Of a stretch of 64,000 bases of DNA, positions 1 through 64,000 are shown piece by piece. A program made the position numbers and the translations under genes. The stretch's first letter is position 1, and each line of letters begins with the position of its first letter. Under the pieces are notes generated by a model, which saw nothing but the letters and a program-made list of their open reading frames with translations, was not told the origin of the DNA and made no database searches. Where the stretch lies: the NCBI RefSeq assembly GCF_030384885.1, contig NZ_CP128613.1; one strand, given 5' to 3'. This DNA comes from Escherichia coli. GTDB taxonomy: Bacteria > Pseudomonadota > Gammaproteobacteria > Enterobacterales > Enterobacteriaceae.

Positions 1-1010
1 TCTGCTCCTAATCCTTGCCATGCCTGAAAACGTTTAACGGCTTCTACCAATTCATTATTGTAGGCGGCACGAACGGCAGGCGCAGGTTTACTACGAGACG
101 TCGTTTGCTGGTCCATCGCCTTAGTTTCTGCTGTTTCAGCAGTAACAGCGGATGGGCTGACCACCGCGTCAGTTGGCGTGTCATCGCCAGGCAGAGTTAT
201 TTTCGGCCCCCCGTCCAGCATGCCTGTACGTTGCAATATTTCGCGCAATGCCGGTATGTCGTTACTCCACTGCCCTGGACGCAATGTTGCTTTGCCAGTC
301 AGTTGGGGCCACGGTTTGGTGTCACTGAGTAAGGCCAGTAACGATTCATGCATCGCCGCATATTGCGGATGCTGCGGTGCCAGTCCTGCAACAAACGTCG
401 GCAATTGACCTTTATCCAGCGCCAGCTGCCATTGGTTAATCACCGAAAGCGGCGGCGTTGCAAGCGCATAAGGTTTACTGCTATATAGCCAGCGAGTGCC
501 TTTGACCGGAATATTTGCAATGAAATGGAGATAGCCCATCATCGCATCAGAGAGCACGACGTCGCGTGCCATCCCGTTAACACCAGGATCGGTCAGTAAC
601 TCTACCCATTTATTAAACTGCGGCTGGAAACCGGCAATCGCCACCTCTGCCAGCTGTTGCTGGAAGGCTTTAACAGCATCACGGTTTTCCCACATGGGTT
701 GCATATCGCGTGCGGCATACAACAATTGAAGCTGGTTAAGATAAACCGGCTTATAACCTGCGGGTAATTGAGATTCGATTTGCGTGCGGGCTCTTTCAGC
801 CGCACCTTCAGGCAATGGCTGGATCCCCGCCATTATTGCCGTGGCTTGCGCCTGCGGCAGTGCCTCGCCCTGTTCACTGACAGCCACCGGGCTGTCGCCA
901 GGGATTACTTCAGGCTCATCGGCCTGCGCATTGAACAGTGGAGCGAATGTTACGGCCAGGCACAAACTGATTGCCGACAGCCGACGACCACACATCATAT
1001 TAAGCAACAT
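1..1010 (-). CDS. ldtD: L,D-transpeptidase LdtD (YcbB), N-terminal part only; 3' end lies beyond the window
   Basis: Reverse-complement translation from ATG at 1010 reads [20 protein letters not shown]... (signal-peptide-like) and stays open to the window edge; sits downstream of mukB as in E. coli. Absent from the ORF track because it has no in-window stop. Confidence 0.85.
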
Positions 1011-1246
1011 CCCTTGCCCCCTGTTTTTATCATACTCTGAATAGCCAGGCTGTTATTTTACGACTTGCCTGTACAACGCCAATACTCACGAAAGTATGAC
1101 GAGCAAGCCTGTTACTCATCAGGCTTATCTTCAGTATATAAACGCCGATACGTTTTTACATAACCTAATGTAAAGAAGTTTAAAGAAAAGCGCGCCAGAA
1201 TGTGGCACTTTTTTAGTGCAGAAACGGAGTTTTCAGAAACAGGAAA

Positions 1247-1264
1247 GGCGGCATCGCTGCCGCC
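1247..1264 (-). terminator. Intrinsic terminator downstream of mukB
   Basis: Hairpin ggcggca-tcgc-tgccgcc 7 nt after the mukB stop, followed on the minus strand by a T-rich tract. Confidence 0.6.
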
Positions 1265-1270
1265 TCAATC

Positions 1271-4200
1271 TTAACTCGCCTGGGAAGGCGCTTCGTCAGT
1301 TCCTGGAAGCGTTTCAGGGAGTTGCGGTGCAAAACCACGCAGACCGACTACGTGAACGTGTTCGGTATTCTGGAAGACTTTACGCACCAGTTTATAGGTG
1401 GTGCCTTTTTCCGGGCTGATATTTTCCGGCGCTGCGATGATGAGCTGCATTTGCAAACGCTCACACAATTCAAACAGCGTGGCGATGGAACGGGCGTCCA
1501 GTCGCGCTGCTTCATCGAGGAACAGCAGGCGGCAAGGAGAGATATCTTTACCGCGCAGGCGGCGAGATTCATCTTCCCAGCTTTGTACCACCATCACCAG
1601 AATCGACATACCGGTACCAATCGCCTCACCGGTCGACAGTGCGCCAGACTCCGCGCGCAACCAACCATCGGAACCACGGTTAACCTCAACTTCCATTTCC
1701 AGATAGTTGCGGTAATCCAGCAGTTCTTCACCGATAGTCTGCGGCGTGCGCTGCCCCATATCAATCTGCGGGTTAAGACGTTGATACAGTTTCGCCAGCG
1801 CTTCCGAGAAGGTCAGACGGTTGCTGTTAAACAGATCCTGATGCTGCTCGTGCTGTTCAGAGAGCACATCCAGCAGCATGGCGTGCGTTTCACGTACGTT
1901 CACGTTCAGACGTACGCTGTTCACCTGACCGAACGATACGTTCTGCAAGCCCTGGTTGAGCATACGGATACGATTCTGTTCGCGCTGAATGGTTTTGCGA
2001 ATGATGTTCGCCACGCTGCGGGAACTGATCGCCAGTTTCTGTTCGCGGGACGTTAACTCTTCAGTCAGACGGCTAAGTTCGATCTCCATCTGCTCGATAG
2101 CTTCAACCGGATCATCAGTACGAATAATATCCTGACGAATACGTTCACGCAGATGCTGATAAACCGCCACGAAGAACTGAATTTTACGCTCCGGACGTTT
2201 TGGATCTTCTGACAAACGCAGCACGTCGCGCAGATGTTCATTATCCGCCACCGCCAGACGCAGCGCGCCTAACGCCTTATCCGACATGGAACGCAAATCA
2301 TCAGCGGAGAGATAAGCCAGCTCACGACGGTGTAAGCGGCGCTCAACGCCGTTATCTTTCACCATGCGCATGACTGCACACCAGCCCGCTTTCGCGGTCA
2401 CTACCTGCTCGCGCATCTCAAAGTAATCACGCTCCAGCTTGCGCAGTTTGCGGGTCAGGTTGTCCATCTCCGCTTCGCAGAAGGTAAGCGCTTTTTCCAG
2501 TTGGTTGCGACGTGAACGGTTATTGTTCAGCTGCGCATGTAACTCATCACGGCGAATACGCGCCCGCTCTTCTGCCCCGCTATCAGCACGCACGCCGATA
2601 TCCTGCAATTCACGTTGCAGATCGTTGAGTAGCTCTTTTTTGGTGTCATACGAACTTTTCAGCGAAGCCAGTACCTGATTGTACTGACTTAACTGCGCGG
2701 CGTGTCCGCGCAACGCTTCACGAGCGCGGGTACGCTCCGCTTCCGCCTGTTCCAGACGTTCACGCAGTTTTTCGTTGAGATCGCTGTTACCGCTAAGCAT
2801 TTCTGCCGAGTCAGAGTAGCTAAAGTGCGCACGACGCTGCACCACTTCCGTCAGGGCAAACGCCTGCTGACGGGCATCGCGCTGCATCTGCTGAGAGTAC
2901 GCGTAATCTTCTTTTAGCTGTTCGAACTGTTCCGGGTCACTCTGCAATACCGAAACGATCGGTTCCAGTTTCGCCAGTTGATTACCGAACTGCTGAACAA
3001 AACGCGCGGCTTCCTGGGCTTCATCCAGACGTTCGCGGATTTCATCGACGCGATCCGCCAGGCTGTCATCAGCCAACAAGTTGAGACGCGGCAGAATGCG
3101 GTTCAGCGCCGTAACACCCTCTTTCGCCTGCTCAAACTGAATACGCTGCTGCTGGTTATCATTTTCATGATTACTCAACGCCCGCTCCAGTTCGACGCGA
3201 CGGCTGTTCAGTTGACGGATTTCGGCTTCCGGATCAGACTCAAACGCCACCGCCAGATGGCTGCCGATAAAGCGGCTGAACGCCTGATGCAGACGCTGGG
3301 TTTTCTGTACATCAAAGGAGAGCGTGGCGAAGCGTTCGGAAAGCACTTCACGCTCGGCATGGAGGCTTTCGATACGGCTTTCGCGCGCCGCGCGTCCAAA
3401 CAGCGGCACTTCCGGGAAACGTGAATAACGCCACTGACGATCGGCGATTTTCACCACTACCGCTTTTTCCAGCTCATCAACGCTGAACACGCTGTCATCG
3501 AATGACTGCGGATCCCCTTCGATCAAATAGAGATCTTCCGGGCAATCGGTCAAGCCTTCCAGGTGTTCGGTTACCTGTGACAGATCTGGCACCACGATGG
3601 CGTGGCGTGACGGGCCATACAGCGCTGAGAAGTACGGCGCATCTTCCAGGCTAACGTCGTCATAAATTTCTGACAGCAGCACGCCGCCAAAACGCTCCGC
3701 CAGCGCATTCAAACGCTGGTCTTCAGAACCACCTGGCTGGCTTAAACGTTCGATCTCTTCATCGACGGCGTTTTTGCGCGCGCCTACTTCATCGCGTTCA
3801 ACAATGGCTTCGCGCTCACGCTCCAGCAACTGTTGCAGATATTCGGTGACATCCTGGCTGGAAGAGAACTCTTCGCCGCACTGTTCGCTCAACTGGTTGA
3901 GGCTGTTTTGCGCTGCCAGCCAAACCGGCGCACGCTGCATCAAACTCTGAATGCGAGACTGCAGCTGTTCCTGCTCCTGACGCAGTGCCATGCGCTCTTC
4001 ACGGGCGTTAGAAACACTGTCGGAAAGAGAGGCAATGCGCGCTTCCAGCTCCTGATGCAGGGCTTCCAGCTCGTCGATATCAAAATTCTTGCCCTGACGT
4101 TTGCAGAAATCTGCCAACAGACGCTCAGCTTCTTGCTGCTCGCGCAGACGCTGTTCCAGTTCGCTTAAGCGCATCCGCAACGGCTGAACCTGCTCTGCCA

Positions 4201-5731
4201 GGTGACGCTGATCGACCCCTTCGCGCAATAGTTCGCGAGCGACATCCCACGCCTCGTTACGCGCCAGCGGGCCGTTGATTGCCACCACCAGCTGATAAGC
4301 CTGCTCAAACTGGCTGTGCGCGGTTTGCGCCATGCTCATTTTCTGCTCAAGAGAGAGCATTTTTTCGGTCGCTTCCAGCTCTTTCGCCTGGAAGGTTTCC
4401 AGCCATTCGGCAGCGCTGTCGGCGGTTAAGTCCGGCAGATGGCACAGTTCTTTGGCACGATTAAGCGCAGCAATCGCCTGGTTATACTGGATCGCGCGCG
4501 TTTGCTGGACGTCCAGCGCCTGCTGGTAGTCAGCAAGCTGGCTTTTCAGCTCGTCCACTTCCAGCTCGGCAGCTTCCGCACGAGCCTCGTTCTCTTCCTG
4601 GCGCTCGATGGCTTCTGCCACCACTTCGTTTTGCTCTTCCAGGCGGACCTGCAACTCATCGAGATCCGCTTCGTAGCGTTCAATCTTTTCCTGCTGACGC
4701 AGTGCGGTTTGCACCAGGTTCAGATGATCGCTGGCCGCCTGATAATCCGCCTCCAGATCGCCTTCGGCACCGTTGTGCTCAGCCAGCTCTCGCGCCATGT
4801 CGACGTGTTTGTACTGCTCAGCCGCCAGTTGCTGACGCGAAGTATGTAGCTCGCGACGAAACTCCAGGGCCTTATCGAGATGAACACGGCGCTCGTTGGC
4901 GTGACGCATGTAGTCCGCCGCCACGTAGTTAGTCGCTTCGCTGATCAGATGCTTGAACAAGTCACGGTCAGACTGGGTAACACGAATCGCTTCCAGCGTC
5001 ATACGGTTTTCACGCAGCGCCGCTTCCATGTCCTGAAACGCTTTACGCACGCCGCTATTTTCTGGCAACAGGTAGTCGCGCAGAGAACGGGTGATGGCGC
5101 TGGAAATCCCGCCGTACAGCGAAGCTTCAATCAGACGATAGAATTTACTACGATCAGACGCTGAGCGCAGACGACGTGCGATGATGCCCAGATCGAACAT
5201 CAGCGAGTGGTAATCGGTAATAGAGTTGAACTGCTTAAACTGCACGCCTTCCATCGCTTCGAGCTTGTCTTTCAGCTCGTTAAGCGGCAGTACACGCGCC
5301 TGACGTTCATTCAGAGTTTCGGTCACCAGTTGTGTCGGCTGCACCGACATCGGCAAGCCCTGAATGGCAAATGGTTTAATATCCACTTTACGATCGCGCC
5401 CGGCAACCTGTTGCAGACGCACGCCGACCACCACGCGCTGATGGCGCGAGTTAATGGTGTCGAGCATCGAATAGCAGACACCCGCTTTCAGCTTACCGTG
5501 CAGACCTTTATCGCGCGAACCGCTGGTGGCCCCGGCTTCCGTAGTGTTACGGAAATGCAGCAGGGTCAGGTCGGGGATCAGCGCCGTAACGAACGCCGCC
5601 ATGGTGGTGGATTTACCCGCCCCGTTACCGCCAGAAAGCGTCGTGACCAGCTCGTCAAGGTCAAAAGTTCGGGCAAAAAAGCCGTTCCAGTTAATCAGCG
5701 TCAGTGAGCGAAATTTACCGCGTTCAATCAT
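1271..5731 (-). CDS. mukB: Chromosome partition protein MukB (SMC-like condensin subunit)
   Basis: 1486-aa ORF; N-terminal Walker A (GGNGAGKST), long coiled-coil region, C-terminal ATPase part; 1-nt TAATG overlap with the mukE stop. Confidence 0.97.
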
Positions 5732-6435
5732 TATTCTTCCTCTCCGCTATCTGGCTGATTCTCTTCGGTTTCATCGTTGAGTTGCAGATGATTTTCAATC
5801 GGCATTGCTTCGCCATCACGAATCAGGCGACGCTGTGCTTCACGGGGATCGTCGCCAGCACGCACATCGGCTCCGAAGCGGAACACCGATTCGGTAATGC
5901 GGAACTTGCTGCTGTCGTGGCCCATAAACCACACCATGCCTAAACGACGCAGACGGTTGAGCGAAGAACGTACTTTCTCCTGCAACTTCTGCCGGTCAAC
6001 GTCTGAACCGGTTGAACGGTTGTTCACCAGTTTCAGCAGTTTCGCTTCATCGGCCAGGGTGAGCAGTTCATCGTACAGTTCCTGCTGGGTGAAAATCCCC
6101 TCATTCGCCAGCCGTTCCGGGCTGAGATAAAGATAACAGAGGATTTTCCCGACCATCATATCCAGTTCCGACAAGACGGAACGAGGGATAATAGTGGTGG
6201 AACGTGGGCGTAAATAGAAGAACCCCTCCGGTGCGCGAATAAGCTCAACGTTATAACGCGCGTAAAATTCTTCCAGATATTCCTGAAAATCCATCAGGAA
6301 TGCATGATTATCCAGTTCGTCAAGGCCAATATGGCGGCCTGAACGTAAGGCGCTATCCAGCGCCGGAAATAACGGATTCGCCAGCGCCTGCGCCAGCTTA
6401 ACCGGCATCACTTGTTCAATATTTGTCGATGACAT
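5731..6435 (-). CDS. mukE: Condensin subunit MukE
   Basis: Track ORF 5731..6462; start chosen at ATG 6435 ([16 protein letters not shown]..., 234 aa), which overlaps the mukF 3' end by 20 nt. Alternative starts at 6462 and 6408 cannot be excluded from sequence alone. Confidence 0.88.
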
Positions 6436-7738
6436 GCGCCTGTACCTTGGCTCCGTAATCATTAATCGGCTGCCATTTCGCTGGCAGTCCGGTGAAATCT
6501 GCTTGCGCTACGCCAAGACGTACCGCCTGATCAATAACAATGCGCGCAACGTCAAAGTGACGTGCACGCGGATACTGTGACAGATATTCGCGTACCACCA
6601 GACCAAGATCCAACGGCACTTGTCTGGTTTTGTACACGGCAAGTTGTTCTTCGATGATCGCCGCCAGCTGTTCGCGGATCTCGTTAAACTCTTCGTACTC
6701 CAGATCCTCAGGAAGTTCCCCAGTCACTTCTTCATCGCGCAGTGCCATCTCTTCGTCACGCATATCCAGCAGACGATCGGCATTGGCATAAGTTAGCGCC
6801 CACGGTTCATCAAAATAGGTTTGTACCGACTGACGTAACCGCTGAGCAAAGACGCGGTTTTTATCCATATCGATAGCGGTACGAATAAATTTGTGTACGT
6901 GGCGGTCGTAGCCAATCCATAAGTCGATGGATTGCTGGCCCCAGCTGATAATACGGTCAAGTTTGCTTTGCAGATCGAACACCAGACGATCGACGAAATG
7001 CAGATCATCATGAGTCATCGTCGCATCCTGAATGCGTAACAGATTAGCCTGCAATTTATCACCTGCCGCTTCCAGCGTATCCTGCAATTCACGCAGCGTT
7101 CCGGAAGTTTCTGAAAGCAACAATTCGCAGCTGGAAATCGCCGCCCGCCAGTCTTTGTTCAGCAACTGGGCGATATCATCTTTCACCTGCTGCTGCTGTT
7201 CGTCCATCAGACGTTGCGTCAGGTCGATGCTGTCGAAAATTTCTGCTACCGAATATTTCAGTGGCGCATAGACATTACGGTGCCAGTGAAATTCATCACC
7301 GCCCTCTTCGGCGGCATCTGCCGCGCGTTTCAGTTCGCCCGCCACAATCGACAACTGCATAGAAAGGCGCAGCGTCGAAAACTCGCGCTGACGGATGTAG
7401 TAATCGGTAATACCGATGCCAAGCGGCGTCAGACGGTAAATTGCGTTCCCTTCAGCCTGCTCGCTGGTAAAGCGGTTCAGCAGACGTTGACGAACCATGT
7501 CGTTGATCGCGTTGTTGGCGCGCACGCCGATGGTTTCGCTGGTTTGCTCAAACGCATCACTCACATGGCGGAATGCATCCACCAGCTCGCCTTCGCTCAT
7601 CTCACCATCCAGACGCTCGCCGTTCAGCGTGGCAACCGCCAGCAGAAAAGAGAGTCGTTCTACCGGCAGCGAGATGGAGAAGTCATTTTTTCTGGCCCAG
7701 GCAACCAGTTCGGGGACTGTCTGGGAAAATTCACTCAT
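6416..7738 (-). CDS. mukF: Condensin kleisin subunit MukF
   Basis: 440-aa [23 protein letters not shown]...; ATGA overlap with the upstream cmoM stop. Confidence 0.95.
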
Positions 7739-8520
7739 ACTTTATCCTTGCTCTGCGGTTTGCGCGCGGTGACATGAATATAACGCCCCAGGGTAATATA
7801 CGGTTCCTGACGGCAATAACGCGTTTCTAATTCAAGTAATGCTTCATAGCAGTCGCACTGCTGGTGCTTCTCGCGCAGATAATCATGAAACACGCGAACG
7901 CCGGTCTTACCCATAATTTGCCAACCAGCTTCTTCCAGCCACAGATAAACCTGCGCCGGGTCGCGTGGATAATCTGGCGAAAGCGTCCGTTTTTTCTTTT
8001 TCGGCATTCCCGCCTGCACGTAATCAAAATTCCCTGCAACCATGTTATGCATCAGCAAGCCGTGCGCATTGTAGAACATTAACGACAACACACCGCCTGG
8101 ACGTAACACTGACCACAGGGTCTGCAATACGCTGCGGGGATCGGCCACCCACTCGAGCACCGCATGGAACAATATCAGATCAACGGGCGTTTCCAAATGC
8201 GAAGCAACATCCTGAGCGGCGCAATGTATAAATTGCATGTTGTCGCTCACACCTTTTGCTTCTGCCGCCTGTTTTGCGCGGTCGATCATCTGCGCTGAAA
8301 GATCGCATAAAATGACCTGATGCCCACGCTCGGCCATTTTGATTGCGGTCTGCCCTTCTCCACCGCCAGCATCCAGCACACGCAGTTTTTGCGAGCCCAT
8401 TTCCGCCAGCACGCGATCGAGATCCTGCCACAGAATAGCCTGTCGAAGCTGCCCTTTGGTGGTGCCGTAAATGTTACGGGAAAACTTTTCCGCAATATCA
8501 TCAAAATTGCGATCCTGCAT
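7735..8520 (-). CDS. cmoM: SAM-dependent methyltransferase CmoM (SmtA), tRNA cmo5U methylation
   Basis: Track ORF 7735..8532; start taken at ATG 8520 ([13 protein letters not shown]..., 261 aa); SAM-binding motif VLDAGGGEG; first gene of the mukFEB operon. Confidence 0.9.
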
Positions 8521-8655
8521 TGCTTTCTCCACCGGTTGGCTAAGACGTTTTCTGATAAAGACGCTATTTTGTCACAGCCACGGCGAGAATGAACCCGTCT
8601 GGTGTAATATCGCTGGCGATCCCTTGCTATATGGTCAAAAAAGGAACCAGAAAGG

Positions 8656-9435
8656 ATGCTTTTTACACTGAAAAAAGTGATTGGCAATATGTTGCTGCCA
8701 CTTCCGCTGATGTTGCTTATTATTGGCGCTGGCCTGGCGCTGCTGTGGTTTAGCCGTTTTCAAAAAACTGGGAAGATTTTTATTAGCATTGGGTGGCTGG
8801 CGCTCTTGTTATTGAGTTTGCAACCGATAGCCGACCGCCTGCTGCGTCCCATCGAAAGCACCTATCCGACATGGAATAATTCGCAAAAAGTGGACTATAT
8901 CGTGGTGCTCGGAGGTGGTTATACCTGGAACCCGCAGTGGGCACCGAGCTCTAATTTAATCAATAACAGTCTGCCACGCCTGAATGAAGGTATCCGCTTA
9001 TGGCGCGAAAATCCGGGATCAAAACTGATCTTCACGGGAGGCGTAGCAAAAACCAATACGGTGAGTACAGCCGAAGTAGGTGCCCGAGTTGCGCAATCGC
9101 TGGGTGTCCCTCGCGAGCAAATTATCACCCTGGATTTGCCAAAAGATACCGAAGAAGAAGCTGCGGCAGTGAAACAGGCGATTGGTGACGCCCCTTTCCT
9201 GCTGGTAACCTCCGCATCACATCTGCCGCGCGCGATGATCTTTTTTCAGCAGGAAGGGTTAAATCCGCTGCCAGCCCCGGCGAACCAGTTGGCCATCGAC
9301 TCGCCGCTTAATCCGTGGGAACGAGCAATCCCTTCTCCAGTCTGGTTAATGCATAGCGACCGCGTTGGCTATGAAACGCTTGGCCGGATCTGGCAGTGGC
9401 TGAAAGGTTCGTCAGGCGAGCCACGGCAAGAGTGA
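8656..9435 (+). CDS. elyC: Envelope biogenesis factor ElyC (YcbC), DUF218 membrane protein
   Basis: 259-aa ORF with N-terminal TM segment; diverges from cmoM; ATG preceded by aaagg. Confidence 0.9.
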   Translation: MLFTLKKVIGNMLLPLPLMLLIIGAGLALLWFSRFQKTGKIFISIGWLALLLLSLQPIADRLLRPIESTYPTWNNSQKVDYIVVLGGGYTWNPQWAPSSNLINNSLPRLNEGIRLWRENPGSKLIFTGGVAKTNTVSTAEVGARVAQSLGVPREQIITLDLPKDTEEEAAAVKQAIGDAPFLLVTSASHLPRAMIFFQQEGLNPLPAPANQLAIDSPLNPWERAIPSPVWLMHSDRVGYETLGRIWQWLKGSSGEPRQE

Positions 9436-10305
9436 TTTTGATGCCAGATCGAAGTTACGCCGACTAAATCGTCCGGTGTTGACCAGTTGCGCAACTTCAT
9501 CCCATAACACATATAACCAACGCCGCCAGATGAACGACTCCGCCACTGGCGCGCGTTGCAGATAACTCCAGAGCAAATCTTCCGCCAGAGAATTATCCAT
9601 TAGTCGGAACAGTTCGTATTCTCGCGGTGCCCAAAGCATTAGTCCCGGTCCGACCATCGCCAGTAACTGATCGCTGCGCGAATCTTTCAGCATGCTGCGT
9701 AAACAGAAGTTACCGTGAATCAGCACACAATTGTCGTTAAAGCCTTCGAATAATGCCGGGAGACATTCGCGAGTGCGAAACAGGATCCGCTTATCCTGCA
9801 TCGTTAGACCGGTGTTATTGAACTGATTGAGCGTAGTCCATAGCACTTCAACATGTTGCCGGTACCATGAGGGCCAGAAATTTTCCTGAGTATTGTCGAC
9901 CGCGCCGACGCAACCACGACTGTCCTGACGGTGCCAGGCCAGTAAGGCTTCAACGATTTGGTCTTTGAGTTGTTCCCAGCGTTCTGGTGTTCGGGCTGGA
10001 GCCTCCACCGAAACACCACGCATCCGCTCCAGTAGCAGGACATCGGGGCCGGGGTGTTCTTCATGCGTCATCACACCATAAATAGTCGGCATACGGACAG
10101 TCCCACTTCTTGCCAGCATGGTGGTTTTCCATGCCAGCTGTCGGGCTTTTCCGGGCGTACTAAAGCTTCTTGCCATTAACGGCATTGGGTTTCCCTGGCT
10201 GTCATACAAAGCCCACAACGCCGTATCCGCTTTTTCATTGACGCACTCAATACGACTGAGTTTTTCGCCCAGTAAATGGCTTAATTCGGCACGCAGCTGT
10301 TCCAT
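9412..10305 (-). CDS. ycbJ: Putative phosphotransferase/kinase-like protein YcbJ
   Basis: 297-aa ORF; identified by position between elyC and kdsB and by translation. Confidence 0.88.
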   Translation of the reverse strand: MEQLRAELSHLLGEKLSRIECVNEKADTALWALYDSQGNPMPLMARSFSTPGKARQLAWKTTMLARSGTVRMPTIYGVMTHEEHPGPDVLLLERMRGVSVEAPARTPERWEQLKDQIVEALLAWHRQDSRGCVGAVDNTQENFWPSWYRQHVEVLWTTLNQFNNTGLTMQDKRILFRTRECLPALFEGFNDNCVLIHGNFCLRSMLKDSRSDQLLAMVGPGLMLWAPREYELFRLMDNSLAEDLLWSYLQRAPVAESFIWRRWLYVLWDEVAQLVNTGRFSRRNFDLASKSLLPWLA

Positions 10306-10458
10306 TCAGATTACCCTCATAAAAGCTACTGCTTTCATAATGAGCGCCAATATAAAAGATGTCACCTGAATGAGATCAATTGTTGAAAAGAAAAATTGAG
10401 GAAAATCGTAACGGTACGACACTCCTCCCAAAATTGGCTGGAGTGTCGTGAAGTGAAA

Positions 10459-11384
<926 letters not shown>

Positions 11385-11435
11385 AGTTCCTCCAGATGGA
11401 TCGGGTTATGAATGCATAAATCTTATCATAATCAT

Positions 11436-12668
11436 TTATGCGACGGGGTCTATTTCCCAGCCGGCGCGGCAATCAGTAAAGAGGCCTTGCGGGCAGCGTC
11501 CTAATGTCACCCGCGTTGCCTGCTGCCAGTTAGCGAAATCAGTAATCGCCTGACGTAACCCTTTTTGCAGCGTTGTCGTTGGTTTAATGCCTTCCTGTAA
11601 CCACAGAGAGATAACTTCAAGGATGCCTGTCTGGCGATGCATTTTGGCATCCATTCGCCCAACTAATTGCCCACGATGTAATAACGGCAGAACAAAATAG
11701 CCATACTGGCGTTTCGGCGCTGGGGTATAGCACTCCAGCCGGTAGCTAAAATCAAAAAGCTGCTCCGCGCGTTTGCGATCCCAGACAACAGGATCAAAAG
11801 GCGAAAGTACCGCGCTGTGCGTTGCAGTGAGCTTTCCGGCGAGCGCGCGTTCGAGTAGCGGCAGCAAATCAGCATGCAGCCAAAGATTGCCCAATTTTTC
11901 AACATGCACAGCAATGATTTGCTGCTGTTCAGCCCTCGCTTCGCGCCAAGCCGCCAGTGCCGGACGTTTCAGCCGATAGTAATCTGCCAGCCACTGTTCG
12001 CGGAATATGCCCAGGCTACGCGCACTGTTATCCAGCATGATGATTTCTGCTTCTGTTTGCGAAACGAGATCGCGCTCATCATCCCAGTCAGGCATGACAC
12101 GGTGGGTTAAATCATAAACGCGCTGGAAGTTGCGCCGTTCAATCACCATCACCTTTCCGGCAGTAAATAAACCTTCCAGATGCCGTTTATGCGGCTTCCA
12201 TTCCCACCAGCCGCTTGCACCTTTACGAGAATGCTCGAAATCGGCTGAACGTACCGGCCCCTTATCATGAATATGTTGAATTAACTGTGCAATTTCTGCC
12301 GCATGTTCCTGCATCCAGGCGTCTTTGTATTTCCAGCCCATTTTTTCAGGTGCCAGCATGCGGTGGCGAATAAGACGAAAATCGCTACGTGGCATAAAGC
12401 AGGCTTCATGCGCCCAGTATTCCATTAATTCGCCACGCGCCAGAGACTCATCCAACCACTGCGCAGGATAATTTCCCAGACGACTGAAAAGCACCAGATA
12501 TGGGCTACGGGCAACAATATTGATGGTATCAATTTGCAGCAAGGACATGCGGGAAATCGTTGCCAGAATATCTTCCAACGACGCTCGACGGCGGGGTTTG
12601 TTTAACAGGCCTTGCGCAGCAAGGTGAAGATTACGCGCATCAGCAAGGGAGAGGTGCGGCAGCGACAT
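11436..12668 (-). CDS. ycaQ: Winged-helix DNA glycosylase-like protein YcaQ (interstrand crosslink repair family)
   Basis: 410-aa ORF; synteny upstream of ycaR-kdsB. Confidence 0.88.
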   Translation of the reverse strand: MSLPHLSLADARNLHLAAQGLLNKPRRRASLEDILATISRMSLLQIDTINIVARSPYLVLFSRLGNYPAQWLDESLARGELMEYWAHEACFMPRSDFRLIRHRMLAPEKMGWKYKDAWMQEHAAEIAQLIQHIHDKGPVRSADFEHSRKGASGWWEWKPHKRHLEGLFTAGKVMVIERRNFQRVYDLTHRVMPDWDDERDLVSQTEAEIIMLDNSARSLGIFREQWLADYYRLKRPALAAWREARAEQQQIIAVHVEKLGNLWLHADLLPLLERALAGKLTATHSAVLSPFDPVVWDRKRAEQLFDFSYRLECYTPAPKRQYGYFVLPLLHRGQLVGRMDAKMHRQTGILEVISLWLQEGIKPTTTLQKGLRQAITDFANWQQATRVTLGRCPQGLFTDCRAGWEIDPVA

Positions 12669-12704
12669 TCATGACTCCATCAATCGAACGCTGCCGCGGC
12701 GTAA

Positions 12705-13691
12705 CTAGTTGCCAGAAGCCAGCGAGGTTAGTTGCGCAAGCAGTTTCGCTGGTTCATCGCCTGAAAGCTGTGCGTCAACAGGCAAATACCACCAATTTTC
12801 ATCTGCAAAGGCCCGGCATTTCACCGCATCTTTTTCAGTCATTACTAGCGTTTGCCCGTCGCTTACCAACGCGCTGACATCCTTATAATTCAAAGACTGA
12901 TGATCGGCCAGTGGTACACATTTTTCCGGTTGTACGCCGCACATCTTCAGCGTGGCAAAAAAGCGAGGCGGATGCCCAATCCCCGCCATCGCCACCACAT
13001 GTTCAAGTTGAGCAACGTCACAACGCGTACCGGTACGTAAATTCACCGCCTGCCCCGGCAGCAGATGCATGGGGATTTCACCGCTGCGGGGGACACCGCC
13101 GTTGACGATTACCGCATCAACCGACTTTAAGCGCCCCGCTCGCTCACGCATTGGCCCCGCCGGCAACCACCAGCCATTGCCAAAGCGACGCACGCCATCA
13201 ATAACGACGATTTCCACATCACGCGCCAGACGATAATGCTGTAAACCGTCGTCGGTTACGATGATCTGCACATCAGGGTGTTGCGCCAGAATGGCTTTTA
13301 CCGCATCAGAACGCACGGGAGAAACCGCAACAGGCGCACCAGTGCGTTGATAAATCAACACAGGTTCATCACCCGCCTGTGCTGTGGTGGTATCTGCCGA
13401 CAATAACAGCGGATAAGATTCAGCCTTACCACCATATCCCCGCGATACGACCCCCACGTGAATACCGCGCTGTTGCAGCTGTTCCACCAGCCAGACAACG
13501 ACCGGGGTTTTTCCATTGCCGCCAGCGGTGAGATTACCAACCACGACAACCGGTACGGGGGCACGCCAGGCGCGCTTCAGTTTTAGTTTATAGCAAAGAC
13601 GGATCGCGCCACTCACCAGACCATACAACCAGGAGAGTGGCAGCAATAGCCGCCACAAAGGGGATTCACCAGACCAGATTTTTTCGATCAT
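12705..13691 (-). CDS. lpxK: Tetraacyldisaccharide 4'-kinase LpxK
   Basis: 328-aa ORF; P-loop [11 protein letters not shown]; ATGA overlap with the msbA stop. Confidence 0.95.
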
Positions 13692-15436
13692 TGGCCAAAC
13701 TGCATTTTGTGAAGTTGCGCGTAAACGCCACGGTGCTCAAGCAAATCGTTATGCGTACCGCGTTCCACAATGACACCATCCTCGACGACCACGATTTCGT
13801 CTGCCTTTTCAATAGTAGACAAACGGTGGGCAATCACCAGAGAGGTACGGTTTTTCTGCAACTCATCCAGTGCCGCCTGAATCGCACGTTCAGATTCGGT
13901 ATCCAGCGCCGAGGTAGCTTCGTCCAGAATCAGAATCGGGCTATCACGCAACAAGGCTCGAGCGATGGCAATACGCTGACGCTGACCGCCAGAGAGCAGC
14001 ACGCCGTTTTCACCAATCACTGTATCGAGACCGTTATCCATCTTATTGATGAAGTCCATGGCGTAGGCCATACGCGCCGCTTCTTCAATTTGCTCACGGC
14101 TGTACTGTTCTGTCCGTGCGTAAGCAATGTTGTTGGCAACCGTATCGTTAAACAGATGGACATTCTGCGACACCAGAGCAACCTGGTTACGTAAAGACGC
14201 CAGGGTATACTCGCGCAGATCGTGACCATCCATCAGGATTTCGCCTTCATCAATATCGTAAAAACGTGTGATTAGGCTGGCGATGGTTGATTTACCTGAA
14301 CCAGAGCGTCCAACCAGAGCGACCGTTTTTCCTGCCGGAATTTTCAGGTTGATGTTACGCAATGCGGGTACATCACGTCCCGGATAAGTAAAGGTGACAT
14401 TGCGGAATTCTACGTCACCAGTCGCACGTTCGAGCACACGCTTACCTTCGTCTTTCTCCTGCTCACTGTCCAGAATGGTAAACAGCGTCTGACAAGCCGC
14501 CATACCGCGCTGGAATTGGGCGTTAACGTTGGTCAGCGACTTCAGCGGACGCATCAGCGCAATCATTGAAGAGAAAACAACGGTAATCGTACCGGCAGTC
14601 AGGCTATCCATGACGCTAGGGAAGCTCGCCGCATACAGAACAAACGCCAGCGCTAAAGAGGCGATCAACTGAATGATCGGATCAGAGATAGAAGAGGCTG
14701 AAACCATTTTCATCCCCTGAAGACGCATTCGGTTACTGACTTTGTCGAAGCGTTTGGTCTCCACCTCCTGACCACCAAAAATCAATACTTCTTTGTGGCC
14801 CTTCAGCATCTGTTCTGCGCTGGTGGTCACCTGACCCATGGTGTTCTGCATGTTTTTACTGATGTTGCGAAAACGCTTCGATACGACACGAATCGCAATC
14901 GAAACAATCGGTGCCAGCACAATTAAAATGATCGACAGTTGCCAGCTGTAATAGAACATCATGATGAACAGGCCGATGATCGACGCACCTTCACGCACAA
15001 CAGTAATCAATGCGCCAGAAGAAGAAGAAGCAACCTGTTCGGAATCGTAGGTGATACGTGACAACAGCGTACCCGTTGACTGTTTGTCAAAGAATGAAAC
15101 TGGCATTCCCATCATGTGACCAAACAGGCGGCGACGCATGGTCATTACCACCTTTCCTGATACCCAGGAGATACAGTAGCTGGAGACATAGCTGGTGATA
15201 CCACGTAAAATCATCAGCCCGATCACCACCAGCGGCATCCACACCAGCACGGAGCGATCTGTTTTACCAAAGCCATCATCAAGAAGTGGCTTAAGGAGCG
15301 ATAACATGAAGGTATCGCTGGCTGCGTTGAGGATTAACGCTACGCCCGCCACGATCAGACCCGCTTTAAAAGGCGCAATGGTTGGCCACAGTCGGCGGAA
15401 CGTCTGCCACGTAGAGAGATCTTTGTCGTTATGCAT
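13688..15436 (-). CDS. msbA: Lipid A/LPS flippase MsbA (ABC exporter)
   Basis: 582-aa ORF; N-terminal TM domain plus ABC ATPase (Walker [10 protein letters not shown], signature LSGGQRQR). Confidence 0.97.
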
Positions 15437-15472
15437 TCAAAAAACCAGCATTTGTTGAAATAGCCGCATATT

Positions 15473-17737
15473 CTACCCGTTATCCACTGGCACGCCAAAC
15501 CACTGATGATACCAACGAGGTAAAATTTGCTCTCTGAGGCTGCTAATCCGCCAGCCTTGCGCTGAAAAATTGACCGTTATTTGACCCTGATGTGGAGTAT
15601 CAAGCCACTTATAACCCTGTTGTTGATAGCGATGTTTAACTTTGCTTGAGGGCAGTCGCCATGCGTTATAGCGCGATGCCGATGCGAGTGCCACTTTTCC
15701 ATTCACTCGCTGAATTAATGGCAACGATGATGAGGTATTACTGCCATGGTGAGGTACCTGAAGTAATATTGCTTGTACTTGCTGCCAGTAACGGCTTAGC
15801 ATCTTTTGTTCAGCGGGGGCTTCAATATCACCGGTTAGAAGAATGCTATTCGTCCCGTCATCAATCTTAACCACACAGGAATGGTTATTTCCTTTATCGT
15901 TGCTACCTTGTAAAGGCCAGTGCGCGCTGAAACGCAATCCTTGCCATTGCCACGCTTCGCCACGCACACAGGGCTGATGATGTTCCCAGTTTAACGGACT
16001 TCGGATCCATAACATCGGCCATGTGTGCAATATTGAGTCCAGCCCTCCCCGGTGATCCAGATGTTCATGACTCAAAATAACGCCTTCCGGTTCAAGATTA
16101 TGCCAGTGGAGCCAGGGGATAATCAGTTGTTGCCCACTATCCCCATCGGGCCAGGCCAGTCCCGTGTCATAGAGAATCGCTTTGCCGTTTCGCGCAATGA
16201 CCATTGCCAGCCCTTGCCCGACATCAAGCATGTACACTTGCCACTCGTCAGGTCGAGGTTTTTGCCACAGCGGCAAGCACATCAGCAAGCCTACAGCCAC
16301 ACACATTGCTGGCAACGTTCGCCAGGCGTTTAATCGCCATACCACCAGTAAGAACCATGGGGAAAATGTTAGCCATTGCCAACGTTCAGCAATGTTGATC
16401 CACCCTTCCGGCAAACTCTTTAACCCCCAGAAAAGTAAAGCCAAAGACCGGTCGGCAAGAAACCATACTCCTTGTTCCACGATTAACGGCCCGCTTAAAT
16501 GCACAACCATCGCGGCGAGAATCAACGGAACCGTGATAAATGTCACCAGGGGAATTGCAAATAGGTTTGCAATAAACGAGGTCAGACTAATGCCATGAAA
16601 TATGACGATTTGCACAGGCATTAGCAGGAGCGTGATTCCAAGTTGTAGATGGATGAGGGAAACAACCGCGCGCAATACCGGCGGCAGCTGCCACTCCGGA
16701 CAGGGAAACCACTGATACCAAAAAATCAGTGCCGCGACCGCAGCGGCAGAGAGCCATAAACTTTGCGAGAGAATGGCAACAGGATCCATCAGCAAAATTG
16801 CCGCCAGACAACATATCCATACATCCCAGCCACTCCATTGTCGTCCACTTAACTTAAGCATTCCCCAAATGGCAAGCGCCACCACGGTACGCAATGCAGG
16901 AGGTTGCATTCCCGTTAGCCAGGCATAAAAAGCAGCACAGCAGATTCCACCAATTAATGGCATTTGCCAGTGGATCCAGCACCCAGGCAGAAAAACTTGC
17001 CCACCGCGAATGAGTCCTGCAGCCAGCAACGCCGCAAAAGCGATGTGCAATCCTGATATCGCCATTAAATGCGCCGTTCCAGTATCACGCATGATATTTT
17101 TGATTTCTTTGGGGACGGATAACCGTTCCCCCATACCTAATCCAAGAATAACCGCGTTCCACATATAGGGTTGCAGCGTTGTTTGTAGTGACGCCAGATA
17201 CTGTGCACGCAGGCTACAATTCGGTTCAATGACACTTGCCTGCAGAAAACGGCCGGTGAGCGGTTGATGCTGGGCAATGGCATAACGCTGGCTATCAAAG
17301 CCGCCATCATTAAGTTGGCCATGAACTGCACGAACTTTGAGTTTCATTGACCATACTTGTCCGGCACAAACCGCTTGCGGAAGATATTCGCCATACAGTA
17401 CGAGGCCTGGCGCAGGGAATATACGTCGACCTTGTAGATGAGTAATTTGACCGTAATGAGTGGTCATGCCGTCAGTAGCAATGATCTCAACAATTGCATC
17501 CTGCGTCGAGCCAGTTAAGGTTTCTCCTGCCCACAAAATTTGCTTTGCTGCTAATATGCCCCAAACGAAAAACAGCAACGTCAGCGCGATATAACGGACG
17601 GCTTTAACACGAATAAATGCCAGTACGCAGGCGAAGACAGTCAGAAACGCAAGGGTTAATGTCCCAGGCAATTGGGGCAAAACCAGCAACGGAAAAATTC
17701 CGCAAATTATGCATACGCCGACTGTCGTTATTTTCAT
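15473..17737 (-). CDS. ycaI: ComEC/Rec2-family DNA internalisation channel homologue YcaI
   Basis: Track ORF 780 aa; start taken at ATG 17737 (MKITTVGVCIICGIF..., 754 aa) with GGGAGG upstream; polytopic membrane domain plus C-terminal metallo-beta-lactamase-like region (HEHLDH). Confidence 0.9.
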   Translation of the reverse strand: MKITTVGVCIICGIFPLLVLPQLPGTLTLAFLTVFACVLAFIRVKAVRYIALTLLFFVWGILAAKQILWAGETLTGSTQDAIVEIIATDGMTTHYGQITHLQGRRIFPAPGLVLYGEYLPQAVCAGQVWSMKLKVRAVHGQLNDGGFDSQRYAIAQHQPLTGRFLQASVIEPNCSLRAQYLASLQTTLQPYMWNAVILGLGMGERLSVPKEIKNIMRDTGTAHLMAISGLHIAFAALLAAGLIRGGQVFLPGCWIHWQMPLIGGICCAAFYAWLTGMQPPALRTVVALAIWGMLKLSGRQWSGWDVWICCLAAILLMDPVAILSQSLWLSAAAVAALIFWYQWFPCPEWQLPPVLRAVVSLIHLQLGITLLLMPVQIVIFHGISLTSFIANLFAIPLVTFITVPLILAAMVVHLSGPLIVEQGVWFLADRSLALLFWGLKSLPEGWINIAERWQWLTFSPWFLLVVWRLNAWRTLPAMCVAVGLLMCLPLWQKPRPDEWQVYMLDVGQGLAMVIARNGKAILYDTGLAWPDGDSGQQLIIPWLHWHNLEPEGVILSHEHLDHRGGLDSILHTWPMLWIRSPLNWEHHQPCVRGEAWQWQGLRFSAHWPLQGSNDKGNNHSCVVKIDDGTNSILLTGDIEAPAEQKMLSRYWQQVQAILLQVPHHGSNTSSSLPLIQRVNGKVALASASRYNAWRLPSSKVKHRYQQQGYKWLDTPHQGQITVNFSAQGWRISSLREQILPRWYHQWFGVPVDNG

Positions 17738-17892
17738 GCACCCCTCCCTGTTTATGGAAAGTGTGCAACTTTGTTGAGCGGTTGTCTGGTGGGAGTTTTG
17801 CGTTCCCCGAGGCACGTTCAGAAGAATTTAACGAGAGGGTGAAAACTGTTCAAAACTCTGCGAGGCAGCTTCCAGTTCCAGATTAGAGAAAT

Positions 17893-17919
17893 GAAAAAAG
17901 CACCCGACAGGTGCTTTTC
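17893..17919 (-). terminator. Intrinsic terminator downstream of ihfB
   Basis: Hairpin gcacc-cgaca-ggtgc flanked by A6 on the plus strand (T6 on the minus strand), 25 nt after the ihfB stop. Confidence 0.7.
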
Positions 17920-17943
17920 TCGCGTTCAAGTTTGAGTAAAAAC

Positions 17944-18228
17944 TTAACCGTAAATATTGGCGCGATCGCGCAGTTCTTTACCTGGTTTAAAGTGAGGAAC
18001 GTATTTTCCTTCCAGTTCTACTTTATCGCCAGTCTTCGGATTACGTCCGGTACGTGGTGCGCGGTAGTGCAAAGAGAAACTGCCGAAACCGCGGATTTCA
18101 ATACGCTCGCCCTGCGCAAGAGTCGAGGCCATATGCTCCAGCATCTCTTTTACTGCATCTTCAACCGTCTTGGCGGGAATGTGCGATTGCTGGGTGGCAA
18201 GTCTTTCTATCAATTCTGACTTGGTCAT
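17944..18228 (-). CDS. ihfB: Integration host factor beta subunit
   Basis: 94-aa [23 protein letters not shown]...; GGAGG upstream. Confidence 0.97.
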
Positions 18229-18339
18229 GATTCCTCCGGTTCCTTAAAGGCAAATTTAGCGGCTGCTGTTGCTGCATTGATTAAGGGCGGCCGTAGCCGC
18301 CCTTAGTGCTTGATTACAGGACGAAACCTGCAATCTGTC

Positions 18340-18377
18340 AAGTAAACTCAACAAACTTCGGAATAAAAATCCCGAAG
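18340..18377 (-). terminator. Intrinsic terminator downstream of rpsA
   Basis: Hairpin cttcgg...ccgaag 11 nt after the rpsA stop, followed on the minus strand by a T-rich tract. Confidence 0.6.
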
Positions 18378-18387
18378 AGTCAGAGAA

Positions 18388-20061
18388 TTACTCGCCTTTA
18401 GCTGCTTTGAAAGCTTCAGCCATTGCGTTGTTGGAGAAGTTTGCATCTTCCTGTTTGTTAACAGTTGCGATTGCATCTTTCTCGTCAGCTTCGTCTTTCG
18501 CACGAACAGACAGGCTGATTGCGCGGTTTTTACGATCAACGCCGGTGAATTTAGCTTCAACTTCGTCGCCAACGCTCAGAACCAAGGTAGCGTCTTCAAC
18601 GCGGTCACGGGATGCTTCAGAAGCACGCAGGTAACCTTCAACGCCGTCAGCCAGTTCTACGGTTGCGCCTTTAGCGTCAACTGCAGTTACTTTACCGGTT
18701 ACGATAGCGCCTTTCTTGTTCAGAGCAACCCAGTTGTTGAACGGATCTTCTGCGAGCTGTTTAACGCCCAGGGAGATACGTTCACGTTCTGCGTCAACCT
18801 GCAGAACAACTGCAGCGATTTCGTCGCCTTTTTTGTATTCACGAACTGCTTCTTCGCCTGCAACGTTCCAGGAGATGTCAGACAGGTGAACCAGGCCGTC
18901 GATGCCGCCGTCCAGGCCGATGAAGATACCGAAGTCAGTGATAGACTTGATTTTACCTTCAACACGGTCACCCTTGTTGTGGGTTTCCGCGAACTGCTGC
19001 CACGGGTTAGCTTTGCACTGTTTCAGACCCAGGGAGATACGACGACGTTCTTCGTCGATATCCAGAACCATAACTTCCACGACATCGCCAACGTTAACAA
19101 CTTTGGACGGGTGGATGTTTTTGTTGGTCCAATCCATTTCGGAAACGTGTACCAGGCCTTCAACGCCTTCTTCGATTTCAACGAAGCAGCCGTAGTCGGT
19201 CAGGTTGGTCACGCGACCAGTCAGTTTGGTACCTTCCGGATAACGTTTAGCGATAGCTACCCACGGATCTTCGCCCAGCTGTTTCAGGCCCAGGGATACA
19301 CGGGTACGTTCGCGGTCGAACTTCAGCACTTTAACAGTGATTTCGTCGCCCACGTTGACGATTTCGCTTGGATGCTTAACGCGTTTCCAGGCCATATCAG
19401 TGATGTGCAGCAGGCCGTCAACGCCGCCCAGATCAACGAATGCACCGTAGTCAGTGAGGTTCTTAACGATACCTTTAACTTCCATGCCTTCCTGCAGGTT
19501 TTCCAGCAGCTGATCGCGCTCTGCGCTGTTTTCGGATTCGATAACGGCACGACGAGAAACAACAACGTTGTTGCGCTTCTGATCCAGCTTGATTACTTTG
19601 AATTCAAGCTCTTTGCCTTCCAGGTGCAGAGTGTCACGCACCGGACGAACGTCTACCAGAGAACCTGGCAGGAACGCACGAATACCGTTCAGCTCAACAG
19701 TGAAGCCGCCCTTAACTTTGCCGTTGATAACACCGGTAACAGTTTCAGCATCTTCGTAAGCTTTTTCCAGCGTGATCCAGGCTTCGTGACGTTTAGCTTT
19801 CTCACGGGACAGCAGAGTTTCACCGAAGCCGTCTTCTACTGCGTCCAGAGCAACGTCAACTTCGTCACCTACCTGGATTTCCAGCTCGCCCTGGGCGTTT
19901 TTGAACTGCTCAGCCGGGATGGCGGACTCAGATTTCAGACCAGCGTCAACCAGTACTACGTCTTTGTCGATAGCAACAACAACGCCACGAACGATAGAAC
20001 CCGGGCGGGTTTCGATTTCTTTTAAGGACTCTTCAAAGAGTTGAGCAAAAGATTCAGTCAT
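18388..20061 (-). CDS. rpsA: 30S ribosomal protein S1
   Basis: 557-aa ORF with repeated S1 domains; strong codon bias, which leaves long stop-free antisense frames. Confidence 0.98.
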
Positions 20062-20171
20062 GTTTAATCTTCAGGTTTATATTTAACGTCCACCTGGCTC
20101 CATGCCGGATGGGGTTGTTTAACATACCCGCTGTCATTCCATTGCAACGGGGGTACTGCAAATTCGGTCGC

Positions 20172-20855
20172 TTATGCGAGAGCCAATTTCTGGCGCGCGT
20201 ATTGTAGCGCTTTTTCAATCACTTGCTCAATGCTTAAGGTGGTGGAATCCAACACTAAAGCATCGGCTGCCGGAACCAGTGGCGCTACCGCTCGGTTACG
20301 ATCGCGGTCGTCGCGTTCTTTGATCTCGGCCAAAAGGCGCTCAAAGTTAACACTAAAGCCCTTCTCCTGCAACTGTAGCATGCGGCGATGCGCACGTTCT
20401 TCCGAGGAGGCGTCAAGGAAAATTTTCACTGGCGCATCAGGGAATACCACCGTTCCCATATCGCGGCCATCGGCAATCAAGCCTGGTAATTCGCGAAACG
20501 CGCGTTGGCGACGCAATAATGCTTCACGAACGCGTGGGAATGCCGCGACTTGTGAAGCAGCATTCGCCACTTCCTGAGTACGAATTTCGCCGCTGACATC
20601 TTCCCCTTCGAGGATCACTTCCAGATTGCCATTGGTCGACACAAAACGGACATCCAGATGGGATGCCAGCGGCACGAGCGCATCTTCCGATGCAACATCA
20701 ACATGGTGATGTAATGCCGCCAGTGCCAGTACGCGATAAATTGCACCCGAGTCCAGCAGATGCCATTGCAACGCTTCCGCCATAGCCTTACACAAGGTGC
20801 CTTTCCCTGCACCGCTTGGGCCATCAATGGTAATAACCGGGGCAATTGCCGTCAT
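20172..20855 (-). CDS. cmk: Cytidylate kinase
   Basis: 227-aa ORF; P-loop GPSGAGKGT. Confidence 0.96.
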
Positions 20856-21027
20856 CTTTATCTCCTTAAAACAGGCGTACCGTTAACATAACCGCGCGCA
20901 TTATACGCGCCGACGCCACAAATCGTTAACGTTGTGTGCAAAAACCAGTTTTGTCTGTATTCAGATGGGGATTTATTGCGCAATTATAGCGGGCTGGCAG
21001 AAGACCAGCCCGAAAGATGACAATGAT

Positions 21028-21792
21028 TTACTTACCAGAGGCGATACGATCACGGATGTGTTGCGCACGCTCTGTTGATGGTGGGTGAGAGTCAAACATG
21101 GACTGGGTACGGCCGCCATCCAGGCTGGCCAATTTTTCAAAGCTGCCAACCAGCCCCTGGGTGCTGATGCCACGTTTCTTCAACAGATCAAAGGAGAAAT
21201 CATCTGCTTCGGACTCTTTATCGCGGGAGTATTTAGCATTGATCGCGCCTTCTGCGATATCACCTAATTGTGAGCGAGAAAGCTGGGAAGCCACACCGCT
21301 GGTAGCGGAAATCGCATCACGTGCGGCAACGATCGCATAAGAAGCTTTCATTTCAGCCAGCGAGTGACCCAACGCGACGTGGCCCAGTTCATGACCCAGA
21401 ACGCCTTCAATTTCGTTGTCGTTCATCATGTCCATCAGGCCACTATAGACACGAACACAGCCGTTCGCCATCGCCCATGCGTTGACGTCGCTGGTCATAT
21501 AAACCTTATAGTTGACCGGCGTGCCATTAATATTGTTACCCAATGCTTTGGCGATTTTTGCCAGACGTTTACCGTACTTGCTGGATTTACTTGCGACTTG
21601 ATTGCCGCTGTCCATTTCGGCACAGCCCTGATTGGCAATCGCTTTTGCATCAGCATCGCTTAACGTTGCTGCTTTATAGGCATTTAAACCTGAGCTGATA
21701 GCCATATTGGTATCAATACCGTGGGTATTCTGACACCCTGTCAGTAAAGCTGCAGAGGCCGCAATCGCCAGCAGTAATTTAGTATTCTTCAT
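21028..21792 (-). CDS. ycaL: M48-family metalloprotease lipoprotein YcaL
   Basis: Track ORF 262 aa; start taken at ATG 21792 (MKNTKLLLAIAASAALLTGC, lipobox); HELGH zinc motif. Confidence 0.88.
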   Translation of the reverse strand: MKNTKLLLAIAASAALLTGCQNTHGIDTNMAISSGLNAYKAATLSDADAKAIANQGCAEMDSGNQVASKSSKYGKRLAKIAKALGNNINGTPVNYKVYMTSDVNAWAMANGCVRVYSGLMDMMNDNEIEGVLGHELGHVALGHSLAEMKASYAIVAARDAISATSGVASQLSRSQLGDIAEGAINAKYSRDKESEADDFSFDLLKKRGISTQGLVGSFEKLASLDGGRTQSMFDSHPPSTERAQHIRDRIASGK

Positions 21793-21898
21793 GTGAATCA
21801 TCCGTTGATTAATCATATATAAATATTATGTATCAATAACTTACATTGACAAACGACGCTACCATTAATCAAAATGACTCACAAGGTCCGAAAAAAAA

Positions 21899-21925
21899 CG
21901 CCGGCAATGTGCCGACGTTTTGATA
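21899..21925 (-). terminator. Intrinsic terminator downstream of aroA
   Basis: Hairpin cgccggca-atg-tgccgacg flanked by A8 on the plus strand (T8 on the minus strand), about 35 nt after the aroA stop. Confidence 0.7.
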
Positions 21926-21960
21926 AAGAAAGATTTGGCTATTTATTGCACGTTGTTCAT

Positions 21961-23244
21961 TCAGGCTGCCTGGCTAATCCGCGCCAGCTGCTCGAAATAA
22001 TCCGGAAATGTTTTGGCCGTGCATTTGGGATCAAGAATCGTCACTGGTGTATCTGACAACGCCACCAGCGAGAAACACATCGCCATCCGGTGATCATTGT
22101 ATGTTGCGATCTCGGCAAAGTTCAGTTTTTCCGGTGGAGTGATACGAATGTAATCGTGCCCCTCTTCTACTTCCGCACCAACTTTACGCAGTTCTGTTGC
22201 CATCGCAAACAGGCGATCGGTCTCTTTAACACGCCAGTTATAGATATTGCGCAGCGTGGTGGTGCCTTTTGCAAATAACGCCGCCGTGGCAATGGTCATC
22301 GCCGCATCAGGAATATGGTTCATATCCATATCAATAGCGTTCAGTTCACCCCGCGTGCAGGAAATATAATCATCGCCCCAGCAAATGGTCGCGCCCATTT
22401 TTTCCAGCACATCAGCAAAGCGAATATCACCCTGCATACTGTTGCGTCCAATGCCGGTCACTTTTACAGTGCCGCCTTTGATTGCTGCTGCTGCCAGGAA
22501 GTAAGAAGCCGAAGATGCATCGCCTTCGACCAAATAAGTACCCGGAGACTGATAAGACTGCCCGCCTTTTACGACAAATTGTTGATAGTGCTGATTTTCA
22601 ATTTCAACACCAAACGTCTTCATCAGATTGAGTGTGATGTCGATATAAGGTTTAGAGACCAGATCGCCTTTAATACGAATCACCGTATCTTCCGGCGCAA
22701 GAGGCGCAGTCATTAACAGTGCGGTGAGAAACTGACTGGAAACGGAGCCATCAACGTCAACGTTGCCGCCAGTAAAGCCGCCCTGTAAACGCAATGGTGG
22801 ATAATTTTCTTGTTCCAGGTAAGTGATCTTCGCCCCACCCAGGCGCAGCGCATCCACCAGATGACCAATGGGGCGTTCTTTCATACGCGGTTCACCGGTC
22901 AGCACAATATCATTGCTACCCAGACAAAGAGCTGCCGCCAGCGGACGCATTGCCGTTCCGGCGTTACCGAGGAACAACTCCAGGGCACTTTTTGCGTGTA
23001 ATGGACCGCCGTTACCGATGATTTCGCAACGCGTACGATCGGCTGAAAGCGTATAGCTTACCCCTAACGCTGTTAATGCATTCAGCATATGGCGCACGTC
23101 ATCGCTATCCAGCAGATTGGTTAATACTGTTTTGCCGTGTGCTAATGCCGCCAGCAATAAAGCGCGGTTAGAAACGCTCTTGGAACCGGGCAGATTAATG
23201 GTGCCATCGACACGAGCGATGGGTTGTAACGTCAGGGATTCCAT
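21961..23244 (-). CDS. aroA: 3-phosphoshikimate 1-carboxyvinyltransferase (EPSP synthase)
   Basis: 427-aa [26 protein letters not shown]... Confidence 0.97.
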
Positions 23245-23267
23245 GAACTCAACTCTCTACAACAGAA

Positions 23268-23295
23268 ATAAAAACCCCACAGGCTGGCTGTGGGG
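23268..23295 (-). terminator. Intercistronic hairpin/partial terminator between serC and aroA
   Basis: Perfect 8-bp stem ccccacag/ctgtgggg followed on the minus strand by TTTTTATTT, within the 70-bp serC-aroA spacer. Confidence 0.65.
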
Positions 23296-23314
23296 ATTAA
23301 GCAAAATTTCGGCA

Positions 23315-24403
23315 TTAGCCGTGACGGCGTTCGAACTCAATCATGAAGTCTGTCAGCGCTTTAACGCCTTCCAGAGGCATTGCGTTATAAATTGACGCAC
23401 GCATACCGCCGACCACACGATGCCCTTTCAGGGCATGCAGCCCCGCAGCAAAAGACTCTTCAAGGAACAATTTGTCAAGCGCACTGTCCGCCAACTGGAA
23501 CGGCACGTTCATCCGCGAACGGTTAGCTTTCGCCACGTCATTGCGGTAGAAATCGCTGTTATCAATCACCCCATACAGCAGTTCTGCTTTTTGCTGATTG
23601 ATTTTATCCATTGCAGCCACGCCGCCGTTCGCTTTCAGCCATTTGAATACCAGACCGGACAGGTACCAGGCAAATGTCGGCGGCGTGTTAAACATGGAGT
23701 CGTTATCGTTAAGGATGGAATAATCCAGAATCGACGGACAAGCGATATTCGCTTTACCCAGTAAGTCTTCACGAACGATGACGATTGTCAGGCCCGCCGG
23801 GCCGATATTTTTCTGTGCGCCAGCATAAATCACACCGTAACGACTGACGTCAATTGGACGGGAAAGAATCGTTGAAGAGAAGTCGGCTGCAACCACCACT
23901 TCTTTACCAAAGTCTGGCGTTTCGTCGATGGCGATACCATCGATGGTCTCATTTGGGCAGTAATGCATATAAGCGGCATTATCAGAGAGCTGCCATTCAC
24001 GCATTGGCTTAACCGCACGAAGACCATCAACAGTCACTTTGGCGTCAAAGACATTTGGCTTGCAGTATTTTTTCGCTTCTTTAATGGCACTTGCCGCCCA
24101 GTAACCGGCATCAACATAATCTGCAGTGGTTTTATCACCAAGAATATTCAACGGTACTGCAGCAAATTGACCGCGACCACCGCCGTGGCAGAACAATACT
24201 TTATAGTTGGAGGGGATATTAAGAAGATCGCGAAAATCCTTCTCGGCTTCCTCTGCAACCTGAATGAACTCTTTACCACGGTGGCTCACTTCCATCACCG
24301 ACGTACCAAGACCGTTCCAGTCGCGCAGTTCCTGTTGAGCCTGTTTAAGCACCTCTGCCGGTAGCATTGCCGGACCAGAACTAAAATTGAAGATTTGAGC
24401 CAT
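23315..24403 (-). CDS. serC: Phosphoserine aminotransferase
   Basis: 362-aa [23 protein letters not shown]... Confidence 0.97.
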
Positions 24404-24601
24404 TTCCCCTCACCACGTTGCGTTGCCATTAACCCACGGACAATCGATTGCGACCGCGGGTAATACATTATTCCTGTGGCTATCGGTTTTATCATTCAGT
24501 GGCGCGCATCGCAATGGGTAAAACAGTCGAGGGCAAAAATGCGGCACGCGTCACACAATAGAATCTCTCGGATTATTGTCCAAAAACCGATTTTTTTGCT
24601 G

Positions 24602-25294
24602 TCAGGTCACCCGTTTAGCCCGACTTGCCTTCGTCCATTCTGGATTTGCACAGCGCGGACATAATTGTTTTTCCCCTGCATTCATATGAATGATCTCACT
24701 GCAACGGATGCAAGCATAGTCCGCCGACTCAGGCACCACTTTGTAACGCTGAGTACAGTCACTGGGTAAAATAAGTAATCCCGGTTTGACCTTGTCATCT
24801 TCAAAGAAATAGACACTGATTTGCCCGTTGGTTTCGAGAATCGCCAGACGTACCTGCCCCAACTGCTCCACTCCACGCAGTCGCAGCTCCATAAAGAACT
24901 CAAATTCCGTCATGTTGGAGTTATTAAGTTTCGACCAGGCCAGCTCACCATCCTCAATAATGACAACCGGCTTGCCTTCCAGAAGATCCTCCAGTTTTTC
25001 ACTGTGCGCCATCAACCACATTACCAGACGGTATAACAACGCCAGAGTAATAAAGACGATAAGCACCGGAACCATCGGCACATCATCATAAAACGCCACA
25101 TCCCCCGCCGCTGACCCCAGCGTCAGAATGATTAACACTTCAAACAGCGACATCTGCCGCACACCGCGTCTGCCGGTCATTTTGAGGAACAAAAAAACCA
25201 GTACAAAGGTATAAAGACTACGTAGTGCAACTTCGCCAAGGAAATCAAAAGGCACTTTATCAAATGCCATACGGTGGAGATCGAATGCCTTCAT
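24602..25294 (-). CDS. ycaP: DUF421-family inner membrane protein YcaP
   Basis: 230-aa ORF with N-terminal TM helices; synteny. Confidence 0.85.
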   Translation of the reverse strand: MKAFDLHRMAFDKVPFDFLGEVALRSLYTFVLVFLFLKMTGRRGVRQMSLFEVLIILTLGSAAGDVAFYDDVPMVPVLIVFITLALLYRLVMWLMAHSEKLEDLLEGKPVVIIEDGELAWSKLNNSNMTEFEFFMELRLRGVEQLGQVRLAILETNGQISVYFFEDDKVKPGLLILPSDCTQRYKVVPESADYACIRCSEIIHMNAGEKQLCPRCANPEWTKASRAKRVT

Positions 25295-25423
25295 TTTTAT
25301 GCTCTTATCGTGGTTTATCCGCTAAAAGCATAGTCAACAGTTCATCTGCCTGGCGGCGGTGATAGCGCCTTTGAGATAAAACCCGTATTATTGCGCGCTT
25401 TCCGTACGACTAAAGTGATTTTC

Positions 25424-27184
25424 ATGACGCAAACATTTATCCCCGGCAAAGATGCCGCCCTGGAAGATTCCATCGCTCGCTTCCAACAAAAACTTTCAGA
25501 CCTTGGTTTTCAGATTGAAGAGGCCTCCTGGCTGAATCCCGTGCCTAACGTCTGGTCAGTGCACATTCGCGACAAAGAGTGCGCACTGTGTTTTACCAAC
25601 GGTAAAGGCGCAACCAAAAAAGCGGCGCTGGCATCTGCCCTCGGTGAATATTTCGAGCGTCTGTCTACCAACTACTTTTTTGCTGATTTCTGGCTGGGCG
25701 AAACCATCGCCAACGGTCCATTCGTGCATTATCCCAACGAAAAATGGTTCCCACTGACCGAAAACGACGATGTACCAGAAGGGCTGCTCGATGACCGTCT
25801 GCGCGCATTTTACGATCCGGAGAATGAACTGACCGGCAGCATGCTGATTGACCTACAATCTGGTAACGAAGATCGTGGTATTTGCGGTCTGCCGTTTACG
25901 CGCCAGTCCGACAATCAGATCGTTTATATTCCGATGAATATCATTGGTAACCTGTACGTTTCTAACGGTATGTCCGCTGGCAATACCCGAAACGAAGCAC
26001 GCGTTCAGGGGTTGTCCGAAGTTTTCGAACGCTACGTGAAAAACCGCATTATTGCTGAAAGCATCAGCCTGCCAGAGATCCCGGCAGACGTGCTGGCGCG
26101 TTATCCAGCGGTGGTTGAAGCGATCGAAACACTGGAAGCGGAAGGTTTCCCGATCTTCGCTTATGATGCCTCGCTTGGCGGCCAGTATCCGGTGATCTGC
26201 GTGGTACTGTTCAATCCAGCTAACGGTACCTGCTTTGCCTCTTTCGGTGCGCATCCTGATTTTGGCGTAGCACTGGAACGTACCGTGACCGAGCTGCTGC
26301 AAGGTCGTGGCCTGAAAGATTTGGATGTGTTTACTCCGCCAACCTTTGATGATGAAGAAGTTGCTGAACATACCAACCTCGAAACGCACTTTATCGATTC
26401 CAGCGGTTTAATCTCCTGGGACCTGTTCAAGCAGGATGCCGATTATCCGTTTGTGGACTGGAGCTTCTCAGGCACCACGGAAGAAGAGTTTGCTACGCTG
26501 ATGGCTATCTTCAACAAAGAAGATAAAGAAGTTTATATTGCCGATTACGAGCATCTGGGCGTTTATGCTTGCCGTATTATCGTGCCTGGCATGTCCGATA
26601 TTTATCCGGCTGAAGATCTGTGGCTGGCGAATAACAGTATGGGCAGCCATTTACGTGAAACGATTCTTTCGTTACCAGGCAGCGAGTGGGAAAAAGAAGA
26701 TTACCTGAACCTCATCGAGCAACTGGATGAAGAAGGTTTTGATGACTTTACCCGCGTGCGTGAGCTATTGGGTCTGGCAACCGGGCCGGATAACGGCTGG
26801 TACACTCTGCGTATCGGTGAATTAAAGGCTATGCTGGCGCTGGCTGGTGGCGATCTGGAACAGGCTCTGGTCTGGACTGAATGGACGATGGAATTTAACT
26901 CATCAGTGTTCAGTCCGGAACGCGCCAACTATTATCGCTGTCTGCAAACGTTGTTATTACTGGCACAGGAAGAAGACCGCCAACCACTGCAATATCTGAA
27001 TGCCTTCGTTCGTATGTATGGCGCAGATGCCGTAGAAGCCGCCAGTGCGGCAATGAGCGGTGAATCGGCGTTTTATGGCTTGCAACCCGTAGATAGCGAT
27101 CTGCACGCGTTTGCTGCACATCAGTCGTTGTTGAAGGCCTACGAAAAGCTGCAACGCGCCAAAGCAGCATTCTGGGCAAAATAA
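25424..27184 (+). CDS. ycaO: YcaO-domain protein (ribosomal protein S12 methylthiotransferase accessory factor)
   Basis: Track ORF starts at TTG 25391; start taken at ATG 25424 (MTQTFIPGKDAALEDS..., 586 aa). Confidence 0.9.
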   Translation: MTQTFIPGKDAALEDSIARFQQKLSDLGFQIEEASWLNPVPNVWSVHIRDKECALCFTNGKGATKKAALASALGEYFERLSTNYFFADFWLGETIANGPFVHYPNEKWFPLTENDDVPEGLLDDRLRAFYDPENELTGSMLIDLQSGNEDRGICGLPFTRQSDNQIVYIPMNIIGNLYVSNGMSAGNTRNEARVQGLSEVFERYVKNRIIAESISLPEIPADVLARYPAVVEAIETLEAEGFPIFAYDASLGGQYPVICVVLFNPANGTCFASFGAHPDFGVALERTVTELLQGRGLKDLDVFTPPTFDDEEVAEHTNLETHFIDSSGLISWDLFKQDADYPFVDWSFSGTTEEEFATLMAIFNKEDKEVYIADYEHLGVYACRIIVPGMSDIYPAEDLWLANNSMGSHLRETILSLPGSEWEKEDYLNLIEQLDEEGFDDFTRVRELLGLATGPDNGWYTLRIGELKAMLALAGGDLEQALVWTEWTMEFNSSVFSPERANYYRCLQTLLLLAQEEDRQPLQYLNAFVRMYGADAVEAASAAMSGESAFYGLQPVDSDLHAFAAHQSLLKAYEKLQRAKAAFWAK

Positions 27185-27192
27185 AATCAAAT

Positions 27193-27211
27193 AGCCTACG
27201 CAATGTAGGCT
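27193..27211 (+). terminator. Putative hairpin terminator downstream of ycaO
   Basis: agcctac-gcaat-gtaggct hairpin 9 nt after the ycaO stop; the T-tract is weak. Confidence 0.45.
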
Positions 27212-27515
27212 TAATGATTCGTCTGAGTTATATTACGGGGCGTTTTTTTAATGCCCCGCTTTACATATATTTGCATTAATAAAATAATTGTAATTATAAA
27301 GTTAAATATAGGTAATTTGTATTTAATAAATACGATCGATATTGTTACTTTATTCGCCTGGTGCTCCCTTTTAATTAACTGTTTTAGCGGAGGATGCGGA
27401 AAAAATTCAACTCATTTGTTAATTTTTAAAATTTATTTTTATTTGGATAATCAAATATTTACTCCGTATTTGCATAAAAACCATGCGAGTTACGGGCCTA
27501 TAAGCCAGGCGAGAT

Positions 27516-27529
27516 ATGATCTATATCAA
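27516..27529 (+). promoter_or_regulatory. FNR-type binding site in the focA-pflB promoter region
   Basis: aTGATctatATCAA matches the FNR consensus TTGAT-N4-ATCAA at 9 of 10 positions; a TAGTAT -10-like hexamer at 27552..27557 puts the site near -41.5 of a start about 26 nt upstream of the focA GTG. Confidence 0.6.
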
Positions 27530-27589
27530 TTTCTCATCTATAATGCTTTGTTAGTATCTCGTCGCCGACTTAATAAAGAGAGAGTTAGT

Positions 27590-28447
27590 GTGAAAGCTGA
27601 CAACCCTTTTGATCTTTTACTTCCTGCAGCAATGGCCAAAGTGGCCGAAGAGGCAGGTGTCTATAAAGCAACGAAACATCCGCTTAAGACTTTCTATCTG
27701 GCGATTACCGCCGGTGTTTTCATCTCAATCGCATTCGTCTTCTATATCACAGCAACCACTGGCACAGGAACAATGCCCTTCGGCATGGCAAAACTGGTTG
27801 GCGGCATTTGCTTCTCTCTGGGGCTGATTCTTTGTGTTGTCTGCGGAGCCGATCTCTTTACTTCCACAGTGTTGATTGTTGTTGCTAAGGCGAGTGGGCG
27901 CATCACCTGGGGTCAGTTGGCGAAAAACTGGCTAAATGTCTATTTTGGCAACCTGGTCGGCGCACTGCTGTTTGTACTTTTAATGTGGCTTTCCGGCGAG
28001 TATATGACCGCGAATGGTCAATGGGGACTAAACGTCCTACAAACCGCCGACCACAAAGTGCACCATACTTTTATTGAGGCCGTCTGCCTTGGTATCCTGG
28101 CAAACCTGATGGTATGTCTGGCAGTATGGATGAGTTATTCTGGCCGCAGCCTGATGGATAAAGCGTTCATTATGGTGCTGCCGGTCGCGATGTTTGTTGC
28201 CAGCGGTTTTGAGCACAGTATCGCAAACATGTTTATGATCCCGATGGGTATTGTAATCCGCGACTTCGCATCTCCGGAATTCTGGACCGCTGTCGGTTCT
28301 GCACCGGAAAATTTTTCTCACCTGACCGTGATGAACTTCATCACTGATAACCTGATTCCGGTTACGATCGGTAATATTATCGGCGGTGGTTTGTTGGTTG
28401 GGTTGACATACTGGGTCATTTACCTGCGTGAAAACGATCACCATTAA
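27590..28447 (+). CDS. focA: Formate channel FocA (FNT family)
   Basis: Track ORF 398 aa is over-extended; start taken at GTG 27590 (VKADNPFDLLLPAAMAK..., 285 aa) preceded by aaagagagag; polytopic membrane protein. Confidence 0.9.
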   Translation: MKADNPFDLLLPAAMAKVAEEAGVYKATKHPLKTFYLAITAGVFISIAFVFYITATTGTGTMPFGMAKLVGGICFSLGLILCVVCGADLFTSTVLIVVAKASGRITWGQLAKNWLNVYFGNLVGALLFVLLMWLSGEYMTANGQWGLNVLQTADHKVHHTFIEAVCLGILANLMVCLAVWMSYSGRSLMDKAFIMVLPVAMFVASGFEHSIANMFMIPMGIVIRDFASPEFWTAVGSAPENFSHLTVMNFITDNLIPVTIGNIIGGGLLVGLTYWVIYLRENDHH

Positions 28448-28501
28448 TGGTTGTCGAAGTACGCAGTAAATAAAAAATCCACTTAAGAAGGTAGGTGTTA
28501 C

Positions 28502-30784
28502 ATGTCCGAGCTTAATGAAAAGTTAGCCACAGCCTGGGAAGGTTTTACCAAAGGTGACTGGCAGAATGAAGTAAACGTCCGTGACTTCATTCAGAAAAAC
28601 TACACTCCGTACGAGGGTGACGAGTCCTTCCTGGCTGGCGCTACTGAAGCGACCACCACCCTGTGGGACAAAGTAATGGAAGGCGTTAAACTGGAAAACC
28701 GCACTCACGCGCCAGTTGACTTTGACACCGCTGTTGCTTCCACCATCACCTCTCACGACGCTGGCTACATCAACAAAGCGTTGGAAAAAGTTGTTGGTCT
28801 GCAGACTGAAGCTCCGCTGAAACGTGCTCTTATCCCGTTCGGTGGTATCAAAATGATCGAAGGTTCCTGCAAAGCGTACAACCGCGAACTGGACCCGATG
28901 ATCAAAAAAATCTTCACTGAATACCGTAAAACTCACAACCAGGGCGTGTTCGACGTTTACACTCCGGACATCCTGCGTTGCCGTAAATCCGGTGTTCTGA
29001 CCGGTCTGCCAGATGCTTATGGCCGTGGTCGTATCATCGGTGACTACCGTCGCGTTGCGCTGTACGGTATCGACTACCTGATGAAAGACAAATACGCTCA
29101 GTTCACCTCTCTGCAGGCTGATCTGGAAAACGGCGTAAACCTGGAACAGACTATCCGTCTGCGCGAAGAAATCGCTGAACAGCACCGCGCTCTGGGTCAG
29201 ATGAAAGAAATGGCTGCGAAATACGGCTACGACATCTCTGGTCCGGCTACCAACGCTCAGGAAGCTATCCAGTGGACTTACTTCGGCTACCTGGCTGCTG
29301 TTAAGTCTCAGAACGGTGCTGCAATGTCCTTCGGTCGTACCTCCACCTTCCTGGATGTGTACATCGAACGTGACCTGAAAGCTGGCAAGATCACCGAACA
29401 AGAAGCGCAGGAAATGGTTGACCACCTGGTCATGAAACTGCGTATGGTTCGCTTCCTGCGTACTCCGGAATACGATGAACTGTTCTCTGGCGACCCGATC
29501 TGGGCAACCGAATCTATCGGTGGTATGGGCCTCGACGGTCGTACCCTGGTTACCAAAAACAGCTTCCGTTTCCTGAACACCCTGTACACCATGGGTCCGT
29601 CTCCGGAACCGAACATGACCATTCTGTGGTCTGAAAAACTGCCGCTGAACTTCAAGAAATTCGCCGCTAAAGTGTCTATTGACACCTCTTCTCTGCAGTA
29701 TGAGAACGATGACCTGATGCGTCCGGATTTCAACAACGATGACTACGCTATCGCTTGCTGCGTAAGCCCGATGATCGTTGGTAAACAAATGCAGTTCTTC
29801 GGTGCGCGTGCAAACCTGGCGAAAACCATGCTGTACGCAATCAACGGCGGCGTTGACGAAAAACTGAAAATGCAGGTTGGTCCGAAGTCTGAACCGATCA
29901 AAGGCGATCTCCTGAACTACGATGAAGTGATGGAGCGCATGGATCACTTCATGGACTGGCTGGCTAAACAGTACATCACTGCACTGAACATCATCCACTA
30001 CATGCACGACAAGTACAGCTACGAAGCCTCTCTGATGGCGCTGCACGACCGTGACGTTATCCGCACCATGGCGTGTGGTATCGCTGGTCTGTCCGTTGCT
30101 GCTGACTCCCTGTCTGCAATCAAATATGCGAAAGTTAAACCGATTCGTGACGAAGACGGTCTGGCTATCGACTTCGAAATCGAAGGCGAATACCCGCAGT
30201 TTGGTAACAACGACCCGCGTGTAGATGACCTGGCGGTTGACCTGGTAGAACGTTTCATGAAGAAAATTCAGAAACTGCACACCTACCGTGACGCAATCCC
30301 GACTCAGTCTGTTCTGACCATCACTTCTAACGTTGTGTATGGTAAGAAAACTGGTAACACCCCAGACGGTCGTCGTGCTGGCGCGCCGTTCGGACCGGGT
30401 GCTAACCCGATGCACGGTCGTGACCAGAAAGGTGCTGTAGCATCTCTGACTTCCGTTGCTAAACTGCCGTTTGCTTACGCTAAAGATGGTATCTCCTACA
30501 CCTTCTCTATCGTTCCGAACGCACTGGGTAAAGACGACGAAGTTCGTAAGACCAACCTGGCTGGTCTGATGGATGGTTACTTCCACCACGAAGCATCCAT
30601 CGAAGGTGGTCAGCACCTGAACGTTAACGTGATGAACCGTGAAATGCTGCTCGACGCGATGGAAAACCCGGAAAAATATCCGCAGCTGACCATCCGTGTA
30701 TCTGGCTACGCAGTACGTTTCAACTCGCTGACTAAAGAACAGCAGCAGGACGTTATTACTCGTACCTTCACTCAATCTATGTAA
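28502..30784 (+). CDS. pflB: Pyruvate formate-lyase (glycyl radical enzyme)
   Basis: 760-aa ORF; C-terminal glycyl-radical motif RVSGYAV; very strong codon bias. Confidence 0.98.
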
Positions 30785-30825
30785 TTAGTTTTGACTGAAA
30801 TCGTACAGTAAAAAGCGTACAATAA

Positions 30826-30852
30826 AGGCTCCACGAAAGTGGGGCCTTTTTT
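30826..30852 (+). terminator. Intrinsic terminator downstream of pflB
   Basis: Hairpin aggctccac-gaaa-gtggggcct followed by TTTTTT; a second gagagcc-TTTTTT element follows immediately. Confidence 0.75.
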
Positions 30853-30975
30853 AGCACGAGAGCCTTTTTTGTCAGCTATCTATACTTTAAGGTGACTGCC
30901 AAAACAGACTCGACGTAGCCTTCGAGCTGCGCACCAACACGGCCTCAGATGGGCCACATCTGGAGAAACACCGCA

Positions 30976-31716
30976 ATGTCAGTTATTGGTCGCATTCACT
31001 CCTTTGAATCCTGTGGAACCGTAGACGGCCCGGGTATTCGCTTTATCACCTTTTTCCAGGGCTGCCTGATGCGCTGCCTGTATTGTCATAACCGCGACAC
31101 CTGGGACACGCATGGCGGTAAAGAAGTTACCGTTGAAGATTTGATGAAGGAAGTGGTGACCTATCGCCACTTTATGAACGCTTCCGGCGGCGGCGTTACC
31201 GCATCCGGCGGTGAAGCAATCCTGCAAGCTGAGTTTGTTCGTGACTGGTTCCGCGCCTGCAAAAAAGAAGGCATTCATACCTGTCTGGATACCAACGGTT
31301 TTGTTCGTCGTTACGATCCGGTGATTGATGAACTGCTGGAAGTAACCGACCTGGTAATGCTCGATCTCAAACAGATGAACGACGAGATCCACCAAAATCT
31401 GGTTGGAGTTTCCAACCACCGCACGCTGGAGTTTGCTAAATATCTGGCGAATAAAAATGTGAAGGTGTGGATCCGCTACGTTGTTGTCCCTGGCTGGTCT
31501 GACGATGACGATTCAGCGCATCGCCTCGGTGAATTTACCCGTGATATGGGCAACGTTGAGAAAATCGAGCTTCTCCCCTACCACGAGCTGGGCAAACACA
31601 AATGGGTGGCGATGGGTGAAGAATACAAACTTGATGGTGTTAAACCACCGAAGAAAGAGACCATGGAACGCGTGAAAGGCATTCTTGAGCAGTACGGTCA
31701 CAAGGTAATGTTCTAA
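30976..31716 (+). CDS. pflA: Pyruvate formate-lyase activating enzyme (radical SAM)
   Basis: Track ORF 255 aa; start taken at ATG 30976 ([20 protein letters not shown], 246 aa) preceded by GGAG; CxxxCxxC motif CLMRCLYC. Confidence 0.95.
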
Positions 31717-31726
31717 TTTCCCCGTA

Positions 31727-31757
31727 AAGCGGCAACTTTATTGAGTTGCCGCTTTGT
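31727..31757. terminator. Hairpin terminator between convergent pflA and ycaK
   Basis: gcggcaac-tttattga-gttgccgc stem followed by TTTG; lies between two convergent stops. Confidence 0.65.
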
Positions 31758-31797
31758 TATTCCGCGCTTCATTCTGCTACAGCGTTTTTAACACATC

Positions 31798-32388
31798 TTA
31801 TAGTGCATCTACCATATCCCGTACCTGAGATAATAACGACTGATAATAGCTCGCGTGAAGTTCTTCCCCATCGAATACCACTGTATTACACAAGAAAGTG
31901 ACATCGGCATCTTCAATACCAAGATAACTGCACATATTTATCAAATATTCGCTTATATTTTTTTCCCAGCCCATCTGGACAAATGATTCTTTGTCTCCTC
32001 CAACCAGCGCCACCCAACGAACTTTATTGAATGGTAATTTGTGCCCATCTCCATAAGCCAGCCCATTATTCCATACTCTGTCAATATATCCTTTTAGCAT
32101 TGCTGGGAAGCTGTACCACCAGAGAGGAAAAACCACCACTAACGTGTCATGTTCAAGCAGCTCTGAATAAAGCTGATGAACCTCTGGAGAATAACGTTTA
32201 TCCATATTCTTCCAGTCTGGTTCATCTTCCGGCGTCATCACCGGGTTGAAATTACGCCGATATAAATCGAGTTCCGTCACCTGTATTTTCCGCTCCATTG
32301 CCCGCTGATGGATCGCATCAGCAATATGTGCGGTCAATGAATCATGACGAGGATGGGCCCATACCAAATAAATACGTTCAGACTGCAT
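31798..32388 (-). CDS. ycaK: Flavodoxin-like NAD(P)H-dependent oxidoreductase family protein YcaK
   Basis: 196-aa ORF; GGAGG upstream; diverges from the LysR gene ycaN. Confidence 0.85.
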   Translation of the reverse strand: MQSERIYLVWAHPRHDSLTAHIADAIHQRAMERKIQVTELDLYRRNFNPVMTPEDEPDWKNMDKRYSPEVHQLYSELLEHDTLVVVFPLWWYSFPAMLKGYIDRVWNNGLAYGDGHKLPFNKVRWVALVGGDKESFVQMGWEKNISEYLINMCSYLGIEDADVTFLCNTVVFDGEELHASYYQSLLSQVRDMVDAL

Positions 32389-32487
32389 AATTTTACCTCC
32401 ACGTTAAGTTCTGGAGCGCACTTTACGCAGGCGGCATCATCCTGTAAACGTGATGATTCAGGATGAGTTAATGAAGGATTTTCACTA

Positions 32488-33396
32488 ATGCGGATGAATA
32501 TGTCTGACTTTGCCACTTTCTTTGCCGTGGCCCGTAATCAAAGCTTTCGCGCAGCAGGCGATGAGTTAGGCTTATCTTCGTCCGCCATTAGCCATAGTAT
32601 TAAAACACTGGAACAACGTCTTAAAATTCGCTTATTCAATCGGACAACCCGAAGCGTATCGTTAACGGAAGCGGGTTCTAATCTCTATGAACGATTGCGC
32701 CCAGCTTTCGACGAAATTCAGATCATGTTAGATGAGATGAATGATTTTCGTCTGACACCGACAGGTACGCTCAAAATCAATGCCGCCCGGGTAGCTGCAC
32801 GTATATTTTTAATGCCTTTACTGGTTGGTTTCACACGTGAATATCCTGATATTAAAGTCGAGCTCACAACTGACGACTCTCTTGTTGATATCGTCCAGCA
32901 GGGCTTTGACGCTGGCGTTCGACTTAGTGGCATCGTCGAAAAAGATATGATCAGCGTGGCGATCGGCCCGCCAGTGAAATTATGTGTAGCAGCAACGCCA
33001 GAGTACTTTGCAAGATATGGCAAACCCCGCCATCCTCATGATCTGCTTAATCATCAATGTGTTGTTTTTCGTTATCCCAGCGGCAAACCTTTCCACTGGC
33101 AATTTGCAAAGGAGCTGGAAATTGCTGTCGCAGGAAATATCATTCTGGATGATGTTGATGCTGAACTGGATGCCGTTTTGATGGGTGCTGGTATCGGGTA
33201 TCTGCTCTATGAACAGATCAAGGAGTACCTTGATACCGGTCGTTTAGAATGTGTACTGGAAGACTGGATCACAGAGCGTCCAGGCTTCCAGATCTATTAC
33301 CCAAACCGCCAGTATATGTCCTGCGGCTTGCGCGCATTTCTCGATTATGTAAAAACGGGTCAGATCTGCCAGAGTCAGCGTCACCGACCACAATAA
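32488..33396 (+). CDS. ycaN: LysR-family transcriptional regulator YcaN
   Basis: 302-aa ORF; N-terminal helix-turn-helix region and LysR substrate-binding domain. Confidence 0.88.
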   Translation: MRMNMSDFATFFAVARNQSFRAAGDELGLSSSAISHSIKTLEQRLKIRLFNRTTRSVSLTEAGSNLYERLRPAFDEIQIMLDEMNDFRLTPTGTLKINAARVAARIFLMPLLVGFTREYPDIKVELTTDDSLVDIVQQGFDAGVRLSGIVEKDMISVAIGPPVKLCVAATPEYFARYGKPRHPHDLLNHQCVVFRYPSGKPFHWQFAKELEIAVAGNIILDDVDAELDAVLMGAGIGYLLYEQIKEYLDTGRLECVLEDWITERPGFQIYYPNRQYMSCGLRAFLDYVKTGQICQSQRHRPQ

Positions 33397-34827
33397 TTAT
33401 TTGCTATTCGCTTTACGCGCCAGCAGCGGGAATATCAGCCCTAATCCCACCAGCACAAACGGCGTTGCAACATTCAGCGCCAACTGGAATGTCCACTCTG
33501 CGGTGAAGGCTTCCATTTTCGGGAAAATACCCGTCAGGCAGGCAAAAGCGGTAAAGGCAAAACACCAAATTCCGACGGTCATTGCCAGCGGCTTATTACG
33601 AATAAAAACATATTCCGGCTTATATTTCTGCGCCAGGCGAACAACTGCAATAAATGCAACAAATACCCATAAATAACGCAGCGGCATCACTACCGAGTTA
33701 AGGTTCAACAGCCATTTATAGAGATTGTTCATATCACCGATGCCGAGAGTCGGCAGCATAATCAGGATCGCCACCAGCACCAGGGTCAGAAAATAGCCAT
33801 TAACGGGCGTACCAGATGCGTTGGTACGACATAAACTGGCAGGAATATATTTGCTGTCAGCATCGCCTAATAATACTTTAAGCGGCGCATCAATCGAGAA
33901 TACCAGCGCAGCTACTTGACCCAGAGTATTCGCAATGGCGTAAATCACCATTAAAGTATTACCCATGCTGTAATACTCGCCCAGCTTCTGGAAGGCGTAA
34001 TACTGGCCGTTGGTCATTAAGTCATCGGGAATATTGCGGGAGTCAAACATCATCCCCATTGCAAGCGATCCAAGGATCGCGCACACCGCAACCATCACCG
34101 CCAGGCATAACATCCCTTTTGGAAATTCTTTTCCTGGGTTGCGCGTTTGATTAACGTAGGGAGAAATCTTCTCTGCTCCACCAACCGCAAAGACCAGCAT
34201 TGAAATAGTGGTAATGTAGGTAAAGTCGATATGAGGAATAAACGTTTCCCAGGTAATGTTTGTGGTCGCAATATGCACTTCAGTAATCGCAGGCGCGGTT
34301 ACCGCCATCGCCACATACAGGAGCGACATAACAAACATCGCAATCCCTGCCACAGAACCGACGATTTTCAGCGATTTCATACCGCGTGAAGCAACCCACA
34401 TAAAGAAGACAAACAGCACCAGCGTTAACCCCTGTAACGCTACGACTGAATATTCTTTGATTAGCGAACCGTCGCCTTTCATCGCCCAACCGAGCGCAAT
34501 CAGTATTGCCTGGGGTTTTTGTGCCAGATAGGGAATATGCACTACCCAGTAGGTCCACGCGGCGAGGTAAGCCAGTCCGGGTCCCATCGTGTGTTTAATC
34601 CAGGTACTGACCCCGCCCTTCCCATCTTTGAAGGTCGAGCCTAACTGACCAACAATTAGCGCATAAGGTGTGAAATAGAGCGCAAAGATAAACACCCATG
34701 AAAAAACAACCACCAGCCCCTGGTTGGCGTAGTTATTAACAACGTTGCCAAAACCCCAGACAGTGATAAAAGACATCAGCGCAATGTTGTACCATCGCAG
34801 CTGTTTTTCCTGAACATTCCCAGCCAT
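33397..34827 (-). CDS. ycaM: APC-family amino acid/polyamine transporter YcaM
   Basis: Track ORF 540 aa; start taken at ATG 34827 (MAGNVQEKQLRWYNIALMSF, 476 aa); polytopic membrane protein. Confidence 0.83.
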   Translation of the reverse strand: MAGNVQEKQLRWYNIALMSFITVWGFGNVVNNYANQGLVVVFSWVFIFALYFTPYALIVGQLGSTFKDGKGGVSTWIKHTMGPGLAYLAAWTYWVVHIPYLAQKPQAILIALGWAMKGDGSLIKEYSVVALQGLTLVLFVFFMWVASRGMKSLKIVGSVAGIAMFVMSLLYVAMAVTAPAITEVHIATTNITWETFIPHIDFTYITTISMLVFAVGGAEKISPYVNQTRNPGKEFPKGMLCLAVMVAVCAILGSLAMGMMFDSRNIPDDLMTNGQYYAFQKLGEYYSMGNTLMVIYAIANTLGQVAALVFSIDAPLKVLLGDADSKYIPASLCRTNASGTPVNGYFLTLVLVAILIMLPTLGIGDMNNLYKWLLNLNSVVMPLRYLWVFVAFIAVVRLAQKYKPEYVFIRNKPLAMTVGIWCFAFTAFACLTGIFPKMEAFTAEWTFQLALNVATPFVLVGLGLIFPLLARKANSK

Positions 34828-35036
34828 AGACAAATCCTTCGCCAAAATTAAAGGGGCATCTGTAAAACGAGGGATTATGCGCGGCAAATAAGAAGTGCGG
34901 AAATAGCGAAATGCAAAATTATAACCTGCTGCACATTTTATTTTGAAACGAATAAAATTTTGAAAAAAGCAAGTCAGAGAGAAGAAACAAAAAAGCAGAG
35001 TGTGAAACAGTAAGTTCACACTCTGCGTTAATTCAT

Positions 35037-36185
35037 TTACACGTGAGCAACGGGTTTCGGCGTATGACCGGCGTTGCGAAGCAGCATCAGCAAATAGATA
35101 AACGATACGCTGGCGATCATGATAAACAATAAATTATCGGAGAAATTCTGCATTAGCATGGCAGTAAATGACGGGCCAAGCAGACTTCCCACAGTATAGC
35201 TCAACAGTAAGGCCTGGTTCATCGCCACCAGTTGATGATGTTCAACTTTCTCGCAAGCCCATGCCATCGCCACCGGATATAGCGTAAAGCCAGCGGCACC
35301 GAGGATGAATAACGCTGGGGCCATCGCCGCCTGGCTAAGCATCGCGATACTGCCGAGAATGACGACAAAGACCTGAACACGCAACACCAGCAGTCGACCA
35401 AACTTATCGGCCAGACGTCCAATCGGCCATTGTCCAAGGATACCCGCACTGACCAGTACCGCCATCCAGAAACCAATGCTGGCATTGCTCACCCCTTTGT
35501 GATTGAGGTACAGCGGCATCAGGCCATATAGAGATCCCCGAACGATTCCTGAGATAATGCAGCCATTCACGCCAAGCCGCGCCTGACGGAGTTTTAGCAT
35601 TGACGTAATTGACGTCGAATCATGGTTTTCAGCCTGCTGATTCAGCACACGCGTAAACAACAGCGGTAAGATCCCTGCCAACGTCAAACCTGTAACCCAC
35701 GGCAATACGGACATCAGCTCGGTTGAAACTTTGCTGACCAGTAACTGGCCTAAAAACGTTCCCACGTAATAAACCATCATATACGCAGCAAGCAAACGAC
35801 CACGGTTACGTGACGTCCCACTGCACATCAGCGCGCTCTCAACGACCACCCAAATCATGGCACAGCCGACACCCGCTACAAAACGCCACGCCAACCAGCT
35901 CCAGAAACCAATCATCAGGCCAAGACCTGCACAGCCAGCGGCAAAAATGAAGGAGGCCAGATAATAGCTGCGGTTAAAGCCAATGCGCTTAATGACATAC
36001 CCTGTCAGCAATGTACCGACCAGGTTGCCGGTAAAATAGGATGAGCTGACAACGCCTACCTGCCATGTGGACATATGTTCCTGGGCGAGCCAAAGCGGCA
36101 CGAGTGTATTTAACACTGCGATCGCCAAAGTCAACAAAAGCAGGCCAGACAGCAAAAGCATGACAGGCCGGGTATACGTGGACAT
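35037..36185 (-). CDS. ycaD: MFS transporter YcaD
   Basis: 382-aa ORF with about 12 predicted TM segments. Confidence 0.88.
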
Positions 36186-36499
36186 GAATTAAAACCGTGA
36201 GGAAGTTCAAATTTCATGCGCATCATGCCACCGCCAAAAACATTGTCAATGGGTGAAAATACGCGCATATCGCAGCTGAGGTATTATCGATTTATATTAC
36301 TCATTCATAACGCTAATGCTGGAGAGACGATTAATCTCATCTGATTGTTTTTATTGATCTAACACAAATTTCATACGCTTCGTTCAGTCGAAAAATTTCA
36401 TGGTCACAGCAAACTCATATTTCCCGTCTATGCTTTCAGAGCAATGCATCGCGTCTGACCGATTTCAGACGTACCGCTGACTCTCGAAAGGAGAAGAGG

Positions 36500-37126
36500 A
36501 TGACCAAACCGTATGTTCGTCTCGATAAAAATGATGCTGCCGTTTTGCTTGTTGATCACCAGGCTGGTTTACTTTCCCTTGTACGGGATATTGAACCCGA
36601 TAAGTTTAAAAATAACGTGCTGGCGCTGGGTGATCTGGCTAAGTATTTCAACTTACCTACTATTCTTACCACCAGTTTTGAAACCGGCCCTAACGGCCCA
36701 TTAGTTCCGGAACTGAAAGCACAGTTCCCTGATGCACCTTACATTGCTCGCCCGGGAAATATTAACGCCTGGGATAACGAAGATTTTGTGAAAGCGGTAA
36801 AAGCGACAGGTAAAAAACAATTGATTATCGCTGGTGTGGTAACCGAAGTTTGCGTTGCGTTCCCGGCACTTTCGGCAATTGAAGAAGGGTTTGATGTCTT
36901 TGTCGTGACTGACGCGTCAGGAACCTTTAACGAAATTACCCGGCACTCGGCGTGGGATCGAATGTCGCAAGCGGGTGCGCAATTGATGACATGGTTCGGC
37001 GTGGCGTGCGAGCTGCATCGCGACTGGCGTAATGATATTGAAGGACTGGCGACGTTGTTCTCTAACCATATTCCTGATTATCGTAATTTGATGACCAGTT
37101 ATGACACGTTAACGAAGCAGAAATAA
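36500..37126 (+). CDS. ycaC: Isochorismatase-family hydrolase YcaC
   Basis: 208-aa ORF; RBS aaggagaag; conserved Cys in the ...VCVAFPA... region. Confidence 0.9.
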   Translation: MTKPYVRLDKNDAAVLLVDHQAGLLSLVRDIEPDKFKNNVLALGDLAKYFNLPTILTTSFETGPNGPLVPELKAQFPDAPYIARPGNINAWDNEDFVKAVKATGKKQLIIAGVVTEVCVAFPALSAIEEGFDVFVVTDASGTFNEITRHSAWDRMSQAGAQLMTWFGVACELHRDWRNDIEGLATLFSNHIPDYRNLMTSYDTLTKQK

Positions 37127-37130
37127 AAGA

Positions 37131-37154
37131 GAACCGGGGCCGAAACCCCGGTTG
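37131..37154. terminator. Hairpin terminator between convergent ycaC and dmsC
   Basis: ccggggc-cgaaa-ccccgg hairpin in the 34-bp gap between two convergent stops. Confidence 0.6.
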
Positions 37155-37160
37155 TTATGA

Positions 37161-38024
37161 TTAGCTTGCGACGGCCATTCCCACGGTCATATGCAAACCA
37201 TAGAATACGCCACGACCGATTAATTCCCCTGCCAGAAGCAGAATGAATGATACGGAAAGTAGCGGAACCGCAGGCTGATAACCTTTTAGCTGTGGGGCAA
37301 TCCACAAGCACAGGGCAACAGCCAAAAGCACGATCCGCCAGGACATCAGCGCACCATAGTCCGGCACCAGCGCTGCGGCCTGCTGCACAGAGCTATGAAT
37401 AGTCGCCAGCTCTGCGCCCTGCATCACTGACACCACGCCACTCACTACCAGGGCCAGTACAGAAATAGCTGGCAGCAGACGCATCGCCCAGCCATCGACG
37501 CCAGCCAGACTCAGTAACAGGTAACCCAGTAACGGGCCGCCCATGAACATCGTCAGGAAGAAGCCCATCGGTGTCCAGATGCTGTACCAGGTGGGTACGG
37601 TATCGATGCTGTTATAGACACGCACCATCATCCAGACAAAGACTACGCCAAGAACCATCGTCACCACCAGCCACAGCGTACGCAATGCCGGTGACAGCTT
37701 TTTCAGCATTGCCAGTAACCAGCCGATGCCACCAACAGCAAAAAAGATCGAACCGCTGGCGATTTCGTTACTGAGTGCTGAAGCCCCTACCCGGTTGAGC
37801 GAGTTAAAGGCGCGCATCGGTGAACCAAGATGAAGCATAGAGGCGATAAAGCCAATCCCCATCAGCACCCATAAGCCAAACATGCAGGCGATAACACGCT
37901 GCTGGGCTTCTGCTCGCAGGTCGCCTTTGAGCAGCGCCAAAGCCAGAACGATAAAACCACCTGCTACACATTGCCCGAAGACCGTGAAGATCATCAGCGG
38001 CCATTCATGCCATCCACTTCCCAT
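37161..38024 (-). CDS. dmsC: DMSO reductase membrane anchor subunit DmsC
   Basis: Track ORF 308 aa; start taken at ATG 38024 (MGSGWHEWPLMIFTVF..., 287 aa), 1 nt after the dmsB stop. Confidence 0.92.
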   Translation of the reverse strand: MGSGWHEWPLMIFTVFGQCVAGGFIVLALALLKGDLRAEAQQRVIACMFGLWVLMGIGFIASMLHLGSPMRAFNSLNRVGASALSNEIASGSIFFAVGGIGWLLAMLKKLSPALRTLWLVVTMVLGVVFVWMMVRVYNSIDTVPTWYSIWTPMGFFLTMFMGGPLLGYLLLSLAGVDGWAMRLLPAISVLALVVSGVVSVMQGAELATIHSSVQQAAALVPDYGALMSWRIVLLAVALCLWIAPQLKGYQPAVPLLSVSFILLLAGELIGRGVFYGLHMTVGMAVAS

Positions 38025-38025
38025 C

Positions 38026-38643
38026 TCACACCTCCTTCGGGTTTGCCAGATAGCCAGTGGTATCCCCGGTCGGGCGGCTGTTGGCATTGGGTTTGATCAC
38101 AATATTCGGTTTGGTAAAGTGAGCTCGCGGCAACGGCGCAACAGCCGCCAAATCGCCATGTTTTTTACGCAGCTCGTCGATAGGGCCGAAATCCAGCGCC
38201 CGCAGCGGGCAAGATTCAACACAGATCGGCTTCTTCCCCTCCGCAACACGGTCATAACAACCATCGCATTTGGTCATATGGCCTTTCGTTTCGTTATATT
38301 GCGGTGCGCCATACGGGCAAGCCATATGGCAGTAGCGGCAGCCAATGCACACATCTTCATCGACCACAACAAAACCATCTTCACGTTTATGCATCGCACC
38401 GCTCGGGCAGACTTTAGTACAAGCCGGATCTTCGCAGTGGTTACATGAAATCGACAGATAGTAGGCAAACACGTTCTGATGCCAGACACCGTTATCTTCC
38501 TGCCAGTCACCGCCAGCATATTCATAAATGCGGCGGAAGCTGACTTCCGGCGTCAGATCTTTATAGTCTTTACAGGCCAGCTCGCAGGTTTTGCAACCGG
38601 TGCAACGGCTGGAATCAATAAAAAATCCATACTGGGTTGTCAT
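38026..38643 (-). CDS. dmsB: DMSO reductase iron-sulfur subunit DmsB
   Basis: 205-aa ORF with four Cys clusters typical of 4Fe-4S ferredoxin-type subunits. Confidence 0.96.
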   Translation of the reverse strand: MTTQYGFFIDSSRCTGCKTCELACKDYKDLTPEVSFRRIYEYAGGDWQEDNGVWHQNVFAYYLSISCNHCEDPACTKVCPSGAMHKREDGFVVVDEDVCIGCRYCHMACPYGAPQYNETKGHMTKCDGCYDRVAEGKKPICVESCPLRALDFGPIDELRKKHGDLAAVAPLPRAHFTKPNIVIKPNANSRPTGDTTGYLANPKEV

Positions 38644-38653
38644 CGGTTACTCC

Positions 38654-41098
38654 TTACACCTTTTCAACCTGAACCAGGTTTGTATGTGACGGATTCCCCT
38701 TAGCGAGAGGAGACGGACGTTGAGTGGTCAGTACGTTAATACAACCGCCCTTATCGACACGTTTTGCATCCGGGTCATACCAGGCACCTTCACCCAGTGC
38801 GACCACACCCGGCATCATTCGTGGCGTCACTTTTGCCTCAATGTGAACCTCACCACGGTCGTTAAAGATCCTGACCTTATCGCCGTTGTTGATACCGCGT
38901 TTTTGTGCATCAAGCGGGTTGATCCACATTTCCTGACGGCAAGCTGCTTTCAGCACATCAACGTTGCCGTAAGTTGAGTGAACGCGAGATTTGTAGTGGA
39001 AGCCAGTAAGCTGCAGCGGATATTGTTTGTTCAGCGGATCCTGATAACTTTCAAAGCCCGGCGTGTAGATCGGCAGTGGATCGATCACGTCGCCTTCTGG
39101 CAATTCCCAGGTCGCGGCAATGTCAGCCAGCGCCTGCGAATAAATCTCAATTTTACCCGATGGCGTGGTCAGCGGATTTGCCTGCGGATCTTCACGGAAA
39201 GCTTTATAAGCAACGTGATGCCCTTGTGGGTCGCGCTTTTTAAAGATCCCCTGCTTGCGGAACTCTTCAAACGTTGGCAGTTCAGGAATCGCTTCCCGCG
39301 ACTGGGCATACAGATGCCGCATCCACTCTTCCTGTGTACGGCCTTCAGTAAACTGTTGCTCAACGCCAAGACGTTTTGCCAGTTCGCTGGTCATTTCATA
39401 GATGGTCTTACATTCAAAGCGCGGTTTAATCACCTGATCGTTGAAAATCACGTAAGACATATTCCCGCAGGATGCATCCAGTGCAAAGTCCATCTGTTCG
39501 GAAGCAGTGCAGTCAGGCAGCAGGATGTCAGCATATTTCGCCGATGAAGTCATGTGGCAGTCGATAACCACAATCAGCTCGCACTTCTTATCATCCTGAA
39601 GGATTTCATGGGTACGGTTGATTTCAGAATGCTGGTTAATCAGGCAGTTACCGGCATAGTTCCAGATCATTTTGATCGGCACATCCAGCTTATCTTTCCC
39701 GCGCACACCATCACGCAGCGCTGTCATTTCCGGGCCACGTTCAATGGCATCGGTCCACATAAACATCGAAATGCTGGTCTGGATCGGGTTTTCGAGGGTC
39801 GGCATACGGACAAAAGGTAAGCTGTATGAACCTTCACGCGCGCCGCTGTTGCCCCCGTTAATACCAACGTTACCGGTCAGAATCGCCAGCATCGAGATAG
39901 CACGGGTTGCGATTTCACCGTTAGCGTGACGCTGCGGGCCCCATCCCTGGCTGATAAACGCCGGTTTGGTACTACCGATTTCACGAGCCAATTTGATGAT
40001 TTTGTCTGCCGGAACACCGGTGATTTGCGAGGCCCATTCCGGCGTTTTAGCCACGCCATCTGGCCCTTCACCCAGAATATAAGCTTTATAGTGGCCATTT
40101 TTCGGTGCACTGGCTGGTAGGGTTTTCTCGTCGTAGCCAACGCAATATTTATCGAGGAATGCCTGATCCACCAGGTTTTCGGTGATCATGACATACGCCA
40201 GACCGTTAACCAGTGCGGCATCTGTTCCCGGACGAATAGGGATCCACTCATCTTCGCGCCCGGCACCGGTGTCAGTATAGCGCGGATCGATGATGATCAT
40301 GCGAGCATTAGATTTCTGGCGCGCCTGTTCAAGATAGTAAGTCACCCCACCGCCACTCATTCGCGTTTCGCCAGGGTTATTACCAAACAGCACTACCAGT
40401 TTACTGTTTTCGATATCCGACGGGCTGTTACCATCTGCCCAGCCGCCGTAGGTATAGTTCAAACCTTCCGCAATTTGCGCGGAAGAGTAGTCACCGTAAT
40501 GGTTCAGGTAACCGCCGCAGCAGTTCATCAGGCGAGCGACCAGGGTATTTCCCGGCGGCCAGGAGCGGGTCATGGTGCCGCCCAGCGTACCGGTACCATA
40601 GTTCAGATAGATAGACTCGTTGCCGTACTCTTTGATCAGGCGCTGCATATTGGTCGCGATGATGTCGTAGGCTTCTTCCCAGCTAATGCGCTCGAATTTG
40701 CCTTCACCGCGCGCCCCGACTCGTTTCATCGGATATTTCAGGCGGTCCGGATTGTAGACACGGCGACGCATGGAACGCCCACGCAGACAGGCGCGCACCT
40801 GGTGCAGGCCGTCATAGTTGTCATCGCCGGTATTATCCGTTTCAACATATTTAATTTCACCGTCCACAACGTGCATACGTAGCGGGCAGCGGCTACCACA
40901 GTTAACTGTACAGGCGCTCCAGATTACCTTTTCGTCTGACTTTGCCGGAAGGGCACTATCAACAGCGTGCGCAATCCGACTAAAAGGTAATGTTAATGCG
41001 CTGCTGGCCATTGCCAGGCCGCCGATCGCTGTCGTTTTTACCAAACCACGGCGACTCACCTCAGCAGCCAATACCGCATCAGGGATTTTCGTTTTCAT
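38654..41098 (-). CDS. dmsA: DMSO reductase catalytic subunit DmsA (molybdopterin)
   Basis: 814-aa ORF with N-terminal twin-arginine signal (SRRGLVKT...AHA). Confidence 0.96.
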   Translation of the reverse strand: MKTKIPDAVLAAEVSRRGLVKTTAIGGLAMASSALTLPFSRIAHAVDSALPAKSDEKVIWSACTVNCGSRCPLRMHVVDGEIKYVETDNTGDDNYDGLHQVRACLRGRSMRRRVYNPDRLKYPMKRVGARGEGKFERISWEEAYDIIATNMQRLIKEYGNESIYLNYGTGTLGGTMTRSWPPGNTLVARLMNCCGGYLNHYGDYSSAQIAEGLNYTYGGWADGNSPSDIENSKLVVLFGNNPGETRMSGGGVTYYLEQARQKSNARMIIIDPRYTDTGAGREDEWIPIRPGTDAALVNGLAYVMITENLVDQAFLDKYCVGYDEKTLPASAPKNGHYKAYILGEGPDGVAKTPEWASQITGVPADKIIKLAREIGSTKPAFISQGWGPQRHANGEIATRAISMLAILTGNVGINGGNSGAREGSYSLPFVRMPTLENPIQTSISMFMWTDAIERGPEMTALRDGVRGKDKLDVPIKMIWNYAGNCLINQHSEINRTHEILQDDKKCELIVVIDCHMTSSAKYADILLPDCTASEQMDFALDASCGNMSYVIFNDQVIKPRFECKTIYEMTSELAKRLGVEQQFTEGRTQEEWMRHLYAQSREAIPELPTFEEFRKQGIFKKRDPQGHHVAYKAFREDPQANPLTTPSGKIEIYSQALADIAATWELPEGDVIDPLPIYTPGFESYQDPLNKQYPLQLTGFHYKSRVHSTYGNVDVLKAACRQEMWINPLDAQKRGINNGDKVRIFNDRGEVHIEAKVTPRMMPGVVALGEGAWYDPDAKRVDKGGCINVLTTQRPSPLAKGNPSHTNLVQVEKV

Positions 41099-41268
41099 AA
41101 TGGCTCACTCAAGCTTGCTCACGATTGATTCCAGTAACAAACCGTATTGTGTAATTATTTCTATAGCAGTTCGCTATATAGGCTTGTATATATCGAATGA
41201 TTTGAAAATCAAAGAGATAGGTAGATTTTCACTCGAAAGTAGTATTACGTGTTAGTGAGGAGTAATTA

Positions 41269-41282
41269 TTGTTCGGTATCAA
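41269..41282 (-). promoter_or_regulatory. FNR-type site in the dmsA promoter
   Basis: Minus strand reads TTGATaccgAACAA, the TTGAT-N4-ATCAA pattern with one mismatch in the right half, about 175 nt upstream of the dmsA ATG; dmsABC is an FNR-activated anaerobic operon. Confidence 0.6.
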
Positions 41283-41290
41283 AGGGAGAC

Positions 41291-41316
41291 AAAAAAAGCG
41301 CCCGCAGGCGCTTTTT
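41291..41316 (-). terminator. Intrinsic terminator downstream of serS
   Basis: gcgcc-cgca-ggcgc hairpin flanked by A7 and T5 (effectively bidirectional), 21 nt after the serS stop. Confidence 0.8.
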
Positions 41317-41336
41317 AGATTCAGAAAAATTGGGTA

Positions 41337-42650
<1,314 letters not shown>

Positions 42651-42719
42651 TTAAATGGGAGATGTGGCCACAGCCTGCGACCACAGGGATACAGTAACAA
42701 CATTACCGCAACGATAACA

Positions 42720-44063
42720 TTAACGGTAGCGTTTTATGGGGCTATTTTGATCCTGTTCAGCCAGCCAGGCGAGCTTTTCGCCAATCTTGCCTTCAAGGCC
42801 CCTGTTTGTCGGGAAATAATAGCGTGTTTGTGCTATTTCCGGCGGGAAGTAAACCTCACCGGCAGCATAAGCGTTTGCTTCATCATGAGCATAACGATAT
42901 TCCTGACCGTAGCCCATTTCCTTCATTAATTTTGTCGGCGCATTACGCAAATGAACCGGCACGTCATAATCCGGACGTTCGCGAGCATCGGCCAGCGCGG
43001 CTTTAAATGCGGTATAGACAGCGTTACTTTTTGGCGCGCAGGCCAGGTAAACAATCGCCTGAGCAATGGCACGTTCACCTTCAGCCGGACCAACGCGAGT
43101 AAAGCAATCCCAAGCCGCAATTGCCACCTGCATCGCTCGTGGATCAGCATTACCCACATCTTCCGACGCTATCGCCAGACAGCGACGCGCGACATATAAC
43201 GGATCGCCTCCGGCGGTAATAATTCGCGCATACCAGTACAGCGCCGCATCGGGTGCGCTACCACGTACCGACTTATGCAGTGCGGAAATGAGATCGTAAA
43301 AGCGATCGCCTTTGTTATCAAAGCGGGCGCTACGTTCACCGGCGATTTCGGTCAGTAATTCAGGTTTCAGGACCCGCTTACCGCTATCATCGACTTCGGC
43401 CATATCCGCCATCATTTCCAACGTATTTAACGCCCGGCGCGCGTCGCCATTCACCAGTTCAGCAATGGCGCGTCGTGTTTCATCTGGCAGAACAATATCC
43501 TGACCACCATAGCCACGGGTTTTGTCTTCCATCGCCTGAGTCAGTACTTGCTCAATATCCTCTGTACTGAGGGATTTCAGCAGATAGACACGGGCACGGG
43601 AAAGCAGTGCCGAATTAAGCTCAAATGACGGGTTTTCAGTGGTTGCACCAATAAAAGTGATGGTACCGTCTTCAATATGTGGCAGAAATGCATCCTGCTG
43701 ACTTTTGTTGAAACGGTGAACTTCGTCAACAAAAAGAATAGTGCGGCGACCAGCATTGCGGTTTTGCCGAGCGCGCTCGATCGCCTCACGAATCTCTTTC
43801 ACGCCAGAGGTGACGGCAGAAATACGTTCCACATCAGCGTTCGCATAACGGGCTATAACTTCAGCGAGGGTTGTTTTGCCGGTACCCGGTGGCCCCCAGA
43901 GGATCATAGAATGCAAATGCCCGGCTTCGATAGCGCGCGGCAATGGCTTCCCGGCAGCCAGCAAATGTTGCTGGCCGATATACTGTGCTAAATTTTCTGG
44001 CCGCATACGCGCGGCCAGAGGTTGAAAAGTATTATCCGAAAAATCGAGCGACAGATTGCTCAC
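42720..44063 (-). CDS. rarA: Replication-associated recombination protein RarA (MgsA), AAA+ ATPase
   Basis: 447-aa ORF beginning at GTG; Walker [10 protein letters not shown]. Confidence 0.94.
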
Positions 44064-44073
44064 TCAGGTGCCT

Positions 44074-44685
44074 CTACTTACGTTGATCATCTACCGTGAC
44101 GCCTTGCGGCGGGGTGAAGGTAAATTTCGCTGCATCCACAGCCCCATTTTGCTGGGATTTCAGCTGATAACTGCTGCGCTGATCGTCCTGCTCCACCGCG
44201 CTAAACTGATGGATTGTGCCATCACGCCCTACGTTAATGGTGAACTGCTTCAAATTGCCATTGCTGGCTTTCGGCGTCAGGACAAAGTCATCGCCATTCT
44301 GTTTGATATTGTACTGCTGCCAGTCGCTGGACTGGTTGCGGGCAATCAGCATAAACGGCGTATTACCGGTGGCATCTTTCAGCCAGGTTGCCGTAGCTTG
44401 CTCAACGAACGGGTTATAGAACCACAGTGTTTTACCGTCAGAAACCAGAATGCTTTCGTCAGGTTGAGTCATATGCCAGTTGAATAAGTTTGGACGTTTC
44501 ACCCACAGATCGCCCTGACCTTCCTGCACCGCCGCACCGCTACCGTCAGTCACTTTTTGTGTGAAGCTGGCGTGGAAGCTGCTGACTTTATCCAGACGGC
44601 TTTTCAGATCGCTTGCGGCATCAGCCCAAACGCTGCTTGCTACTAAGCTTGAGAGTAATGCACAGGTGATGGCAATTTTTTTCAT
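44074..44685 (-). CDS. lolA: Outer-membrane lipoprotein carrier protein LolA
   Basis: Track ORF 204 aa; start taken at the second ATG ([21 protein letters not shown], signal peptide). Confidence 0.93.
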
Positions 44686-44795
44686 CATTATTCCTCAAAT
44701 TACGTCACTCCCGACCGGGAGCTCCCTCTACTCTCTATTCCAGGCTAATAATCAGCTTGAGGAAAGAAGAAAATACTGAATTTTCAGTTACCAGA

Positions 44796-44833
44796 TTGCC
44801 GGATGCGACGCTACCGCGCCTTATCCGGCATAC
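44796..44833. repeat. REP (repetitive extragenic palindromic) element
   Basis: gccggatgcgacgctaccgcgccttatccggcatac matches the canonical enterobacterial REP form; sits just downstream of the ftsK stop. Confidence 0.8.
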
Positions 44834-44843
44834 GATGCATTAA

Positions 44844-47800
44844 TTAGTCAAACGGCGGTGGGGCCAGCACTTCACGATTACCGTTGTGCCCCTGTTCGCT
44901 GACAATCCCTTGCGCTTCCATCTGTTCGATAATACGCGCTGCACGGTTATAACCAATGCGGAACTGACGCTGTACGCCTGAAATTGACGCTTTGCGTTTT
45001 TCAATGACAAACTGCACCGCCTGATCGAACAACGGATCCAATTCTTCAGCGCCATCGAAACCACCCGCACCACCTTCGCTTTCGCTGTCGGAGGTGATGC
45101 CGTCAACATACTGTGGGCGACCACGCGCTTTCCAGTCCTGCACCACGGCATGAACTTCCTGATCGCGAACAAAAGCACCATGAACACGTACCGGCAACGT
45201 GGAGTTCGGCCCAGAGTAAAGCATATCCCCCATACCCAGCAGTGATTCCGCGCCAGCCTGATCAAGAATGGTACGTGAGTCAATCTTACTGGATACGGTA
45301 AAGGCGATACGGGTCGGAATATTCGCTTTAATCAGACCAGTAATAACATCAACCGATGGACGCTGAGTTGCCAGTACGAGGTGGATACCCGCGGCACGGG
45401 CTTTTTGCGCCAGACGTGCTATCAGCTCTTCCACTTTTTTACCTACCGTCATCATCAGGTCGGCAAATTCGTCCACCAACACCACAATGTACGGTTCCTT
45501 TTTCAGCACCGGATGCTGCGCATCCATACTGTCACCCGGCTTCCAGTACGGGTCTGGAATCGGACGCATCATGCGATCGGCTTCAGCAATTTTTTCGTTA
45601 TAACCCGCCAGATTACGCACACCCAGTGCAGACATCAGTTTATAACGACGCTCCATCTCGTTAACACACCAGCGCAGCGCGTTGGCGGCATCTTTCATAT
45701 CGGTAACGACTTCCGTTAACAGGTGCGGAATGCCTTCATAAACCGAAAGCTCCAGCATTTTCGGGTCGATCATGATGAAACGCACATCTTCTGGCTGTGC
45801 TTTATAAAGCATGCTCAGGATCATCGCGTTCACACCGACAGACTTACCGGAACCGGTAGTCCCCGCAACCAACAAGTGCGGCATTTTCGCCAGATCGGCA
45901 ACCACCGGCTCACCGGCGATATCTTTACCCAGCACCACGGTTAATGGCGACGGATTATCGCGGAATTTGGCGTTATCCAAAACTTCGCGCAGATAAACGG
46001 TTTGTCGTTTTTTATTCGGTAACTCCAGACCTACATAGGGTTTGCCAGGAATAACTTCAACGACACGCACCGCCACCGTCGAAAGTGAACGGGCAAGGTC
46101 ACGAGACAAGTTAGAAATGCGCGCCGCTTTTACGCCCGGTGCCAGGTTTAATTCAAAGCGAGTGATAACCGGCCCCGGAGAGTAATTGACGACATCGGCT
46201 TTAATACGGAAATCAGCCAGACGCGCTTCCACCAGACGCGCCATTTGTTCAAGCGCAAAGGTATCTACCGGCTCCACTTCGCTCGGCGGCGGTGTCAGCA
46301 AATCCAGAGAAGGCAGCGGCGTCGTCGGTTTATGCAACGGACGGCTGTCGCCATTACGCATCAACAGCGGATGAAGCAGGGTATCCTGCGGCTGCGGCGC
46401 AACCGGTTGTTGTGGCTGCTGATACTGCGGCTGCGGCGCAACTGGCTGTTGCGGCTGCTGATATTGCTGCTGTGGTGCAACCGGCTGTTGCGGCTGCTGA
46501 TATTGCTGCTGCGGTGCAACCGGTTGTTGTGGCTGCTGATATTGCGGCTGCTGATATTGTTGCTGCGGTGCAATCGGTTGTTGCGGCTGCTGTACAGGTT
46601 CAACAATTGGCGTAAACAACGGTTCGTGTGGACCATCATCCAGCAACGCTTTCATTGGCGAAAATTCAAAATCATCCAGCGAGAACGGATTCGCCCCAGC
46701 CGGTTGTTCGCCCGAATAACGTTGCTGTTGAGTTTGAGCAAACTGACGAGCCAGTTCTGCCTCTGCTGCAGCATCTGTATCTTCTGCGTTGACTGGCACA
46801 TCATGTTGATACTGTTCGCCATAGCGTTGCTGCTGCGTCTGGGCGAACTGACGCGCCAGTTCATCCTGCTGCATCGCATCGATTTCATCATCGTTATACT
46901 GATCGCCGGAATCGTACTGATTGCGCTGGGCTTCACGGGCTTTTTCTTCTGCTGCACGCTGTGAGGGCAGCTTAATACCGTAAGACGCCAGTTCACGACG
47001 AGTTGGCACGCGGATGCGTTTCGGTCGTGGCAACTGCGGGCCAATCCCCTCTTTGACCTGCGGACGCGGTCCAGCGCTATTTGCCAGACTGAAAACTGGC
47101 GCGGCAACGGTTGCGGCAGCCCCCGTCGCCAGTGTCGCTTTTTTCACACCAGATGCCAGCGGAGAAACAGCGGCAGCGGCTTCTACTGGAGGTACTGCTG
47201 CAACAGAAGGTGCTTTCAGCGAAGATTTGATCGATTCCGGTTCTTTAACCGGTTCTGGAATCGGTTGATACCAGGCCGCAAGTTGTTCACGTTCACGGGC
47301 TCGCTTCTCTTCCACTTCTTCAAAATAGTAAAGCGGCGGACGCGTGGGTTTTGTCTCTTCTACAACGGGTTCAGGCTCCACAACAGGCTGCTGTTCAACG
47401 GGTTGCGGCTGTTGGTACAACGGCTCCTGAGCGGCTGGCTGCTGATAAGTTTGCTCAGTCTGGTATGTAGACTGTGGAGCAAAAGTGGATTGCTGCTCTT
47501 CGGCTTGCCAGGCGTTACCTGCCATCGATTGTTCTGGCGCAGGGGCGTAATACGGCTGTTGCGCAGACTGTTCCGCCGCAGTTGTGTAATACGGCTGCTG
47601 AACAGGTTGTTCCGCCGCAGGAGCGTAGTAAGGTTGTTGCACAGGTTGTTCCGCCGCAGGCGCATAATACGGCTGCTGTGGCTGTACAGGTTGTTGCAGC
47701 GGCTCATTATATTGCACTGCAGGCTGCGCATATTGTGGCTGCTGAGGGTAACCTTCCGGTGCAGGAGCAATAACCGGCTCTCCCGTTTGTGGCCCCGGTA

Positions 47801-48887
47801 CAGGCTGCCAGGCTACTGTAGGTTGCGCAGGTGGAACATCAACAGAGGCAACTGGCGGCGTCTGAGTCACAGGTTCAACCGGTGCAGCCCAGCTTTGTGT
47901 CGCCGTGGAAGCAGCAGCTGCTACAGCAACAGGTTCGGTAATTGGCGCACCGTTTAATAATGGATCGTATTCGTCATATTCTGGCTGCGTTGCACGATTG
48001 CCCGAAAAGAGGACGTCGTCAGGGTCGGCAGCCACACCGCGTGCAGTGTAGGTAATCTCTTCTTCATCATCCATCCGCTTACCGGAGAACAACGCAGCAT
48101 CTGTTTGCCGCCCCATCGGATTAATAAATTTTTCCGCCAACCGTTTACGACGCGCTAACGCGCCGCGAAGAATACGGGCACGGCGCGATTCATGCTGTTT
48201 GCCGTGATTTTCATCTTCATATTCTTCGTCGTCTTCATACTCATCTTCATCGACCCAGGTATCATCGCGACGGGTACGATTACTGGCGAAGGTGAGAATG
48301 TTTAAAATCCAGCCGCCAAGTTTTTCAGCAATGGTCACCCATGACCAACCGGTAAACAGTGTCAGGCCCGCCGCCCAAACGCAGAGCAGCGCAATAGTTC
48401 CCCCGCTACTGTGTAGCAGTGGTTGTAGCGTAGTGCTTAGTAAGCTGCCGATGACGCCACCGGAGGCAAAATACCAGATATCGTCAGCGTTGATTGCCGC
48501 CAGACCACAAGAGGTAAGGATGAGCGCCAAAACGCCAATGATGCGTAGCGAAACGGCAAAATAATCAATGTATTCGTCACTGGACTGATGACGCCAGGCA
48601 AACCAACAGCCGCCGACGATAATGACGGGAATGGTGTAAGCCATCACGCCAAAAATAAAGAACAGCGTATCTGCCAGCCACGCACCGGGCATCCCACCTA
48701 AATTATGGATAGGTTCATGCCAGGCCGTTTGCGACCAGCTGGGGTCCGAAGGGTTAAAGCTTAGTAAGGCAGCCATCAACCAGACGGCAAACAGGACAAT
48801 AAGGATCAGCAACGCCTCCAGAAGGCGGCGGCCGCTACTTAACTTTGTCAATGTGACTTCTTTGTCTTCAGTGTATTCCTGGCTCAA
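44844..48887 (-). CDS. ftsK: DNA translocase FtsK
   Basis: 1347-aa ORF beginning at TTG 48887 with GGAG upstream; N-terminal TM domain, long Pro/Gln-rich linker with tandem repeats, C-terminal motor with Walker A GTTGSGKS. Confidence 0.95.
46388..46592 (-). repeat. In-frame 39-bp tandem repeats within the ftsK linker (about 5 units, [13 protein letters not shown]-like)
   Basis: Direct reading: a ctgcggYgcaaYcggYtgttgYggctgctgataYtgc unit recurs head to tail. Confidence 0.85.
47540..47700 (-). repeat. Second in-frame 39-bp tandem repeat array in the ftsK linker (about 4 units, [13 protein letters not shown]-like)
   Basis: Direct reading: a gYRtaatacggctgYtg...ggttgttccgccgcag unit repeats four times. 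Confidence 0.85.
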
Positions 48888-49021
48888 GAAAGGCTCTCCA
48901 GGTTACAGGCTTTTCCTGCCCGATGCTAAAACGGACAACAGTACCAGGTTACCCCAGTACTGTTGCTGTATGGATTAACAGGAGTGTAATCAAAATACGC
49001 CGATTTTGCACCTGTTCCGTG

Positions 49022-49516
49022 TTAGCGCGTCTTAATAACCAGACGATTACTCTGCTTGACTTCTTCCATAACAACGTATGTCCGCGTGTCATTGACGCCA
49101 GGCAGACGCAGCAGGGTTTCCCCTAGCAACTTACGGTAAGCCGACATATCCGGCACGCGTGTTTTCAACAGGTAGTCGAAATCACCGGATACTAAATGAC
49201 ACTCCTGAATTTCTTCAAGTTTTTGTACAGCGGTATTGAATTGTTCAAACACATCCGGTGCGCCACGATTCAGAGTAATCTCAACGAATACCAGAAGTGA
49301 TGCATCCAGATAATGGGGGTTCAGCAGCGCTGTATAGCCCTGAATAAACCCTTGTCTTTCCAGCCGACGCACACGCTCAAGGCACGGCGTTGGGGAAAGT
49401 CCCACACGTTTAGAAAGCTCGACGTTAGAAATACGCCCATCCTTTTGCAACTCATTAAGAATGTTACGATCGATACGGTCGAGATCTTTGCCAGGGCGCT
49501 TCTTGCTATCTACCAT
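49022..49516 (-). CDS. lrp: Leucine-responsive regulatory protein Lrp
   Basis: Track ORF 182 aa; start taken at ATG 49516 (MVDSKKRPGKDLDRIDRNILNELQ, 164 aa). Confidence 0.95.
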   Translation of the reverse strand: MVDSKKRPGKDLDRIDRNILNELQKDGRISNVELSKRVGLSPTPCLERVRRLERQGFIQGYTALLNPHYLDASLLVFVEITLNRGAPDVFEQFNTAVQKLEEIQECHLVSGDFDYLLKTRVPDMSAYRKLLGETLLRLPGVNDTRTYVVMEEVKQSNRLVIKTR

Positions 49517-49943
49517 TATTATTGTCTCTCTGTATTCCTTCCCTACTCCTGTCTGACCCTGAAACATCACTGTTCAGAGTCGCTACCCGTCACGATAGAC
49601 CGAAATCATTAAGATTCACGGCGCGCAATGCCTGGTCTACGGTGAGAAGACCGTTGCCTGGTGGCAGCTATCGACATCACGAATGGCGTCTGTCCACGCC
49701 ATACGTAGATTTCACTAGCACGGTAAACATGGTATTTACATGCATGGTTATGCGCATATAAGAATACTGTTTTTTTTCTTCCTCGAATGTTTTCGCAAAA
49801 CACCAGGGGATTGTCAAAGCAAAACATCGATTTTTAGTACAACATGCCAGATATTCATTAACAGGGGCGTTTATTCATCATTTAATCGGCTTATAACGCG
49901 GGAAATTTAAGTAGCAGAGGTGATAATGCCGGAGGGAGTTTGA

Positions 49944-51026
<1,083 letters not shown>

Positions 51027-51054
51027 TTTTACAAATCAGTAACAAAAGTAAAGA

Positions 51055-51092
51055 AGGCGACACCATGCGACTATGGGTCGCCTTTATTTTTT
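51055..51092 (+). terminator. Intrinsic terminator downstream of trxB
   Basis: aggcgac...gtcgcct hairpin followed by TTATTTTTT. Confidence 0.75.
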
Positions 51093-51148
51093 CCCCGTTG
51101 TAACATTGCTCTGCAAATAATTCTGATAACTCACCTGCTAAGCGTGCA

Positions 51149-52915
51149 ATGAATAAATCCCGTCAAAAAGAGTTAACCCGCTGGTTAAAACAGCAAAGCG
51201 TCATCTCCCAACGTTGGCTGAATATTTCTCGTCTACTGGGCTTTGTGAGCGGCATATTGATCATTGCCCAAGCCTGGTTCATGGCGCGTATTCTGCAACA
51301 TATGATTATGGAGAGTATTCCCCGTGAAGCCCTGCTGCTTCCCTTTACGTTACTGGTTCTGACCTTTGTACTGCGCGCATGGGTGGTCTGGTTACGAGAA
51401 CGGGTGGGTTATCACGCCGGGCAGCATATCCGCTTTGCCATCCGACGTCAGGTTCTCGACCGTCTGCAACAAGCAGGGCCAGCGTGGATTCAGGGTAAAC
51501 CGGCGGGGAGCTGGGCGACGCTGGTACTCGAGCAAATTGACGATATGCATGATTACTATGCACGCTACCTGCCGCAAATGGCGCTGGCAGTGTCGGTGCC
51601 GTTGCTGATTGTGGTGGCGATCTTCCCCTCTAACTGGGCTGCGGCGCTCATTCTGCTGGGCACTGCTCCGTTAATTCCGTTATTTATGGCGCTGGTTGGA
51701 ATGGGGGCTGCCGATGCTAACCGACGCAACTTTCTCGCTCTTGCTCGCTTAAGTGGGCATTTTCTCGATCGCCTGCGCGGCATGGAAACATTGCGTATTT
51801 TTGGTCGTGGTGAAGCTGAAATTGAAAGTATTCGTTCTGCTTCGGAAGATTTCCGCCAACGGACAATGGAAGTGCTACGGCTGGCGTTTTTATCCTCCGG
51901 CATTCTCGAATTTTTTACCTCGCTGTCAATTGCTCTGGTCGCGGTCTACTTTGGTTTTTCCTATCTCGGTGAGCTGGATTTTGGGCACTACGATACTGGC
52001 GTGACGCTGGCTGCGGGTTTTCTGGCCCTGATCCTTGCGCCGGAGTTTTTCCAGCCATTGCGCGATCTGGGTACGTTTTATCATGCTAAAGCCCAGGCTG
52101 TTGGCGCGGCAGACAGTCTGAAAACGTTTATGGAAACCCCGCTCGCCCATCCGCAGCGCGGTGAGGCTGAATTAACGTCGGCCGATCCGGTGACCATTGA
52201 GGCCGAGGATCTGTTTATCACGTCGCCGGAAGGTAAAACGCTGGCAGGTCCGTTGAACTTTACTTTGCCAGCAGGCCAACGAGCGGTGTTGGTTGGTCGT
52301 AGCGGTTCAGGTAAAAGCTCACTACTGAATGCGCTTTCCGGTTTTCTTTCATATCAGGGATCGCTACGAATCAACGGAATAGAATTACGTGATTTATCAC
52401 CGGAATCATGGTGTAAGCATCTCTCCTGGGTTGGTCAAAATCCACAATTACCAGCAGCAACACTACGAGATAACGTACTGCTGGCACGACCTGATGCCAG
52501 CGAACAAGAGTTACAAACAGCACTGGATAACGCGTGGGTCAGTGAGTTTCTACCGCTCCTGCCACAAGGAGTTGATACGCCTGTTGGCGACCAGGCTGCC
52601 CGCCTTTCCGTAGGCCAGGCACAACGTGTGGCGGTGGCGCGTGCATTACTGAATCCCTGTTCGCTATTACTGTTGGATGAACCCGCAGCAAGCCTTGATG
52701 CTCACAGTGAACAGCGCGTAATGGAGGCGCTGAATGCCGCCTCTCTGCGCCAGACAACGTTAATGGTCACCCACCAGTTAGAAGATCTTGCGGACTGGGA
52801 TGTCATTTGGGTAATGCAGGATGGTCAGATTATCGAGCAAGGACGTTACGCGGAATTAAGCGTGGCTAACGGTCCTTTTGCCACATTGCTGGCCCATCGT
52901 CAGGAGGAGATTTAA
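51149..52915 (+). CDS. cydD: ABC transporter CydD (cysteine/glutathione exporter needed for cytochrome bd assembly)
   Basis: 588-aa ORF; TM domain plus ABC ATPase (GRSGSGKSS). Confidence 0.95.
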   Translation: MNKSRQKELTRWLKQQSVISQRWLNISRLLGFVSGILIIAQAWFMARILQHMIMESIPREALLLPFTLLVLTFVLRAWVVWLRERVGYHAGQHIRFAIRRQVLDRLQQAGPAWIQGKPAGSWATLVLEQIDDMHDYYARYLPQMALAVSVPLLIVVAIFPSNWAAALILLGTAPLIPLFMALVGMGAADANRRNFLALARLSGHFLDRLRGMETLRIFGRGEAEIESIRSASEDFRQRTMEVLRLAFLSSGILEFFTSLSIALVAVYFGFSYLGELDFGHYDTGVTLAAGFLALILAPEFFQPLRDLGTFYHAKAQAVGAADSLKTFMETPLAHPQRGEAELTSADPVTIEAEDLFITSPEGKTLAGPLNFTLPAGQRAVLVGRSGSGKSSLLNALSGFLSYQGSLRINGIELRDLSPESWCKHLSWVGQNPQLPAATLRDNVLLARPDASEQELQTALDNAWVSEFLPLLPQGVDTPVGDQAARLSVGQAQRVAVARALLNPCSLLLLDEPAASLDAHSEQRVMEALNAASLRQTTLMVTHQLEDLADWDVIWVMQDGQIIEQGRYAELSVANGPFATLLAHRQEEI

Positions 52916-54637
52916 ATGCGCGCTTTGCTACCCTATCTGGCTCTGTATAAACGTCATAAATGGATGTTAAGCCTTGGCATTGTGCTGGCAATTGTCACAC
53001 TGCTCGCCAGTATCGGTCTGTTGACACTTTCCGGCTGGTTCCTCTCCGCCTCAGCGGTGGCGGGCGTTGCAGGACTGTATAGCTTCAACTATATGCTACC
53101 CGCTGCAGGCGTGCGTGGCGCAGCAATCACCCGTACCGCCGGGCGTTATTTTGAACGTCTGGTGAGCCATGACGCGACTTTCCGCGTGTTGCAGCATCTG
53201 CGCATTTACACCTTCAGCAAATTGCTCCCCCTCTCCCCTGCCGGACTGGCGCGCTATCGTCAGGGCGAATTGCTCAACCGCGTCGTGGCGGATGTTGATA
53301 CGCTCGATCATCTTTACCTGCGCGTTATCTCGCCGCTGGTGGGCGCTTTTGTGGTGATTATGGTGGTGACAATCGGGTTAAGTTTCCTTGATTTCACCCT
53401 CGCCTTTACGCTGGGCGGCATTATGTTACTGACGCTTTTGCTGATGCCACCGCTGTTTTATCGTGCGGGGAAAAGCACCGGGCAAAATCTGACTCATCTT
53501 CGCGGGCAGTATCGCCAACAACTGACAGCCTGGCTGCAAGGGCAAGCTGAGCTGACCATTTTTGGTGCCAGCGATCGTTATCGCACGCAATTAGAGAATA
53601 CTGAAATTCAGTGGCTGGAAGCGCAACGCCGTCAATCTGAACTGACAGCTTTGTCGCAAGCAATAATGCTGTTAATTGGCGCGTTAGCGGTGATCCTGAT
53701 GCTGTGGATGGCGTCTGGCGGCGTTGGTGGCAATACTCAACCAGGCGCGTTAATTGCCCTGTTTGTCTTCTGTGCGTTAGCCGCGTTTGAAGCACTGGCA
53801 CCAGTAACGGGTGCATTTCAGCATCTGGGGCAAGTCATTGCCTCTGCCGTACGGATCACCGATTTAACGGATCAAAAACCTGAAGTCACCTTCCCTGATA
53901 CCCAAACCCGTGTTGCCGATTGCGTTTCGCTGACGTTACGGGATGTTCAGTTCACTTATCCGGAGCAGTCCCAACAGGCACTTAAAGGGATTTCTCTTCA
54001 GGTAAACGCCGGAGAACATATGGCGATTCTCGGGCGAACCGGATGCGGTAAATCAACATTGTTACAACTGCTGACCCGCGCATGGGACCCGCAACAGGGC
54101 GAGATTTTAATTAACGATAGCCCCATAGCCAGCCTGAACGAAGCAACTCTACGACAGACCATCAGCGTTGTGCCACAGCGAGTGCATCTGTTTAGCGCCA
54201 CACTGCGTGATAATCTGTTACTCGCCTCGCCTGGCAGTAGTGATGAAGTTTTGGCGGAGATCTTGCGTCGAGTTGGTCTGGAGAAGCTGCTCGAGGATGC
54301 AGGTCTCAACAGTTGGTTAGGTGAAGGCGGACGCCAGCTCTCCGGTGGTGAACTGCGCCGTCTGGCTATCGCCCGTGCGCTGTTACATGATGCGCCACTG
54401 GTATTGCTGGATGAACCTACCGAAGGCTTAGATGCCACAACTGAAAGTCAGATCCTTGAATTACTTGCAGAAATGATGCGTGAGAAAACGGTGTTAATGG
54501 TCACCCATCGACTTCGCGGGCTCTCTCGTTTCCAGCAAATAATAGTGATGGACAACGGGCAAATTATTGAGCAAGGTACTCACGCAGAACTGCTTGCCCG
54601 ACAGGGGCGTTATTACCAGTTTAAGCAGGGTTTGTAA
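52916..54637 (+). CDS. cydC: ABC transporter CydC
   Basis: 573-aa ORF whose ATG directly abuts the cydD TAA; Walker A GRTGCGKST. Confidence 0.95.
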   Translation: MRALLPYLALYKRHKWMLSLGIVLAIVTLLASIGLLTLSGWFLSASAVAGVAGLYSFNYMLPAAGVRGAAITRTAGRYFERLVSHDATFRVLQHLRIYTFSKLLPLSPAGLARYRQGELLNRVVADVDTLDHLYLRVISPLVGAFVVIMVVTIGLSFLDFTLAFTLGGIMLLTLLLMPPLFYRAGKSTGQNLTHLRGQYRQQLTAWLQGQAELTIFGASDRYRTQLENTEIQWLEAQRRQSELTALSQAIMLLIGALAVILMLWMASGGVGGNTQPGALIALFVFCALAAFEALAPVTGAFQHLGQVIASAVRITDLTDQKPEVTFPDTQTRVADCVSLTLRDVQFTYPEQSQQALKGISLQVNAGEHMAILGRTGCGKSTLLQLLTRAWDPQQGEILINDSPIASLNEATLRQTISVVPQRVHLFSATLRDNLLLASPGSSDEVLAEILRRVGLEKLLEDAGLNSWLGEGGRQLSGGELRRLAIARALLHDAPLVLLDEPTEGLDATTESQILELLAEMMREKTVLMVTHRLRGLSRFQQIIVMDNGQIIEQGTHAELLARQGRYYQFKQGL

Positions 54638-54678
54638 GCTATTATTGAACGATCCGACTTGCGTGGAGTTTTGCGGTC

Positions 54679-55383
54679 ATGCGCCTGGTTCAGCTTTCTC
54701 GCCATTCAATAGCCTTCCCTTCCCCGGAAGGCGCATTACGTGAGCCTAACGGCCTGCTGGCACTGGGGGGCGATCTTAGCCCTGCGCGCCTGTTAATGGC
54801 TTATCAGCGTGGTATTTTTCCGTGGTTTTCTCCAGGCGACCCCATCCTGTGGTGGTCGCCCGATCCCCGCGCGGTGCTATGGCCTGAATCATTACATATC
54901 AGCCGTAGTATGAAACGATTTCATAAACGCTCACCCTATCGCGTCACGATGAATTACGCCTTTGGTCAGGTCATTGAAGGCTGTGCCAGCGATCGCGAAG
55001 AAGGAACCTGGATCACGCGTGGCGTGGTCGAAGCCTACCATCGCCTTCACGAACTCGGTCATGCCCACTCCATCGAAGTCTGGTGTGAAGATGAGCTTGT
55101 TGGCGGTATGTACGGCGTGGCCCAGGGAACGCTATTTTGTGGCGAGTCCATGTTCAGCCGGATGGAAAATGCGTCTAAAACGGCGCTTCTGGTATTCTGT
55201 GAGGAATTTATTGGTCATGGCGGTAAACTTATCGACTGCCAGGTACTTAACGATCACACAGCGTCGCTTGGTGCCTGCGAAATTCTCCGCCGGGATTATC
55301 TGAATTATCTCAACCAAATGCGCCTCGGACGATTGCCGAATAATTTCTGGGTACCACGATGCTTGTTTTCACCACAAGAATGA
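54679..55383 (+). CDS. aat: Leucyl/phenylalanyl-tRNA--protein transferase
   Basis: 234-aa [38 protein letters not shown]... Confidence 0.93.
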
Positions 55384-55664
55384 ATGTTTTCGGCACATTT
55401 CTCCCCAGAGTGTTATAATTGCGGTCGCAGAGTTGGTTACGCTCATTACCCCGCTGCCGATAAGGAATTTTTCGCGTCAGGTAACGCCCATCGTTTATCT
55501 CACCGCTCCCTTATACGTTGCGCTTTTGGTGCGGCTTAGCCGTGTGTTTTCGGAGTAATGTGCCGAACCTGTTTGTTGCGATTTAGCGCGCAAATCTTTA
55601 CTTATTTACAGAACTTCGGCATTATCTTGCCGGTTCAAATTACGGTAGTGATACCCCAGAGGAT

Positions 55665-55886
<222 letters not shown>

Positions 55887-55928
55887 TTGTTTTACCGCCT
55901 GATGGGCGAAGAGAAAGAACGAGTAAAA

Positions 55929-55956
55929 GGTCGGTTTAACCGGCCTTTTTATTTTG
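55929..55956 (+). terminator. Intrinsic terminator downstream of infA
   Basis: ggtcggtt-taa-ccggcc hairpin followed by TTTTTATTTT. Confidence 0.75.
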
Positions 55957-56132
55957 TACGAAGAACGTTGGAAGTATAAGTACATAACTTGTCTCGATGT
56001 AGATATACTGCACAACTTGTTTACAGTATGAGCAAACGAGAATTGTCAGTAAAATTCTTCTTGACCGTTTTACTCCAACTCCCTATAGTAGCGCCCCGTT
56101 GCCCCCCATGAGGTCAGGCAGCAAAACAATTT

Positions 56133-56220
56133 GGTGAGGTGTCCGAGTGGCTGAAGGAGCACGCCTGGAAAGTGTGTATACGGCAACGTATCCGGGGTTC
56201 GAATCCCCGCCTCACCGCCA
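56133..56220 (+). tRNA. serW: tRNA-Ser (anticodon GGA), class II with long variable arm, encoded CCA
   Basis: GGTGAGG acceptor 5' side pairing with CCTCACC, D-arm GTCCGAGTGG, anticodon loop CUGGAAA, T-arm GGTTCGAATCC, 3' GCCA. Confidence 0.93.
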
Positions 56221-56231
56221 TATTCAAGAAA

Positions 56232-56261
56232 GAGCTCGTACGAAAGTACGGGCTTTTTTTT
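56232..56261 (+). terminator. Intrinsic terminator downstream of tRNA-Ser
   Basis: gctcgtac-gaaa-gtacgggc hairpin followed by T8. Confidence 0.8.
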
Positions 56262-56299
56262 CGCATGTTGCACAGTCTGGCGGGGATGAGAAGCCCGGA

Positions 56300-56444
56300 C
56301 CGGGGTTCGACAACTGGCGACAGCCAGTTGGACAGACCGCGAACGCAGTGAACGGGCTGCCCGCAGGGCGAGCGAAGCGAGTCAATCCCCGCCTCACCGC
56401 CATATTCAAGAAAGAGCTCGTAGGAAAGTACGAGCTATTTTCGC
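56300..56444 (+). repeat. Degenerate partial copy of the tRNA-Ser 3' part plus terminator, interrupted by a 73-nt insert (possible att-site scar or tRNA pseudo-fragment)
   Basis: ccggggttcga (56300..56310) equals tRNA 56192..56202; 56384..56435 equals 56202..56253 at 50 of 52 positions; the 73-nt insert 56311..56383 contains the perfect hairpin caactggc-gaca-gccagttg. Confidence 0.6.
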
Positions 56445-56691
56445 ATTTTAGCTGCCTGTCCGGCAGTGAACTCAAATACTACACGCTTAACCCGTTGTTA
56501 ATAAAGCGAAACCATCAATATTCCCCGCTCAGACCCTTTTTTATCCCTATATCCCAGCGAATATTATTATCAATAACTTACGTCACCCCCACAAAAAAAG
56601 GTCAAATCTGCTCCACCGAAGCACAAAAAAAGCCCGTAACCCCATATTGGATTACGGACTCAGATTGTTGACAACGTGCGATTTGTTTATG

Positions 56692-56788
56692 TCAGATGCG
56701 GCGTGTTCACCTTATCCGACCTACAAAATCATGCAAATTCAACAGATTGCAGTTACCTTGTAGGCCTGATAAGCGCAGCGCATCAGGC
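56692..56788. repeat. BIME: two REP elements in inverted orientation, just downstream of clpA
   Basis: tcagatgcggcgtgttcaccttatccgacctac and cttgtaggcctgataagcgcagcgcatcaggca both match the REP form. Confidence 0.8.
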
Positions 56789-56808
56789 ATTTTTCCTTCG
56801 CCATCAGA

Positions 56809-59085
56809 TTAATGCGCTGCTTCCGCCTTGTGCTTTTGTGCACTCTGAAATCCGTAAGTCAGCTCATTTTTCTCTTTATCCAGCGCAACCGTCACCTGAC
56901 CGCCGTCCACCAGCGAACCAAACAACAGTTCGTTGGCGAGCGGTTTTTTCAGGTTGTCCTGGATGACACGCGCCATCGGACGTGCGCCCATCGCCCGGTC
57001 GTAACCTTTCTCGGCCAGCCAGTTACGCGCTTCCTGACTCACTTCCAGGGAAACACCTTTCTGATCCAGCTGAACCTGCAACTCGACGATGAACTTATCC
57101 ACCACCTGATGGATCACGTCGGTTGACAGATGATCGAACCAGATAATGTTGTCGAGACGGTTACGGAATTCCGGTGTAAAGATCTTCTTGATCTCTTCCA
57201 TCGCATCGGTGCTGTTATCCTGGTGGATAAGACCAATGGATTTACGCTCAGTTTCCCGTACCCCGGCATTAGTGGTCATCACCAGCACCACGTTACGGAA
57301 GTCCGCTTTGCGTCCGTTGTTATCGGTCAGCGTACCGTTGTCCATCACCTGCAACAGAATATTGAACACGTCCGGGTGCGCTTTCTCGATTTCGTCCAGC
57401 AGCAGCACCGCATGAGGATGCTTGATGACCGCATCAGTCAGCAAACCGCCCTGATCAAAACCAACGTATCCCGGAGGCGCACCAATCAGACGGCTGACGG
57501 TATGGCGTTCCATATACTCGGACATATCAAAGCGCAGAAGCTCAATGCCCAAAGCTTTCGAAAGCTGTACCGTCACCTCTGTTTTCCCGACCCCGGTAGG
57601 GCCGGCAAACAGGAACGAACCGACTGGTTTATGTTCGTGACCTAAACCTGCACGCGCCATCTTAATGGCTTCAGTCAGCGCCTCAATGGCTTTATCCTGA
57701 CCGAAGACCAGCATTTTCAGGCGATCGCTGAGGTTTTTCAGGGTATCGCGGTCACTCTGAGAAACACTCTTCTCTGGAATGCGCGCAATACGGGCCACCA
57801 CGGACTCAATATCCGCCACATTAACGGTTTTCTTGCGTTTGCTTACCGGCATCAGGCGTGCGCGAGCGCCCGCTTCGTCGATAACGTCAATGGCTTTATC
57901 CGGCAGATGACGATCGTTAATGTATTTCACCGCCAGCTCTACCGCTGCACGCACCGCTTTTGCGGTATAACGCACGTCATGGTGCGCTTCGTACTTCGGT
58001 TTCAGGCCGTTGATGATCTGTACGGTTTCTTCAATCGACGGTTCAGTAATATCAATTTTCTGGAAGCGACGCGCCAAAGCACGGTCTTTCTCGAAAATGT
58101 TGCTGAACTCCTGATAGGTTGTCGAACCAATTACGCGAATTTTACCGCTTGAGAGCAACGGTTTGATCAGGTTAGCCGCATCAACCTGACCACCAGAGGC
58201 TGCCCCCGCACCGATAATGGTGTGGATCTCATCAATAAACAGGATGCTGTTAGTGTCCTGCTCCAGCTGCTTGAGCAACGCTTTAAAACGTTTTTCAAAG
58301 TCGCCGCGATATTTTGTGCCCGCTAACAGAGAACCGATATCGAGAGAGTAAATCGTACAGTCAGCCATCACTTCCGGCACATCGCCCTGAACAATTCGCC
58401 AGGCAAGACCTTCCGCAATCGCGGTTTTGCCGACACCGGATTCCCCCACCAGCAGCGGGTTGTTTTTACGGCGACGGCAGAGAACCTGAATAGCACGCTC
58501 CAGCTCCTTCTCACGACCAATCAGTGGGTCGATTCCGCCCACACGCGCAAGCTGATTCAGGTTCGTCGTGAAATTCTCCATACGTTCCTCCCCACCAGCT
58601 TGTTCTTCGCTGTTTGGCTGGCTGCCAGGATCAGAAGACTGTGTCGGCTCGTCTTTACGCGTGCCATGAGAGATAAAGTTCACCACATCGAGACGGCTGA
58701 CTTCATGTTTGCGCAACAGATATGCCGCCTGCGACTCCTGTTCGCTAAAGATAGCGACCAGAACGTTTGCACCGGTAACCTCATTGCGACCGGAGGACTG
58801 GACATGGAAGACCGCACGTTGCAGTACACGCTGAAAACTCAGCGTTGGCTGTGTGTCGCGCTCCTCTTCACTGGCAGGCAGAACGGGTGTGGTTTGTTCA
58901 ATAAAGGCTTCCAGTTCCTGACGGAGCGCAACCAAATCCACGGAACACGCTTCCAGCGCCTCCCGGGCAGATGGGTTACTGAGCAGCGCCAGTAACAAGT
59001 GCTCGACGGTCATAAACTCATGACGGTGCTCGCGCGCTCTGGCGAAAGCCATATTTAAACTGAGTTCCAGTTCTTGATTGAGCAT
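56809..59085 (-). CDS. clpA: ATP-dependent Clp protease ATP-binding subunit ClpA
   Basis: Track ORF 763 aa; start taken at ATG 59085 ([19 protein letters not shown], 758 aa) with GGAGG upstream; two AAA+ modules. Confidence 0.95.
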
Positions 59086-59115
59086 AGGCACCTCCCCCAA
59101 TTTTTATGCCTGCAT

Positions 59116-59436
59116 TCAGGCTTTTTCTAGCGTACACAGCAATGGATGCTCATTCTCCCTCGCGTACTTGTTCACCATCGCCACTTTGGTTTCTGCAACC
59201 TCGGCGGTAAAGACTCCGCAAATGGCCTTCCCCTGGTAGTGAACAGCGAGCATCAATTGCGTTGCACGTTCTACATCATAAGAAAAGAATTTTTGTAACA
59301 CGTCAATAACAAACTCCATCGGAGTGTAATCATCATTGACTAATATCACTTTATACATAGATGGCGGTTTTAGCGCGTCGCGAACTTTTTCTTCCGCCAG
59401 TTGATCAAAGTCCAGCCAGTCGTTCGTTTTACCCAT
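59116..59436 (-). CDS. clpS: ClpA adaptor protein ClpS (N-degron recognition)
   Basis: 106-aa [46 protein letters not shown]... Confidence 0.95.
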
Positions 59437-59758
59437 TGTCAGTTATCATCTTCGGTTACGGTTATCGGCAGAACGCCCTGCCGCTGACAAGAGCTTATTT
59501 GCCTGACCAATCTACTCCACATGATAGATAACTATCATCTATCGTTGGCATCAGCGACATCTGTCACATTCCTGTCAATAGCGTTAACTGCTTCAAATTT
59601 TTGATTCATACCTGCCCCCTGGCCCCTGTCAAATGCTTGACGGCTCGCCCTAATTCTCTAAATTGTATTTCTAGAGTTGGCGAGGTTTTGAACAGCCCCC
59701 TCTCTGACCCCGGTTTATTCCATCTTACTTGTATAAGATTTGCGAAGGATGTCGAAGC

Positions 59759-59983
59759 ATGGAAAAGGGTACTGTTAAGTGGTTCAACAATGCCAAAGGG
59801 TTTGGTTTCATCTGCCCTGAAGGCGGCGGCGAAGATATTTTCGCTCATTATTCCACCATTCAGATGGATGGTTACAGAACGCTAAAAGCTGGACAATCCG
59901 TTCAGTTTGATGTCCACCAGGGGCCAAAAGGCAATCACGCCAGTGTTATTGTGCCCGTCGAAGTAGAAGCGGCAGTCGCATAG
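59759..59983 (+). CDS. cspD: Cold-shock-domain protein CspD (stationary-phase replication inhibitor)
   Basis: Track ORF 84 aa; start taken at ATG 59759 (MEKGTVKWFNNAKGFGFI, 74 aa) preceded by gaagga. Confidence 0.93.
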   Translation: MEKGTVKWFNNAKGFGFICPEGGGEDIFAHYSTIQMDGYRTLKAGQSVQFDVHQGPKGNHASVIVPVEVEAAVA

Positions 59984-60055
59984 CTCTTCTGTCTCATTGT
60001 GTACATCCTACAGGCAAAATGCCAGCCCGATCGGCTGGCATTTTTATCTCAAAAA

Positions 60056-62002
60056 TTACTCTCGTGCCAAAGCATCTACTGGATCCAGTCGTGCCGCATT
60101 TCGTGCGGGTAACCAGCCAAATAAAATCCCGGTGACCGTCGAGCAGAGAAACGCCAGCAGCAGCGCCAACGGTGAAAAACCGATCTCCCAACCGGGTAAG
60201 AAAAGCTGCAAGGTGAAAGCAATTAACAGTGACAGTGTTATTCCCAACGCACCGCCGACCAGACAAACCAGCACGGCTTCGATCAGAAACTGTTGCAAAA
60301 CATCGCTTGCTCGCGCACCTACAGCCATGCGAATGCCAATTTCCCGCGTCCGCTCGGTCACTGACACCAGCATAATATTCATTACACCAATACCGCCCAC
60401 CACCAGCGAAATCACCGCCACCAGCGTCAGAAACAGTTGTAAAGTACGTGTGGTCTTTTCAACGGTTTTCAAGACGCCGTCCATGTTCCAGGTAAAGAAA
60501 TCCTTCTTACCGTGGCGCAGTGAAAGTAAACGCGTGAGTTGCTGTTCCGCCTCAGCGCTGTCAAATCCTTCTTTCACCCTGACAGTAATGGAGTTCAGCC
60601 ACGACTGGCCCATAACTCGCCCGGACATCGTGCTGTAAGGTAGCCAGACACGCAGCACTTTACTGCTACCAAACATCGACTGTTTTTCTTCCGCCACACC
60701 AATGACTCTGGCGGGCATATTGCCGACCAGAATCACCTCGCCAACCACATCTGCTTTATGGGGGAAAAGCTGGCGGCGAGTATTACTGTCGAGAACCACC
60801 ACCTGCGCACGACCGTTCAGCTGCTCCTGATTAAAGGTGTTCCCTTCACTGAAGGTCATGCCATAGACATTAAAATAATCGCCGCTCACGCCATTGGCAC
60901 TGGCAGCCACATCGACATTGTTATAACGCAGGCGCAGATTTTGCGAGACGGCAGGTGTGGCTGAGGCGACCCACGGTTGTTTTTGGATGGCGATTAAGTC
61001 GTCGTACTTCAGCGCCTGCTGATATTGCGGATCGTCATCGCCAAAATCTTTCCCGGGATAGACATCAATAGTATTCGTACCAATAGAACGAATATCCGCC
61101 AGCACCATTTGTTTGGCGGCGTCGCCGACCACGACAATGGAAACCACCGACGCAATACCGATAATAATCCCCAGCATGGTCAGTAAAGTACGCATTTTAT
61201 TCGCTGCCAGCGCCCGCCACGCCATCGTCAGCGCCTCGTTAAAACCGCTGACAAACTGCCGCCAGCCAGACGCCGTATTGATAACAGGCTCCGTCCCGCC
61301 AGCAACATTCACTTTTTCAATGGCGGGAGGATTGCGCACAATTTCGCCGTCGCGAATTTCGATCACCCGCTCGGCCTGAGCAGCGACCTGCGGATCGTGG
61401 GTAACGATAATCACCGTATGCCCGCGATCGCGCAGCTGATGCAGGATCGCCATCACCTCTTCGCCAGAATGACTGTCCAGTGCGCCGGTTGGTTCATCGG
61501 CAAGAATTACCTGACCGCCGTTCATCAATGCCCGCGCGATGCTGACGCGCTGTTGCTGACCACCCGAAAGCTGTGCCGGGTAATACTCTGTACGGTCTTC
61601 CAGCCCCAGTCGTTGCAGTAACTCCTGGGCGCGAAGCAACCGCTGTTTCCGCTCAAGACCGGCATAGACGGCGGGTACTTCAACGTTCTGCTCGGCGGTT
61701 AAATGTGAAAGCAAATGGTAACGCTGGAAAATAAAGCCGAAGTGTTCGCGACGCAGTTGCGCCAGCGCATCGGCGTCCAGCATGGCAACATCCTGACCGG
61801 CGACGCGATAGGTGCCGCTGGTGGCCTTATCCAGGCAGCCGAGAATATTCATCAGGGTCGATTTACCGGAACCCGAAGCGCCGACAATCGCCACCATCTC
61901 ACCAGCATAAATATCGAGGGTGATGCCCTTCAGCACCTCAACCTGCTCATCACCGGCAGGATAGCTGCGACGAATATCCTTTAATTCGAGCAAGGGCGTC
62001 AT
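60056..62002 (-). CDS. macB: Macrolide export ABC transporter MacB (ATPase and permease)
   Basis: 648-aa ORF; N-terminal ABC ATPase (GASGSGKST), C-terminal FtsX-like permease; ATGA overlap with the macA stop. Confidence 0.95.
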
Positions 62003-63114
62003 TGTGCAGCTCCTGGTTTGGCCTCACCAATCACCACTTCATCGCCCGCTTCCAGCCCTTTGACAATCTCAACATCGGTATCGTTACGTGCGCCAATCGT
62101 CACTTCACGCTCGCGTGTTTCACCATTACGCAACAATTTGACTTTATAACGATTATCGCCAACCGGATCGCCTAACGCCGACAGAGGGATCGTCAGCACA
62201 TTTTTCACATCGGTGAGCTGAATATGCACTTGCGCGGTCATATCCAGCCGCAGCAAACCATTGGGGTTGGGTACTTCAAAACGGGCGTAATAGAAAATAG
62301 CGTCGTTAACCTTTTCCGGCGTCGGTAGCACATCCTTGATTTGCCCCTCATAGCGCGTCAGCGGATCGCCAAGCACCGTAAACCAGGCTTTTTGCCCCGG
62401 CTTCAGGTGGATTACATCCGCTTCAGAAACCTGCGCTTTTACCAGCATGGTGCTCATATCTGCCAGCGTCAGAATGTTCGGTGCTTGTTGTGCGGCAATC
62501 ACCGTCTGGCCTTGCAGAGTGGTGATTTGCGTGACTTCCCCGGCCATCGGGGCAACGATGCGGGTGTAATCGAGATTGGTTTTAGCCGTATCGAGTGAGG
62601 CCTGATTGCGCTTGATTTGCGCGTCAATGGTGCCAATTTGCGCCTGTTTCACAGCCATCTCCGTCGCGGCAGTATCGAGATCCTGCTGTGAAACCGCCTG
62701 CGTTTGTGCAAGACGTTGCTGACGGGAATACGTCACCCGCGCCAGTTTCAGCTCCGCTTCCGCCTGCTGCCGCTGCGCGCGTAGCTCCATCAGCGTTGCT
62801 TCCACCTCCTTGATCTGGTTTTCAGCTTGTTCAGGATCAATAACCCCTAAAAGCTGGTCTTTTTTTACTTTATCGCCAATCGCCACCGACAGCGTTTTCA
62901 ACTGACCGCTGACCTGTGCACCCACGTCAACCTTACGCAGCGCGTCCAGCTTTCCGGTCGCCAGCACGCTTTGCTGTAAATCACCGGGGCGCACAATCAG
63001 CGTCTGATAAGTCGGCACGGGTGCGTTAAGAATTCTCCATAACGCAATCAGTCCGGCAATGATTATCACCAGCGCAATAACGTAACGCTTCTTCACGGTT
63101 TTCCGCTTTTTCAT
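61999..63114 (-). CDS. macA: Macrolide export periplasmic adaptor MacA (membrane fusion protein)
   Basis: Track ORF 380 aa; start taken at ATG 63114 ([22 protein letters not shown], 371 aa). Confidence 0.92.
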
Positions 63115-63264
63115 AAATATTCTGAATACTCCATATGCCAATCCGGGTCATTAACTTCAACGAAATATCAACAAAACCCTAAAATTTACGTTAGTAATCA
63201 CACTATTGATGTTTGGTTAAGATACGCCATGGTGAAATCGACGTTATGTATAACCATTGATTTC

Positions 63265-64000
63265 ATGAATATGTCGCAGCTAACTGAACGGACCTTTACG
63301 CCATCTGACTCTCTCAGCAGCCTGTCACTTTTTCTTAGTCTGGCACGTGGACAGTGTCGGCCGGGTAAATTTTGGCATCGCCGTAGTTTTCGCCAGAAAT
63401 TTTTGCTGCGCTCGTTGATTATGCCGCGTTTAAGCGTTGAGTGGATGAACGAACTTTCCCACTGGCCGAATCTCCATGTGTTGTTAACGCGCCAGCCGCG
63501 ACTGCCTGTGCGTCTGCATCGCCCTTACCTTGCGGCGAATCTTAGCCGCAAGCAATTGCTGGAGGCGTTACGTTACCATTATGCATTGCTTCGTGCCTGC
63601 ATGTCGGCAGAAGAATTCAGCTTATATTTGAATACTCCCGGGCTGCAACTGGCGAAGCTGGAAGGCAAAAACGGCGAGCAGTTCACACTTGAGCTGACCA
63701 TGATGATCTCAATGGATAAAGAAGGTGACAGCACAATCCTGTTCCGCAACAGCGAAGGTATTCCTCTGGCAGAGATCACCTTTACTCTGTGTGAATACCA
63801 GGGGAAAAGAACAATGTTTATTGGCGGGCTGCAAGGTGCGAAATGGGAAATTCCACATCAGGAAATCCAGAATGCGACGAAAGCCTGCCACGGGCTATTT
63901 CCCAAACGCCTTGTGATGGAAGCGGCCTGTCTGTTTGCCCAACGTTTGCAGGTAGAGCAGATCATTGCCGTCAGCAATGAAACACATATTTACCGCAGCC
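63265..64000 (+). CDS. ybjX: VirK/YbjX-family protein (DUF535), N-terminal part; continues beyond the window
   Basis: Open frame from ATG 63265 (MNMSQLTERTFTPSDSLSSL...) to the window edge with no stop; diverges from macA. In-frame ATGs at 63229 and 63271 are alternative starts. Confidence 0.7.
   Translation, partial: MNMSQLTERTFTPSDSLSSLSLFLSLARGQCRPGKFWHRRSFRQKFLLRSLIMPRLSVEWMNELSHWPNLHVLLTRQPRLPVRLHRPYLAANLSRKQLLEALRYHYALLRACMSAEEFSLYLNTPGLQLAKLEGKNGEQFTLELTMMISMDKEGDSTILFRNSEGIPLAEITFTLCEYQGKRTMFIGGLQGAKWEIPHQEIQNATKACHGLFPKRLVMEAACLFAQRLQVEQIIAVSNETHIYRS

Follow-up and report, generated by a model that had tools for sequence, protein, structure and literature searches.

We conclude that MukE is very probably translated from the ATG at position 6435, which lies within the mukF 3' end, and that initiation in its operon is mainly directed gene by gene by Shine-Dalgarno (SD) sequences, with a possible addition from translational coupling. 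The region, part of a window of 64,000 nt of Escherichia coli DNA (contig NZ_CP128613.1), is the ordinary, well-studied cmoM(smtA)-mukF-mukE-mukB condensin operon on the minus strand. This MukE start is already known, as the K-12 annotation was corrected in 2014 and the correction was confirmed by experiment in 2016; what the present analysis adds is comparative support and the transfer of the assignment to the present strain. With a textbook operon and a start codon both corrected and confirmed, the locus has little discovery value.

The gene identities proposed in the first-pass annotation proved right on the basis of RefSeq names and Pfam domains (Table 1). Consistent with a MukBEF condensin operon, mukF (kleisin), mukE (KITE) and mukB (SMC-like) are adjacent and co-directional, and the two sources concur on all of them. 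Transcription as a single operon from the smtA/cmoM promoter was described by Yamanaka 1996, as cited in a passage of PMC4255302, and a promoter replacement is described in PMC7163298. In a consensus scan, no promoter-like sites were found on the operon strand between cmoM and mukB, including none inside mukF that would account for mRNA being 1.37-fold higher for mukE than for mukF (published values for smtA/mukF/mukE/mukB of 162/161/221/223; PMC5318159 Supplementary File 1). The scan also returned two weak terminator-like matches on the operon strand (8700-8682 and 2445-2428), with a total number of matches no greater than in shuffled sequence, and the strong hairpin just downstream of mukB is probably the operon end. 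No Rfam families were identified within the operon.

Table 1. Features of the cmoM-mukF-mukE-mukB operon (positions in the window)
Feature	Coordinates	Strand	Basis
cmoM (smtA) CDS, 261 aa, operon gene 1	7735..8520	-	RefSeq annotation of identical record; Pfam methyltransferase domains
mukF CDS, 440 aa, kleisin	6416..7738	-	RefSeq annotation; Pfam KicB, MukF_M, MukF_C
mukE CDS, 234 aa	5731..6435	-	RefSeq annotation; Pfam MukE 5.8e-127
mukB CDS, 1486 aa, SMC-like ATPase	1271..5731	-	RefSeq annotation; Pfam MukB, MukB_hinge
GC-rich terminator-like hairpin, 5 nt past mukB stop	1245..1266	-	Consensus scan only
Near-invariant nucleotide island (-40..+32 relative to ATG 6435): mukE translation initiation region and dual-coding overlap	6404..6475	-	Entropy
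AAGGA, SD-like for mukF, 6 nt before ATG, inside cmoM	7745..7749	-	Anti-SD duplex -5.2 kcal/mol
SD-like GGAG (6454-6451, 15 nt before ATG) and AAGG (6448-6445, 9 nt before ATG) for ATG 6435	6445..6454	-	Anti-SD duplex -5.6 to -5.8 kcal/mol
GGAGAGGA, SD-like for mukB, inside mukE 3' end	5738..5745	-	Anti-SD duplex -6.6 kcal/mol
ATGA, cmoM stop/mukF start, 4-nt overlap	7735..7738	-	mukF ATG 7738-7736, cmoM TGA 7737-7735
Dual-coding mukF/mukE overlap, 20 nt	6416..6435	-	Read from sequence; RefSeq annotation
TAATG, mukE stop/mukB start, 1-nt overlap	5729..5733	-	mukE TAA 5733-5731, mukB ATG 5731-5729
mukE start codon in use, 234-aa form (MSSTNIEQV)	6433..6435	-	K-12 TetRP peak and N-terminal peptide; RefSeq; invariant in 78/78 species
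Upstream in-frame ATG (243-aa reading), judged not a start	6460..6462	-	Weak SD-like pairing; ACG in 22% of species
GTG 6411 and ATG 6408, start annotated in 2006 (225-aa MukE); Val9 and Met10 of the real protein	6406..6411	-	No SD; TetRP 0/0/0

Three ATG codons in the mukE frame are candidate starts: 6462-6460, which would give a protein of 243 aa, 6435-6433 (234 aa) and 6408-6406 (225 aa). A GTG at 6411-6409, absent from the earlier list of candidates, is in the same frame. The first-pass annotation had described this frame as open from 6462; because the in-frame TAG lies at 6510-6508, it is open from 6507, and 6462 is merely the first start codon in it. The same annotation considered both 6435, with a 20-nt overlap with mukF, and 6408, 8 nt after the mukF stop, to be plausible starts. 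The coordinates hold (the spacer after the stop is 7 nt and the A of ATG 6408 is the 8th base past it), and of the two the former is correct, while the latter is the internal Met10.

The start had been called ambiguous, with initiation-site mapping or N-terminal proteomics suggested as checks, and published K-12 data of both kinds, together with RefSeq, settle it at 6435. Across the mukF/mukE junction, 139 nt of the window match K-12 base for base. Tetracycline-arrested ribosome profiling (TetRP) gave 20.1/14.1/10.6 reads at the ATG lying 27 nt ahead of the 2006 start (6435 in the window) versus 0/0/0 at the 2006 start itself (6408). These counts are low (10-20 reads) and, like the N-terminomics, were obtained with K-12 BW25113 under one or two conditions (PMC4909307, Tables S2/S4). 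Accordingly, mukE is listed in row 10 of Table S2 of that study with a shift of -27, an ATG start, a match to the 2014 annotation and an N-terminal peptide found (Nakahigashi et al. 2016, PMC4909307). The peptide, identified by COFRADIC, is that of the 234-aa MukE with Met1 removed and was scored as 'new annotation' (PMC4909307). RefSeq annotates 6435 and 234 aa for both the present strain and K-12 (NP_415443.2), and the 234-aa chain of PDB 3EUH aligns from residue 1. For the present strain, use of this -27 ATG as the start is supported by the K-12-identical sequence, by an SD and by conservation.

Among the candidate mukE starts, an SD-like sequence was identified by anti-SD duplex computation only for 6435, and this segment is nearly invariant across 78 species, its sole variable base being 6447 (A in 95%). 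No SD was found for ATG 6408 or GTG 6411 (best -0.2 kcal/mol; published aSD for the 225-aa start -0.28, PMC5318159), and ATG 6462 showed weak SD-like pairing (-1.8 kcal/mol) and adjoins a local fold of -21.6 kcal/mol. The mukE ribosome-binding site, comprising GGAG/AAGG and the ATG, is embedded in the final mukF codons, and mukF, mukE and mukB each have an SD-like sequence of their own inside the preceding gene. Published aSD values for mukF and mukB are -6.08 and -6.18, respectively (PMC5318159), and cmoM has a GGAG-type SD (-6.4 kcal/mol by anti-SD duplex computation). Since each downstream gene has its own SD, most initiation is probably ordinary and SD-directed, tuned for each gene.

Conservation was assessed in a sample of 75-79 species, all of them Enterobacteriaceae. 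Third-position entropy in mukF, otherwise about 1.0 bit, is only 0.125 over the last 30 nt of the gene, and in mukE it is 0.058 at +1..+30 and about 0.9 thereafter. No other 30-mer of the operon is as conserved as the segment from -22 to +7 around 6435 (H = 0.023 versus a mean of 0.443 over 3.8 kb in 75 Enterobacteriaceae species). Among 5425 E. coli genomes, 5397 carry the 80-nt junction (6396-6475) at 99% identity or more. The position of the mukE ribosome-binding site within the last mukF codons explains this freezing of about 70 nt at the nucleotide level. ATG 6408 is, like ATG 6435, invariant in the 78 enterobacterial species, whereas ATG 6462 is ACG in 22% of them. Beyond the enteric species, MukE has I/P/L/F in place of Met10 and no Met there; unique ATGs follow a stop 0-4 codons upstream and an N-terminal leader of similar length is kept. 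In other MukBEF lineages, represented by four metagenomic contigs, the mukF-mukE gaps are 34-85 nt.

Of the other candidate starts, ATG 6462 has in its favor that no ATG precedes it in the open frame and that one Photorhabdus record (P0074) is annotated likewise, but a 243-aa MukE can practically be dismissed given the replacement of this ATG by ACG and its weak pairing beside a stable fold. In addition, no second candidate is listed by TetRP, the observed peptide has Ser2 of the 234-aa form as its first residue and so follows a Met, which is not a tryptic site, and the PDB chain of Photorhabdus MukE (7NYW) begins at the Met equivalent to 6435. A start at ATG 6408 (or GTG 6411), following the mukF stop and with the upstream ATG a coincidence, was the annotation until U00096.3 and is the form seen in crystal structures 3RPU and 7V8P, and it would agree with the invariance of that codon and with the Pfam MukE model, which begins at this residue. 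However, this reading is already largely refuted and we consider it very improbable: TetRP gave no reads there, the sole N-terminal peptide is that of the long form, an SD is missing, conservation falls right after +32 rather than being centered on 6408, and non-enteric MukE has no Met at the position.

It is also unlikely that both ATGs are used, with the SD at 6435 directing synthesis of the main 234-aa product and reinitiation at 6408 after the mukF TGA yielding a minor 225-aa one. The invariance of ATG 6408 only 7 nt past the mukF stop would suit such an arrangement, as would published work in which reinitiation is most efficient when the distance is very short and may proceed even without an SD. 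Moreover, 225-aa MukE is structurally competent, folding and assembling (PDB 3RPU, 7V8P), and recoded strains reported to carry unassigned codons in mukE, which in the long form are presumably codons 2 and 3, are viable. Against this, TetRP has neither signal at 6408 nor a second-candidate entry, and no short-form N-terminal peptide is listed, even though five other genes had dual peptides in PMC4909307. A minor or conditional second mukE start may nevertheless exist, given the invariance of ATG 6408 and the ability of 225-aa MukE to fold and assemble. We speculate, with little confidence, that ATG 6408 might be a conserved back-up start, at which ribosomes terminating on mukF would make functional 225-aa MukE if initiation or early elongation at 6435 fails. 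If so, it would account for the tolerance by recoded strains such as Syn61Δ3 of unassigned codons in the essential mukE, and the 72-nt frozen island would encode a device with two starts instead of just one ribosome-binding site.

The overlaps at the cmoM/mukF and mukE/mukB junctions, to which the first-pass annotation drew attention, were both read in the sequence where it had placed them. Of the 76 Enterobacteriaceae loci whose context could be read, about 73 have ATGA; about 73 of 79 species have TAATG (4- or 8-nt overlaps in the others), and the mukF TGA has an identical offset to the mukE start in 78 of 79. Overlaps of -4 and -1 are more common in E. coli than any other configuration, with 24% of 2,987 co-directional gene pairs spaced -8 to +6 (PMC10666635), and kdsB/ycaR and lpxK/msbA in the first 50 kb of the window likewise overlap by 4 nt; those here are real and conserved, yet nothing out of the ordinary. 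The overlap of 20 nt between mukF and mukE is of a rarer kind. As the mukE ATG precedes the mukF stop (TGA, 6418-6416) by 17 nt, it falls outside the canonical -8..+6 range, whereas cmoM/mukF and mukE/mukB have the stop/start proximity of coupled pairs. These two junctions show exactly the overlaps of the coupled pairs of Huber et al. 2019/2023 (-4 ATGA, -1 TAATG), and mukE and mukB, like those pairs, encode complex subunits. Unlike them, mukF/mukE overlaps by 20 nt with its start upstream of the stop, and the downstream genes of the operon are translated more than the upstream ones.

Translational coupling within the operon is plausible from this arrangement, and coupling for heteromeric complexes is a published general concept. 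A literature search identified neither a direct coupling test nor a start-codon discussion for mukF/mukE. The strict form, in which the same ribosomes would travel from cmoM to mukB by termination-reinitiation at three junctions and so fix the subunit ratio, is quite improbable, although all three junctions overlap, the overlaps are conserved in Enterobacteriaceae and genes for heteromeric complexes show an enrichment of short overlaps. Published ribosome densities, which use the old 225-aa mukE coordinates and in which coupled and independent initiation are not separable, are 44.7 for smtA, 78.5 for mukF, 130.3 for mukE and 116.5 for mukB (PMC5318159 Supplementary File 1), a ratio of 0.57 : 1 : 1.66 : 1.48, and reinitiation alone cannot yield more downstream than upstream product. 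MukE:MukF is 2:1 in the complex (B:E:F = 4:4:2 or 2:4:2; PMC4738335). Further evidence against strict coupling is that each gene has its own SD, that mukE starts well before the mukF stop rather than at it, and that the two genes are separated in other lineages. The best hairpin at the mukE start, which spans both AUGs, had -9.1 kcal/mol and was no better than shuffled sequence (z = -0.32); we therefore saw no sign of masking of the ribosome-binding site by structure, or of coupling through its unmasking by RNA unfolding.

The earlier suggestion that coupling would help to set a fixed condensin subunit ratio is weakened by the downstream rise in density, the individual SDs and the non-overlapping mukF/mukE of other lineages, and coupling alone cannot set the MukBEF ratio. 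Rather, SD-directed initiation at each gene would give MukF : MukE : MukB of roughly 1 : 1.7 : 1.5, and at the -4 and -1 junctions ribosomes ending the upstream gene may contribute coupled initiation. The start site, geometry, conservation and ribosome densities are observed; the balance of independent and coupled initiation is one that we infer. The published densities illustrate that overlapping junctions do not on their own imply 1:1 coupled output.

The old annotation also calls for caution in the use of published material. Genome recoding based on it reportedly left "forbidden" codons unrecoded in mukE of Syn61; the paper does not say which codons, and from the sequence they are presumably TCA TCG, codons 2-3 of the true MukE. 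Similarly, published structures and constructs mix N-termini, with 234 aa in 3EUH and 225 aa in 3RPU and 7V8P. The K-12 operon (b0921-b0924) has the same four genes in the same order, strand relation and junctions as the present strain, and the same MukE start and length of 234 aa, with one MukE residue differing (Ile81 here for Leu81 in K-12). The strain background is divergent from K-12. Strain 2013C-4282 matches the window at 100% identity, but over the 2.3 kb queried only 6 of 5425 genomes attain 99%.

Three in-frame ATG codons, at 6462, 6435 and 6408, could begin mukE in the minus-strand operon cmoM(smtA)-mukF-mukE-mukB, which includes the genes of the MukBEF condensin, and would give proteins of 243, 234 and 225 aa, respectively, the last being the form in the old annotation; a GTG at 6411 is likewise in frame. 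The first-pass annotation treated the start as ambiguous (6435 or 6408) and proposed that overlaps at the gene junctions couple translation and help set the condensin subunit ratio. Strand reading and translation confirmed the three ATGs, and likewise the 20-nt mukF/mukE overlap and the TAATG and ATGA junctions that it described, except that the mukE frame is open from 6507, rather than 6462, with an in-frame TAG at 6510-6508; its interpretation was partly supported. Pfam domains support the identity of all four proteins, and K-12 has an identical gene layout, with a MukE (NP_415443.2) of 234 aa.

Coordinates of the operon genes and their junctions
Feature	Position	Strand	Basis or remark
cmoM	8520-7735	-	RefSeq annotation and Pfam
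mukF	7738-6416	-	RefSeq annotation and Pfam
mukE	6435-5731	-	RefSeq annotation and Pfam
mukB	5731-1271	-	RefSeq annotation and Pfam
mukF stop TGA	6418-6416	-	20-nt overlap with ATG 6435; 7-nt spacer to ATG 6408
TAATG, mukE/mukB junction	5733-5729	-	strand reading
ATGA, cmoM/mukF junction	7738-7735	-	strand reading

The mukE start site is already known, and the question was settled by published data from K-12. Since 139 nt of the mukF/mukE junction are identical between the window and K-12, experiments in that strain transfer directly. In row 10 of Table S2 of Nakahigashi et al. 2016 (PMC4909307), the mukE initiation site is moved by -27 nt to an ATG at which tetracycline-arrested ribosome profiling (TetRP) gave 20.1, 14.1 and 10.6 in three samples, versus 0/0/0 at the start annotated in 2006; by coordinate match these two codons are 6435 and 6408. 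The -27 site is also the start annotated in 2014, the entry for the N-terminal peptide is "new annotation", and the 30-residue MukE peptide in the COFRADIC (N-terminal peptide) table corresponds to the 234-aa protein minus Met1 (PMC4909307). Because this peptide is preceded by Met and not by a tryptic site, it is evidence against the 243-aa reading as well. The check by profiling or N-terminal proteomics can thus be read from published K-12 data, in which 6435, one of the two starts held plausible, has both signal and peptide, and 6408 has no signal.

Among the mukE candidates only ATG 6435 has a Shine-Dalgarno (SD) sequence, with AAGG 9 nt and GGAG 15 nt upstream and an anti-SD duplex of -5.6 to -5.8 kcal/mol. 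ATG 6408 and GTG 6411 are without one (-0.2 kcal/mol at best), the published anti-SD value for the old start being -0.28 (PMC5318159), and ATG 6462 pairs at -1.8 kcal/mol and adjoins a local fold of -21.6 kcal/mol. Across 78 Enterobacteriaceae species, ATG 6435 and ATG 6408 are invariant and ATG 6462 is replaced by ACG in 22%; third-codon-position entropy in mukF falls from ~1.0 bit to 0.125 in the 30 nt preceding ATG 6435, and in mukE it is 0.058 over +1..+30 before returning to ~0.9. When 3.8 kb of the operon from 75 Enterobacteriaceae species were aligned with MAFFT and compared in 30-mer windows, the most conserved 30-mer was -22..+7 around ATG 6435 (H = 0.023 versus a mean of 0.443); the centre of the conserved island is 6435, not 6408. 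Of 5425 E. coli genomes, 5397 match the 80-nt junction at 99% identity or more, whereas just 6 do so over the 2.3-kb query. Outside Enterobacterales, MukE retains an N-terminal leader of comparable length, with I, P, L or F at the position aligned to Met10 (ATG 6408), and three of four metagenomic loci examined have an SD-like sequence and a single possible mukE ATG, the frame being closed by a stop 0-4 codons before it. The second most conserved operon 30-mer (H = 0.05; 75 species) lies at 7693-7722 (-), just past the mukF start at mukF codons ~6-15; constraint on the protein's N-terminus or membership of the mukF initiation region could explain this.

MukE constructs in the PDB differ, 3EUH having 234 aa and 3RPU and 7V8P the 225-aa form, a split that is a leftover of the old ambiguity; in Photorhabdus (7NYW) and H. 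ducreyi (3EUK) the chain starts at the 6435-equivalent position. The Pfam MukE model PF04288 (window 5734-6435) begins at residue 10, leaving the first nine residues unmodelled, in keeping with the old 225-aa annotation. According to a 2026 recoding study, Syn61, whose design followed an older annotation, keeps forbidden codons in the essential gene mukE (PMC13287592). Judged from the sequence, these are presumably TCA TCG, codons 2-3 of the true MukE, because both sit in the 27 nt left out by the old annotation. That Syn61-type strains are viable is compatible with ATG 6408 serving as a minor or back-up start, which we consider improbable.

Translational coupling in this operon is plausible, but insufficient to set the subunit ratio. 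Short overlaps are generally held to promote coupling and to be overrepresented in genes encoding heteromeric complexes, and in Enterobacteriaceae the mukF TGA has a constant offset in 78/79 species, TAATG joins mukE and mukB in ~73/79 (the others overlap by 4 or 8 nt) and ATGA joins cmoM and mukF in ~73/76 loci. Overlaps of -4 and -1 are also the commonest co-directional arrangement in E. coli, with 24% of 2,987 pairs within -8..+6 (PMC10666635), and the first 50 kb of the window have two further 4-nt gene overlaps. Our literature search found no coupling test for cmoM-mukF-mukE-mukB.

Against a ratio set by coupling are the published ribosome densities for smtA, mukF, mukE and mukB of 44.7, 78.5, 130.3 and 116.5 (Burkhardt et al. 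2017, PMC5318159, Supplementary File 1), with mRNA levels of 162, 161, 221 and 223 and translation efficiencies of 0.28, 0.49, 0.59 and 0.52 (PMC5318159). From these densities, output climbs downstream as 0.57 : 1 : 1.66 : 1.48, which reinitiation by upstream ribosomes alone cannot yield, and which approaches the stoichiometry of the complex (B:E:F of 4:4:2 or 2:4:2; MukE:MukF 2:1, MukB:MukF 1-2:1; PMC4738335). In addition, for each of mukF, mukE and mukB there is a separate SD within the preceding gene, and mukE begins 17 nt before the mukF stop; the start closest to a ribosome terminating on mukF would be 6408, which has no initiation signal (TetRP, K-12). The sole hairpin across the two AUGs (-9.1 kcal/mol, z = -0.32) was no better than shuffled sequences, which leaves coupling of the unmasking type without support. 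In other MukBEF lineages (four metagenomic loci) the mukF-mukE gap is 34, 56 or 85 nt, or there is a 32-nt overlap; close packing of this junction is a trait of the family, not of MukBEF in general. Most likely, initiation would be SD-directed and tuned gene by gene, with a coupled share, at most, at the -4 (cmoM/mukF) and -1 (mukE/mukB) junctions.

Published mRNA rises ~1.37-fold from mukF (161; 6416-7738) to mukE/mukB (221-223; 5731-6435 for mukE), and a consensus scan found no promoter-like site inside mukF on the operon strand. The operon region has no Rfam match and no further concealed feature. The same four genes are present in 5425/5425 matching E. coli genomes. The window is chromosomal and, by extension from the 2.3 kb queried (mukF-mukE region, 5600-7900), represents an E. 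coli lineage that is divergent: just 6 of the 5425 complete genomes have at least 99% identity there, the remainder having 95-99%, and strain 2013C-4282 is 100% identical. Four matches to the mukF-mukE region fall on plasmid-typed records, which may be pieces of chromosome binned wrongly or large replicons of the chromid type. In an assembly labelled Chryseobacterium sp. 18061, a 647-kb contig (CACSKA010000002.1; locus L072) has a mukE of enterobacterial type (93% identity); the record is probably mislabelled or contaminated. Some non-enteric MukE homologues (proteins P0126, P0130, P0133 and P0136; locus L084, 798-2303) have 450-574 aa, with very long D/E-rich acidic C-terminal extensions, whereas the E. 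coli 234-aa MukE has a short acidic tail only. Elsewhere in the window, ycaI (ComEC family; 15473-17737, -) is annotated in this strain as a pseudogene interrupted by an internal stop, the convergent elyC (+) and ycbJ (-) share 24 nt of their 3' ends (9412-9435), and the sole Rfam match is a full-length STnc130 enterobacterial sRNA in the dmsA-serS gap (41189-41323, +; 139.5 bits).

Follow-up and report, generated by a model that had tools for sequence, protein, structure and literature searches.

An intact ComEC/Rec2-family gene, ycaI, upstream of msbA-lpxK in Escherichia coli

Why "non-competent" enterobacteria retain a full DNA-uptake gene set is a standing question, and the ycaI gene of Escherichia coli raises it directly. 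We analysed this gene in a window of 64,000 nucleotides from contig NZ_CP128613.1 (the whole stretch of DNA under study), in which the coding sequence occupies positions 15473..17737 of the minus strand; all features described below lie on that strand too. The frame was checked over its whole length: it runs from an ATG at 17737 to a TAG stop at 15473-15475 and comprises 754 sense codons with no internal stop or frameshift, in agreement with the first-pass annotation, which had reported a full-length open reading frame of 754 amino acids. A mechanically called frame of 780 amino acids starting with GTG at 17815 was rejected in favor of the ATG at 17737, because the latter is preceded by a Shine-Dalgarno sequence GGGAGGGG (17748..17741), agrees with RefSeq and is conserved in Escherichia and Citrobacter orthologues. 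The encoded protein scored 1308.3 bits against the NCBIfam equivalog NF008580 (cut-off 969), which is far above chance, 1088.9 bits against TIGR00361 (cut-off 190) and 179.5 bits against PF03772 (cut-off 23), and RefSeq lists "ycaI: ComEC family protein" at identical coordinates in the nearest genome. The open reading frame is E. coli ycaI, an orthologue of ComEC/Rec2.

The same locus is known from E. coli K-12 (b0913; WP_000705764.1, "ComEC family protein"), where YcaI has the same 754 amino acids, the same neighbors (ihfB upstream, msbA-lpxK-ycaQ downstream) and the same motifs. The two genes share 95.7% nucleotide identity and their products differ by 35 amino-acid substitutions, which amounts to intraspecific allelic variation. 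The allele of the window is closest to those of B2-type strains such as S88 (98.6%), and its protein is identical to UniRef A0A1Q6B5Z5. The gene is thus already catalogued, and its recognition here is correct but ordinary.

A polytopic membrane domain followed by a C-terminal metallo-beta-lactamase-like (MBL) domain with the motif HEHLDH had been described from the letters of the sequence, and Pfam, hydropathy and the AlphaFold2 model bear this out. [quoted passage not shown] The model and the alignment to Rec2/ComEC chains delimit an OB-like beta domain in residues 75-172 (17222..17515, the DUF4131 region), predicted with high pLDDT as five strands and one helix. The DUF4131 profile matched residues 23-157 with 26.4-29.5 bits, just under its cut-off of 31.6, and close orthologues scored 20-31 bits; the OB-like stretch alone aligned with the equivalent region of the Rec2/ComEC chains 9vc9 and 9vcb with E-values of 7e-10 and 1e-8, respectively. 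N143 of its LNDGGFD motif is invariant. An N-terminal OB fold is therefore probably present between transmembrane helix 3 and the channel domain.

Past the OB-like region, a polytopic helical domain is evident from hydropathy and from the AlphaFold2 model, and the Competence (channel) domain was assigned to residues 201-467 (16337..17137; Pfam PF03772, E 1e-52). The helical bundle of the channel is predicted with pLDDT above 90. Its AISGLH motif (I227, G229, H231) is family-invariant, and in an alignment of 117 family sequences the residues H223, I227, S228, G229, H231, Y271, R283, N391 and P404, which cover HLxAISGLH and other channel positions, are invariant or nearly so; all of them are present in the protein of the window.

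The C-terminal nuclease domain comprises residues 497-747 (15497..16249), with D505, H557, H559, D561, H562, D637, H663 and S666 as metal and catalytic residues, and Lactamase_B (PF00753) matched residues 505-686 with an E-value of 2e-23. As modeled, this domain has the ComEC fold, and the residues of its binuclear metal site are intact. H557, D561, H562, D637, H663 and S666 are invariant in 117 of 117 family representatives and correspond to H598, D602, H603, D700, H725 and S728 of Moorella glycerini ComEC. These six residues of M. glycerini ComEC were targeted by mutagenesis, and most of the metal-site mutants were virtually inactive. All the ComEC nuclease active-site residues that were tested are kept in YcaI, save for a D-to-H swap at the one position where mutation was tolerated. 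The swap lies in motif 2 (HEHLDH, residues 557-562; 16052..16069), whose third position is D600 in Firmicute ComEC and H559 in YcaI; across the family representatives residue 559 is D in 91 of 117 and H in the remaining 26.

Among proteins of known structure, the gammaproteobacterial Rec2/ComEC chains (PDB 9vc9, 9vcb, 9vcf) are alignable with YcaI over residues 77-747 (E ~1e-76, ~35-40% identity) and share with it the order of OB, channel and MBL domains as well as a conserved C-terminal WY motif, whereas YcaI is shorter by 45-80 residues, mainly at the N-terminus. Their motif 2 reads H-x-A-x-A-H in the deposited chains, presumably as a result of engineering, compared to the family consensus H-x-D-x-D-H and to H-E-H-L-D-H in YcaI. 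Firmicute ComEC (from Neomoorella/Moorella, with the nuclease domain 9ic4 and a full-length cryo-EM structure of 2026, and from B. subtilis) is more distant, with 26-28% identity in the nuclease domain. A Mn-dependent endo- and 5'-exonuclease activity and a role in transformation have been demonstrated for the Firmicute proteins, whereas both are putative in YcaI.

The gene is kept throughout the species. It is annotated between ihfB and msbA in 5425 of 5426 complete E. coli genomes, and 5423 of the 5425 carry at least 80% of it in one piece; the exact intact protein of the window occurs on 521 other contigs, and of 16 mid-ranking E. coli alleles sampled, 15 are intact. In other Escherichia species and Citrobacter, no ycaI frame at the 15 orthologous loci has an internal stop: 13 encode the full 754 amino acids, and two run off the edge of the retrieved stretch. 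All 15 loci have msbA-lpxK downstream, and all 11 with enough flank have ihfB upstream. Most matches in other Enterobacteriaceae also have 754 amino acids. Fifteen allele pairs gave a dN/dS of 0.16, which indicates purifying selection, while both dN (0.015) and dN/dS were the highest among the ten neighborhood genes compared. Purifying selection on ycaI is real but comparatively weak, the weakest among these neighbors. The claim of the first-pass annotation that ycaI is an intact ComEC/Rec2 homologue therefore holds: family models, annotation in 5425 genomes, fold, catalytic residues, synteny and selection all agree.

Pseudogenisation in close relatives had been named as evidence that would count against this reading, and in the literal sense it does occur. 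The nearest genome, strain 2013C-4282, differs from the window by 6 SNPs over 64 kb, and its codon 278 (16904..16906), which is CAA for glutamine in the window, is TAA, for which reason its ycaI is annotated as a pseudogene. The base found in the window is the one common to all other alleles, so that the Q278 stop either arose as a derived change private to that strain or reflects an assembly error; since, in addition, the intact protein is present on those 521 contigs, the reading of ycaI as intact stands. Natural knock-outs other than this stop comprise an IS1 insertion, a phage-associated truncation and in-frame deletions. An apparent clustering of SNPs in ycaI relative to 2013C-4282 (2 of 6 in 3.5% of the window, binomial P ~0.02) was set aside, as it involves too few events and may reflect assembly errors in that genome. 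Two clusters that looked like widespread truncated alleles, P0043 (611 aa, 1934 members) and P0044 (528 aa, 514 members), were rejected as artefacts, because their representatives trace back to an error-ridden long-read assembly that breaks up the essential msbA and lpxK as well, and to the end of a contig.

The first-pass annotation had placed ycaI right after an essential string msbA-lpxK-ycaQ-ycaR-kdsB, which has to be corrected in two respects. The genes are encoded on the minus strand, and ycaI consequently lies upstream of msbA as the first gene of the row; within the string, only msbA, lpxK and kdsB are known to be essential. Its downstream operon partners are annotated at 13688..15436 (msbA), 12705..13691 (lpxK) and 11436..12668 (ycaQ). 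A spacer of 36 nt with no terminator-like site within it separates ycaI from msbA, msbA and lpxK overlap by 4 nt, and terminator-like matches inside ycaI occur at chance level (6 found, 4.4 expected). The question of co-transcription with msbA is largely answered by the literature, which regards ycaI-msbA-lpxK-ycaQ as an operon and includes qRT-PCR data on polarity (PMC10328246, PMC3001078, PMC4421995). Being on the same strand, closely spaced, terminator-free and backed by these reports, the four genes qualify as an operon.

Upstream of ycaI, an intrinsic terminator of ihfB with a 13-bp stem and a T-run (17893..17921) is conserved from Escherichia to Citrobacter. This strong terminator insulates ycaI from the highly expressed rpsA-ihfB; in Salmonella it was reported to be effective, and downstream ycaI transcripts were measurable (PMC8942017). 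Whether ycaI has its own promoter in 17738..17943 had been posed as a question. A sigma-70 scan of this region found no match of at least 9/12; weak promoter-like blocks are conserved there. A phylogenetic footprint over 17 sequences outlined the proximal region 17741..17789, which includes the Shine-Dalgarno sequence, with the invariant blocks CCAGACA (17789..17783) and TGCACAC (17767..17761); these might represent a weak sigma-70 promoter, with CAGACA and CACACT spaced by 17 nt. Further upstream lies a CRP-like element, TGGAA-N6-TCGCA (17859..17874), with one perfect CRP-S half-site (TCGCA) and partial conservation in Citrobacter as TGGAA-N6-TC(C/T)CA. The CRP-S pattern of the gammaproteobacterial Sxy/CRP-S competence regulon, TGCGA-N6-TCGCA, with up to 2 mismatches matched 39 times across the whole window compared to 45 expected, and since such matches occur at chance frequency the element is a lead only.

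The other end of the gene carries a stronger signal. A sigma-70-like sequence, TTGGCG-17-TAGAAT (15470..15498), is located in the last codons of ycaI and is the sole promoter-like match that the scan returned in 15200..18400; its -10 hexamer TAGAAT contains the TAG stop codon of ycaI, and it is a candidate internal promoter for msbA-lpxK. Compared to Citrobacter, the ycaI-msbA junction is 93-95% identical and the body of ycaI ~70%. Third-codon-position identity in the last 21 codons reaches 0.79, compared to 0.43 elsewhere, and is the highest of 735 windows. Judging by this conservation, the 3' end of ycaI most likely harbors an extra promoter for msbA. The junction as a whole is almost invariant.

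Taken together, it is very probable that YcaI is an intact and maintained inner-membrane ComEC/Rec2 protein with OB, channel and MBL nuclease domains, that ycaI heads the operon and that msbA has its own promoter. The protein would then combine a periplasmic OB-like DNA-binding domain, a helical channel and a periplasmic MBL nuclease with a binuclear metal site. By analogy with characterised ComEC proteins, we infer that YcaI transports DNA in E. coli: incoming double-stranded DNA would be held at the mouth of the channel by the OB domain, the MBL nuclease would digest one strand starting at the 5' end, and the other strand would reach the cytoplasm through the channel. The expected setting is a weakly expressed, Sxy-inducible competence machinery with DNA uptake at a very low level. 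At the level of transcription, ycaI is the first gene of ycaI-msbA-lpxK-ycaQ, positioned behind the strong ihfB terminator with only weak promoter-like elements, and the essential msbA is most likely served by a conserved promoter of its own embedded in the 3' end of ycaI.

Experimental reports touch this scheme at several points. Sxy-induced, hofQ-dependent DNA uptake has been described in E. coli (PMC3330819); the uptake work of Sinha and Redfield tested hofQ and not ycaI, and "Natural DNA uptake by E. coli" makes no mention of ycaI or rec2. Artificial transformation was reduced in DH5alpha carrying a nonsense mutation in ycaI (PMC12844161), while spontaneous plasmid transformation was unaffected by inactivation of ycaI according to Sun et al. 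2009, as cited in PMC6135910. Deletions of ycaI showed no phenotype and serve as neutral linkage markers (PMC3890546, PMC8151780).

One could argue that ycaI is a decaying relic, a former competence gene without function in E. coli that is open in this strain only incidentally. The lack of a reported growth phenotype after deletion or insertion fits this reading, as do the sporadic natural disruptions, the nearest genome included, the position of ycaI as the least constrained of the neighborhood genes compared (35 amino-acid differences from K-12 versus 0-8 in neighbors) and the absence of detectable transformation in E. coli unless artificial help is given. However, a dN/dS of 0.16 is far below neutrality, the length of 754 amino acids is kept in most matches across genera whose proteins are only 60-73% identical, the catalytic and channel-motif residues are all invariant, and neither the species-wide count of genes in one piece nor the sampled alleles look like decay. 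Decay is thus already disfavoured and appears highly improbable.

It is also improbable, although less starkly so, that YcaI is functional in something other than transformation, either importing or degrading periplasmic DNA as a source of nutrients or nucleotides, or acting in the envelope in connection with msbA and lpxK. Purifying selection in a lineage without detectable natural transformation would be accounted for in this way, and in related bacteria competence regulation answers nucleotide starvation, DNA being discussed as a nutrient (PMC3739930). Synteny with the lipid A genes at each of the 15 orthologous loci, a D-to-H change in the metal site that is specific to the clade, and the slightly lower stationary-phase OD and altered permeability-assay behavior of a ycaI mutant (PMC12844161) point in the same direction. 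Against this, YcaI has the domain architecture and the catalytic residues of a standard ComEC, with no hint of another substrate in the sequence, promoter sharing alone can explain the operon linkage, and the permeability effects are small and stem from one study. A more specific proposal, which we regard as rather unlikely, is that enterobacterial YcaI has been kept as a constitutive low-level periplasmic nuclease for DNA salvage and import, its clade-specific HxHxDH site (D in 91 of 117) shifting metal or substrate preference, while ycaI also carries a conserved promoter and 5' leader of msbA. If true, the last codons and the stop of ycaI would be under a dual coding and regulatory constraint.

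As a discovery ycaI matters little: nearly every E. coli genome carries its annotation, mutants of it have been made several times, and papers on competence discuss it. What our analysis adds to the reading of YcaI as a maintained ComEC/Rec2 protein is that its gene is under real, comparatively weak purifying selection, with the nuclease active site intact and occasional natural knock-outs tolerated. There is also a practical side: because of the conserved putative promoter at the junction, deletion or recoding of ycaI should spare its last ~50 nt, as msbA may otherwise be disturbed. The gene often serves as a "neutral" marker site, and UAG-reassignment strains carry a recoded version of it.

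Our analysis confirms that ycaI (minus strand, 15473..17737) encodes a ComEC/Rec2 homologue; the finding of the first-pass annotation is real and was interpreted correctly, and it was already known. The 754-aa product, YcaI, far exceeds the cut-offs of the NCBIfam equivalogs NF008580 (1308 bits vs 969) and TIGR00361 ComEC_Rec2 (1089 bits vs 190) and contains the Pfam domains Competence (residues 201-467, E 1e-52) and Lactamase_B (residues 505-686, E 2e-23), while the OB-like region DUF4131 matched residues 23-157 below threshold (26.4 bits, cut-off 31.6). The family is very large, with 43,380 representative clusters at an E value of 1e-3 or less. The window DNA is E. coli chromosome, and megablast found the ycaI region in 5425 of 5426 complete E. 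coli genomes, every matching genome annotating it as ycaI, 'ComEC family protein', flanked by ihfB and msbA; the exact protein sequence occurs on 521 public contigs (UniRef A0A1Q6B5Z5). The full-length frame described earlier is accurate in its details: it runs from ATG at 17737 to TAG at 15475-15473 through 754 sense codons with no internal stop, and the metallo-beta-lactamase (MBL) motif 2, HEHLDH, lies at residues 557-562 (16052..16069). A mechanical ORF list takes the frame upstream to GTG at 17815. The true start is ATG at 17737, because a Shine-Dalgarno sequence, GGGAGGGG, stands just 5' of it, RefSeq annotates the same coordinates in the nearest complete genome, 2013C-4282 (NZ_CP027579.1), and the start is conserved among Escherichia and Citrobacter orthologues. 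Our additions are modest: a quantified selection profile, experimentally defined catalytic residues mapped on YcaI with a clade-specific D-to-H change, the recognition of the nearest relative's pseudogene as a private event or an assembly error, and a conserved ycaI-msbA junction inferred to bear a promoter.

Across six intact alleles spanning the species (window, K-12, S88, SX48, 504211 and O157:H7) ycaI has a mean dN of 0.015, a mean dS of 0.094 and a dN/dS of 0.16, compared with 0.14 for lpxK, 0.10 for ycaQ, 0.05 for kdsB, 0.04 for aroA, 0.01 for msbA and 0 for ihfB, rpsA, cmk and ycaR. These rates indicate that ycaI is under purifying selection, yet is the fastest-evolving protein among its neighbours, and it differs from K-12 by 35 amino-acid substitutions, against 0-8 in the neighbouring genes. 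Within the gene, dN/dS falls from 0.28 in the N-terminal/OB part, where constraint is weakest, through 0.15 in the MBL to 0.12 in the channel. At 95.7% nucleotide identity to K-12, ycaI is also, within E. coli, the most divergent gene of this neighbourhood (flanking genes 10459..23244); msbA has a similar dS but a single amino-acid change. Beyond the species, 15 orthologous loci with 72-95% protein identity were recovered from other Escherichia species, cryptic clades and Citrobacter. Their ycaI frames are all free of internal stops; 13 encode the full 754 aa and the remaining 2 run off the fetched stretch, and all 15 carry HEH(L/M)DH. They likewise all have msbA-lpxK downstream, with ihfB upstream in 11/11 with enough flank. 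A wider protein search recovered orthologues with 59-64% identity, 754 aa long apart from a few of 749-753 aa, in Klebsiella, Enterobacter, Kosakonia, Lelliottia and others.

The AlphaFold2 model of YcaI, built on a family alignment of 117 ComEC/Rec2 representatives (mean pLDDT 94.8, pTM 0.92), consists of three N-terminal helices (residues 3-18, 26-40 and 45-74), a beta domain of five strands and one helix (78-171), a long helical membrane domain (about 176-491) and an alpha-beta/beta-alpha C-terminal domain (499-747). YcaI retains every residue found invariant in that alignment: N143 in the OB-like domain; I227, G229, H231, Y271, R283, N391 and P404 in the channel; and D505, G507, G509, D524, H557, D561, H562, C590, N617, S620, C621, D637, H663, G665 and S666 in the MBL. 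The residues mutagenised in M. glycerini ComEC were placed on YcaI through a HMMER alignment to the nuclease-domain structure 9ic4: H598, D602, H603, D700, H725 and S728 correspond to the identical H557, D561, H562, D637, H663 and S666, and the sole difference is D600, which is H559 in YcaI. D600 was the sole metal-site position at which alanine cost just ~5-fold activity (PMC12455585). Characterised ComEC nucleases have HxDxDH at motif 2, whereas YcaI and its close relatives have HEHLDH. Since histidine at this position (codon 559, 16061..16063; 26/117 representatives) is concentrated in YcaI's closest relatives and aspartate is found in 91/117, the alignment indicates that motif 2 of the enterobacterial clade has the canonical MBL form HxHxDH, not the ComEC-typical one, owing to a D-to-H change of a metal ligand that is specific to this clade. 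An altered metal preference is a possible consequence.

The first-pass annotation held that pseudogenisation in close relatives would speak against its reading. Such a case does exist in the nearest genome, since codon 278 of 2013C-4282 is TAA for CAA (Q278 stop, annotated 'internal stop'). A second, synonymous difference lies at codon 541, and at both codons the window base is that of all five other alleles compared; therefore the stop is either a private, derived change or an error of assembly. The two genomes differ at 6 of 64,000 positions: 16115 and 16906 (ycaI), 35539 (ycaD), 40508 and 40520 (dmsA, 12 nt apart) and 62375 (macA). These may be true mutations or assembly errors in 2013C-4282, whose record gives dmsA and macA strain-specific protein accessions. 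Elsewhere, strain ET979 has IS1 within the first 45 or so ycaI codons, and in strain 90-3040 (locus record L004, 5962..7185) the gene ends after ~1185 nt next to phage-like genes, a breakpoint from prophage insertion or rearrangement. Those genes are a Com-family regulator, a DNA cytosine methyltransferase and tail fibre genes, and a second ycaI fragment lies at another place in the record. Rare in-frame deletions remove 26, 39, 92, 143 and 210 residues (NCBI protein alleles P0002, P0009, P0016, P0021 and P0042). The ends of P0016 and P0021 coincide with short W-Q repeats (among them WIHWQ/EWQ and ERWQW/AWQWQ), a pattern suggestive of slippage or short-repeat recombination. Two large clusters of short YcaI proteins, considered as truncated alleles, proved to be assembly artefacts. 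At least 80% of ycaI is in one piece in 5423 of 5425 genomes, and 15 of 16 alleles sampled at even steps down the match ranking are intact.

It is known that ComEC is needed for transformation, that one DNA strand crosses the membrane while the MBL degrades the other from its 5' end, and that the OB fold provides DNA affinity (PMC12455585; preprint 10.64898/2026.04.23.720307). E. coli carries competence-gene orthologues including rec2, with CRP-S sites predicted at such orthologues in Enterobacteriaceae (PMC1635313), and when sxy expression is forced, E. coli takes up DNA at a low level, in a manner that depends on hofQ and is seen only with lambda Red (PMC3330819). One recent study found chemical and ultrasound transformation lowered in a ycaI nonsense mutant (PMC12844161). 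The best explanation is that YcaI is a functional ComEC-type importer of single-stranded DNA and nuclease, used rarely or at a low level. As cited in PMC6135910, ycaI is dispensable for spontaneous plasmid transformation (Sun et al. 2009), in which double-stranded DNA is apparently imported by a different route. An alternative is that YcaI is maintained for a role outside transformation, in salvage or linked to the envelope. Least likely is that ycaI is a relic. Deletions of ycaI have no obvious phenotype (PMC3890546), and the disruption pattern is that of a dispensable gene, yet one maintained by selection.

The gene had been placed right after the msbA string, but transcription of the minus strand runs rpsA, ihfB, ycaI, msbA, lpxK, ycaQ, ycaR, kdsB, so ycaI lies upstream of msbA. 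The ycaI-msbA-lpxK-ycaQ genes are regarded as an operon, with polar CRISPRi effects by qRT-PCR (PMC10328246, PMC3001078, PMC4421995). A promoter-like TTGGCG-17-TAGAAT (15498..15470, minus strand), the sole such site in 15200..18400, overlaps the last ycaI codons, and its -10 hexamer opens with the TAG stop codon as bases 1-3. Escherichia and Citrobacter share 93-95% identity across the junction but about 70% across the ycaI body, and third-codon-position identity is 0.79 in the last 21 codons vs 0.43 elsewhere, the top of 735 windows. The junction probably holds an internal promoter and leader of the essential msbA, which, if so, would account for the tolerance of nonsense, IS and cassette insertions in ycaI, upstream of that gene. 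The near-invariant DNA spans 15425..15520 (minus strand), that is, the ycaI 3' end and the 36-nt spacer before msbA, and its conservation extends to synonymous positions in the last 21 codons.

Upstream of ycaI, ihfB ends in a strong intrinsic terminator (17921..17893, minus strand; 13-bp stem and T-run) conserved into Citrobacter, and a sigma-70 scan from there to the ycaI start found no promoter at 9/12 or better. Phylogenetic footprinting revealed the invariant minus-strand blocks CCAGACA (17789..17783) and TGCACAC (17767..17761), which could together make up a weak promoter, CAGACA-17 nt-CACACT. It also revealed the partly conserved TGGAA-N6-TCGCA (17874..17859, minus strand) with one perfect CRP-S half-site; this putative CRP-S-like element is only a lead, because similar matches arise at chance frequency. 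Elsewhere in the window, the sole Rfam match is the enterobacterial sRNA STnc130 (RF02084; 41189..41323, plus strand), intergenic between dmsA and serS, at 139.5 bits (gathering score 55).

Follow-up and report, generated by a model that had tools for sequence, protein, structure and literature searches.

Genes and features of the serC-aroA locus

The 64-kb stretch of Escherichia coli DNA analyzed here, referred to as the window, carries ycaP, serC, aroA, loiP/ycaL and cmk in succession on the minus strand, with ycaO on the plus strand and divergent from them. Gene identities follow from the list of open reading frames and from NCBIfam matches, and the matched E. coli genomes also annotate the first gene of the operon as serC. 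The features of the locus are collected in Table 1.

Table 1. Features of the serC-aroA operon and its surroundings (window coordinates)
Feature	Position	Strand	Details	Basis
ycaP	24602-25294	minus		ORF list and NCBIfam
Putative serC promoter element	24494-24486	minus	extended -10-like TGaTAAAAC	sequence
serC transcription start	24478	minus		transferred from K-12 957578 (Yan et al. 2018, Supplementary Data 1 and 2)
serC	23315-24403	minus	phosphoserine/phosphohydroxythreonine aminotransferase, 362 aa; operon gene 1	NCBIfam PRK05355, 557 bits, E = 1.5e-167
serC-aroA intercistronic spacer	23245-23314	minus	exactly 70 nt	
Terminator hairpin	23275-23295	minus	5' arm 23295-23288 (CCCCACAG), loop 23287-23283 (CCAGC), 3' arm 23282-23275 (CUGUGGGG)	
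U-tract	23266-23274	minus	UUUUUAUUU; begins at the base next to the stem	
Putative aroA Shine-Dalgarno-like site	23253-23257	minus	GAGAG, 8 nt before the AUG; GAGA invariant in the 20-species alignment	
aroA	21961-23244	minus	EPSP synthase, 427 aa; operon gene 2, transcribed through read-through only	NCBIfam TIGR01356, 466 bits, E = 1.2e-139
Operon-distal terminator after aroA	21891-21921	minus	AAAA-CGUCGGCA-CAU-UGCCGGCG-UUUUUUUU	sequence and fold
loiP/ycaL	21028-21816	minus		ORF list and NCBIfam
cmk	20172-20855	minus		ORF list and NCBIfam

On the minus strand, the spacer between the two cistrons reads UGCCGAAAUUUUGCUUAAU-CCCCACAG-CCAGC-CUGUGGGG-UUUUUAUUU-CUGUUGUAGAGAGUUGAGUUC and is followed directly by the aroA AUG. 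No short leader ORF was found within its 70 nt.

With the start site transferred from K-12, serC transcription begins 75 nt ahead of the serC AUG. The TGaTAAAAC upstream of this start may be the serC promoter element, while a consensus promoter scan chose AATAAT (24472-24467) in its place. The serC-aroA operon was reportedly described by Duncan and Coggins in 1986, who are said to have placed the promoter 58 bp upstream; this differs from the 75 nt given by the K-12 start at 957578.

The intercistronic hairpin and its U-tract

The original prediction described an 8-bp G/C-rich stem and a coding-strand T-tract in the gap between serC and aroA, and the stem sequence, the 70-bp length of the gap and the identities of the two genes all proved correct. 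The stem comprises eight perfect pairs, six of which are G-C, closed by a 5-nt loop and followed by the tail TTTTTATTTC; it was the first-listed site in a terminator scan of the 5-kb region. Eight of the nine nucleotides in the tract that follows are U. When folded in isolation, the hairpin has a free energy of -13.4 kcal/mol and an ensemble frequency of 93%. It starts 19 nt downstream of the serC stop codon and leaves only 30 nt of spacer between the stem and the aroA AUG. The site thus combines a G/C-rich stem, a short loop and an adjoining U-rich tract, the canonical features of an intrinsic terminator.

Strict criteria (a Watson-Crick stem of at least 8 bp with at least 6 G-C pairs, a loop of 3-8 nt and at least 7 T in the next 9 nt) returned two sites on both strands of the 64-kb window, compared to a mean of 0.017 in 60 dinucleotide-preserving shuffles. 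Sites of the serC-aroA grade are approximately 100 times rarer in shuffled sequence than in the window. The other site that satisfied the same criteria is located at 34995-35026 on the minus strand, where a 12-bp stem (GCAGAGTGTGAA/TTCACACTCTGC) is followed by TTTTTTGTT.

The serC-aroA element lacks the makings of a bidirectional terminator. The 5' flank of the stem is UUGCUUAAU, the plus-strand sequence after the stem is ATTAAGCAAAA, and a terminator scan of the plus strand called no site at the spacer. The terminator after aroA, AAAACGUCGGCACAUUGCCGGCGUUUUUUUU, has both an A-tract and a U-tract and may therefore be bidirectional. Its only call in the consensus scan was on the plus strand; the minus-strand site escaped because its stem runs on into the U-tract through A-U pairs.

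Transcript ends in E. coli K-12

The spacer is identical at 70 of 70 positions to that of K-12 MG1655 (NC_000913.3, 958742-958811). Since the two are the same base for base, transcript data from K-12 apply directly. A gap-free alignment of 3701 nt sets the conversion, whereby a window coordinate equals 982056 minus the K-12 coordinate.

Full-length, unfragmented MG1655 transcripts bearing a 5'-triphosphate have been sequenced by SMRT-Cappable-seq from cells grown in M9 medium (Yan et al. 2018, PMC6131387). Sheet M9_TTS of Supplementary Data 1 in that study lists a forward transcript of NC_000913.3 from 957578 to 958786, assigned to b0907 and classed as novelTTS. Of the 1145 reads that begin at the serC start site 957578, 347 end at 958786 and a further 32 end no more than 50 bp past it, while 419 continue for 50 bp or more, their median extension being 872 bp (Yan et al. 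2018, PMC6131387). The end at 958786 coincides with the fifth U of the tract (23270 in the window) and falls within the range 958782-958790 that had been predicted from the sequence before the transcript-end data. From these counts, approximately 47% of the transcripts arriving at the site end at it and 53% read through, values that are approximate given a library biased by size selection for 1-6 kb. The original prediction of a partial intrinsic terminator is therefore supported by the K-12 data, with 347 reads ending in the U-tract and 419 crossing it; the outcome it had named as contrary, an absence of 3' ends at the hairpin, was in effect checked by the end found at 958786.

The operon table of the same study contains two units that start at 957578, namely serC alone and serC-aroA-ycaL, and lists as already on record in RegulonDB the units b0907, b0907 with b0908, and b0909 (Yan et al. 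2018, PMC6131387, Supplementary Data 2). The longer reads pass the terminator after aroA and enter ycaL, aroA appears in one transcriptional context only, and the table has no unit composed of aroA alone (Yan et al. 2018, PMC6131387). Terminated and read-through transcripts in K-12 grown in M9 medium hence share one promoter, and RNA 3' ends lie inside the U-tract in vivo on an identical sequence. It had also been proposed that serC and aroA are expressed at different levels from a single promoter. This agrees with the origin of both units at 957578 and with the consensus scan, in which no sigma-70-like site that could act as a separate aroA promoter was seen on the minus strand in or near the spacer.

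These data leave very little room for a reading in which termination after serC is complete and aroA has a promoter of its own. The hairpin and U-tract are strong by sequence, as such a terminator would be; however, 419 primary-transcript reads from the serC promoter cross the site, neither an aroA-only unit nor a sigma-70-like site on the minus strand in or near the spacer was found, and a mere 30 nt separate the stem from the aroA AUG. A complete terminator is thus barely credible.

The 3' end was called in M9 medium only, with no row in the rich-medium data (Yan et al. 2018, PMC6131387). No 3' end at serC, aroA or 9587xx appears in the curated Term-seq list of Adams et al. 2021; since that list is also empty across the whole ycaO-ycaP-serC-aroA-ycaL-cmk region, this negative says little. 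The supplements of Dar and Sorek 2018 have no serC or aroA entry, and a full-text literature search found no text on termination at serC-aroA or pdxF. The partial terminator is nonetheless already known, as RegulonDB holds both serC and serC-aroA units and the 3' end was published in 2018. The element is the intercistronic terminator of K-12, in the same ycaP-serC-aroA-ycaL-cmk gene order and with an identical spacer.

Transcripts of serC-aroA were reportedly mapped by Man, Pease and Winkler in 1997, who are said to have found about 80-88% of serC transcripts to be monocistronic, with likely Rho-independent termination between serC and aroA. The 1997 range is higher than the approximately 47% of the 2018 data, perhaps due to the method used and to RNA stability.

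Conservation in E. coli and a divergent serC allele

The region was matched in 5425 of 5426 complete E. coli genomes. A 38-nt core, made up of the hairpin and U-tract plus 4 flanking nt at either end, is unchanged in 5404 of the 5426 complete-genome records, while the remaining 22 differ slightly (95-99% identity band). In three variant strains that were sampled, the differences are located upstream of the hairpin.

While the element is unchanged relative to K-12, the serC allele of the window and the ycaP-serC region are unusually divergent. Identity over 3.7 kb is 95.9%, which seems low for two E. coli strains. Mismatches per 100 nt number about 5-10 in serC and about 0-5 in aroA, with none in the spacer and 17 in the ycaP-serC intergenic and promoter region (24500-24599). 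The SerC protein of the window is 98.1% identical to that of K-12 and 98.6% identical to that of E. albertii. The sequence comparison suggests that the serC allele is divergent or recombinant, with a boundary near the terminator (23300-24600 against 21961-23299).

One E. coli strain, P31_YH1_02.21 (NZ_CP085063.1; locus L082), contains two copies of IS200C at 3060-3800 and 5150-5960 of the locus, which correspond to positions of approximately 23267 and 21891 in the window. Both copies sit right after the last T of the U-tract of an intrinsic terminator. The first follows the serC-aroA terminator (GGGGTTTTTATT / GTGCACAG) and precedes the aroA ribosome-binding site, and the second follows the aroA terminator (GCCGGCGTTTTTTTT / GTGCACAG). 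This placement suggests that terminator tails are targets of IS200C, and the first copy may bear on how aroA is expressed in P31_YH1_02.21.

Conservation among relatives

A search with AroA that retained one genome per species produced a comparative set of 80 loci. In the loci from Enterobacterales, serC lies directly upstream of aroA; this is not the case in those from Vibrionaceae, Pasteurellaceae or Orbaceae. Hairpins were scored across the loci as RNAfold-based local hairpins, in which the stem can reach into the U-tract by way of A-U pairs.

In each of the 20 Enterobacteriaceae, the spacer (67-83 nt) contains a CCCC...GGGG hairpin and, after it, a U-rich tail. The distance from the serC stop codon to the hairpin is 15-26 nt, and that from the hairpin to the aroA start is approximately 30 nt. 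In an alignment of these 20 species, 94.4% of pair cells are paired, and sliding the 3' partners lowers this to 38-66%. Pair 5 of the stem alternates between G-C and A-U in five species. Changes on both sides of a pair amount to 6 cells against 1.8 in column shuffles, and none of 500 shuffles reached 6. The four outer C-G pairs are nearly fixed, with three invariant and one variable in a single species; since they hardly vary, they are uninformative on covariation either way. Among relatives, it is therefore the structure of the serC-aroA hairpin that has been conserved over its sequence. Two irregular cases were noted in the comparative set: the hairpin of locus L007 has an internal mismatch, and that of locus L048 has a 10-nt loop.

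The other families of Enterobacterales have 29 loci with a spacer of 342 nt or less, and at this position all 29 form a hairpin of another sequence with a free energy of -12 to -24 kcal/mol. The stems of Pantoea (GACUCCGCC/GGCGGAGUC), Morganella (CGGACCCGGG/CCCGGGUCCG) and Yersinia (CAACAGCCCCG/CGGGGCUGUUG) are all unlike the Enterobacteriaceae stem. Enterobacteriaceae retain the U-tract, as do many Erwiniaceae, Serratia and Dickeya, whereas Yersinia and Photorhabdus lack it. A strong hairpin downstream of serC is conserved in these last two genera, with 12-13 bp and a free energy of -22 to -24 kcal/mol in Yersinia (L031, L034 and L035) and 8-9 bp in Photorhabdus (L038, L042 and L045-L047); with no U-tract, it is probably not a canonical intrinsic terminator in either genus. 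The spacer of Yersinia aldovae (L034, locus positions of approximately 2243-2500) is 258 nt long compared to about 110-130 nt, owing to an insert that contains AAGTAAGTGACTGGGGTGAACG and is presumably ERIC-like. The insert lies upstream of the conserved hairpin, and both the hairpin and its distance to aroA are unchanged.

The hairpins of Yersinia and Photorhabdus bear on a second explanation, in which the hairpin is mainly an mRNA stability element. RNA polymerase would then read through in essentially every case, and serC-only RNA would be produced by endonuclease cleavage and by 3'-to-5' trimming that halts at the stem, as it does at REP or stem-loop stabilizers of other operons. A hairpin that does not terminate seems to be maintained in these two genera, sequencing at steady state cannot separate termination from trimming, and the median read-through extension of 872 nt is shorter than aroA and compatible with decay from the 3' side. 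However, an exonuclease barrier needs no U-tract, and one adjoins the stem in 20 of 20 Enterobacteriaceae. The mapped end also lies inside the U-tract, as expected of intrinsic termination, and a terminator structure is predicted at 386 of 408 sites of the same class (Yan et al. 2018, PMC6131387). A stability element is on balance an unlikely account of the E. coli site, where the 3' ends would arise by termination rather than by trimming. A pure stability hairpin may be what remains in Yersinia and Photorhabdus.

Search for a regulatory switch

A third explanation is a regulated attenuator, in which a signal switches read-through into aroA by means of a protein, a small RNA or an alternative fold of the transcript. 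Aromatic amino acids, serine and growth rate were considered as signals. Some transcript data lean in this direction. In M9 medium, serC was reported in two transcriptional contexts, compared to a single context in rich medium (Yan et al. 2018, PMC6131387, Supplementary Data 4), a contrast that may reflect lower serC expression and read depth. Read-through at other terminators within operons depends on conditions (Yan et al. 2018, PMC6131387), and the short distance from the stop codon to the hairpin would make the efficiency of termination sensitive to translation (Li et al. 2016, PMC4824070).

The structural parts of an attenuator were not found. In a 155-nt fold, the hairpin stands alone and neither arm has an antiterminator partner. 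Words resembling CUGUGGGG are not enriched in the window (32 found, 41 expected), and none is placed to compete with the hairpin. The sole nearby CUGCGGGG is 146 nt upstream and within a translated gene. A search of 4 kb around the site against Rfam (E <= 1) identified no family; a match to a plant microRNA at 21781-21887 was set aside as a chance match located away from the hairpin. The minimum-energy fold of the 70-nt spacer (z = -2.0) also contained an outer helix, GCUUAAU/GUUGAGU, near the aroA ribosome-binding site. This helix was rejected since its upstream arm is unconserved and RNAalifold does not produce it across species. Upstream of the terminator, the 155-nt fold and the Rfam search thus showed neither an antiterminator structure nor a known ligand- or protein-binding RNA domain.

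With no antiterminator partner, leader ORF or Rfam family, and with an outer helix that is not conserved, a regulated attenuator is improbable. The absence of an antiterminator, a leader peptide and an Rfam family gives the element the appearance of a constitutive partial terminator. Given the anatomy and conservation of the hairpin, a transcript end that falls in the U-tract, and primary transcripts of both the terminated and the read-through kind, the serC-aroA element is very probably a constitutive partial Rho-independent terminator within the operon.

A model for partial termination

As a constitutive partial terminator, the element would act as follows. RNA polymerase would start at the serC promoter, transcribe serC, and then meet the hairpin 19 nt past the stop codon together with UUUUUAUUU. 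In a fraction of the complexes, the hairpin would form and the RNA would be released in the U-tract, yielding a monocistronic serC mRNA that is stable and carries a hairpin at its 3' end. The other complexes would proceed into aroA and, past the second terminator, partly into ycaL. The aroA message would accordingly be a fixed fraction of the serC message, with both under a single regulated promoter.

The leakiness of the terminator may be set in part by the ribosome that finishes translation of serC near the hairpin. Intrinsic terminators located less than 30 bp from a stop codon are repressed by the terminating ribosome, and at 17-18 bp the efficiency of termination varies with the sequence between 0.12 and 0.8 (Li et al. 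2016, PMC4824070). At 19 nt, the serC-aroA hairpin falls inside this range of distances. The small RNA GcvB represses serC translation; serC and aroA mRNA fall together, while an aroA translational fusion is not repressed (PMC11878033). The authors attributed this effect to decay of the bicistronic RNA (PMC11878033). The GcvB data are consistent with aroA being dependent on serC transcripts, and they fit the idea that the proximity of the ribosome contributes to the leakiness.

A further reading, tentative and rather doubtful, is that the terminator is a translation-sensitive valve as opposed to a fixed leak and that the hairpin has in addition a function independent of termination. The first part is suggested by the position of the hairpin 15-26 nt past the serC stop codon in 20 Enterobacteriaceae, within the range of less than 30 nt in which ribosomes repress termination. 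The second is suggested by the retention of the hairpin without a U-tract in Yersinia and Photorhabdus, and by the distance from the hairpin to aroA (approximately 30 nt), which is better conserved than its distance to serC. Were the terminator a valve of this kind, the ratio of aroA to serC transcripts would track the coupling of serC translation to transcription, including the repression of serC translation by GcvB.

Comparison with known systems

Partial intrinsic terminators within operons are also found in E. coli at the rplL-rpoB attenuator and the rpsU-dnaG-rpoD internal terminator. The operons prs-dauA and dapA-bamC likewise have a hairpin and U-tract between cistrons, with substantial read-through setting the ratio of messages (Yan et al. 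2018, PMC6131387). However, read-through at both of these sites is condition-dependent (Yan et al. 2018, PMC6131387), and nothing alike was found at serC-aroA. The attenuator-like structure upstream of dapA-bamC (Yan et al. 2018, PMC6131387) also has no counterpart found at serC-aroA.

The leader-peptide attenuators trpL and pheL likewise place an intrinsic terminator ahead of an aromatic-pathway gene and limit its transcription. They do so from a 5' leader that contains a short leader ORF and can form either an antiterminator or a terminator helix. In contrast, the serC-aroA terminator follows a full-length gene of 362 codons and has no alternative helix in the 155-nt fold.

The malE-malF element is one of the intercistronic stem-loop or REP elements that stabilize mRNA, have no U-tract and act after transcription. 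It resembles the serC-aroA hairpin in being a stable hairpin after the first cistron, with more message upstream than downstream. The two differ in that the U-tract at serC-aroA is conserved and contains the 3' end.

Implications

The site may serve as a positive control, since it is a functional partial terminator that was recognized from sequence alone. If the element is a partial terminator, a change of the 5' arm from CCCCACAG to CCGGACAG would be expected to raise aroA approximately twofold or more. A drop of about twofold or more at this position should likewise be allowed for when aroA is overexpressed for the production of aromatics or shikimate, and when RNA-seq coverage is read across the operon.

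The serC promoter is regulated by CRP and Lrp, and serC is regulated post-transcriptionally by GcvB. SerC is used in both serine and vitamin B6 synthesis, while AroA catalyzes one step of the shikimate pathway. The element between the two genes would explain how one promoter can give more SerC than AroA.

Follow-up and report, generated by a model that had tools for sequence, protein, structure and literature searches.

The 405-bp spacer between ycaO and focA is, with a probability of roughly 93%, the classical multi-promoter control region of the focA-pflB operon (formate channel and pyruvate formate-lyase). This control region, its FNR site and the GTG start of focA are real, strongly conserved and already known. 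They lie in a window of 64 kb (the whole stretch of DNA analysed), whose origin from the Escherichia coli chromosome is given by identity and annotation. Sawers and co-workers reportedly described the E. coli focA-pflB region between 1989 and 2006, with promoters P6, P6A and P7 and control by FNR, ArcA, IHF and NarL; these promoter names, as well as the IHF and NarL footprints, presumably belong to the region found here. The region represents textbook combinatorial anaerobic regulation, with FNR, ArcA, IHF and NarL acting on multiple promoters. Its confirmation adds no new biology. The sequence-only reading of the locus was accurate to the base, all four of the facts it stated being correct, coordinates included, and the follow-up places upstream elements which that reading could not locate.

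In RefSeq, an identical E. coli record has ycaO stopping at 27184 and focA starting at 27590. The spacer has the same length in K-12 MG1655, and its GC content is 30.9%, compared to about 50% for the flanking genes. The long AT-rich region ahead of focA that had been described from the letters is thus borne out in length, composition and boundaries. Conservation exceeds 95% over 27514-27610. A set of 72 species was chosen via a conserved FocA peptide located 18 codons into the gene; counts from this set overstate independence because the species are related. Three different secondary sources provided the start sites used. The present analysis itself shows sequence and positions, the matrix rank, conservation and geometry; for FNR/ArcA occupancy, start sites of transcription, 30S binding and dependence on FNR, it relies on the literature. 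The features are collected in Table 1.

Table 1 Features of the ycaO-focA spacer and of focA, in window coordinates
Feature	Position	Strand	Evidence
ycaO-focA intergenic region, focA-pflB promoter-regulatory region	27185..27589	.	RefSeq annotation, composition
Perfect 7-bp inverted repeat AGCCTAC-GCAAT-GTAGGCT just after the ycaO stop	27193..27211	+	fold, conservation
TATATT, -10-like hexamer of the far-upstream promoter (candidate P7), start G 27242	27229..27234	+	EcoCyc TSS, sigma70 peak
ycaO intrinsic terminator hairpin CGGGGCGUU / AAUGCCCCG	27236..27258	+	fold, covariation
sigma70-like TTTACA-17-AATAAT	27260..27288	+	only match of promoter scan
ArcA direct-repeat array, 2 SNPs relative to K-12 (27300, 27310)	27277..27330	+	published site
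Perfect ArcA box AGTTAATTAA (pattern WGTTAATTAW)	27371..27380	-	consensus scan, 0 mismatches
Upstream Shine-Dalgarno GGAGGA (uSD), -201 to -196 from GTG	27389..27394	+	preprint, duplex energy, conservation
ArcA-box-like TGTTAATTTT	27417..27426	+	consensus scan, conservation
Predicted IHF core AATCAAATATTTA (pattern WATCAANNNNTTR)	27449..27461	+	exact consensus match, centre ~-109 from P6 start
FNR site ATGATCTATATCAA, class II site of P6	27516..27529	+	matrix, ChIP-seq, conservation
TATAAT, -10 of the overlapping FNR-independent promoter, start A 27553	27539..27544	+	published TSS, conservation
TGtTAGTAT, extended -10 of FNR-dependent P6	27549..27557	+	sequence, conserved spacing, published -40.5
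Weak Shine-Dalgarno GAGAGAG, ending 6 nt before GTG	27577..27583	+	duplex -4.9 kcal/mol
Out-of-frame GUG-UGA (start, then stop at once) overlapping the true start	27588..27593	+	sequence, conservation
focA coding sequence, GTG start, 285 codons + stop	27590..28447	+	RefSeq, PDB 3KCU, conservation

The FNR-like palindrome aTGATctatATCAA lies exactly at 27516-27529 and agrees with 9/10 positions of the consensus TTGAT-N4-ATCAA. Matches to this consensus with at most one mismatch are not significantly enriched in the window (4 vs 2.5 expected), and the palindrome might be a chance match in AT-rich DNA or a CRP site, as TGTGA-N6-TCACA matches 27515-30 with 3 mismatches. Nevertheless, a matrix made from 62 published ChIP-bound FNR sites, with focA excluded, ranks it first among the ~64,000 positions of the window (16.7 bits, runner-up 14.1). 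The T-A/G-C positions that discriminate between the two regulators are of the FNR type (TTGAT, not GTGA), and the site is kept in 72/72 species, its first base being invariably A. The published FNR site, at 953,750 with a score of 14.37, lies beneath an FNR ChIP-seq peak, the centre of which (953,741) maps to 27538 (PMC3688515). A CRP site or a chance match is very improbable on this evidence. Apart from the FNR site, the CRP consensus scan returned just two matches, each with 3 mismatches.

The same study places focA-pflB in its "directly activated" FNR category, with the site at -40.5, and reports an anaerobic rise in sigma70 occupancy (PMC3688515). The anaerobically induced sigma70 ChIP peaks of that dataset map to 27584 and 27247. 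Downstream of the FNR site, the TAGTAT at 27552-27557 is directly preceded by TGn, forming an extended -10. From the FNR centre (27522.5) to the last T of TAGTAT (27557), the distance is 34.5 bp in 68/68 species carrying the element; with a start at 27564, FNR is thereby centred at -41.5, a class II geometry. The implied P6 start is 27563/27564, with a leader of 26-27 nt. The sequence-only reading had proposed an FNR-type site here and a TAGTAT hexamer placing it near -41.5. The matrix scan it suggested, once run, gave 27516-27529 as the best match of the window, and the hexamer is confirmed by the spacing and by the published -40.5. Under anaerobiosis, [4Fe-4S]-FNR would bind ATGATCTATATCAA, whose centre is 41.5 bp ahead of the P6 start, and recruit RNA polymerase to the extended -10 without a usable -35. 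The FNR ChIP paper counts two focA sites at low threshold (PMC3688515). No second site above 4 bits was found in the spacer with the FNR matrix, and the best remaining candidate, CTGAGTTATATTAC at 27223-36, considered as an FNR site of the far-upstream promoter, was rejected, as it scores 3.7 bits and has a left half that differs from genus to genus (CTGGG, CTACG).

P6 is overlapped by a second promoter, whose perfect TATAAT at 27539-44 was overlooked in the sequence-only reading. We take this promoter, with its start at 27553, to be the P6A of Kaiser and Sawers from 1997. The start site published at 953,726 corresponds to 27553; its leader is 37 nt long, and the upstream sequence agrees (PMC3415461, supplement). 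The -10 is TATAAT in 60/72 species and TATACT in 7, and the left half of the FNR site (ATGATC, 27516-21) occupies the -35 position of this promoter. The FNR site could accordingly be mainly an operator, repressing the TATAAT promoter instead of activating transcription: it is found at ~-30 relative to 27553, over the -35 of a promoter with a widely kept TATAAT, and 27553 is the only focA start recovered genome-wide (PMC3415461). Against this, focA-pflB expression and sigma70 occupancy go up anaerobically in an FNR-dependent manner (PMC3688515), and the invariant 34.5-bp distance to TGtTAGTAT fits class II activation. Repression as the main function is a plausible minority reading; the operator role is more fittingly regarded as a promoter switch that adds to activation than as an alternative to it. 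Because the FNR site covers the -35 of the 27553 promoter, FNR binding should move initiation from this oxygen-independent promoter to P6, presumably by occlusion.

Upstream of these promoters, ArcA sites were sought as (T)GTTAA direct repeats with 11-bp phasing or as WGTTAATTAW boxes. The published ArcA site, 953,949-954,002 with 4 repeats, equals 27277-27330 (PMC3798270, supplement), and the ArcA ChIP peak at 953,965 maps to 27314 (PMC3798270). The core of the array, TTGTAATTATAAAGTTAAAT, is conserved. Boxes with at most one mismatch number 4 in the consensus scan vs 0.86 expected (P ~0.02). The perfect box is represented by TTAATTAAC in 53/72 species, and one-mismatch boxes occur at 27300 and 27417, the latter within a highly conserved A/T block (27404-27445) which also flanks the IHF core. 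The ArcA repeats are located downstream of the 27242 start, an unusual placement for an activator.

As for IHF, 0.07 core matches are expected in the spacer. The predicted core, preceded by the A/T-rich tract AAAATTTATTTTTATTT, is kept at the same position in 44/72 species. Sirko et al. are said to have reported in 1993 a single IHF site between P6 and P7. The TACTCCG at 27460-66 is presumably the NarL heptamer candidate of Kaiser and Sawers from 1995; TACYYMT-like matches to the NarL heptamer are no commoner than in shuffles. Transcription of focA-pflB from several FNR-, ArcA- and IHF-dependent promoters, given in the earlier reading as established knowledge, is supported by FNR ChIP (PMC3688515), by the ArcA data (PMC3798270) and by the conserved IHF consensus. 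The further upstream elements it expected within 27230..27500 are now placed (27242 start, ArcA repeats and boxes, uSD, IHF core), the ArcA and IHF scans it proposed having found consensus matches at 27300, 27371-80, 27417-26 and 27449-61. The IHF core at ~-109, the ArcA boxes and repeats at ~-140 to -290 and the far-upstream promoter would together provide the ArcA/IHF-dependent part of the induction, in which DNA bending may play a role.

This far-upstream promoter, predicted as TAGGCT-17-TATATT, would start at ~27242 and produce a 348-nt leader. The EcoCyc start 954,814, given with a 348-nt leader, maps to 27242 (10.1101/2025.04.04.647229, supplement), and the second sigma70 peak mentioned above, at 954,032 in v2 coordinates, maps to 27247 (PMC3688515). 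The TATATT is part of the near-invariant motif CTATATTACGGGGC, found in 50/72 species, and GTAGGC is kept across genera at a fixed spacing from it. The right arm of the 27193-27211 inverted repeat overlaps the -35 position TAGGCT (27206-11). A genomic-SELEX study lists the TTTACA/AATAAT pair, a candidate promoter further downstream, for the focA/ycaO spacer (PMC3946193).

The promoter candidate is intertwined with the end of ycaO. The segment 27186-27265 folds with z = -5.4, and the inner stem of the ycaO terminator shows compensatory changes, 15 and 14 sequences being altered on both sides in a 31-species alignment. A T-run follows the stem in most genera and is degenerate in E. coli (GCTTTACATATATTT); the near-invariant CTATATTAC directly abuts the stem. 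The 27242 start falls in the 5' arm of the hairpin. It is possible, if rather doubtful, that the far-upstream focA promoter is built into the ycaO terminator and that promoter choice sets both the mRNA level and the FocA:PflB translation ratio. If true, 27242 transcripts would lack the 5' arm and could form no terminator hairpin, ycaO read-through would be stopped, and only the long 27242 transcripts would bear the upstream SD boosting initiation at the weak GUG.

The GTG at 27590 had been presented as the only start giving FocA a sensible N-terminus. The start itself stands (285 aa, conserved and found in the PDB). Its being evident from this strain does not, because the frame is open for 121 codons upstream. 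The product of the GTG 27590 frame is identical to residues 1-285 of PDB 3KCU, and the PDB FocA constructs start with MKADNPF. The start codon is GTG in 70/72 species, with one ATG and one ACG, the latter in an endosymbiont, and codon periodicity starts after it. The predicted N-terminal peptide from the GUG start is (f)MKADNPFDLLLPAAMAK. Moreover, a tRNAi-dependent 30S toeprint was reported at the focA start region (2025 preprint, 10.1101/2025.04.04.647229).

The open frame would allow a longer FocA, initiated at an in-frame upstream codon such as ATG 27251 (ORF 27251-28447, 398 aa), in which case much of the regulatory region would be coding. The in-phase frame is stop-free over its 121 codons, the other two frames containing 13 stops each, and equal openness was reached in only 2/20,000 shuffles. 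However, in K-12 the open stretch measures 76 codons, and other species range from 5 to 79. In Kluyvera and Klebsiella, in-frame stops close the frame 5-12 codons ahead of the GTG; among genera, it is also shifted by 1-2-nt indels that fall between FNR site and start codon. These stops and indels just upstream of the GTG exclude a longer FocA. In addition, codon periodicity is absent upstream of the GTG, the predicted extension is of low complexity and rich in I/L/N/F, and promoters and mapped starts lie inside it. With neither openness, frame nor sequence conserved, the N-terminally extended FocA was rejected, its probability being as good as nil.

A shorter FocA of 271 aa would result from initiation at the first in-frame ATG, 27632 (Met15). 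ATG is a better start codon, and an older annotation gives the K. pneumoniae ortholog as 816 bp vs 858 bp (PMC3415461). Nonetheless, the 72 species conserve residues 2-14 (KADNPFDLLLPAA) at the protein level while third positions vary, and 70 of them keep the GTG itself; SD-like sequence is absent ahead of 27632, and the solved structures use residues 1-285. Toeprints with 30S and tRNAi were obtained at the annotated start, and mutation of the GAG-SD abolishes expression (10.1101/2025.04.04.647229). The Met15 start, rejected on conservation, toeprints and PDB structures, is quite improbable. FocA translation most probably begins at GUG 27590 behind the weak GAGAGAG SD.

The GUG codon itself is reported, by Suppmann and Sawers in 1994, to keep FocA low. 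It is only one of several layers behind the low level of FocA relative to PflB. The other layers are the weak GAGAGAG SD, the GUG-UGA overlap, a required uSD ~200 nt away and pflB-only transcripts. The 5' ends of the pflB-only transcripts are inside focA. Mutating the GAGAGAG SD abolishes 30S binding and expression, and the supplement of the same preprint points out the GUG-UGA overlap (10.1101/2025.04.04.647229). The uSD is the core of the "focA-213" upstream ribosome-binding site, at which 30S binding is tRNAi-independent and mutation leads to a ~10-fold loss of focA-lacZ (10.1101/2025.04.04.647229). It forms the strongest anti-SD duplex in the leader, -9.5 vs -4.9 kcal/mol at the true start. 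It is present on the long leader from the far-upstream promoter alone, P6 and P6A transcripts being without uSD. On this leader, the strong uSD (GGAGGA, -201) acts as a 30S landing site boosting initiation. GTGTGA is kept in 65/72 species and a 5-mer SD at the uSD position in 37/72, vs a background of 0.2%; along with the GUG (70/72), these frequencies are compatible with a selected translational design.

RNA structure was considered as well. Compared to shuffles, the focA initiation region has less structure (z = +1.2 and +1.4). A small GUUAGU/GCUGAC hairpin with the GUG in its loop is seen in the centroid fold; it shows no variation within Enterobacteriaceae and is missing from Pantoea, which leaves no basis for a covariation test. 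A CUCC/GGAG hairpin masking the uSD was rejected (z = 0.14, mixed covariation in the alignment). The search for structured RNA with the Rfam 15 covariance models produced four chance-level hits (E 0.3 to 1), far below the gathering thresholds, and the fold of the 399-nt leader is not significant (z = -1.6); a structured leader RNA or riboswitch was rejected.

The locus is now tied to a very recent result, the requirement of a 30S-binding upstream SD for focA expression. This link makes an old question more tractable, namely why FocA is made far below PflB from one operon. Furthermore, focA starts with GTG almost throughout Enterobacterales, a clean case of a weak start codon being selected for.

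Compared to known systems, the closest is the focA-pflB region of K-12, which is the same locus. The sequence of 27362-27627 is identical in both, a stretch covering the FNR site, both -10 elements, the IHF core, the uSD and the GTG. Four SNPs distinguish the spacer of the window from that of K-12 (27220, 27300, 27310 and 27361). Two of them fall within the published ArcA repeat array (AAGGTTAAATATCGG -> AAAGTTAAATATAGG), and one SNP abolishes the in-phase TGA of K-12, extending an accidental open frame from 76 to 121 codons. The product of the window is also 100% identical, over residues 1-285 and without any difference, to the FNT-family channel FocA (PDB 3KCU, 3Q7K, 3KLY).

The class II FNR promoters of dmsA, narG, yfiD and nirB have their site at -41.5, as focA P6 does (-40.5/-41.5), and share with it a TTGAT-N4-ATCAA-type site, the lack of a recognisable -35 and the anaerobic sigma70 rise. 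In contrast to these promoters, the focA site begins with A and not T (invariantly in 72 species) and at the same time provides the -35 region for an overlapping TATAAT promoter, and focA lies within a 400-bp IHF/ArcA architecture with a second start ~320 bp upstream. As for translation, upstream 30S "standby" or uRBS sites are known from tisB, focA-213 and skp, the latter two from the 30S-seq preprint. Like them, the window has an SD-like GGAGGA ~200 nt upstream of a weak GUG initiation region, and it carries, with no difference, the very focA-213 site of that preprint (10.1101/2025.04.04.647229).

The region is the known focA-pflB regulatory region itself rather than a relative of it. A 601-base query across the feature matched 5,425 of 5,426 complete E. 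coli genomes, with 100% identity in strain 2013C-4282, whose RefSeq record supplies the gene boundaries tabulated below. Gene order is identical in K-12 MG1655, and the ycaO-focA gap likewise measures 405 bp. The spacers differ at four positions (27220, 27300, 27310 and 27361), and from 27362 through the start codon there is no difference from K-12. At 30.9% GC, against about 50% on either flank, the spacer is the AT-rich stretch that the sequence-only reading had taken for the focA-pflB regulatory region, and annotation, published FNR and ArcA sites and conservation all support that interpretation. Published coordinates were placed by equating window position 27590 with K-12 954,466 (genome version 3) or 953,689 (version 2).

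Five of the query matches sit on records labelled plasmid. In the complete genome of strain hubt-sl (NZ_CP104206.1), just the ycaO part of the query (18%) is left and the focA promoter region is gone, a pattern to be expected if focA-pflB had been deleted by engineering. The mechanical ORF of ycaO starts at TTG 25391 (597 aa) and the RefSeq gene at 25424 (586 aa). Rfam gave no match to the region.

Features of the ycaO-focA spacer and its flanking genes (window positions)
Feature	Position	Basis
ycaO, end	27184	RefSeq annotation
Spacer	27185-27589	RefSeq annotation
Candidate distal promoter and overlapping terminator	27205-27258	Conservation, folding
Predicted ycaO terminator (third hairpin)	27236-27258	Folding
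TTTACA-17-AATAAT	27260-27288	SELEX, promoter scan
Four-repeat ArcA site	27277-27330	Coordinate transfer (PMC3798270)
Likely ArcA boxes	27371-27380 and 27417-27426	Site sequence
Upstream Shine-Dalgarno GGAGGA	27389-27394	Duplex with 16S 3' end
IHF site	27449-27461	Site sequence, conservation
FNR site	27516-27529	Weight matrix, ChIP-seq
TATAAT (P6A)	27539-27544	Conservation, mapped start
TAGTAT (P6)	27552-27557	Conservation, geometry
focA	27590-28447	RefSeq annotation
pflB, start	28502	RefSeq annotation

Conservation was followed in a one-genome-per-species set of Enterobacterales. Searching with a degenerate nucleotide pattern encoding FocA codons 19-31 (AEEAGVYKATKHP) gave 87 loci, and the 72 with upstream sequence sufficient for all tests are the species of all counts. 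Since these species are related and were chosen via a conserved peptide, the counts show constraint rather than independent events. Column conservation exceeds 95% almost without break over 27514-27610; more conserved islands lie at 27289-27306, 27343-27353, 27370-27380 and 27404-27463.

Matches to the FNR consensus with at most one mismatch numbered four in the window against 2.5 expected by chance, a weak argument taken alone. Therefore, a symmetric weight matrix was built from 62 sites under ChIP-seq peaks, the focA site being excluded (Myers et al. 2013, PMC3688515, Table S6). The motif aTGATctatATCAA, proposed from sequence as an FNR-type site, is confirmed: it scored 16.7 bits, more than any other position of the 64-kb window (runner-up 14.1). 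Its reverse complement, TTGATATAGATCAT, is listed at 953,750 (PatSer 14.37) below an FNR ChIP-seq peak whose centre (953,741/953,746) maps to 27533-27538 (PMC3688515). The same study counts focA-pflB as 'directly activated by FNR', puts its top site at -40.5 and reports that sigma70 occupancy rises under anaerobic conditions. ATGATC-N4-TCAA is found in all 72 species, 65.5-72.5 bp ahead of the start codon, its first base always being A and not the consensus T. A T at 27516 would strengthen the FNR site and, with it, the overlapping -35 of the TATAAT promoter; as A is nonetheless found in every one of these species, the sub-optimal base appears to be selected.

Elsewhere, the FNR matrix gave matches at 41269-41282 and 36354-36367. 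The match TTGTTCGGTATCAA (10.7 bits) lies at the position expected for the FNR site of the dmsA promoter when K-12 coordinates are transferred. The second-best match in the window, TTGATCTAACACAA (14.1 bits), maps near the ycaC/ycaD spacer and does not appear among the published FNR sites compared.

Two overlapping promoters lie next to the FNR site. TAGTAT, directly preceded by TGt, forms an extended -10 element, and a start at 27564, 7 nt past its last T, sets the FNR centre (27522.5) at -41.5, where the sequence-only reading had put it. TAGTAT occurs in 68 of the 72 species, always with 34.5 bp between the FNR centre and the last T. A perfect TATAAT, unmentioned in that reading, stands 13 bp further upstream (60/72 species; TATACT in 7/72). 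For focA, Kim et al. (2012, PMC3415461) placed the transcription start at 953,726, which gives a leader of 37 nt; since their printed upstream sequence ends in ...TATAATGCTTTGTTA, this start is A 27553, and it is served by TATAAT. The FNR-dependent start, served by TGtTAGTAT, is implied by the -40.5/-41.5 position to be 27563/4. Class II FNR activation of P6, the FNR-dependent proximal promoter, is supported by geometry and conservation from this analysis and by occupancy and FNR dependence from the literature. In P6A, the TATAAT promoter, the -35 position (27516-27521, ATGATC) coincides with the left half of the FNR site. Because the site covers this -35 and suits P6, bound FNR should, on this geometry, activate P6 and occlude P6A. 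Kaiser and Sawers reportedly described overlapping promoters 6 and 6A in 1997, which agrees with such occlusion.

At the distal end, 27186-27265 folds well beyond shuffled sequences (z = -5.4) into three hairpins, the third being the predicted intrinsic terminator of ycaO. Among 31 species, both partners of the inner stem pairs had changed in 15 and 14 sequences; most genera carry a T-run after the stem, this run being degenerate in E. coli. The sequence CTATATTAC, which hardly varies, abuts the stem on its upstream side, and TAGGC(T/G), also conserved, stands another 17 bp up. TAGGCT-17-TATATT reads as a candidate promoter, possibly P7 of the classical papers, that would start some 7 nt further down, at G 27242. 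This is also the position of the second published start, EcoCyc 954,814, used with its 348-nt leader in a recent preprint (10.1101/2025.04.04.647229). Sigma70 peaks at 953,695 and 954,032, both about 6-7-fold up anaerobically (PMC3688515), map to 27584 and 27247, the latter 5 bp from this start. As 27242 falls within the stem's 5' arm, an RNA initiated at this position is unable to fold into the terminator hairpin, which suggests that the candidate promoter would yield transcripts escaping the terminator that overlaps it. TTTACA-17-AATAAT, listed for this spacer by SELEX (Shimada et al. 2014, PMC3946193), was the sole match of the promoter scan; it would start near 27295, a poorer fit to the sigma70 peak than 27242. 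The FNR matrix found no site near either distal candidate, the best other score in the spacer being 3.7 bits, unconserved.

Further sites suspected within 27230-27500 could also be placed. In the ArcA ChIP data of Park et al. (2013, PMC3798270), a peak at 953,965 transfers to 27314, and these authors also report a four-repeat ArcA site at 953,949-954,002. The sequence TTAATTAAC, a perfect ArcA box when read on the opposite strand, is present in 53/72 species, and the IHF core WATCAANNNNTTR keeps its position in 44/72. ArcA-P at the repeats and likely boxes, with an IHF-induced bend, may stimulate transcription. Conservation is very high in the A/T block 27404-27445, AAAAAATTCAACTCATTTGTTAATTTTTAAAATTTATTTTTATTTGG, of which an ArcA-like box and the flank of the IHF core account for just part; ATTCAACTC within it has no assigned factor.

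The proposed GTG start of focA at 27590 also held. Its 285-codon frame gives a product identical to the E. coli FocA crystal structure PDB 3KCU over residues 1-285, and GTG is kept in 70/72 species, the exceptions being ATG (Mixta tenebrionis) and ACG (a Sodalis endosymbiont). The GUG is said, by Suppmann and Sawers in 1994, to limit FocA. The peptide KADNPFDLLLPAA after GTG is conserved, and from roughly the ninth codon on most variation falls at third positions. A 398-aa ORF from ATG 27251 exists because the focA-phase frame (27227-27589) is open for 121 codons in this strain, in 31%-GC DNA with 13 stops in each other frame, an openness equalled by 2 of 20,000 shuffles. This ORF is excluded, because the footprint alignment has no codon periodicity upstream of GTG, a stop closes the frame 5 codons before GTG in Kluyvera and 12 codons before it in Klebsiella and Raoultella, and differences of 1-2 nt among genera in the FNR-to-GTG distance would throw any reading frame out of register. 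The stretch is open for 76 codons in K-12 (27361 gives TGA) and 5-79 elsewhere, and is therefore treated as a non-coding accident. In-phase stops are depleted over the proximal ~37 codons in many genera, for which shared conserved promoter sequence may account in part. A start at ATG 27632 (Met15) was also rejected: it would remove the conserved segment and has no preceding Shine-Dalgarno (SD) sequence. This start corresponds to the 816-bp focA of an older K. pneumoniae annotation (PMC3415461); as Klebsiella loci keep GTG and the 14 upstream codons, that call is likely a start-codon mis-annotation.

The GAGAGAG SD before GTG is weak, pairing with the 16S 3' end at -4.9 kcal/mol. The strongest of the leader is GGAGGA (-9.5 kcal/mol), the upstream SD (uSD) at the core of the published 'focA-213' site. 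In the preprint, a 30S-seq study, this site bound 30S in vivo as well as in vitro in the absence of initiator tRNA, its mutation lowered focA-lacZ about 10-fold, and mutation of the GAG SD abolished expression (10.1101/2025.04.04.647229). The study also describes an out-of-frame GUG two bases upstream of the focA start, immediately followed by UGA; GTGTGA is found in 65/72 species. A 5-mer SD lies within -215 to -188 in 37/72 species, versus 0.2% of other 27-nt leader windows. The uSD is present only on transcripts from the far-upstream start and absent from the 26-nt P6 and 37-nt P6A leaders. FocA output would be kept low by the GUG start, the weak SD and the GUG-UGA overlap, with the uSD of the long leader partly compensating; sequence and conservation from this analysis and function from the preprint support this scheme. 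Folding against shuffles gave no significant structure in the leader. A small hairpin, GUUAGU / GCUGAC (27584-27601), would place the GUG start in a loop of 6 nt. In Enterobacteriaceae codons 2-4 do not vary, third positions included, and the hairpin is without covariation.

To the sequence-only reading the analysis adds a second, overlapping promoter (TATAAT), positions for the IHF and ArcA sites, the uSD and the distal promoter-in-terminator arrangement. The region is already known, and only the possible coupling of promoter choice, terminator bypass and uSD-dependent translation is mildly novel.

Follow-up and report, generated by a model that had tools for sequence, protein, structure and literature searches.

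The divergent ycaN-ycaK pair as the probable functional module of a variable pflA-dmsC interval in Escherichia coli

The DNA analysed here (the window) is a stretch of 64,000 nucleotides of Escherichia coli (NZ_CP128613.1), in which the chromosomal interval between pflA, ending at 31716, and dmsC (37161-38024) carries in this order the genes ycaK, ycaN, ycaM, ycaD and ycaC (Table 1). The region shows 100% identity to E. coli strain 2013C-4282. An earlier note on the same DNA had described them as one poorly characterised cluster of five genes. All five are real, annotated genes and not chance ORFs, located at the positions claimed there, and its spacings also hold: ycaK and ycaN are separated by 99 bp, and ycaN and ycaM by none, as the stop codon of ycaN ends at 33396 and that of ycaM starts at 33397. 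The families that it had assigned to the five proteins were corroborated by profile searches, in which curated cut-offs were exceeded in every case. An Rfam scan of positions 30800-38200 gave nothing relevant, the sole match being an STnc100 fragment that stayed below threshold at the border of that range, and a repeat search revealed no insertion-sequence or attachment-site scars flanking ycaK-ycaN. Overall, the locus is ordinary and has largely been described already.

Table 1. Genes and control elements of the pflA-dmsC interval (positions in the window).
Feature	Position	Strand	Basis or detail
ycaK	31798-32388	-	RefSeq annotation and ORF list
ycaN	32488-33396	+	RefSeq annotation and ORF list
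ycaM	33397-34827	-	RefSeq annotation and ORF list
ycaD	35037-36185	-	RefSeq annotation and ORF list
ycaC	36500-37126	+	RefSeq annotation and ORF list
Divergent control region common to ycaK and ycaN	32389-32487	.	99 bp
Candidate YcaN recognition site, LysR-type T-N11-A box TGAAGGATTTTCA, dyad TGA-N7-TCA	32472-32484	.	Positional conservation
Predicted ycaK promoter	32420-32448	-	Consensus scan; -35 TTTACA 32448-32443, 17 nt, -10 TAAAGT 32425-32420
Dyad ATCATC-N10-GATGAT over the ycaK -35, candidate activation site	32436-32457	.	Read from sequence; role inferred
Predicted ycaM promoter-like site TTCAAA-18-TATAAT	34918-34947	-	Consensus scan, 10/12 matches
ycaD intrinsic terminator, 12-bp stem then T run	34995-35026	-	Terminator scan
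ycaD promoter-like site TTGACA-16-CATGAT with TG extension	36222-36249	-	Scan
Bidirectional hairpin terminator in the ycaC-dmsC gap	37132-37153	.	Terminator scan, both strands

YcaN (302 aa) is a LysR-type regulator of the CrgA/AphB-like branch. Its winged helix-turn-helix (HTH_1, PF00126) scored 74 bits over residues 7-63 against a cut-off of 26.6, and its effector domain (LysR_substrate, PF03466) 114.3 bits over residues 91-290. The best solved relatives were 3mz1 (119 bits) and CrgA itself (3hhg, 108 bits over residues 1-289). CrgA-like octameric LysR regulators have a rigid P-x-G hinge instead of G-x-x-G (PMC11495319), and this hinge is present in YcaN, where P91 (19/20 orthologs) and G93 (20/20) align with the P-Q-G of CrgA. 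A thiol switch such as those of AphB and OxyR was considered as the sensing device and rejected, as none of the five cysteines is invariant. Elsewhere in the literature, ycaN has been used as a neutral marker linked to pflB and appears in a list of changed transcription factors.

The product of the divergent gene, YcaK, is a putative NQO1/NQO2-like flavodoxin-fold NAD(P)H oxidoreductase of 196 aa, with scores of 135.6 bits for PF02525 (Flavodoxin_2, cut-off 27) and 350.8 bits for NF007280 (cut-off 162). Its nearest solved structures were the NAD(P)H quinone reductases 4r81, 3lcm, NQO1 and NQO2, and no structure of YcaK itself was found in the search of solved structures. The conserved core includes the invariant residues P88, W90, W91, P95, A96, K99, G100, Y101, R104 and V105. 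In the literature found, the only contexts in which E. coli ycaK appears are oxidoreductase libraries and a multi-nitroreductase deletion strain, with no kinetics, and the label 'ycaK' is also given to PA1225 of Pseudomonas aeruginosa (PMC3596305, PMC4051601).

The remaining three genes encode two transporters and a hydrolase. YcaM is an APC-family permease annotated with 476 aa, the longest ORF extending to 35019; like the YjeM/GadC-branch permeases it matches AA_permease_2, and YjeM was its best NCBIfam model, although at 161 bits it is far below every equivalog cut-off, so that no substrate can be assigned. Among the best 120 matches, every named source of its relatives outside Escherichia and Salmonella was a Firmicute (64-70% identity), and no conserved neighbourhood was detected for these homologs, except that two genera have a glycerophosphodiesterase gene close by. 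YcaD is an MFS transporter (MFS_1 and NF002962, 727 bits). YcaC is an isochorismatase-family cysteine hydrolase of unassigned substrate (Isochorismatase and NF041461, 407.9 bits, cut-off 310), near-identical to the solved structure 1YAC (464.9 bits over residues 1-208) and of the same cysteine hydrolase fold family as P. aeruginosa PA1202 (4WGF/4WH0).

The presence of these genes was analysed in 5,426 complete E. coli genomes with three DNA queries: ycaK-ycaN, ycaM, and a 7-kb query also spanning pflA, ycaD, ycaC and dmsC. Matches were obtained in 3,340, 4,371 and 5,425 genomes, respectively. At least 80% of the ycaK-ycaN pair was present in 3,317 of the 3,340 genomes with any DNA from it, and a single deletion takes out ycaK and most of ycaN. 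ycaD and ycaC are kept without ycaN in approximately 2,085 genomes, such as O157:H7 and Nissle 1917, where the regulator is missing and its supposed targets ycaC and ycaD are retained. Beyond E. coli, the counterpart of the locus consists of ycaD-ycaM only in Salmonella, with no ycaN, ycaK or ycaC, and of ycaD-ycaN-ycaK only in Pseudocitrobacter, these two and Enterobacteriaceae bacterium 89 each carrying a different gene subset. ycaC is absent from all three of these loci and is not linked to ycaN-ycaK outside Escherichia. The only one of the five genes found in every locus configuration examined was ycaD, which the three E. coli classes have in common with Salmonella, Pseudocitrobacter and Enterobacteriaceae bacterium 89.

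Terminator and consensus scans also set ycaD, ycaM and ycaC apart from one another. The ycaD terminator is intact in genomes without ycaK-ycaN-ycaM, lying in Nissle 1917 only 7 bp from the pflA terminator, and the ycaD promoter-like sequence is conserved upstream of Salmonella ycaD. The promoter-like site of ycaM comes only after the ycaD terminator, a position that favours independent transcription of ycaM. The gene occurs in Salmonella with neither ycaK nor ycaN; ycaM is an independent accessory gene outside the ycaN-ycaK module. Co-conservation across genomes, the lack of which the earlier note had itself held to be fatal to its proposal, fails for ycaM, ycaD and ycaC, and neither a common regulatory site nor a common transcript was found for the five genes, as would be expected of a co-regulated cluster or operon. 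Neither in evolution nor in function do the five genes form a single "cluster": the genes of both transporters and of the hydrolase are gained or lost independently, and only ycaN and ycaK stay together across bacteria.

The conservation of the pair was followed in a taxonomic survey of ycaK homologs, which is a sample and not a census (E. coli itself is not among the matches listed). At least 24 more loci, in taxa ranging from Enterobacterales to Pseudomonas and Janthinobacterium, keep the divergent arrangement, and no recurring third gene was found beside it across these loci among the matches listed. In proteobacterial loci with closer YcaK homologs (44-59% identity), a YcaN-like LysR gene (43-75%) lies directly upstream and divergent in 21 of 21 among the matches listed, and ycaM and ycaC are absent from these 21 other ycaN-ycaK loci. 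The same divergent pair was detected in an Escherichia-like metagenome contig, in a Salmonella genomic island and in Pseudocitrobacter, and its surroundings vary, being pfl/dms, yibF/mtl, or an island with an HNH nuclease. More distant YcaK-like genes among the matches listed, either proteobacterial (42-45% identity) or from Firmicutes and Actinobacteria, have no YcaN partner, and neither does one Enterobacter plasmid homolog (47% identity). Carriage of the pair by plasmids was rejected, as the five E. coli 'plasmid' matches, two of them in records of 4.8 and 1.3 Mb, appear to be chromosomal sequence.

The spacer between both genes is 97-102 bp long in 15 other Enterobacterales loci, and its ycaN-proximal half is nearly invariant there, whereas the proteins are only 48-75% identical. 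The earlier note had suggested looking in this spacer for a T-N11-A box, and one is present: TGAAGGATTTTCA lies 4-16 nt before the ycaN ATG, with its centre about 65 bp upstream of the inferred ycaK transcription start (near 32413, as placed from the consensus promoter). A T-N11-A box with a 3-bp dyad occupies exactly positions -16 to -4 relative to the ycaN start codon in 24 of the 25 loci compared, and is kept in Pseudomonas, Janthinobacterium and Billgrantia, though the remaining spacer cannot be aligned in these genera. Its central 7 nt vary by lineage (AGGATTT, GAATAAC, GAAAAAT, ACGATGC), whereas the TGA/TCA arms and the position are constant. Within one sequence, the generic T-N11-A dyad is no more frequent than chance predicts (16 matches vs. 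17.4 expected), so a scan for it is uninformative alone and only the positional conservation of the box carries weight. No second copy of its 17-bp version was found at three or fewer mismatches within the window. YcaN thus presents what is typical of LysR-type regulators, a divergent target gene and a T-N11-A box in the common spacer.

The predicted ycaK promoter is conserved as well, with like hexamers, 17-nt spacing and the same distance to the ycaN ATG in 20 of the 25 loci, including Pseudomonas and Janthinobacterium, and its distance to the box does not change in loci whose ycaK leader is longer by 30-50 bp. A second conserved block, about 32 bp from the box, covers the -35 hexamer; it is a T-N12-A dyad and not a canonical T-N11-A, and its counterpart in Enterobacteriaceae bacterium 89 (ATAATC-N10-GATTAT) has both arms changed with the symmetry preserved. 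Given that box and promoter are conserved at a fixed distance, the box near -65 and the block over -35 correspond to the classical LysR geometry, where the regulator has its recognition site around -65 and another site at -35 (PMC2724274).

The above results are best explained, with a probability of roughly 0.6, if the pflA-dmsC interval is a hot spot of gain and loss made up of four independent units ([ycaK-ycaN], [ycaM], [ycaD] and [ycaC]), of which only ycaN-ycaK would be a functional module, with YcaN as a ligand-dependent activator of ycaK and a repressor of itself. That YcaN probably controls ycaK, as the earlier note had put it, agrees with the recurrence of the pair, the absence of a constant third gene and the retained box. 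YcaN would most likely sit on the spacer at the box and may also contact the block over the ycaK -35. Bound just before the ycaN ATG, it would limit expression of its own gene, as we propose here, and a small ligand in the effector domain would lead to activation of ycaK. This ligand could plausibly be a quinone, a related electrophile or the product of one; a quinone or electrophile signal is a reasonable guess, and YcaK, an NQO1/NQO2-like flavoprotein, would reduce that compound with NAD(P)H. A more ambitious version, to which we give an even chance, is that ycaN-ycaK constitutes a self-contained, horizontally mobile sensor-plus-detoxifier cassette answering a specific quinone or electrophile, with a promoter layout fixed from Enterobacterales to Pseudomonas and Janthinobacterium, that effects on PycaC and PycaD are indirect, and that the interval is a mosaic of at least four acquisitions, ycaM having come from Firmicutes.

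YcaN could alternatively act mainly as a repressor of ycaK, with the dyad over the -35 as an operator from which the ligand relieves repression. LysR proteins can indeed repress, CrgA doing so in addition to activating, and the dyad does cover the -35 hexamer. Basal expression of ycaK is also low, with base means of 74 for ycaK, 65 for ycaN and 18 for ycaM vs. 1,012 for ycaC, but as no inducer was present, such low values also fit an uninduced activator. Against repression, derepression of ycaK is not reported for a ycaN deletion in the available text of the published study (PMC9068703), activators usually have this combination of a box at -65 with another site at -35, and the hexamers TTTACA and TAAAGT depart from the consensus, as those of an activator-dependent promoter would. 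We consider predominant repression unlikely.

The possibility that all five genes form a single YcaN-controlled regulon, the wider reading of the earlier note, agrees with a published assignment. A transcriptome of a ycaN deletion, which the earlier note had suggested as a check, already exists: 702 genes were differentially expressed in late exponential phase, ycaC was lowered, ycaD and focA were raised and a formate phenotype was observed (PMC9068703). It thus records changes for ycaC, ycaD and focA but does not highlight ycaK. A 2024 review repeated the assignment, naming PycaC and PycaD as YcaN targets. Nevertheless, so many changes in that growth phase point to indirect effects, and ChIP-exo in glucose M9 detected six weak YcaN sites elsewhere and none in the yca locus (PMC8464067 supplement). 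Neither ChIP-exo nor the deletion RNA-seq included a candidate inducer, so they have no bearing on activation. The distribution of the genes is also contrary to a regulon, as ycaD and ycaC persist in the many E. coli genomes without ycaN, Salmonella keeps ycaD-ycaM alone, and the 21 other loci of the pair lack ycaM and ycaC among the matches listed. No copy of the box lies near ycaC, ycaD, ycaM or focA, and ycaD is served by a terminator of its own and by a promoter-like site conserved in Salmonella. The suggestion that YcaN might control the transporters was therefore not borne out, direct control of ycaM, ycaD or ycaC by YcaN being without sequence support, and a five-gene regulon appears improbable.

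The conserved sequence beside the ycaN ATG might also be only a translation-initiation or 5'-UTR element, the adjacency of both genes being left over from joint transfer. The box overlaps the ribosome-binding region of ycaN, with a purine-rich centre (AAGGA) at Shine-Dalgarno distance from the ATG, and part of its conservation could be translational. However, it is precisely this centre that varies by lineage, whereas the dyad and its exact position are kept; in Billgrantia both arms changed jointly to TAA/TTA, and the ycaK promoter-box distance is fixed despite the longer leaders. An exclusively translational role is thus very improbable. Finally, it is hardly credible that YcaK, instead of being a detoxifying reductase, assists a transporter as a KefF/KefG-like ancillary subunit, for example one of the permeases encoded beside it. 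Two transporter genes do lie in the vicinity and there are weak matches to the KefF and KefG models, but the scores (58.1 and 50.1 bits) fall well short of the respective cut-offs (210 and 240), no Kef-type gene (KefC/KefB) adjoins ycaK in the locus, and ycaM and ycaD are missing from nearly all other ycaK loci among the matches listed.

With YcaN as the probable activator of ycaK, this E. coli regulator gains a defined and testable candidate target, PycaK, whose 13-bp box is amenable to mutagenesis, and the conserved ycaK promoter could serve as a reporter in the search for an inducer. The results also call for caution with the literature in which YcaN is assigned ycaC and ycaD as targets. 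In this case, being neighbours in K-12 is an unreliable indicator, given that ycaN is missing and these supposed targets are kept in about 39% of the complete E. coli genomes, including O157:H7 and Nissle 1917. The general understanding of LysR regulators and quinone reductases is unchanged.

When compared with known systems, YcaK resembles the NQO1/NQO2-type quinone and azo reductases in its Pfam and NCBIfam membership and in its best solved matches. The ycaK promoter resembles those classically activated by LysR proteins in the location of the box and of the second block, in the divergent regulator and in the overlap of the start of ycaN with the recognition site, unlike them in that the ycaK start site is placed from a consensus promoter and known from sequence alone. 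The closest parallel is CrgA of Neisseria meningitidis, which represses itself and activates the divergent quinone reductase gene mdaB (PMC2724274). There are differences, as YcaN is a homolog and not an ortholog of CrgA, YcaK belongs to the NF007280 subfamily and not to MdaB, and the two adjacent footprinted 30-bp sites of crgA-mdaB each contain a T-N11-A motif, whereas the ycaN spacer has one canonical box and a T-N12-A dyad. In both systems, however, a LysR regulator with a P-x-G hinge is divergent from a gene for a flavodoxin-fold quinone reductase, putative in the case of YcaK, with T-N11-A motifs in the common intergenic region and one site adjoining the reductase -35, and self-repression, established for CrgA, is proposed for YcaN. 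The best reading is that, by analogy, YcaN-ycaK would work like CrgA-mdaB in Neisseria.

The gene positions and family assignments claimed in the earlier note for ycaK, ycaN, ycaM, ycaD and ycaC were borne out, the former by the agreement of annotation and ORF list and the latter by Pfam and NCBIfam, as were the 99-bp ycaK-ycaN spacer and the zero spacing of ycaN and ycaM, whose stop codons abut with 0 bases between them. Over 7 kb, the sequence shares 100% identity with the chromosome of E. coli 2013C-4282 and 97.4% with K-12.

Features of the pflA-dmsC interval (window coordinates)
Feature	Position	Strand	Basis or remark
pflA	30976-31716	+	annotation
ycaK	31798-32388	-	annotation + ORF list
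ycaN	32488-33396	+	annotation + ORF list
ycaM	33397-34827	-	annotation + ORF list
ycaD	35037-36185	-	annotation + ORF list
ycaC	36500-37126	+	annotation + ORF list
dmsC	37161-38024	-	annotation + ORF list
T-N11-A box TGAAGGATTTTCA	32472-32484		TGA-N7-TCA dyad
Predicted ycaK -35 TTTACA	32448-32443		consensus scan; 17 nt to -10
Predicted ycaK -10 TAAAGT	32425-32420		consensus scan
Dyad ATCATC-N10-GATGAT	32436-32457		over ycaK -35 element
ycaD terminator	34995-35026		strong
AAATTTCAT (three copies)	about 36209, 36366, 36395		repeat search; ycaD-ycaC intergenic 36186-36499
Missing in state 2	31773-33283		ycaK and most of ycaN
Missing in state 3	31756-34986		ycaK, ycaN and ycaM

The five genes had been taken as one cluster, and this did not hold. 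Of 5,426 complete E. coli genomes searched with DNA queries, 5,425 matched the 7-kb region, a query that takes in pflA, ycaD, ycaC and dmsC as well, 4,371 matched ycaM and 3,340 matched ycaK-ycaN. The locus exists in three discrete states: all five genes are intact in state 1 (K-12, BL21 and the window strain); state 2 (O157:H7 and others) retains 113 bp of the ycaN 3' end, which annotation treats as a pseudogene; and in state 3 (Nissle 1917 and others) the deletion places the pflA terminator 7 bp from the ycaD terminator. In O157:H7 (locus L002, 1774-1813), the 1.5-kb ycaK-ycaN segment has given way to a 40-bp filler that matches nothing in the window, and the retained ycaN end adjoins the ycaM stop codon. 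The Salmonella enterica interval reads dmsC-ycaD-ycaM-pflA, lacking ycaC, ycaN and ycaK, and that of Pseudocitrobacter corydidari and 'Enterobacteriaceae bacterium 89' reads dmsC-ycaD-ycaN-ycaK-(...)-pflA, lacking ycaM and ycaC, so that ycaD is the sole yca gene common to all these configurations. The cluster as a whole is thus not co-conserved, an outcome that the earlier note had itself named as speaking against it.

The transcription signals agree with the five genes not being one unit, as a promoter-like site predicted for ycaM follows the ycaD terminator, ycaD has a predicted promoter-like site of its own that is kept in Salmonella, and ycaC, transcribed away from ycaD, has a bidirectional hairpin at its end. 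The AAATTTCAT repeats between ycaD and ycaC have similar copies upstream of ycaD in Salmonella, where ycaC is absent, and may be a candidate binding site for a regulator of ycaD.

The make-up of the locus is patchy, as is typical of accessory regions. Between the window strain and K-12, DNA identity is 95.2-96.6% for ycaM, ycaC and dmsC and 98.3-99.2% for ycaK, ycaN, pflA and ycaD, and only 14 genomes carry ycaM at 99% identity or more; this mosaic divergence suggests recombination in the interval. In P. corydidari (L099, 6624-8685), a choloylglycine-hydrolase-family gene (CBAH) and a second LysR gene lie between ycaK and pflA, another sign of an insertion hot spot. Among the best 120 YcaM matches, all named sources outside Escherichia and Salmonella are Firmicutes, with full-length identities of 65-70% in Paenibacillus, 64-68% in Brevibacillus and 64-66% in Clostridium, a pattern that looks like a putative old inter-phylum transfer. 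The GC3 of ycaM (0.55) is already E. coli-like, and the Salmonella gene is 83% identical. In Brevibacillus, the gene immediately upstream of the YcaM homolog encodes a glycerophosphodiester phosphodiesterase, and in Clostridium such a gene is found about 4 kb downstream of the homolog (L088-L094), a weak hint at a permease for a glycerophosphodiester head group. YcaM and YcaD score below every substrate-naming equivalog cut-off. YcaC is the protein of PDB 1YAC and scores 365 bits against P. aeruginosa PA1202; their 77% identity is called unusually high in the paper on the PA1202 structure; despite this strong conservation ycaC is patchy, being missing from the Salmonella locus.

The ycaN-ycaK pair behaved otherwise. 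One genome per species was scanned with a YcaK alignment and the returned loci were searched by tblastn. A YcaN-like LysR gene (43-75% identity) was divergent and immediately upstream in all 21 proteobacterial loci listed with closer YcaK homologs (44-59% identity), the spacer measuring 97-102 bp in Enterobacterales. Among the matches listed, hosts were Cedecea, Enterobacter, Pantoea, Serratia, Rahnella and Limnobaculum, and also Symbiopectobacterium, Gilliamella, Billgrantia, Chelativorans, Janthinobacterium and Pseudomonas. Three loci were added: an Escherichia-like contig with the five yca genes, Pseudocitrobacter, and a Salmonella enterica island (L096-L098) away from pfl/dms, where the pair is found beside genes for an HNH_2 nuclease, a DUF6884 protein and hypothetical proteins. 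The island pair is a second, divergent LysR and YcaK-like copy (54% identity, 100-bp spacer, box TGAGGAAATTTCA). Loci of the Cedecea group have yibF/selAB on one side of the pair and mtlADR on the other, and clustering of all neighbouring ORFs among the loci listed revealed no third recurrent gene. Among the matches listed, distant YcaK-like genes of proteobacteria (42-45% identity), Firmicutes and Actinobacteria had no YcaN partner, nor had an Enterobacter plasmid copy (47%). To judge from these sequences, ycaN and ycaK form a genuine two-gene module that is portable. It would fit an accessory cassette, given the drop in YcaK identity from 97-98% in E. coli to at most 66% in the next named homologs, the absence of ycaK from the Salmonella and Klebsiella cores, and the low GC3 of ycaK (0.41) and ycaN (0.44) compared with 0.55-0.62 in pflBA, ycaM, ycaD and dmsABC. 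The GC3 of ycaC (0.455) is also below that range, and later acquisition of these three genes would fit such values. YcaN is more conserved than YcaK in nearly every locus (L005-L025 against window 31798-33396; for example 57-75% vs. 48-60% in Enterobacterales), the reverse of the usual regulator-enzyme pattern.

The T-N11-A box whose search had been proposed was found in the spacer, and 24 of the 25 loci (the window included) have one in exactly this place, -16 to -4 relative to the ycaN ATG. The ycaN-side half of the spacer is nearly invariant and the ycaK-side half variable; in Pseudomonas, Janthinobacterium and Billgrantia the box is kept, with different central 7 nt and an unalignable remainder, and in Billgrantia both arms have changed (TAA-N7-TTA). 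As the generic dyad occurs in the window at chance frequency (16 found vs. 17.4 expected), what counts as evidence is the constancy of its position across loci, not the match as such. Both hexamers of the predicted ycaK promoter are conserved blocks, and 20/25 loci have a promoter of this arrangement at equal distance from the box; in beta-proteobacteria and Pseudomonas the hexamers read TTATCA with TAAGCT or TATTCT. The dyad over the -35 element changes both arms in bacterium 89 (ATAATC/GATTAT), keeping its symmetry. A ycaK start site inferred near 32413 puts the box centre at about -65, with the second block at -35, and a recognition site near -65 with an activation site near -35 is the standard LysR geometry (PMC2724274). 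The box just before the ycaN ATG would be placed as expected of a self-repressing regulator. With up to 3 mismatches allowed, the 17-bp conserved box matched nowhere else in the 64-kb window, the upstream regions of focA, ycaD, ycaC and ycaM included.

A ycaN deletion transcriptome (M9 with threonine, late exponential phase) has already been published, with 702 differentially expressed genes and a formate phenotype, its authors concluding that YcaN regulates the adjacent y-genes (PMC9068703); ycaC was down and ycaD and focA were up, and a 2024 review gives PycaC and PycaD as YcaN targets. ChIP-exo in glucose M9 revealed six weak YcaN sites (cspE, ynjB, yobF, ung, rho and yihQ) and none in the yca locus (PMC8464067 supplement). 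The extension of YcaN control to the transporters, which had been proposed, and to ycaC is not supported, and the published ycaC and ycaD effects are more likely indirect. As both experiments lacked inducer, neither tests ycaK activation. Published base means indicate low basal expression (ycaK 74, ycaN 65, ycaM 18), ycaM and ycaN have been catalogued as a convergent 'excludon', and a 2025 preprint links YcaM to killing by colistin. The literature found mentions YcaK only as a member of oxidoreductase libraries and in a multi-nitroreductase deletion strain.

The core proposal, that YcaN controls ycaK, gains support from the comparative evidence, for which we found no published account, and is probably correct (about 0.6); in practice, a search for the inducer now has a defined box and promoter to work with. 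No solved structure turned up for YcaK itself, the best matches being the NAD(P)H quinone reductases 4r81 and 3lcm and mammalian NQO1/NQO2, and the conserved core of the family is invariant among orthologs. The best solved relatives of YcaN are 3mz1, CrgA (3hhg) and AphB. No cysteine is invariant among YcaN orthologs, which argues for ligand binding and against a thiol switch. YcaN keeps the P-x-G hinge, a CrgA feature said to set octameric CrgA apart (PMC11495319). CrgA of Neisseria meningitidis is its own repressor and an activator of mdaB, a divergent quinone reductase gene, acting through T-N11-A sites in the spacer between the two (PMC2724274). CrgA-mdaB is the closest characterised analogue, and YcaN-ycaK is, in kind, a further case of a LysR regulator next to a putative quinone reductase.

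Follow-up and report, generated by a model that had tools for sequence, protein, structure and literature searches.

The spacer between serS and dmsA in the analysed Escherichia coli DNA (one stretch of 64 kb, hereafter called the window) almost certainly carries the published class II FNR promoter dmsA P1, the core facts of which are already known. In E. coli K-12 this promoter is reportedly activated by FNR as a class II promoter, repressed by NarL and dependent on ModE. The arrangement of an FNR promoter followed by a long leader is real, conserved and already described, and an earlier note, which had been made from the sequence alone, represents an accurate rediscovery of a standard model promoter for the control of anaerobic respiration by oxygen, nitrate and molybdate. 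Enterobacteriaceae share a conserved control module that consists of the terminator, the FNR box, the -10 element, the ModE operator and the ribosome-binding region. A single point may exceed published work, namely the register in which the ModE operator is kept with the promoter, together with the tandem duplication of this operator.

The FNR-dependent promoter downstream of serS

The region 40900..41500 of the window is the serS-dmsA junction of E. coli, which was matched in 5425 of the 5426 complete genomes of E. coli; the RefSeq annotation beneath these matches names serS and dmsA. Both genes lie on the minus strand. According to its open reading frame and the RefSeq annotation, serS occupies 41337..42629 and ends with the stop codon TAA (41339..41337), and dmsA occupies 38654..41098 and encodes 814 amino acids beginning with MKTKIPDAVLAAEVSRRGL, the A of the ATG being located at 41098. 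The spacer between them (41099..41336) comprises 238 bp and has the same length in K-12 MG1655 (NC_000913.3), in which 940,720 is the last position of serS and 940,959 the first of dmsA. Three single-base differences (41191, 41199 and 41253) distinguish the spacer from that of K-12, and the FNR box, the -10 element, the terminator and the Shine-Dalgarno sequence are all identical to those of K-12 dmsA P1, which is the same locus. Coordinates of NC_000913.3 are offset by 777 from those of U00096.2, in which dmsA starts at 940,182 (Kim 2012 supplement).

For the comparison across species, one genome per species was scanned with the first 300 residues of DmsA, which resulted in 80 loci from Escherichia, Salmonella, Citrobacter, Klebsiella, Raoultella, Enterobacter, Kluyvera, Leclercia and other genera. 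In 79 of these loci (window included), serS is located directly upstream of dmsA with a spacer of 178-243 bp, and the C-terminal peptide of serS (11 residues) is kept across the compared loci. Among the 79 aligned spacers, an identity of about 0.8 or more is reached by the terminator, the two FNR half-sites, the ATACT of the -10 element, the ModE palindrome, the block GTGAGCAA and the Shine-Dalgarno sequence, and the order terminator, FNR box, -10 AATACT, ModE operator and Shine-Dalgarno sequence is kept across these Enterobacteriaceae. These elements, their conservation and their spacing are direct observations; the binding of FNR in vivo, the distance of -41.5, the NarL protection, the ModE dependence and the AdiZ pairing, which are taken up below, come from the literature, in part by way of secondary citations.

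The intrinsic terminator of serS (41316..41291, minus strand) directly follows the serS stop codon and consists of the hairpin AAAAAGCGCC-TGCG-GGCGCTTTTTTT, in which the stem GCGCC/GGCGC encloses the loop TGCG and is flanked by a run of five A on one side and a run of seven T on the other. The hairpin thus shows the features of an intrinsic terminator, i.e. a GC-rich stem followed by a U-run right after a stop codon. Its fold has an energy of -16.3 kcal/mol (z = -4.19), and the sequence hardly varies among 79 species (identity about 0.9 or higher). Judged from its symmetry, the terminator could act in both directions. A simple consensus terminator scan of 40950..41450 called no terminator despite this strong and conserved hairpin, probably because pairing between the A-run and the T-run uses up the T tail. 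Only 8 nt (41290..41283) separate the T-run from the FNR box, close to the distance of about 10 nt that the earlier note had given, and since the spacing between terminator and box is conserved, its description of a compact, possibly insulated control region is a fair one.

The FNR box TTGATaccgAACAA (41282..41269, minus strand) is centred at 41275.5, i.e. at -41.5 of dmsA P1. The wild-type dmsA FNR site is reportedly of the very same sequence. Written as TTGATACCGAACAA, the box has one mismatch relative to the consensus TTGAT-N4-ATCAA, and it is the sole match with up to two mismatches across the 238-bp spacer, so that no rival FNR box was found nearer to dmsA. The distance between the centre of the box and the dmsA ATG amounts to 177.5 nt, in line with the approximately 175 nt assigned to it before, and the coordinates on which this assignment was based (box 41269..41282, ATG 41098, terminator 41291..41316) are all correct on the minus-strand reading. 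The bare consensus match is not what carries the weight for this site: with up to one mismatch, the 64-kb window contains four matches compared to 2.48 expected from shuffles, which is not beyond chance, and the expectation for the serS-dmsA spacer alone is about 0.01. The weight is carried by position and conservation. Nearly all of the 79 species have an FNR-like box of the form TTGAY-N4-RNCAA at a distance of 45-64 nt, mostly 51-54 nt, past the serS stop codon.

The other matches to the FNR consensus with one mismatch are located at 27516..27529, 35232..35245 and 62827..62840 of the window. Provided that it is collinear with K-12 in this part, the match at 27516 lies near the FNR ChIP-seq peak of focA-pflB (about 953,74x; Myers 2013).

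Published binding data agree with the location of the box. [quoted passage not shown] The same study reports a sigma70 ChIP-seq peak at 940,050, the only one listed in the serS-dmsA spacer, whose occupancy increases from 30.8 under aerobic to 447.5 under anaerobic conditions, and an aerobic/anaerobic expression ratio of 0.018 for dmsA. It is conceivable in principle that the FNR-like sequence is a chance match and that the real promoter lies elsewhere, a reading that could draw on the window-wide number of matches, which does not exceed that of the shuffles. However, the position of the box is conserved across genera, FNR and sigma70 ChIP-seq peaks are found right there and the distance of -41.5 is published, which leaves this reading with virtually no credence.

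By adding 41.5 nt to the centre of the box, we infer the P1 start to be the G at 41234 (minus strand, ±1 nt), corresponding to 940,823 in NC_000913.3 and 940,046 in U00096.2. The sigma70 peak, 132 nt upstream of the dmsA ATG, is only 4 nt away from this predicted start. Relative to the start implied by the -41.5 rule, the -10 hexamer AATACT (41246..41241, minus strand) occupies -12..-7, and its ATACT has an identity of 0.9 or more in 79 species. The -35 region ATAATT (41269..41264) bears no TTGACA-like match, as expected of an activator-dependent class II promoter. The predicted 5' leader extends from 41234 to 41099 (minus strand) and comprises 136 nt. These data place the promoter about 132-136 nt upstream of the dmsA ATG rather than adjoining it, and the proposal of the earlier note, namely a class II FNR promoter that gives rise to a leader of about 135 nt, is borne out by the published distance of -41.5 and by the sigma70 peak. 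Neither the spacer sequence nor the published ChIP-seq data gave any sign of a major start next to the dmsA ATG. The start-site data of Kim 2012, from cultures taken as aerobic, contain no start in the serS-dmsA spacer and only signals of 2-3 reads inside serS; because the dmsA promoter is active anaerobically, this data set is uninformative on P1.

The sole match of a promoter scan, TTGTCT-16-AATAAT (41292..41265, minus strand), overlaps with the terminator's end as well as with the right half-site of the FNR box. This alternative was rejected as the main promoter, as the number of such matches is at the level of chance (1 against 0.8 expected) and the -35 element is not conserved.

With a box at -41.5, no usable -35 element and sigma70 dependence, dmsA P1 resembles the class II FNR promoters of narG, nirB, nrfA and ydfZ (Myers 2013, Table 1). 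As a probable difference from these promoters, dmsA adds a ModE site well inside the transcribed region. Heptamers of the NarL type (TACYYMT) are found in a zone from -35 to +22 of the predicted start (41269..41213, minus strand), including two perfect ones at 41264..41258 (-30..-24) and 41223..41217 (+12..+18); in a pattern scan, further heptamers matching at six of seven positions were found at -35..-29, -10..-4 and +16..+22. The number of heptamers in the promoter zone is not above that of shuffles (p about 0.1). NarL protects a large region spanning the FNR and RNA polymerase sites at dmsA, as quoted in a curation paper.

Position of the ModE operator relative to the promoter

A ModE-type operator, CGATATATA-caagcc-TATATAGCG (41195..41172), forms a palindrome at +40..+63 of the predicted start, with its centre at +51.5. 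It shows no mismatch to the pattern CGNTATATA-N6-TATATANCG and is the sole match in the 64 kb (0.08 expected), so that the inverted repeat CGnTATATA-N6-TATATAnCG typical of ModE sites is present at 41172..41195. The pattern was modelled on ModE operators and, as a check that supports its use, finds the K-12 modA operator with two mismatches. Due to an A at 41191, where K-12 has a G, the palindrome is perfect in the window and carries one mismatch in K-12. The modA operator and those of moaA and napF represent palindromes of the same type. The K-12 modA operator is located just upstream of the ATG, whereas the dmsA operator lies about 51 bp downstream of the predicted start, which is an unusual place for an activator site. 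At modA, the ModE operator overlaps the promoter and ModE represses, whereas at dmsA ModE is reportedly needed for activation. ModE is also referred to as an activator of dmsABC in secondary citations of McNicholas 1998.

A comparable ModE site (up to five mismatches) is found in 78 of the 79 species, and 76 loci have a site with no more than two mismatches. The FNR centre and the operator are 92 bp apart in the window, and among the 76 loci with a good site, 68 show a distance of 89-94 bp. In most species the palindrome is centred within a narrow range, +48.5..+52.5 relative to the predicted start. In five loci the distance to the best site is 123 bp; there, as in the C. freundii group, the good site is a second copy exactly 31 bp further downstream, the first one being decayed. 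The distance from the ModE site to the ATG, on the other hand, is variable and ranges from 45.5 to 86.5 bp across species. The stretch between the start and the operator (about +12 to +38) is poorly conserved in sequence, yet free of indels in the alignment of the 79 spacers, and the region past the operator is gapped in 60-90% of the species in the whole-spacer alignment. From this comparison we conclude that the ModE operator is positioned relative to the promoter and not to the start codon.

Two tandem ModE palindromes, centred at +51.5 and +82.5 and thus exactly 31 bp or about three helical turns apart, are present in 15 loci, all of them from Citrobacter. In one Citrobacter werkmanii locus the tandem pair is shifted by an upstream deletion, and in Salmonella enterica subsp. 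arizonae the pair is accompanied by a weak third match, which lies upstream of the promoter. The alignment also reveals a decayed second palindrome in the window (about 41168..41142), the counterpart of which, at +82.5, has remained intact in many loci of Citrobacter and Salmonella. The predicted leaders comprise 77-144 nt overall; those of Escherichia, Salmonella and most Citrobacter loci measure 127-144 nt and those of most other genera 94-113 nt. As judged from the aligned spacers, a long dmsA leader is a family-wide property. We further conclude that the extra 30-35 nt of the Escherichia-type leader are likely to stem from a duplicated ModE operator.

A leader-only alignment had equated the single ModE site of Klebsiella and Enterobacter with the second Citrobacter copy. 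This assignment was overruled by the coordinates and the whole-spacer alignment, according to which the site corresponds to the first copy at about +51.

The sole locus without a ModE-like palindrome is L053, which originates from an uncultured Enterobacter MAG. Its short spacer (178 bp) and its short predicted leader (77 nt) are consistent with a deletion of the ModE operator.

The fixed register raises the question of what sets the length of the leader. We tentatively suggest that it may be set by DNA geometry and not by RNA function, ModE acting from a fixed helix face downstream of the start, a reading that we hold to be possible rather than probable. If it is true, ModE might bend the DNA, displace a nucleoid protein or silence cryptic TATATA promoters in the leader, the leader of Escherichia, Citrobacter and Salmonella would have grown via tandem duplication of the operator, and the fixed register would represent a testable clue to how an activator acts from about +51. 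An unusual activator site at +51.5 calls for an explanation, and it could also be explained by a second, weaker promoter inside the leader, for which the TATATA-rich ModE palindrome would serve as the -10 element, so that a fraction of the mRNA would have a shorter leader and ModE would act at that promoter. The palindrome indeed contains TATATA hexamers on both strands, and a second dmsA promoter, P2, has reportedly been described. However, the promoter scan returned no match inside the leader on either strand, the one sigma70 ChIP-seq peak listed in the spacer is located at P1, although at a resolution that would allow for a weaker second promoter, and the spacing of the ModE site is conserved relative to P1 but not relative to the ATG. 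We therefore consider such a second promoter to be unlikely.

The leader RNA and the start of dmsA

A long leader in front of an operon that encodes a molybdoenzyme might also represent an RNA-level switch, e.g. a moaA-like molybdenum-cofactor riboswitch or an attenuator, the length of which would be set by RNA structure. The leader is predicted to be long in every genus compared (77-144 nt), and a perfect 8-bp stem is possible at the 5' end of the E. coli dmsA leader. However, the minimum free energy of the leader is ordinary (z = -0.87; 46 of 200 shuffles fold as well), RNAalifold identified no conserved pair in 30 diverse leaders, and a permissive Rfam scan (E ≤ 1) detected no cis-regulatory family on the dmsA strand, Moco motif included, so that neither a conserved structure nor a known family marks the dmsA leader as a cis-regulatory RNA. 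In addition, the central part of the leader shows poor conservation and many indels, and the conserved block within it is a DNA palindrome in register with the promoter and not with the ATG. Consequently, we regard an RNA switch as extremely improbable. The suggestion of the earlier note that the leader could hold further regulatory sites or structure thus holds for the sites and fails for the structure: the scan of the region between the box and the ATG yielded a ModE palindrome with no mismatch and two perfect NarL heptamers, to which a putative small RNA-pairing block can be added, and the predicted fold is no better than that of shuffles.

This block, GTGAGCAA (41122..41115, minus strand), is located at -24..-17 of the ATG and has an identity of 0.8-0.9 in 79 species. 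[quoted passage not shown] By analogy, the block, which covers -22, is likely to be a small RNA-pairing site, for AdiZ in Salmonella. For E. coli, RNAduplex with the K-12 adiA 3' UTR and the leader resulted in a long spurious duplex of -32.5 kcal/mol, weaker than the shuffled mean of -37.4, and by eye only about five bases of the adiA 3' UTR are complementary to the block. Downstream of it, the Shine-Dalgarno sequence GAGTGAG (41110..41104, minus strand) occupies -12..-6 of the ATG with an identity of about 0.8-0.9.

The same block was considered as a second FNR box close to the gene and rejected, the E. coli version TCAATCGTGAGCAA having three mismatches by eye and lacking the key G of TTGAT. 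In several genera the block reads as an FNR-like box with two mismatches, e.g. TTAATTGTGAGCAA or TTGTGAGCAATCAA, centred 18-25 nt before the ATG; the corresponding position in the E. coli window is 41115..41128.

Taken together, the following sequence of events can be proposed for the spacer. Transcription of serS would halt at the strong and conserved hairpin terminator, behind which the FNR site starts 8 bp later. Without oxygen, an FNR dimer bound at -41.5 would replace the missing -35 element and recruit sigma70 RNA polymerase to AATACT, and this class II activation would lead to transcription from about 41234. In the presence of nitrate, phosphorylated NarL on the heptamers from about -35 to +22 would block FNR and the polymerase. 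The DNA at +40..+63 would serve as the operator for ModE, the molybdate-sensing regulator required for full expression, and the last 25 nt of the leader would hold the ribosome-binding site and the conserved block at the position at which AdiZ pairs in Salmonella. The long leader would then mostly provide room for DNA-level regulator sites in register with the promoter and would not form a structured RNA switch. The part of this proposal according to which the ModE spacing sets the length of the leader is, like the exact start base, inferred from distances.

The antisense strand and an element next to serS

On the plus strand, the Rfam family RF02084 (STnc130) matches 41189..41323 with 139.5 bits (E = 5e-25), antisense to the dmsA promoter and leader. 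The match is full-length and far above the gathering score of 55, which makes the sequence a member of the family by its covariance model. An RNA of this kind would begin in the ModE palindrome, traverse the promoter of dmsA and terminate at the serS hairpin, behind which the plus strand reads TTTTT. One could therefore argue that the conservation of the spacer reflects an antisense small RNA, STnc130, that ends at a two-way serS terminator, and the score as well as the TTTTT after the hairpin would fit such an RNA. We nevertheless consider it very unlikely. In the work of Sittka 2008, STnc130 is placed in the serS/dmsA spacer as "class V", read here as a computational prediction, and is listed with a probe, with 0 reads among the cDNAs and, for the Northern blot, with "nd", taken to mean not detected; a later paper still refers to it as a "putative sRNA". 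No promoter-like match was found on the plus strand. Furthermore, the only real helix of the RF02084 model is the terminator, and its conserved stretches are the FNR box, the -10 element and the start region in reverse. While the window sequence fits the model from end to end, the family itself rests on an unconfirmed prediction, and the make-up of the model suggests that it probably mirrors a conserved dmsA promoter and not a small RNA.

A separate observation concerns Escherichia albertii NBRC 107761 (L004), in which serS is not found within 900 bp upstream of dmsA. The terminator, the FNR box, the -10 element, the ModE site and the Shine-Dalgarno sequence are all intact in this locus, and about 160 bp before the terminator hairpin lies the end of an open reading frame of 289 amino acids (33..902 of the locus), which by eye resembles a tyrosine integrase of the phage type. 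This suggests that an element may have integrated between serS and the serS terminator.
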